DNA of 14,324 nt from a candidate division WOR-3 bacterium (lineage in GTDB: Bacteria > Hydrothermota > Hydrothermia > LBFQ01 > DSFT01), in the NCBI GenBank assembly GCA_965649115.1, contig CBFGJN010000047.1:1-14324 (forward strand), in the 5' to 3' direction. A model generated the notes under the pieces. It saw only the letters and a program-made list of their open reading frames with translations, was not told the DNA's origin and ran no database searches. Position numbers and translations under genes: made by a program. Within the stretch, counting starts at the first letter, position 1, and each line of letters opens with the position of its first letter. Shown here in pieces: positions 1-14,324 of the stretch.

Positions 1-217
1 CAACTCGCCTGCATGAAGACGGAGTCACTAGTAATCGCCTATCAGCTATGGGGCGGTGAATACGTTCTCGGGCCTTGCACACACCGCCCGTCACGCCACG
101 GGAGTCGGGGGTACCCAGAGTCCCACTCTAATAAGTGGGATGAGGGTAAACCCGGCGACTGGGGCGAAGTCGTAACAAGGTAGCCGTACGGGAACGTGCG
201 GCTGGATCACCTCCTTT
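1..217 (+). rRNA. rrs: 16S rRNA, 3' end (partial)
   Basis: Conserved GCACACACCGCCCGTCA, AAGTCGTAACAAGGTAGCCGTA and anti-SD end GGATCACCTCCTTT (204-217). Confidence 0.99.
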
Positions 218-290
218 TATAAGGAAAATTTAAAGGGTATGCTACCGGGTCTGTATATGGCCTAGTCTTAATTCTCCCATAATCCTATTA

Positions 291-362
291 GGGGCGGTAG
301 CTCAGTGGGAGAGCGTCCGTTTCGCAAGCGGAAGGTCGCCGGTTCAAATCCGGTCCGCTCCA
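291..362 (+). tRNA. tRNA-Ala(CGC), no encoded CCA
   Basis: Cloverleaf: acceptor GGGGCGG/CCGCTCC with G3:U70, D arm GCTC/GAGC, anticodon arm TCCGT-TT CGC AA-GCGGA (anticodon 323-325), T loop TTCAAAT, discriminator A362. Confidence 0.97.
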
Positions 363-1321
363 AAACTCATTCCAAAATCACCTATAATAGTTTTCCCAAT
401 AAAATTCTTTATATAAACATTTGAACCAATAACCGAATTTTCAATAATTGAATTTTCTATTATTGTATTTTCCATAACTATTGAATTTTTTATAATGGAG
501 TTTATAATTTTACAATTTTGGGAAATATCAACAAATTGACCTATAATTGAATTTTCAATAGTGCAATTTTCAGCTATAAAAACAGGTTCAAGAATTTTTG
601 AATTTCTTACATTTGAAAGGATTTTTGAAGGGTTTTTATTTAAAATGTAAATCATAGTTTCAAGATAAGTTTCTATTTTTCCACAATCCTGCCATTCATC
701 AATTTTAAAAGCCCTAATTTTATAGTTTTCTATCAAAATTTTAAAAGCATCTGTTAATTGATATTCACCTTTTGTTTTAATATCTTTTCTATATAAAGTT
801 TCAATTGCTTCTTTAAGTTTATTACTATTTTTTATATAGTAAATACCACAAATAGCTAAATTAGTCTTGGGATTATCAGGTTTTTCTTCAAGGTCAATAA
901 TGTAATTGTCTTTAACTAAAACAACTCCAAATCTTCTTGGGTCATCTACTTGTTTAACAGCTATGAAACTTTCATCAAATGTGAATTGGCCGTCATAAAG
1001 AGCATCAGGTAAAACAATTAAAACATCTTCTTCTACTTTTCTCAATCCTTTATAGACAGCATCAGCTAATCCTAAGGGTTTTTCTTGAATTTCATAAGTT
1101 GTGTTATGAAATAAATTTTTTAAAAATTCATAGGTTTTATAACCAAATTCATCGTTTGAAATCACTAATATAATTTCTTCAAAATTCGCCCATTTTTTTA
1201 ATCCTTCAAACAAGTGTTCAATTATTGTCTTTGAATAAATTCTTAAAAGTGATTTTGGTCTATATAAACTAAAAGGTCTTAATCTTGTTCCCTTTCCCGC
1301 AGATGGTAAAATTAATTTCAT
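344..1321 (-). CDS. Sugar-phosphate nucleotidyltransferase (long-form glucose-1-phosphate thymidylyltransferase-like) with C-terminal hexapeptide beta-helix
   Basis: N-terminal LPSAGKGTRLRP..PKSLL motif, QEKPLGLADA, EEKP, GEYQLTDA, WQDCG; C-terminal IxNSII repeats. Confidence 0.9.
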   Translation of the reverse strand: MKLILPSAGKGTRLRPFSLYRPKSLLRIYSKTIIEHLFEGLKKWANFEEIILVISNDEFGYKTYEFLKNLFHNTTYEIQEKPLGLADAVYKGLRKVEEDVLIVLPDALYDGQFTFDESFIAVKQVDDPRRFGVVLVKDNYIIDLEEKPDNPKTNLAICGIYYIKNSNKLKEAIETLYRKDIKTKGEYQLTDAFKILIENYKIRAFKIDEWQDCGKIETYLETMIYILNKNPSKILSNVRNSKILEPVFIAENCTIENSIIGQFVDISQNCKIINSIIKNSIVMENTIIENSIIENSVIGSNVYIKNFIGKTIIGDFGMSFGADRI

Positions 1322-1902
1322 TTTGTATTGCTTCCTATTACAATACCTAAAACAGCACCTGCTAAAACATCTGAAAACCAGTGTTGATCTTTATATATTC
1401 TTGCTAAACCTGTTCCAAAAGCAATAGAATAGCTTAAAATTCCCAAAAATTTATTATATTTATAAATATGACTTGATGTATTAAAAGCAACTATTGTATG
1501 ACCTGATGGAAAGGATTGATAATCATTATTTAGATTAAATGGACTAAAATAAACTGAGCCTTGATTCAAATATGGTCTTGCTCTACCAATAATGAATTTT
1601 AATCCCAATACTGTCACCCCACTAATTATAAAACTCTTAATTCCAGATTTGGAGAATTCTTCAATTTTTTTATCATTTTTTACTTTTGAATATAAATAAA
1701 GCAATCCATAACCCAATAAGTGATATTGACCTTCACCAAATTCATTAAAAAAATTAAATGTTTTGTCTAAGAATTCGTTCCTATTTCTTGAAAAATAATT
1801 TCTAAAATTTTCATCCACATAATAAAAGCTATAAGGAGTTAAAAAATAACTTATAGAAATTAAGCTCATTTGATAATCACTAATGGAGATTAGGAATATC
1901 AT
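1318..1902 (-). CDS. PAP2-family membrane phosphatase
   Basis: All three PAP2 motifs: KFIIGRARP, FPSGH, ARIYKDQHWFSD; hydrophobic helices. Confidence 0.93.
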   Translation of the reverse strand: MIFLISISDYQMSLISISYFLTPYSFYYVDENFRNYFSRNRNEFLDKTFNFFNEFGEGQYHLLGYGLLYLYSKVKNDKKIEEFSKSGIKSFIISGVTVLGLKFIIGRARPYLNQGSVYFSPFNLNNDYQSFPSGHTIVAFNTSSHIYKYNKFLGILSYSIAFGTGLARIYKDQHWFSDVLAGAVLGIVIGSNTK

Positions 1903-3440
1903 ATTTTACTTCCTAATCTTATTATTGCCTTTTTAGCACGAATATTATTTTGATCTAATTTTAAAATCTCTGACCATAAATTTAATGCTTCCTTATATCT
2001 TCCTTCTTTTTCAAGCTGAATTGCTTGAACTTCTTTTTGAGCAATTTGAAGGTAAAATTCAGCGCTTGGATTTTTTGGATCTTCTTTTAAAATGTCCATA
2101 GCCAGCTTGATTGTTCCTTCTAGATCTCCCTTATCCTCATACAACTCTTTTAATTTTAGAGCATAATTTAAAGAAACACCTTCTAATGTTCTTTCCTGTT
2201 TTTGAGCTGTAATATCAACTTTACCAATTTCAGGAACATCAATTTTAATATCTGAACTAATTGTAGGTTCTTTGGTTTTAGGAACTTTTAGTTGTGGTTG
2301 TTCCTCAATTTTCGTTTCTAAATTTATACTCGTTGTTTCTACTTTACTTTGAACTATTTCAATTAATTTTTTTGCTTCCTCTTCCTTACCCTGCTCTTTT
2401 AATGCTTTAGCAGTTGAAATATATTCACTTAAAAGTCTTGCTTTTAAAATTTTAGCATAGATCTCTTGAAATAGTTTATCATCTGAAAGAGTTTTTTCTA
2501 AATTCTTTAATTCTTCTTGCAAAGAAGCTAAATTTAATTTATTTACTTCATTTTTAATTTTTAAAACTTTCTCCCAAGCTTTTAACTTATTACTTGCTAA
2601 ATTTCCTATTATTTCTAAATCAGGAAAATTTTTAATTTTTTTAGCATTTTCAATTTCATAAATAGCATATTTCAATAAACTTATTTTTTCGTCTATACGA
2701 TTTGTTTCAAATGATTGATTAATAGCTTCTTTTGCGTTATTATAGTGATAATAGAAAGCGTTTATTCTGTTTGATGTCCAAATGTAGGTTATTAAAATTG
2801 TTAAGAGAATTAACATTATTGTTAAAATGATAAAAATTGCTCTTTTTGATGGTTTTTTGTAAATTTCATGCTCGGGTTTTTCCTTTGGATTTACAAATAG
2901 CAATCTTGTTTTTCCTATTACAATCTCATCACCACTTTTTAATTCTTTCTTTTTATATATTTTTCCATTTATTATCGTTGGATTTTTTGCTTGTAAGTCT
3001 TCCCAAATAATTTTACCATCTAAAATCTCTATTTTTGCATGTCTTCTTGAAACATATTCATCTTCAATAATATAATCAGCATTTACTTCTCTTCCAATAA
3101 TACCAGATTTTTCAATTTTTATCATACTTCCAACATGAGAGCCAACAATAATTCTAAAATATGGATTTTCTATTTTTTTCATATTAATTTTTATTTTAAA
3201 ATCACCAATTTCAATAATGTCATTATCTTTTAAGTCAAACTTTCCAATTACTGGCACACCATTCAATTTGATTTCCGACAAACTATTACCAATCCATTTT
3301 CCTTCTATATATGAAAAACTTAAATGTCTTGGAGCAAATTTTGGATTTACATAATCGCAATTTTTATCACTTCCAATAGTAAAATTTGTTTTATTTATTT
3401 TAATTTCACTATCACCTATTATTAGATTTAACTCATCCAT
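1899..3440 (-). CDS. Membrane protein with two FHA domains, one TM helix and TPR-like C-terminal region; start re-called to ATG 3440
   Basis: FHA2 IIGR..VSRRHA..NPT; FHA1 IGS..FAPRH; TM AIFIILTIMLILLTILITYIW; TPR-like ALNLWSEILKLDQNNIRA. The track start at 3560 lies inside a mobile element. Confidence 0.8.
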   Translation of the reverse strand: MDELNLIIGDSEIKINKTNFTIGSDKNCDYVNPKFAPRHLSFSYIEGKWIGNSLSEIKLNGVPVIGKFDLKDNDIIEIGDFKIKINMKKIENPYFRIIVGSHVGSMIKIEKSGIIGREVNADYIIEDEYVSRRHAKIEILDGKIIWEDLQAKNPTIINGKIYKKKELKSGDEIVIGKTRLLFVNPKEKPEHEIYKKPSKRAIFIILTIMLILLTILITYIWTSNRINAFYYHYNNAKEAINQSFETNRIDEKISLLKYAIYEIENAKKIKNFPDLEIIGNLASNKLKAWEKVLKIKNEVNKLNLASLQEELKNLEKTLSDDKLFQEIYAKILKARLLSEYISTAKALKEQGKEEEAKKLIEIVQSKVETTSINLETKIEEQPQLKVPKTKEPTISSDIKIDVPEIGKVDITAQKQERTLEGVSLNYALKLKELYEDKGDLEGTIKLAMDILKEDPKNPSAEFYLQIAQKEVQAIQLEKEGRYKEALNLWSEILKLDQNNIRAKKAIIRLGSKI

Positions 3441-3484
3441 CTCAAAAAACTTTAAAATTTTAAAGGATATAAAATCTATCTTTT

Positions 3485-3599
3485 GGCTTTGTCTAGTAAT
3501 TTTTGCCCCCATTAGATCCCCCATAAAATCAATAGTTTTATTGAAATTTTCGTAAGTCATTGATAATCAAGCATTTAGCAATAATTACTGGACAAAGCA
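3485..3599. mobile_element. MITE-like element A (115 bp) with TIRs and 9-bp target-site duplication
   Basis: TIRs GCTTTGTCTAGTAATT (3486-3501) and reverse complement GCTTTGTCCAGTAATT (3583-3598), 15/16; flanked by CTATCTTTT at 3476-3484 and 3600-3608. Confidence 0.88.
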
Positions 3600-3608
3600 C
3601 TATCTTTT

Positions 3609-3752
3609 TGCTGTGTCCAATAATTCTCAAAATATATATTTTGCCTACTCAACCTAAATTTAAGCCTTCGTCTTAAAACTACGTCCCCCAATAATTCCCC
3701 CCTAAAAACTATAATTTCAGAAAATTTTTTGCATGATTTATTGGACAAAGCA
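3609..3752. mobile_element. MITE-like element B (144 bp), same TIR family
   Basis: TIRs TGCTGTGTCCAATAATTC (3609-3626) and reverse complement TGCTTTGTCCAATAAATC (3735-3752), 16/18; homologous copy near 10580-10673; no own TSD seen. Confidence 0.8.
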
Positions 3753-3834
3753 TAACCCATCCTAAATAAAGCACTGCTTTATCACTAAGCAAAATAGAAG
3801 AATTATTAAGCTTTAAAATTTATAACCTAACAAT

Positions 3835-4926
3835 ATGGCAAAAGCCAAGAAAAATTATTATGAAATTTTAGGAGTTAGTCCGAATGCTACACAAGAAGAA
3901 ATTAAAGAAGCATATAGAAAATTAGTTCTTAAATATCACCCTGATAAAGTTCCTCCTGAAAAGAAAAAAGAAGCAGAAGAAAAATTTAAAGAAATTTCAG
4001 AAGCTTATGAAGTTCTCTCTGATCCTGAAAAAAGAAAATTATATGACACTTATGGAACAGCTGACTTTTCAGATTATAGCAATTATAATTTCAACTTTCA
4101 AGATTTCTTTTCAAGACATTATGATGATTTAAGAGATATTTTCGGGGATTTCTTTTCAGATATATTTGAAAACTTATTTAATGTCCGAGGAACAAAAAGA
4201 ACTTATAGAGAAAGAGGGAAAAGCATCCTATATAGACTTGAATTAAGTCTAGAAGAAATTGCAAAGGGAATAACAAAAGAAATTGAATACAATAGGTTTG
4301 TTAAATGTGAGCAATGCTTAGGATTAGGAGGAAAAGAAAGAACTTGTCATGTTTGTTCAGGTTCAGGATATGTTATAAAATCTTCACGAACATTTGGTTT
4401 TCTCTTTCAAACGCAATCAGTTTGTCCAAATTGTTCAGGAACAGGTTATGAAATATATCAAAGATGTTCACATTGTGATGGTTTAGGAATTGTAAAAAAG
4501 AAAGAAAAAATAAAAGTTGAAATTCCAAGGGGTGTTAAAAATGGTGAAAGAATTGTTATTAGAGGTAAAGGAGATGCAGGACCAAGAGGTGGAGACTATG
4601 GAGATTTATACATTGAAATTATTGAAAAACCACATGAAATATACAAAAGAGTTGGTGATGATTTAATTATGAATTTAAAAGTTAAATTAACGCAAATTGT
4701 TCTTGGTGATGAAATTGAACTAACAGATATTATGGGAGAAAAATTCAAAGTAAAAATTCCTAATTCATTCAATATAAATGAAATGCTTGTTATTAAAGGC
4801 AGAGGTATGCCAAATAGTTATGGAAAAAGAGGGGACCTAAAAATTAAACTAAATATAGACATTCCTAAAAACTTAGATAGTAAAGCAAAAAAATTATTTG
4901 AAGAACTTAAAAAGTTAGGTTATTAA
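3835..4926 (+). CDS. dnaJ: Chaperone DnaJ (class A)
   Basis: J domain with HPD, DIF motifs, four CxxCxGxG zinc-finger motifs, C-terminal domain (GDLY, KGRGMP). Confidence 0.95.
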
Positions 4927-4927
4927 C

Positions 4928-4949
4928 ATGCTTTAAAATTTTCAAACTT
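4928..4949 (+). promoter_or_regulatory. Putative promoter of tRNA-Glu (-10 TAAAAT at 4934-4939)
   Basis: ATGCTTTAAAATTTTCAAACTT, near-identical to the block upstream of tRNA-Phe, which has a perfect TATAAT. Confidence 0.65.
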
Positions 4950-5021
4950 GCCCCCATCGTCTAGCGGCTAGGACACCACTCTTTCAAGGTGGAGGCAGGG
5001 GTTCGATTCCCCTTGGGGGCA
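4950..5021 (+). tRNA. tRNA-Glu(UUC), no encoded CCA
   Basis: Acceptor GCCCCCA/TGGGGGC, anticodon arm CCACT-CT TTC AA-GGTGG (4983-4985), T arm AGGGG-TTCGATT-CCCCT, discriminator A5021. Confidence 0.97.
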
Positions 5022-5444
5022 TTGAAAAATTTTTTAATTGTATTTATTTTAATATCCTGTCAAGCATATAAATTAGGTCATCAAGAAGAGTTAATTTTAG
5101 CAGTTTCAAAAGGACAATTAAGTAAAGTTAAAGATTTAATAAAGAGAGGAGCAGATGTAAATACAAAAGATAAAGATGGAAAAACAATTTTACATATTGC
5201 TATTGAAAATAATTACGAAGATATAGTTAAATTTTTAATTCAAAATAAAGCTGATGTCAATATAAAGGATAATGATGGAAATACTCCATTACATTTAGCA
5301 ATTAAAAACAATAATGATTTTATTGTAAAATTACTAATAAAAGCAGGAGCTAAAAAAGATATTAAAAATAATGAAGGTAAAACGCCATTAGATTTAGCAA
5401 AAGAAATAAACAATCCCGAAATTTTGAAACTTTTAAATGAATGA
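5022..5444 (+). CDS. Ankyrin-repeat protein, probable lipoprotein; start re-called to TTG 5022
   Basis: Ankyrin consensus GKTILHIA, GNTPLHLA, GKTPLDLA with ADVN linkers; N-terminus MKNFLIVFILIS-C resembles a lipoprotein signal; the track GTG at 4989 is inside the tRNA. Confidence 0.85.
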   Translation: MKNFLIVFILISCQAYKLGHQEELILAVSKGQLSKVKDLIKRGADVNTKDKDGKTILHIAIENNYEDIVKFLIQNKADVNIKDNDGNTPLHLAIKNNNDFIVKLLIKAGAKKDIKNNEGKTPLDLAKEINNPEILKLLNE

Positions 5445-7534
5445 TTTTTCTATTTATATTTTGGCTAATTTTATTTTTACCAATCATCTTCCTTTCAAAT
5501 CCCTTATTTGACGACACAATAGAGGAATTTTATCCAAATTTTTACTTTATAACTGAACAATTAAAAGACTTAAAATTACCATCATTTAACCCTTATTTTT
5601 TCTCAGGTCATCCTGTTATCCATAATGTCCAGCTTTTTGAGTTCAATCCATTATTTTTAATAAGAAATTTTATCGGAATTTTCAATAATTCAATTTATGT
5701 TTTCAATTTACTTATTAGTTTAAACTATCTTCTTGCTTTAATTTTCTCTTATCTTTACTTTAAAAAATTAAAATTTAAAAAAGAGGAAATAGCAATTTTT
5801 GGTTCAATAATATTTACCTTTTCAACATGCTATATTTTTACAATTATTCATCCTCACACTTATGACTTTATACCTTTCGTGCCATTAGTTTTGTACTTTT
5901 TAGATGATAAACCTTACTTATCTGCTTTATTTATGGGTTTTGCATTTCATTCAGGACATCCTCAAAAACCTATTTATCTTCTAATTTTGATTTTTATTAT
6001 CTATCTCTTTAAAATTCTTGAAAATAGAAGAGAAGTTTTTAAATTTATTTTATTTTTAATAGTTTTTTTACCTTTTGTTTTCTCATTTTATTTTCAAGGA
6101 ATTGATTTATTTACAATTAGCAAACGAGTTGAAAATGATTTAAAATTTCTCCTTGAAATGTCTTTTCATTTTGACAGAATAATAACTTTAATTATTCCAA
6201 AGTTTTATGGCTCAGTTGAAAGTGAATATATCGGTGGTCCATATTATTTTTATACCGAAATGACATTTTACTTTACAATAATTGGATTATTGCTTGCTAT
6301 TTATGGTTCATTAAAAAATTACAAAGATAAATTTGTTCTTTCAATAATATTTAGTGCTTTTCTTTTATTTCTTTTAGCACTTGGAGACCAAAATGTTATC
6401 ATAAAATTTTTATATGAAAGTGGAATTATTAAAGGTATCAGAAATCCTGCAAGAGCATTATTTATATATCCAATAATCATTTCAATTCTTGCTTGTTATG
6501 GTTTAAATAGTCTTTTAAAGGAAAGAAAACTAAATCAAATTAACTATATTGTTTTGGGAATTTTATTTATTTTTTTACTATTTTTGCCATTTATTCCAAA
6601 AGAAATTGATATTTCAAATGAAATTTTCAAATTTTTCATATTTTTAGCACTTTCATATGTTTTAATTTATGGTTTTTTAAAGAAAATTTTAAGTGAAAAA
6701 CTATTTTTATATAGTGTTATTTTGATTGCTTTTATTGACTACTATCTTATTAGTGGTTCTTATTTAAAAATAAGAAAATTTGAAGATGTTTATGCTTATT
6801 ATAGTCCAAATTTTGTTAATCAACTAAAAGCTAATAATTTAGGAGAATATCGTATAAATTCAAGGTTTTATAAAGGTCTTACACTTCCAAGAAATTCAGG
6901 TTCTATAAATAAATTGGAGTTAATAGAAGGTTATGACCCATTAGTTTCTAAATTTTATACTGATTTTCATGATTATATTATTAGAAGAAATGAAGGATTT
7001 GAAAATTTATTAAGAATGGCGAATGTTAGATATTATATAACAGATAGTGGATTTTTGGAATTAAAAAATTACTTACCAAGAGCATATATTGTTCATTGTG
7101 TAAAAATTATTAAAGATAGTTTTGAATTTTTTTCAAATGCTAAAAATTTAGAGCCTCAAAGATGTGTTTATTTATCTAATAAACCAAGCAAAAATTATAA
7201 TTTAGGAAAAAATTATGAAAATGTTAAAATTTTGAAATATAATTCAAGTGAAATTTTATTAGAATATGATATAGATGAAGATGGAATTTTAGTTTTAAGT
7301 GTTAATTATTATCCTTATTGGAAAGCAAAACTAAATGATAAGGAAGTCAAAATTTTGAGAGCAAATTGGACATTTATGGCAATTGAAGTTCCAAAAGGTA
7401 AAAACATCGTTAAATTTTATTATGATATAACTAAATTTTTTATAAGTTTAGATTTTTGGGCTTTGGGAATAATTTTATCACTAATTTTTGCTTTGTATAG
7501 AAAGAGGATAAAAGCTCTAAATAAAGTTAAGTAA
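5441..7534 (+). CDS. YfhO-like polytopic membrane glycosyltransferase (GT-C fold)
   Basis: Many TM helices, FYP..FNPYFFSGHP, RNPAR, GYDPL and the YfhO-type C-terminus YYPYWKA..ANWTFMAIEVPKG. Confidence 0.8.
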   Translation: MIFLFIFWLILFLPIIFLSNPLFDDTIEEFYPNFYFITEQLKDLKLPSFNPYFFSGHPVIHNVQLFEFNPLFLIRNFIGIFNNSIYVFNLLISLNYLLALIFSYLYFKKLKFKKEEIAIFGSIIFTFSTCYIFTIIHPHTYDFIPFVPLVLYFLDDKPYLSALFMGFAFHSGHPQKPIYLLILIFIIYLFKILENRREVFKFILFLIVFLPFVFSFYFQGIDLFTISKRVENDLKFLLEMSFHFDRIITLIIPKFYGSVESEYIGGPYYFYTEMTFYFTIIGLLLAIYGSLKNYKDKFVLSIIFSAFLLFLLALGDQNVIIKFLYESGIIKGIRNPARALFIYPIIISILACYGLNSLLKERKLNQINYIVLGILFIFLLFLPFIPKEIDISNEIFKFFIFLALSYVLIYGFLKKILSEKLFLYSVILIAFIDYYLISGSYLKIRKFEDVYAYYSPNFVNQLKANNLGEYRINSRFYKGLTLPRNSGSINKLELIEGYDPLVSKFYTDFHDYIIRRNEGFENLLRMANVRYYITDSGFLELKNYLPRAYIVHCVKIIKDSFEFFSNAKNLEPQRCVYLSNKPSKNYNLGKNYENVKILKYNSSEILLEYDIDEDGILVLSVNYYPYWKAKLNDKEVKILRANWTFMAIEVPKGKNIVKFYYDITKFFISLDFWALGIILSLIFALYRKRIKALNKVK

Positions 7535-7622
7535 TTGATAGTTAATAATTTATGAAAAATCTTGTAAAACTACTGTTTTTATCGGGGGTTTAAAAATGGG
7601 GTTTTACAAGGCAAAAGTTATT
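7528..7622. repeat. Degenerate copy of the element A interior, opposite orientation, TIRs not recognisable
   Basis: GAAAAATCTTGTAAAACTACTGTTTTTATCGGGGG aligns with the reverse complement of A (GAAAATTTCAATAAAACTATTGATTTTATGGGGG); the 25-nt palindrome at 7528-7552 matches 3553-3577 at 20/25. Confidence 0.65.
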
Positions 7623-7647
7623 AATTATTTTCCTTTAAAATTTTACT

Positions 7648-8463
7648 ATGACCGAAAAAGAAATTTTAGAAATAAAAAAAAAACATCCAGAAGTTATATT
7701 AGAAATTATTTATTCAAGTTCAATAGCGACAAAAAAAGATATTAAAATTTTATATAGAAAACTAAATTTAAACTTTCAAAACAAACTTGAAGAGAAAAAG
7801 ATAGAGATTGAAAAGGCATTAGAAGAAAAACTTGAATTAAAGAAACTTGAAATTGAAAGGACAATAAGAATTGAAATAGAAAAAATAAGAAACGAATTTC
7901 AATTAGAAATTGAAAAAATAAGAAGTGAGATGCTTGAAAAAATTTCAGAGACTGAAAAAAATCTTAAAATTGAAATTGAAAAAATAAGAAGCGAGAGTAA
8001 TGAAAGGATTGAAAAATTAAGAAGCGAGATGTTTCAAAAAATTTCAGAAACAGAGAAAAACTTAAAAATAGAAATTGAGAAAACAAGAGCTGAAAGCAAT
8101 GAAAGAATGAATCAGATGGAAAATCAAATTAAGCTGGAAATTGAAAAATTAAGAAGCGAAAGTAATGAAAGGATAGCTCAATCAGAAAATCAAATTAAGT
8201 TAGAAATTGAGAAAATAAGAAACGAGATGATTCAAAGAATTTCAGAGGTTGAAAAAAATCTTAAAATTGAGATTGAGAAAATAAGAGCTGAAAGTAATGA
8301 AAGAATAGCCCAATCAGAAAATCAAACGAAATTAGAAATAGAGAAATTAAGAGCTGAGATTGAAATTAAATTACAAATTATGAAAAATTCCTTATTAAAA
8401 TGGATTATTGGTTTAATTTTAACTCAAACACTTGTTATTGTAATTACAATAATTTTGAAGTAA
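7648..8463 (+). CDS. DUF1640/CCDC90-like membrane-anchored coiled-coil protein
   Basis: IATKKDI neck-like motif, long repetitive coiled coil, C-terminal LLKWIIGLILTQTLVIVITIILK anchor. Confidence 0.75.
   Translation: MTEKEILEIKKKHPEVILEIIYSSSIATKKDIKILYRKLNLNFQNKLEEKKIEIEKALEEKLELKKLEIERTIRIEIEKIRNEFQLEIEKIRSEMLEKISETEKNLKIEIEKIRSESNERIEKLRSEMFQKISETEKNLKIEIEKTRAESNERMNQMENQIKLEIEKLRSESNERIAQSENQIKLEIEKIRNEMIQRISEVEKNLKIEIEKIRAESNERIAQSENQTKLEIEKLRAEIEIKLQIMKNSLLKWIIGLILTQTLVIVITIILK
7870..8365 (+). repeat. Intragenic tandem repeats of 11/22 codons
   Basis: Recurring L(K/E)IEIEK(I/L)R(S/A)E followed by SNERIAQSENQ or MxQKISExEKN, conserved at DNA level; boundaries approximate. Confidence 0.8.
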
Positions 8464-8520
8464 ATATAATTAAAAAACTTTTTGAAATTCTCAAAAAAAG
8501 ATTTATACTTTAAATAAGCA

Positions 8521-9480
8521 CTAATTTTTTGGACATTTTATAAGCTTCAAAATCAAATTATATTTTAATGTTTTCCAAGAAATTTCAAATTCTTTTGTTT
8601 CAGTTGATTTTTTAAATAAGCTTAAAAGTCCTTTTGGTTTTGGAGATATATTTTTTATTGAAATTGGGCTGGAAATGACAACAAAATAATTATTTTTTTC
8701 AGTTGGTAAGTACCTTATAGTTGAACTATCTGTAATGAGTTTATAATTTTTAAAATCATATTGTTTTTTAAATTTTTCCATTTCTTGACTACTTAAAATA
8801 AATAGCCATGCTTTACCTTCAAGAATTTTAATTGAAATTTCAAGAGTATCAATTTGGTCTATTAAATAAGGTCCAAAGCTATGATATTGAATTTGAATTT
8901 TATTTGATTTAAGATAAAAACTATCAATTTTAAATGATTTATTTTCTAAAATTTGATAAACACACCTATTTTTTGGCTTGAAAAGAAAAATAAAAATTAT
9001 TAATAAAAACAATAAAATTGGGAAAATAATTAAGAATTTATTCAATTTGAAATTTTTTATCTTCTCAAAAGAATACCCACATTTTTTACAAAATCTATCA
9101 ATTAAATTATTTTCATAACCGCAATTTGGACATATTTTTATATTTTTTATTTTATATCCACAATTTGAGCAAAAGTTAGAATTTTCTTCAATTTCTTTTT
9201 GACAATTTGGACATCTTTGAATGTAATTTATATCGGGAGCAAACTTATATTTTTCTATTTCAGAACTTTTTAGTTCCTTTAATAAAACCCTCCCTTCCTT
9301 CCACTCTTTTATTCTTTCTAATTCCCTTGGAGAACTATCCCATGTTGAATCAACATCTTTTATCTTACCTTCAACAAAAACAACCCTTACTACACCTCCT
9401 TGTGGTCCAAGAAAAATAATTCTACCTGTCCATTTATTTTTTATAGCGTTAATTATTACTTCTTCAAAATTAACATTCAT
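8521..9480 (-). CDS. DUF4388/PATAN-like domain + double zinc ribbon + TM + C-terminal extracytoplasmic domain
   Basis: WTGRIIF..VVFVEGKI..WKEG pattern; CPNC..FCSNCG..CPNCG..FCKKCG; TM FLIIFPILLFLLIIFIFLF. Confidence 0.7.
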   Translation of the reverse strand: MNVNFEEVIINAIKNKWTGRIIFLGPQGGVVRVVFVEGKIKDVDSTWDSSPRELERIKEWKEGRVLLKELKSSEIEKYKFAPDINYIQRCPNCQKEIEENSNFCSNCGYKIKNIKICPNCGYENNLIDRFCKKCGYSFEKIKNFKLNKFLIIFPILLFLLIIFIFLFKPKNRCVYQILENKSFKIDSFYLKSNKIQIQYHSFGPYLIDQIDTLEISIKILEGKAWLFILSSQEMEKFKKQYDFKNYKLITDSSTIRYLPTEKNNYFVVISSPISIKNISPKPKGLLSLFKKSTETKEFEISWKTLKYNLILKLIKCPKN

Positions 9481-9725
9481 TCCTCAAAAAATAATTTCTT
9501 TAAATTTAGAATTCTTTGGTATTCTTCATAAGCTTTATTCTCAATTTCCTCCTCACTTAAATTTATTTCTTGTGATTTGTTATATATTCCTTCAAGAATG
9601 TTTTGATAAACAATCTGAAAAAATTCATTAATTTGTTCTTTTAAAATTTTTAGAAATTCTTCAAGCTCTAAATAACCTCTTTCTGAAAGCAATTGTAAAT
9701 ATAGTTTATATATGTAATTATTCAT
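9477..9725 (-). CDS. Small helical hypothetical protein
   Basis: 82-aa ORF joined to both neighbours by ATGA overlaps. Confidence 0.65.
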   Translation of the reverse strand: MNNYIYKLYLQLLSERGYLELEEFLKILKEQINEFFQIVYQNILEGIYNKSQEINLSEEEIENKAYEEYQRILNLKKLFFEE

Positions 9726-10387
9726 CTTGAAATTTCAAAACTTCCATTACTTTGCTCAACATATAAAACCTTATCAGATGAACCTTCTTCACCACTACAA
9801 GCAAAACATTTTATATTTTTACCATAAATTTTAAAATCTCCTAAATCTTTTGAATATATTATTTTTAATGAGCCAGTTGATTTTAATTTTATGTAGCTAT
9901 CTCTATTTATAATTCTTCCAGAACTATAAAATTCTTTTAAATCAGCATTTGAATTCATAAATGTCCAATTAAAATTTTTATTTGACCTAAATGAACCTTT
10001 AATAATTCCATTATCTATTAATGCTTTACCTTCATTCACATTAACATTGAATTCAATCAAACATAATTTGCATTCTATATCCAAGTTTTCAAATGTTCCA
10101 GAAATTTTAATTTTAGCAAAATCGCTTTCACATCTATTTAAAACGACTGCGCTATAACCACAAGCAATGTTTCCAACTACTTTTAAAATTATTTTTGAGG
10201 TTTGAGGTATTGTAAATTTTGTATTTTCAGTAATTTTATATTTATAATAGTCTTTTGCTTGCTCTTCATAACCATAACTTTTTGCTTCTACTTTAACTTT
10301 ATTTGAATTCCAACTATTTATTTCAAGCTCTATTTTGCTTTGTTCAATTTTTATGTCAAATGTTTGACTGAAAATTAGATAAATCAA
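9722..10387 (-). CDS. Beta-rich, Cys-containing hypothetical protein (possibly DUF4097-like, exported); TTG start
   Basis: 221-aa ORF, beta-strand-like periodicity, ends VEQSNGSFEISR; family assignment tentative. Confidence 0.6.
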   Translation of the reverse strand: MIYLIFSQTFDIKIEQSKIELEINSWNSNKVKVEAKSYGYEEQAKDYYKYKITENTKFTIPQTSKIILKVVGNIACGYSAVVLNRCESDFAKIKISGTFENLDIECKLCLIEFNVNVNEGKALIDNGIIKGSFRSNKNFNWTFMNSNADLKEFYSSGRIINRDSYIKLKSTGSLKIIYSKDLGDFKIYGKNIKCFACSGEEGSSDKVLYVEQSNGSFEISR

Positions 10388-10460
<73 letters not shown>

Positions 10461-10465
10461 TTTTC

Positions 10466-10490
10466 GGCAAGTTTGAAAATTATAAAGCAT
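10466..10490 (-). promoter_or_regulatory. Putative promoter of tRNA-Phe (-10 TATAAT at 10484-10479)
   Basis: ATGCTTTATAATTTTCAAACTTGCC, 24/25 identical to 4928-4952. Confidence 0.7.
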
Positions 10491-10544
10491 AGTTAAAGGA
10501 GGGGAAAGCCCCCTCTAAATAATGTTAAATCTTTGGAAAAATCT

Positions 10545-10673
10545 ATAAAATTTTCAGAATTCCTATAAAAATTTTAATTTAAGGGGGGTGAAGTTTTAAG
10601 GCGAAGCCTTATATTTAGGGTGGGCAGGAAAAATATAATAAAATAAATAGTTTCAGAATTATTGGACACAGCA
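10545..10673. mobile_element. Second, partial copy of element B (inverted relative to 3609-3752)
   Basis: TIR GAATTATTGGACACAGCA (10656-10673) is identical to the reverse complement of 3609-3626; interior AGTTTTAAGGCGAAGCCTTATATTTAGG matches AGTTTTAAGACGAAGGCTTAAATTTAGG; other TIR not found, left boundary approximate. Confidence 0.78.
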
Positions 10674-10707
10674 ATTTTATCTTAAATTTTGCTTTAAAAT
10701 TTTCATT

Positions 10708-11256
10708 ATGTTTGAAATAAAATTTAGATTAAGAGAGCATCCTTTTTATAGAGCTTGGGAAAATGGCGAAATTACTACTCAAAAACTTTCTGAATATGCT
10801 TATGCTTATCTTGATTTCATAGAAAATATACCCTATTATTGGCAAAGAATTTTAAACGAATTTTCAATTTCAGATAATTGGATTATTGATGAGGAAAAAA
10901 AACACATCTCACTTTGGAAAAGATGGATAAAAAAGCTTGAAAAACCTGAAAACTACCCAACTTTAAATGATTTAATTTTAAAATTAAATAAAATGAATAC
11001 TTCTCAATTACTTGGAGCTATTTATTCATTTGAAGTTCAACAACCTGAAATTGCTAAATTTAAAAAAGAATGTCTAATAAAGTTTTACCATTTCAAAGAA
11101 AGTGATTTAATTTATTTTGATGAGCATATGGAAGAAGAAAAACATATTAATTTTGGAAAATATATATATGAAAACTTTGCTAATAAAAATGACTTCTTTT
11201 ATGGCTTTGAAAAAGGTCAAGAATTAATTTACAAAAGCCTAGATAGATTTGTTTAA
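10708..11256 (+). CDS. Heme-oxygenase-like dimetal oxidase, CADD/PqqC/TenA superfamily
   Basis: HPFYRAWENGEIT, DEEKKHISLW, YSFEVQQPEIA, YFDEHMEEEKH. Confidence 0.8.
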   Translation: MFEIKFRLREHPFYRAWENGEITTQKLSEYAYAYLDFIENIPYYWQRILNEFSISDNWIIDEEKKHISLWKRWIKKLEKPENYPTLNDLILKLNKMNTSQLLGAIYSFEVQQPEIAKFKKECLIKFYHFKESDLIYFDEHMEEEKHINFGKYIYENFANKNDFFYGFEKGQELIYKSLDRFV

Positions 11257-12418
11257 GATGCTTTTTGAGTTTATTGATAAAATAGAAAGTGAAGAACATA
11301 AATTATTAAGAGAAAATGTTAAAAAATTTGTAAATAGTAAAATAGCTCCTATTTCATCAAAAATTGATAAAGAAGATTATTTTCCTATGGATGTATTCAA
11401 GGAGATGGGTAAAATTGGACTAACAGGAATGCTCATTCCCGAAAAGTACGGGGGAATTGGAGAAGATGTTTTAAATGCAATAATCATATTAGAAGAAATT
11501 TCAAAAGAAAGTCCATCATTAGCCTTATCACTATTAGCACATAGTGTCCTATGTGCTTACCCAATTGTTAAATATGGAAATGAAGAGCAAAAAAATTACT
11601 ATCTTCCAAAATTAGCAAATGCAGAATTTATTGGGGGTCTTGCTTATACTGAACCTAATGCTGGAAGTGATGCTGAAAACATAATAACAAAAGCAGTTTT
11701 AAAAGATGATTATTTTTATATTTCAGGTTCAAAAAATTTCATAACGAATGGTTCAATTGCTGATGTTTTAATTGTTTATGCAAGGACGGGAGGACAAGGA
11801 AAAGAAGGTATAAGTGCCTTTATTTTTGATACAAAAACGGAAGGATTTCATGTTTCAAAAAAACTTGATAAACTTGGAATGAGAGGTTCTCCAACAGCAT
11901 TATTATACTTTGATAATGCAAAAGTTCATAAAAGTAAATTACTTGGTGATTTAAATAAAGGATATTATATGGTTGTAAAAGGTTTTGAAATTGAAAGAAT
12001 TACAATTTCTGCTATTTCAACAGGAATAGCATTAAAATGTCTTGAATGGATTGTAAAATATAGTAAGGAAAGAGTAGCATTTTCAAAACCTATTAGTGAA
12101 TTTCAATTAATTCAAGAAAAAGTGGCAAGAATTTCAGCAAAGTTAGAAGTTTTAAGAACGTACTTGTATTTATCTGCAAAATTTTACAATCCCGATAAAG
12201 ATAATAGGGTTCAAGCAAGTACTTTAAAGTACTTATGTGGCAAACTCGGTGTTGAAGCAGGACTTGAAGCAATTCAAGTTCTTGGAGGTTATGGATATAC
12301 AAAAGATTATCCTGTTGAAAGATTAATGCGGGATGCAAAGTTAAATGATATTGGGGCAGGAACTACTGAAATGATGATATTACAGCTTGCTAAGATGGTT
12401 TATAGACATTTCAAGTGA
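11249..12418 (+). CDS. Acyl-CoA dehydrogenase, isovaleryl-CoA dehydrogenase-like (start TTG 11249 or ATG 11258)
   Basis: LAYTEPNAGSDA, GSKNFITNG, KLDKLGMRGSPT, QVLGGYGY, DIGAGTTE; IVD-type catalytic arrangement (Glu in GFEIER, Ala in IGAG). Confidence 0.92.
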   Translation: MFKMLFEFIDKIESEEHKLLRENVKKFVNSKIAPISSKIDKEDYFPMDVFKEMGKIGLTGMLIPEKYGGIGEDVLNAIIILEEISKESPSLALSLLAHSVLCAYPIVKYGNEEQKNYYLPKLANAEFIGGLAYTEPNAGSDAENIITKAVLKDDYFYISGSKNFITNGSIADVLIVYARTGGQGKEGISAFIFDTKTEGFHVSKKLDKLGMRGSPTALLYFDNAKVHKSKLLGDLNKGYYMVVKGFEIERITISAISTGIALKCLEWIVKYSKERVAFSKPISEFQLIQEKVARISAKLEVLRTYLYLSAKFYNPDKDNRVQASTLKYLCGKLGVEAGLEAIQVLGGYGYTKDYPVERLMRDAKLNDIGAGTTEMMILQLAKMVYRHFK

Positions 12419-13476
12419 AAGTCTGGTTCCACTCTTCTTCAATTGGTGAATTAAATGCAATAATGCCTTTAATAAAAAAATTTGATAATAAAATCATATC
12501 AGTTTTCACAAAATCAGCTTATGAGTATGCTAAAAAGAACTTCTCATATACACCAATTTATAGATATTTTCTTGATAATCCTTTTACATTAAAAAAAATT
12601 TTAGAAGAAAAACCTGATATTTTAATAATTGCAGAAACCGAAATTTGGCCAAACTTAATACTAACTTCATATAAAAAAAATATAAAAATTTTTTTAGTTA
12701 ATGGTAGAATTTCAGATAGGTCCTTTAAGTTTTATAAAGCATTTTTATTTTTCTTTGAAGGAATTTTTAAAAAATTTAATAGAATTTATGCAAGAAGCGA
12801 AAATGATAAATTAAAATTTAAGTTATTGAAAGCAAAAGATGTTGTGTTTTTTGGGGATTTAAAAATTGATGCGGTTAGTCATAATATTATTGATATAAGT
12901 AGGGAGGAATTAGGTTTTAATGAAAATGATTTTATTATAACATTTGGAAGTGTTAGAGGTAAAGAAATTGAAAAAATTGTTAAAGTTGTTGATTATTTTA
13001 AGGACTTTAAATTCGTTATAGCACCTAGACATTTTGAAAACATTGAAAAAATTATTTATGAGTTAAATAAGAGAAATATAAATTGGTCATTAAGAGTTCC
13101 ATTTAGACCTTCAAGAGTTATTATTTTAAATAGTTTTGGTGAATTGAAGAGTATTTATAGAATTTCAGATATATGTTTTATTGGTGGAACACTTGCAGAT
13201 TATGGAGGACATAATGTTCTTGAAAGCTTGTACTTTAAGAAACCCACAGTTGTAGGACCTTACTATAAAAACATTAAAAATTATGTTGATTACTTTAAGG
13301 ATAAAAATGCTATTTTCATTGTCAAAAATGAGGATGAGATGATTGAAATAATTAAAATTATTAAAAATAATCAAAATTTAAAGGATAACATAAATTTGGT
13401 TTGTGAGGAGTTTTTTAAAAATCATATTGGTGCTACTGAAAAAATATATAACGATATTCTTAAAAGAACTACTTAG
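12415..13476 (+). CDS. waaA: 3-deoxy-D-manno-octulosonic acid (Kdo) transferase
   Basis: VWFHSSSIGE, ETEIWPN, NGRISDRSF, APRH, GEL, GGHNVLE. Confidence 0.93.
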   Translation: MKVWFHSSSIGELNAIMPLIKKFDNKIISVFTKSAYEYAKKNFSYTPIYRYFLDNPFTLKKILEEKPDILIIAETEIWPNLILTSYKKNIKIFLVNGRISDRSFKFYKAFLFFFEGIFKKFNRIYARSENDKLKFKLLKAKDVVFFGDLKIDAVSHNIIDISREELGFNENDFIITFGSVRGKEIEKIVKVVDYFKDFKFVIAPRHFENIEKIIYELNKRNINWSLRVPFRPSRVIILNSFGELKSIYRISDICFIGGTLADYGGHNVLESLYFKKPTVVGPYYKNIKNYVDYFKDKNAIFIVKNEDEMIEIIKIIKNNQNLKDNINLVCEEFFKNHIGATEKIYNDILKRTT

Positions 13477-14104
13477 GCTTTAATATCAAAAAATTTCCAA
13501 GAGGATCTATTAATTTTTCTTCTTTATAAAATTTAAAAGGAATTTCCATTTCAAAACCTATAAAACCAGTTGAATTAGCAGGTGGGAATCTATTTTTTGC
13601 CCATATGTTTATTCCTAAATTCTCATAAAACAATTTTCCAATTTTCAAATCATTATAATAGAAATGAAGATGACCAATTATTGTTTGTGGATGTAAAAAT
13701 TCTTCTTCATTATTCTCTTTAAGCAAATTTTCAATATCCAAGTAATCAGTTATCATTTCTTTTGGTAATTTTTCAATGTACTTATCACAATATATCTCTA
13801 TCGTGATGTTTTGAGGATCAATGATATAAATTGCTTCTGAAACTCCATGATCTGCGAAACCTTCAAATTTAAAATTATTATTTATCAGCTTCCTTAAAAT
13901 GCCTGCTAGATTTTTTCTACTTGGAACAAGTAAAGCAAAGTGATATAATCCAATAAAATATATAAAGAAGTTTTTTCCTTCAAGAAAAAGCTTGTAAATA
14001 CCTTTTTCTTCAACTTCATAAGAAAAACCAAGTATTTTATAAAATTTAAGAACATTCTCAATGTCATTTACCTTAAAAAATAAACTTTTAAATATATTTT
14101 TCAT
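13469..14104 (-). CDS. VOC-family, CatE/YfiE-like ring-cleaving dioxygenase homologue, internally shortened (possibly degenerate)
   Basis: GLYHFALLVPSR, DHGVSEAIYIIDP..IEIYCD, TIIGHLHF; the expected GGYHHH segment is missing. Confidence 0.7.
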   Translation of the reverse strand: MKNIFKSLFFKVNDIENVLKFYKILGFSYEVEEKGIYKLFLEGKNFFIYFIGLYHFALLVPSRKNLAGILRKLINNNFKFEGFADHGVSEAIYIIDPQNITIEIYCDKYIEKLPKEMITDYLDIENLLKENNEEEFLHPQTIIGHLHFYYNDLKIGKLFYENLGINIWAKNRFPPANSTGFIGFEMEIPFKFYKEEKLIDPLGNFLILKPK

Positions 14105-14126
14105 AACTTAATAAACTTTTTTACTT

Positions 14127-14324
14127 TCACAAGAATGAACAATTGAAGGAATAAAACAGGTGAAAAACCATTACTGAATGCCAATTTCCATGAAGTGAAT
14201 CACAAATATTCATTTCCTCAAATCCACCAAAATCTTTCTCAGTTTTACATTCCCAGCTAATTTTTAAATTTCTATATATCTTTGAACCTTTATCTTCAAG
14301 CAATATATTTTCAAATTCAGGGTC
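14127..14324 (-). CDS. 3' end of a hypothetical gene entering from beyond the window
   Basis: Open frame of 65 codons from the window edge (DPEFENILLEDKGSKIYRN...FNCSFL) ending in TGA at 14129-14127. Confidence 0.5.
   Translation of the reverse strand, partial: DPEFENILLEDKGSKIYRNLKISWECKTEKDFGGFEEMNICDSLHGNWHSVMVFHLFYSFNCSFL

Follow-up and report, generated by a model that had tools for sequence, protein, structure and literature searches.

Start codons adjoin tRNA genes across the genome of a free-living bacterium, pointing to near-leaderless mRNAs released by tRNA 3' processing

That tRNAs punctuate transcripts is textbook knowledge for animal mitochondria. In bacteria, a tRNA can be co-transcribed with a downstream protein gene, as in the tRNA-tufB operon of E. 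coli, and the Actinobacteria reportedly have a leaderless-mRNA regime. RNase Z of Bacillus subtilis is said to act on CCA-less tRNAs and to be stimulated by downstream uracils, in work attributed to Pellegrini et al. in 2012.

The tRNA punctuation of animal mitochondrial transcripts was the subject of Ojala, Montoya and Attardi 1981, as cited in passages of PMC10941002. The same passages cite Randau et al. 2008 for "Life without RNase P" in Nanoarchaeum equitans and describe Aquificaceae as lacking rnpA and rnpB and using the protein HARP, with a rpmH operon in Aquifex that is reduced like the one reported below (PMC10941002). On leaderless translation, excerpts of PMC3848588 describe P. acnes mRNAs with GUG and UUG starts, and leaderless translation in E. 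coli that depends strongly on a 5' AUG. In Thermococcus kodakarensis, according to portions of PMC4247193, a tRNA-Lys lies inside the 159-nt 5' UTR of TK0306. Our search of the full-text literature yielded work on mitochondria, on individual archaeal co-transcripts and on leaderless mRNAs with primary ends; it found no paper on tRNA-released leaderless mRNAs as a genome-wide design in bacteria, and the supplements of PMC3848588 and PMC4247193 could add tRNA-adjacent 5' ends. To judge from this full-text literature, genome-wide tRNA punctuation in a free-living bacterium has not been described so far.

Here, we analyzed a window of 14,324 nucleotides (the whole stretch of DNA, contig C47) from an assembly of 1,848,020 bases in 99 contigs with 27.6% G+C. 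The bacterium is uncultured, and its DNA has been detected in hot-spring metagenomes. The + strand of the window carries the following features.

1..217, + strand: 3' end of the 16S rRNA gene (RF00177, 204 bits, model positions 1308-1533), with the CCUCC anti-Shine-Dalgarno tail intact
291..362, + strand: tRNA-Ala(CGC), downstream of 16S, without a promoter of its own and without an abutting ORF
4931..4939, + strand: -10 motif CTTTAAAAT, 10 nt upstream of tRNA-Glu +1
4950..5021, + strand: tRNA-Glu(UUC), 72 nt, CCA-less (Rfam RF00005 via Infernal, 66.1 bits, full model matched)
5022..5444, + strand: ankyrin-repeat lipoprotein gene with a TTG start at spacer 0 (Ank_2, E 5e-52)
5441..7534, + strand: YfhO-family membrane protein gene (PF09586 YfhO, E 9.6e-12)

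The CTTTAAAAT motif sits inside the 23-nt gap between the dnaJ stop codon (4924-4926) and tRNA-Glu, which is the assembly's sole gene for its anticodon. ARAGORN called this tRNA at 4949-5022, one base over at either end; we set its ends by the 7-bp acceptor stem and U8, from G4950 to C5020, with A5021 as the discriminator. The original prediction that this discriminator directly abuts TTG 5022 was upheld by the Rfam match and by the refined acceptor-stem ends. The TTG at 5022-5024 follows A5021 with zero spacer and is in frame with a 140-codon ORF that ends at 5444, and the 5021/5022 junction is the only spacer-0 case among the tRNA units of the genome. Translation of the ORF also agreed with the expectation that it holds no in-frame ATG and that TTG 5022 yields a lipoprotein-like signal: the frame is without an internal Met codon, its other in-frame starts (GTG 4989 and TTG 5013) both lie within tRNA-Glu, and the product read from TTG 5022, MKNFLIVFILISC, begins with a signal of the lipoprotein type whose lipobox reads L-I-S-C and continues into ankyrin repeats. 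The signal peptide with its lipobox Cys, judged by eye rather than by a predictor, spans 5022-5060. A lipobox pattern consists of a basic N-region, a hydrophobic stretch and then [LVI][ASTVI][GAS]C; the ankyrin product fits it, and relatives retain LISC, VISC, LFSC or ILGC at this site. Because the YfhO ATG overlaps the ankyrin stop codon (ATGA), both genes belong to one operon, and their order is identical on a relative's contig.

The tRNA-Glu junction is kept across the genus although the signal peptide diverges, and the lipobox is retained. TTG stands at spacer 0 after tRNA-Glu in four of the five genus genomes (G000, G002, G003 and G004) and on one public contig, and one base after tRNA-Glu in the fifth (G001). 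Homologues of the ankyrin ORF, which might have started elsewhere, thus have the same TTG beside tRNA-Glu in every genus genome. In G009, from a sister family, tRNA-Glu(UUC) adjoins a different gene, again with TTG at spacer 0; as read from its N-terminus, that gene is predicted to be purB-like.

A recurrence of this layout had been predicted at tRNA-Phe and was found there.

10479..10487, - strand: -10 motif CTTTATAAT, 18 nt upstream of tRNA-Phe +1
10389..10460, - strand: tRNA-Phe(GAA), CCA-less, discriminator A10389 (Rfam 72.8 bits; ARAGORN; refined ends)
9722..10387, - strand: 221-codon ORF without a Pfam match, TTG start at 10387-10385

The discriminator A10389 is followed by a single base, T10388, and then by TTG 10387 (spacer 1 nt), and the 221-codon ORF leads an operon with the ORFs at 9477-9725 and 8521-9480. 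Its homologues in three genus relatives (G001, G003 and G004), checked for other starts, have ATG at the identical codon, exactly where TTG 10387 stands. In G003 and G004, this ATG lies 9 nt past a CTTTAAAAT box with no tRNA between them, which is the arrangement of an ordinary leaderless gene; a tRNA-Phe between promoter and start occurs only in G000 and G002.

We then extended the analysis to the whole genome. We re-derived the ends of all 45 tRNAs, using the 7-bp acceptor stem together with U8 and G1, and obtained a canonical discriminator each time. The 45 tRNAs were grouped into 39 units, and a junction was defined as a start codon that lies 0-5 nt past the discriminator and opens an ORF of 45 codons or more. 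Such junctions were present in 27 of the 39 units versus 3.1% of 20,000 random positions, an excess of ~22-fold (binomial P ~6e-32). Spacers were tightly grouped, with 21 of the 27 junctions at 1-3 nt; by length, one unit had 0 nt, eight had 1 nt, seven had 2 nt, six had 3 nt, two had 4 nt and three had 5 nt. The excess of 0-1 nt spacings that had been anticipated was thus borne out, with 9 of the 39 units in that class. Junction start codons comprised 17 ATG, 9 TTG and 1 GTG. The remaining 12 units had no canonical start within 5 nt (five had spacers of 7-14 nt, and seven had no canonical start within 30 nt). At one of these seven, tRNA-Val(UAC), an ATT after 3 nt opens a family-2 glycosyltransferase whose Pfam domain runs from residue 5, which makes it a probable 28th junction, starting with AUU. 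Four tRNA clusters contain 10 of the 45 tRNAs, with internal spacers of 2-8 nt.

On the upstream side, 6 units have an ORF that runs over into the tRNA, by 1 nt or more, and two of these 6 ORFs end with TA plus the tRNA's G+1, borrowing a stop codon from the tRNA. Mitochondrial transcripts carry incomplete stop codons, which these two ends recall.

Thirty downstream proteins were scanned against NCBIfam. In half of them (15/30), the alignment began at residue 1-5 of the protein and at position 1-8 of the profile; these were L33, L31, L19, GlmS (residues 1-610 on positions 1-600 of 601), Mdh, Ndk, RdgB (GTG), GcvPA (TTG), HMG-CoA lyase (TTG), AcnA, Prs (TTG, spacer 9), a UgtP-like transferase (TTG), a HAD phosphatase, a flavin monooxygenase and a threonine dehydratase. 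NCBIfam gave no family match for eight of the 30. As judged from these alignments, the start codons at the junctions are correct, and the junction-linked genes include ones that the cell needs.

Examination of the regions around the junctions revealed where the promoters lie. A -10 motif upstream of the tRNA was strong in 21 of the 27 junction units, weak in 2 and absent in 4, and all 4 units without it directly follow an upstream gene. The distance from the -10 box to tRNA +1 was bimodal, at 9-10 nt in 14 units and 15-16 nt in 12 units. Between the tRNA promoter and the ORF, we found no second site: none of the 27 junction starts (0/27) had a -10-like hexamer in the preceding 45 nt, because those 45 nt are the GC-rich T-arm and acceptor strand. 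At tRNA-Glu, a generic promoter and terminator scan gave no promoter-like site within the tRNA and no terminator-like site after it. A promoter internal to the tRNA was rejected on these two grounds. A 4-nt Shine-Dalgarno core within 20 nt of the start was present in only 1 of the 27 junction genes, though the 16S tail keeps CCUCC, and a Shine-Dalgarno sequence hidden in the tRNA 3' strand was rejected on this count. Folding recovered the tRNA-Glu cloverleaf, with the surroundings of the start codon pairing weakly and by A-U pairs only.

Two further observations concern these promoters. A conserved block lies upstream of the -10 box, which we initially took for a -35 element. At tRNA-Gly(CCC) of the present genome, a second -10 box lies 6-8 nt ahead of the next start.

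Genes without a tRNA also have their -10 boxes close to the start. We counted copies of the motif CTTTA[AT]AAT with a start codon 6-11 nt downstream and an ORF of at least 60 codons, and this applied to 401 of 1088 copies, most often at 7 nt (129) and 9 nt (89); ATG made up 334 of the 401 motif-linked starts. A large share of genes therefore has the -10 box at a fixed short distance from the start, which is the mark of a bacterial leaderless-gene regime. Messages with leaders of 0-4 nt, as predicted from the distances between -10 box and start, would be the norm in this genome, and genes led by a Shine-Dalgarno sequence are present as well.

The sequence just past the discriminator bears on how these tRNAs mature. 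CCA was expected to be unencoded at tRNA-Glu, and it is; the same applies to all the others (0/45 encode CCA). Each anticodon except CAU is single-copy. Since the tRNAs are single-copy and CCA-less, each transcript must be cut at the discriminator to give a tRNA. Position 74 is a pyrimidine in 43 of the 45 tRNAs (P 3e-11) in a genome that is 36% A, and G005 and G009 each have a pyrimidine there in all 31 tRNAs sampled. The two exceptions in the present genome have A, and one of them is tRNA-Ala(CGC). T occupies positions 74, 75 and 76 in 31, 30 and 27 of the 45 tRNAs, respectively. The bias at position 74 points to a sequence-sensitive step at that bond. The same preference would account for why the sole spacer-0 gene begins with TTG and not with ATG.

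Which enzymes could make this cut? The original prediction had named RNase Z, and this part did not hold up: no rnz gene scored over the cut-off in the present genome or in 40 relatives (TIGR02651, 0/41), the best TIGR02651 score in the genome being 25.8 bits versus a cut-off of 292.95. The other RNase Z model, TIGR02650, had no match in the present genome. We considered a 300-amino-acid metallo-beta-lactamase-fold (MBL) protein as a candidate and rejected it, with best scores to a class-B lactamase, to GloB models and to PqsE structures; the closest solved relatives of this hydrolase are PqsE thioesterases. Searches for RNase E/G and RNase J found neither. Among the endonucleases looked for (RNase Z, RNase E/G, RNase J and RNase Y), only RNase Y was present, in 15 of 15 genomes searched. 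We know of no precise cuts by RNase Y at discriminators. The expectation of a cca gene fared better, in that two class-II nucleotidyltransferase genes have CCA-adding enzymes as their best match, with scores below the equivalog cut-offs.

The 5' side of tRNA processing showed a similar pattern. None of the 7 genomes of f1, the Hydrothermia family of the present genome, gave a match to RNase P RNA (RF00010), versus 33 of 34 in the rest of the class; for RnpA (PF00825), the counts were 0 of 7 versus 32 of 34 (179 of 201 phylum-wide, with a second family of the phylum likewise devoid of it). The type B (RF00011) and archaeal (RF00373) RNase P RNA models had no match. An nhmmer profile built from 8 sister-family rnpB sequences gave nothing in the genome at E<=10, with two class-level controls at 1e-36 and 1e-49. 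HARP (PF18477, PIN_9) was likewise found in 0 of 7 f1 genomes at E<=0.01, and control genomes gave matches; RF02357 and PRORP (PF16953) gave no match, with the controls blank too, so these blanks carry no weight. In the operon in which rnpA would be sought, rpmH is followed 5 nt on by yidD and then by yidC, jag and mnmE, leaving an rnpA gap between rpmH and yidD; synteny around rnpA of the sister family f2 was uninformative, the upstream DUF192 gene being the only one shared. As the genome is 94.5% complete, the absence of any one gene is to be taken as provisional, which does not extend to the operon gap or to the pattern over seven genomes. Some 5' processing must nevertheless exist, since +1 lies 9-10 or 15-16 nt past the -10 box and the tRNA clusters have spacers of 2-8 nt. 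One potential explanation, which we offer tentatively and regard as somewhat more doubtful than likely, is that f1 has lost RNase P (both RNA and protein) and RNase Z and uses another nuclease or nucleases, and that the same activity, given that most tRNAs lie between a promoter and a start codon, is obligatory for dozens of operons.

Taken together, it is probable in our judgment that promoter-tRNA-ORF co-transcripts are cut at the tRNA 3' end, releasing near-leaderless mRNAs. We infer co-transcription and cleavage from the lack of -10 boxes at all 27 junctions, from the lack of a terminator and from the single-copy, CCA-less tRNAs; the cleavage site and the translation of the cleaved product are likewise deduced from the genome. 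A strong sigma-70-type promoter (CTTTAAAAT) would start transcription a few bases ahead of the tRNA, and RNA polymerase would not stop at the end of the CCA-less tRNA but go on into the ORF that starts 0-5 nt past the discriminator. An endonuclease cut at or just past the discriminator would leave a tRNA 3' end ready for CCA addition, and the same cut would leave an mRNA with a 0-5 nt leader. Such a 5' end would be like that which ~400 genes appear to get from their promoters, so that the same initiation, independent of Shine-Dalgarno sequences, could serve both. At 5021/5022, a cut exactly between A73 and U74 would give a 5'-UUG mRNA for the ankyrin lipoprotein-YfhO operon. In the original prediction that tRNA 3' processing creates a leaderless UUG mRNA, the spacing excess, the starts of the homologues and the fit to a leaderless regime speak for the outcome; the missing RNase Z speaks against the route. 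Several findings count against this reading. TTG or GTG opens 10 of the 27 junction genes, given the dependence of E. coli on a 5' AUG; no RNase Z, RNase E/G or RNase J was found; and 12 of the 39 units here, like most sampled units of G005, have no canonical start within 5 nt.

The second of these findings leads to an alternative that we consider unlikely, in which RNase Y or some other enzyme cuts the co-transcript imprecisely within the AU-rich beginning of the ORF, and a 3' exonuclease then trims the tRNA. Each transcript would give a tRNA or an mRNA, not both, with translation occurring before or instead of cleavage. The lack of a precise RNase Z-type endonuclease among our matches and the presence of RNase Y in every genome searched are in keeping with such a scheme, as is Propionibacterium acnes, where, according to passages of PMC3848588, CCA-less tRNAs are cut on their 3' side although no tRNase Z is obvious. 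However, a folded tRNA 0-5 nt from a start that lacks a Shine-Dalgarno sequence (all but one of the 27) would leave no single-stranded leader for ribosome loading as long as the transcript is uncut. The grouping of spacers at 1-3 nt and the pyrimidine at position 74 argue for a selected, defined cut, and high-demand genes, including three ribosomal protein genes and glmS, would have to compete one-for-one with their tRNA.

Cleavage at the tRNA 3' end would be dispensable if the abutting ORFs used promoters of their own or an unrecognized internal initiation, the spacing then reflecting genome compaction. The genome is indeed compact, with upstream ORFs that borrow tRNA bases for their stop codons, and G005 has second -10 boxes 6-8 nt ahead of the next start, as does tRNA-Gly(CCC) here. 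We nonetheless hold such independent expression to be quite improbable, because the last 45 nt before the junction starts, made up of GC-rich T-arm and acceptor strand, hold no -10-like hexamer in any of the 27 cases and because the generic scan detected neither a promoter in tRNA-Glu nor a terminator after it. That the starts are mis-called or the adjacency is due to chance, with the true starts further downstream, is highly improbable: the ankyrin and tRNA-Phe ORFs do start with TTG, and neither falls within a family that has a fixed N-terminus, but 15 downstream proteins match family profiles from their first residues, homologues share the start codon and the excess over random positions is ~22-fold.

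To follow the layout among relatives, we took a sample of 30 tRNA loci from each genome. Starts no more than 5 nt past the tRNA were found in 20 of 27 sampled units in G009 (sister family f2), in 3 of 25 in G005 (same family, other genus), in 0 of 29 in G036 (family f3), where 18 of 29 had a start at 10-21 nt, and in 1 of 30 in G020 (family f4, a complete genome). In G005, a second -10 box stands behind many of the tRNAs, 6-8 nt ahead of the next start; together with the count of 3 of 25, these boxes indicate that the layout is not obligatory. The spread over relatives and the swap of the gene beside tRNA-Glu in G009 indicate, as far as the sampled genomes go, that compaction evolved within the class and that junctions turn over.

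If tRNA 3' processing does release these messages, then leaderless initiation, at UUG and GUG as well, can use a processed 5' end in place of a primary one, and the output of housekeeping proteins is tied to tRNA promoters. If the loss of RNase P and RNase Z is also true, then one reaction in a free-living bacterium would both mature the tRNA and activate the mRNA, and glmS, prs, central metabolism and three genes for ribosomal proteins would depend on this nuclease step. With RNase P and RNase Z both missing from the searches, new enzymes of tRNA processing become worth looking for. The lineage can further serve as a natural series for how compaction evolves: the spacing from tRNA to start is of the conventional kind in one family, measures 10-21 nt in a second and is 0-5 nt in two more.

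How does this arrangement compare with the known systems? The substrates of B. subtilis RNase Z are alike in being CCA-less tRNAs with U-rich positions 74-76, and they differ in that no RNase Z homologue was found here. TK0306 of T. kodakarensis and tRNA-tufB of E. coli share with the present units a tRNA and a protein gene under one promoter; however, both are single cases with normal leaders between tRNA and ORF. The Aquificaceae resemble this bacterium in having rpmH-yidD-yidC without rnpA, no detectable RNase P RNA, a thermophilic habit and a small genome, but they have HARP, whereas PF18477 was found in none of the seven f1 genomes. Nanoarchaeum likewise has promoters very near the tRNA 5' end and no detectable RNase P. 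There, transcription begins from tRNA +1 at one fixed distance; here, the distances are bimodal and depart from that pattern, and together with the tRNA clusters and the ORF-tRNA-ORF units they mean that 5' leaders must exist and need removal.

Animal mitochondria are alike in that tRNAs flank ORFs with little or no spacer (27 of 39 units here) and in that excision sets the mRNA ends, which for this bacterium we propose from sequence. Released mitochondrial mRNAs have little or no leader and are translated without a Shine-Dalgarno sequence; the single Shine-Dalgarno core among 27 junction genes and the 401 near-leaderless genes here would fit the same mode of translation. They differ in having one genome-long transcript, whereas a promoter of its own precedes the tRNA in 21 of 27 units here. 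In mitochondria, RNase P and RNase Z/ELAC2 carry out the excision, and neither was found in this genome. The present case is, moreover, a free-living bacterium of ~1.85 Mb that has kept the 16S anti-Shine-Dalgarno and some Shine-Dalgarno sites. Bacterial leaderless regimes share with this genome a -10 box at a fixed short distance from the start, an extent of hundreds of genes and a tolerance of GUG and UUG starts. In those regimes, the 5' end is a primary triphosphate, whereas here a sizeable class of such ends would arise by RNA cleavage.

Of all 45 tRNAs in the source genome (G000), 43 carry T or C at position 74, the base that directly follows the discriminator. The same preference was observed among the tRNAs sampled from a sister genus of the same family (G005, 31/31), from the sister family f2 (G009, 31/31) and from family f3 (G036, 31/32). 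In the complete genome G020 of family f4, where the abutting layout (a start codon 0 to 5 nt after the discriminator) is absent, T or C occupied position 74 in 28 of 35 tRNAs.

One junction of the source genome involves an unusual candidate start codon. At C63:171-900 (L107), a 3-nt spacer separates tRNA-Val(UAC) from an ATT that opens the frame of a family-2 glycosyltransferase whose Pfam domain begins at residue 5. Because no ATG, GTG or TTG occurs in this frame, AUU is probably the start codon of the glycosyltransferase.

How are genes placed behind tRNAs in the relatives? In G005 (L008-L037), many tRNAs are followed immediately by a new -10 box, and the next start codon lies 6 to 8 nt further on; this arrangement is a different way of packing a leaderless gene behind a tRNA. 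In the f3 genome (L148-L177), the distances from tRNA to start clustered at 10 to 21 nt (18 of 29 units), and the leaders in between were AT-rich, with no SD seen by eye. The f3 spacing may represent an intermediate stage.

The close packing also extends to the 5' side of tRNAs. Six real genes upstream of tRNAs in the source genome obtain their stop codon from the adjoining tRNA; their products are an S15 peptidase, an RNase H-like protein, an E1 dehydrogenase, a cupin, Rpe and one unknown. The genes are located as follows:

C6:21404-23197, tRNA-stopped gene
C31:2848-3408, tRNA-stopped gene
C9:26505-27230, tRNA-stopped gene
C12:25322-26443, tRNA-stopped gene
C16:14472-14906, tRNA-stopped gene
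C79:3147-3797, tRNA-stopped gene

In two of the six, G+1 of the tRNA completes a stop codon that begins with TA; in the other four, the stop is a TAG corresponding to the conserved U8-A9-G10. Cleavage at tRNA +1 would strip the stop codon from these upstream mRNAs.

Further features lie within the window itself:

1-217, 16S rRNA 3' end, opening the window
291-362, tRNA-Ala(CGC), downstream of the 16S rRNA
344-1321, minus strand, convergent, putative nucleotidyltransferase-like gene, so named from its sequence alone
7648-8463, 271-aa protein, nearly all EIEKIR-type coiled-coil repeats plus a C-terminal hydrophobic anchor

No 23S follows the 16S rRNA 3' end and tRNA-Ala(CGC) in the window, and the nucleotidyltransferase-like gene overlaps the final 19 nt of this tRNA on the opposite strand. 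An abundant GC-hairpin repeat has copies upstream of promoters, and it is present at about 10495-10665 of the window and at many contig ends genome-wide. Many -10 boxes are preceded, at a distance of 17 to 19 nt, by a conserved block of about 22 nt; if this block is the end of a MITE, that end may supply a -35-like TTGGACA.

Searches of family f1 (G000-G006) for RNase P RNA of types A, B and archaeal, for RnpA and for HARP each returned matches in 0 of 7 genomes. Among the 34 remaining genomes of the class, RNase P RNA was detected in 33 and RnpA in 32. At phylum level, RnpA matches were obtained in 179 of the 201 sampled genomes; a second family in that sample, f26, had none in its six genomes, and two genomes of f36 were likewise without a match. 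Within the source genome, rpmH is followed after 5 nt by yidD-yidC-jag-mnmE (C24:14496-18089), with rnpA missing. This rnpA-less rpmH-yidD arrangement is like that described for Aquifex in PMC10941002.
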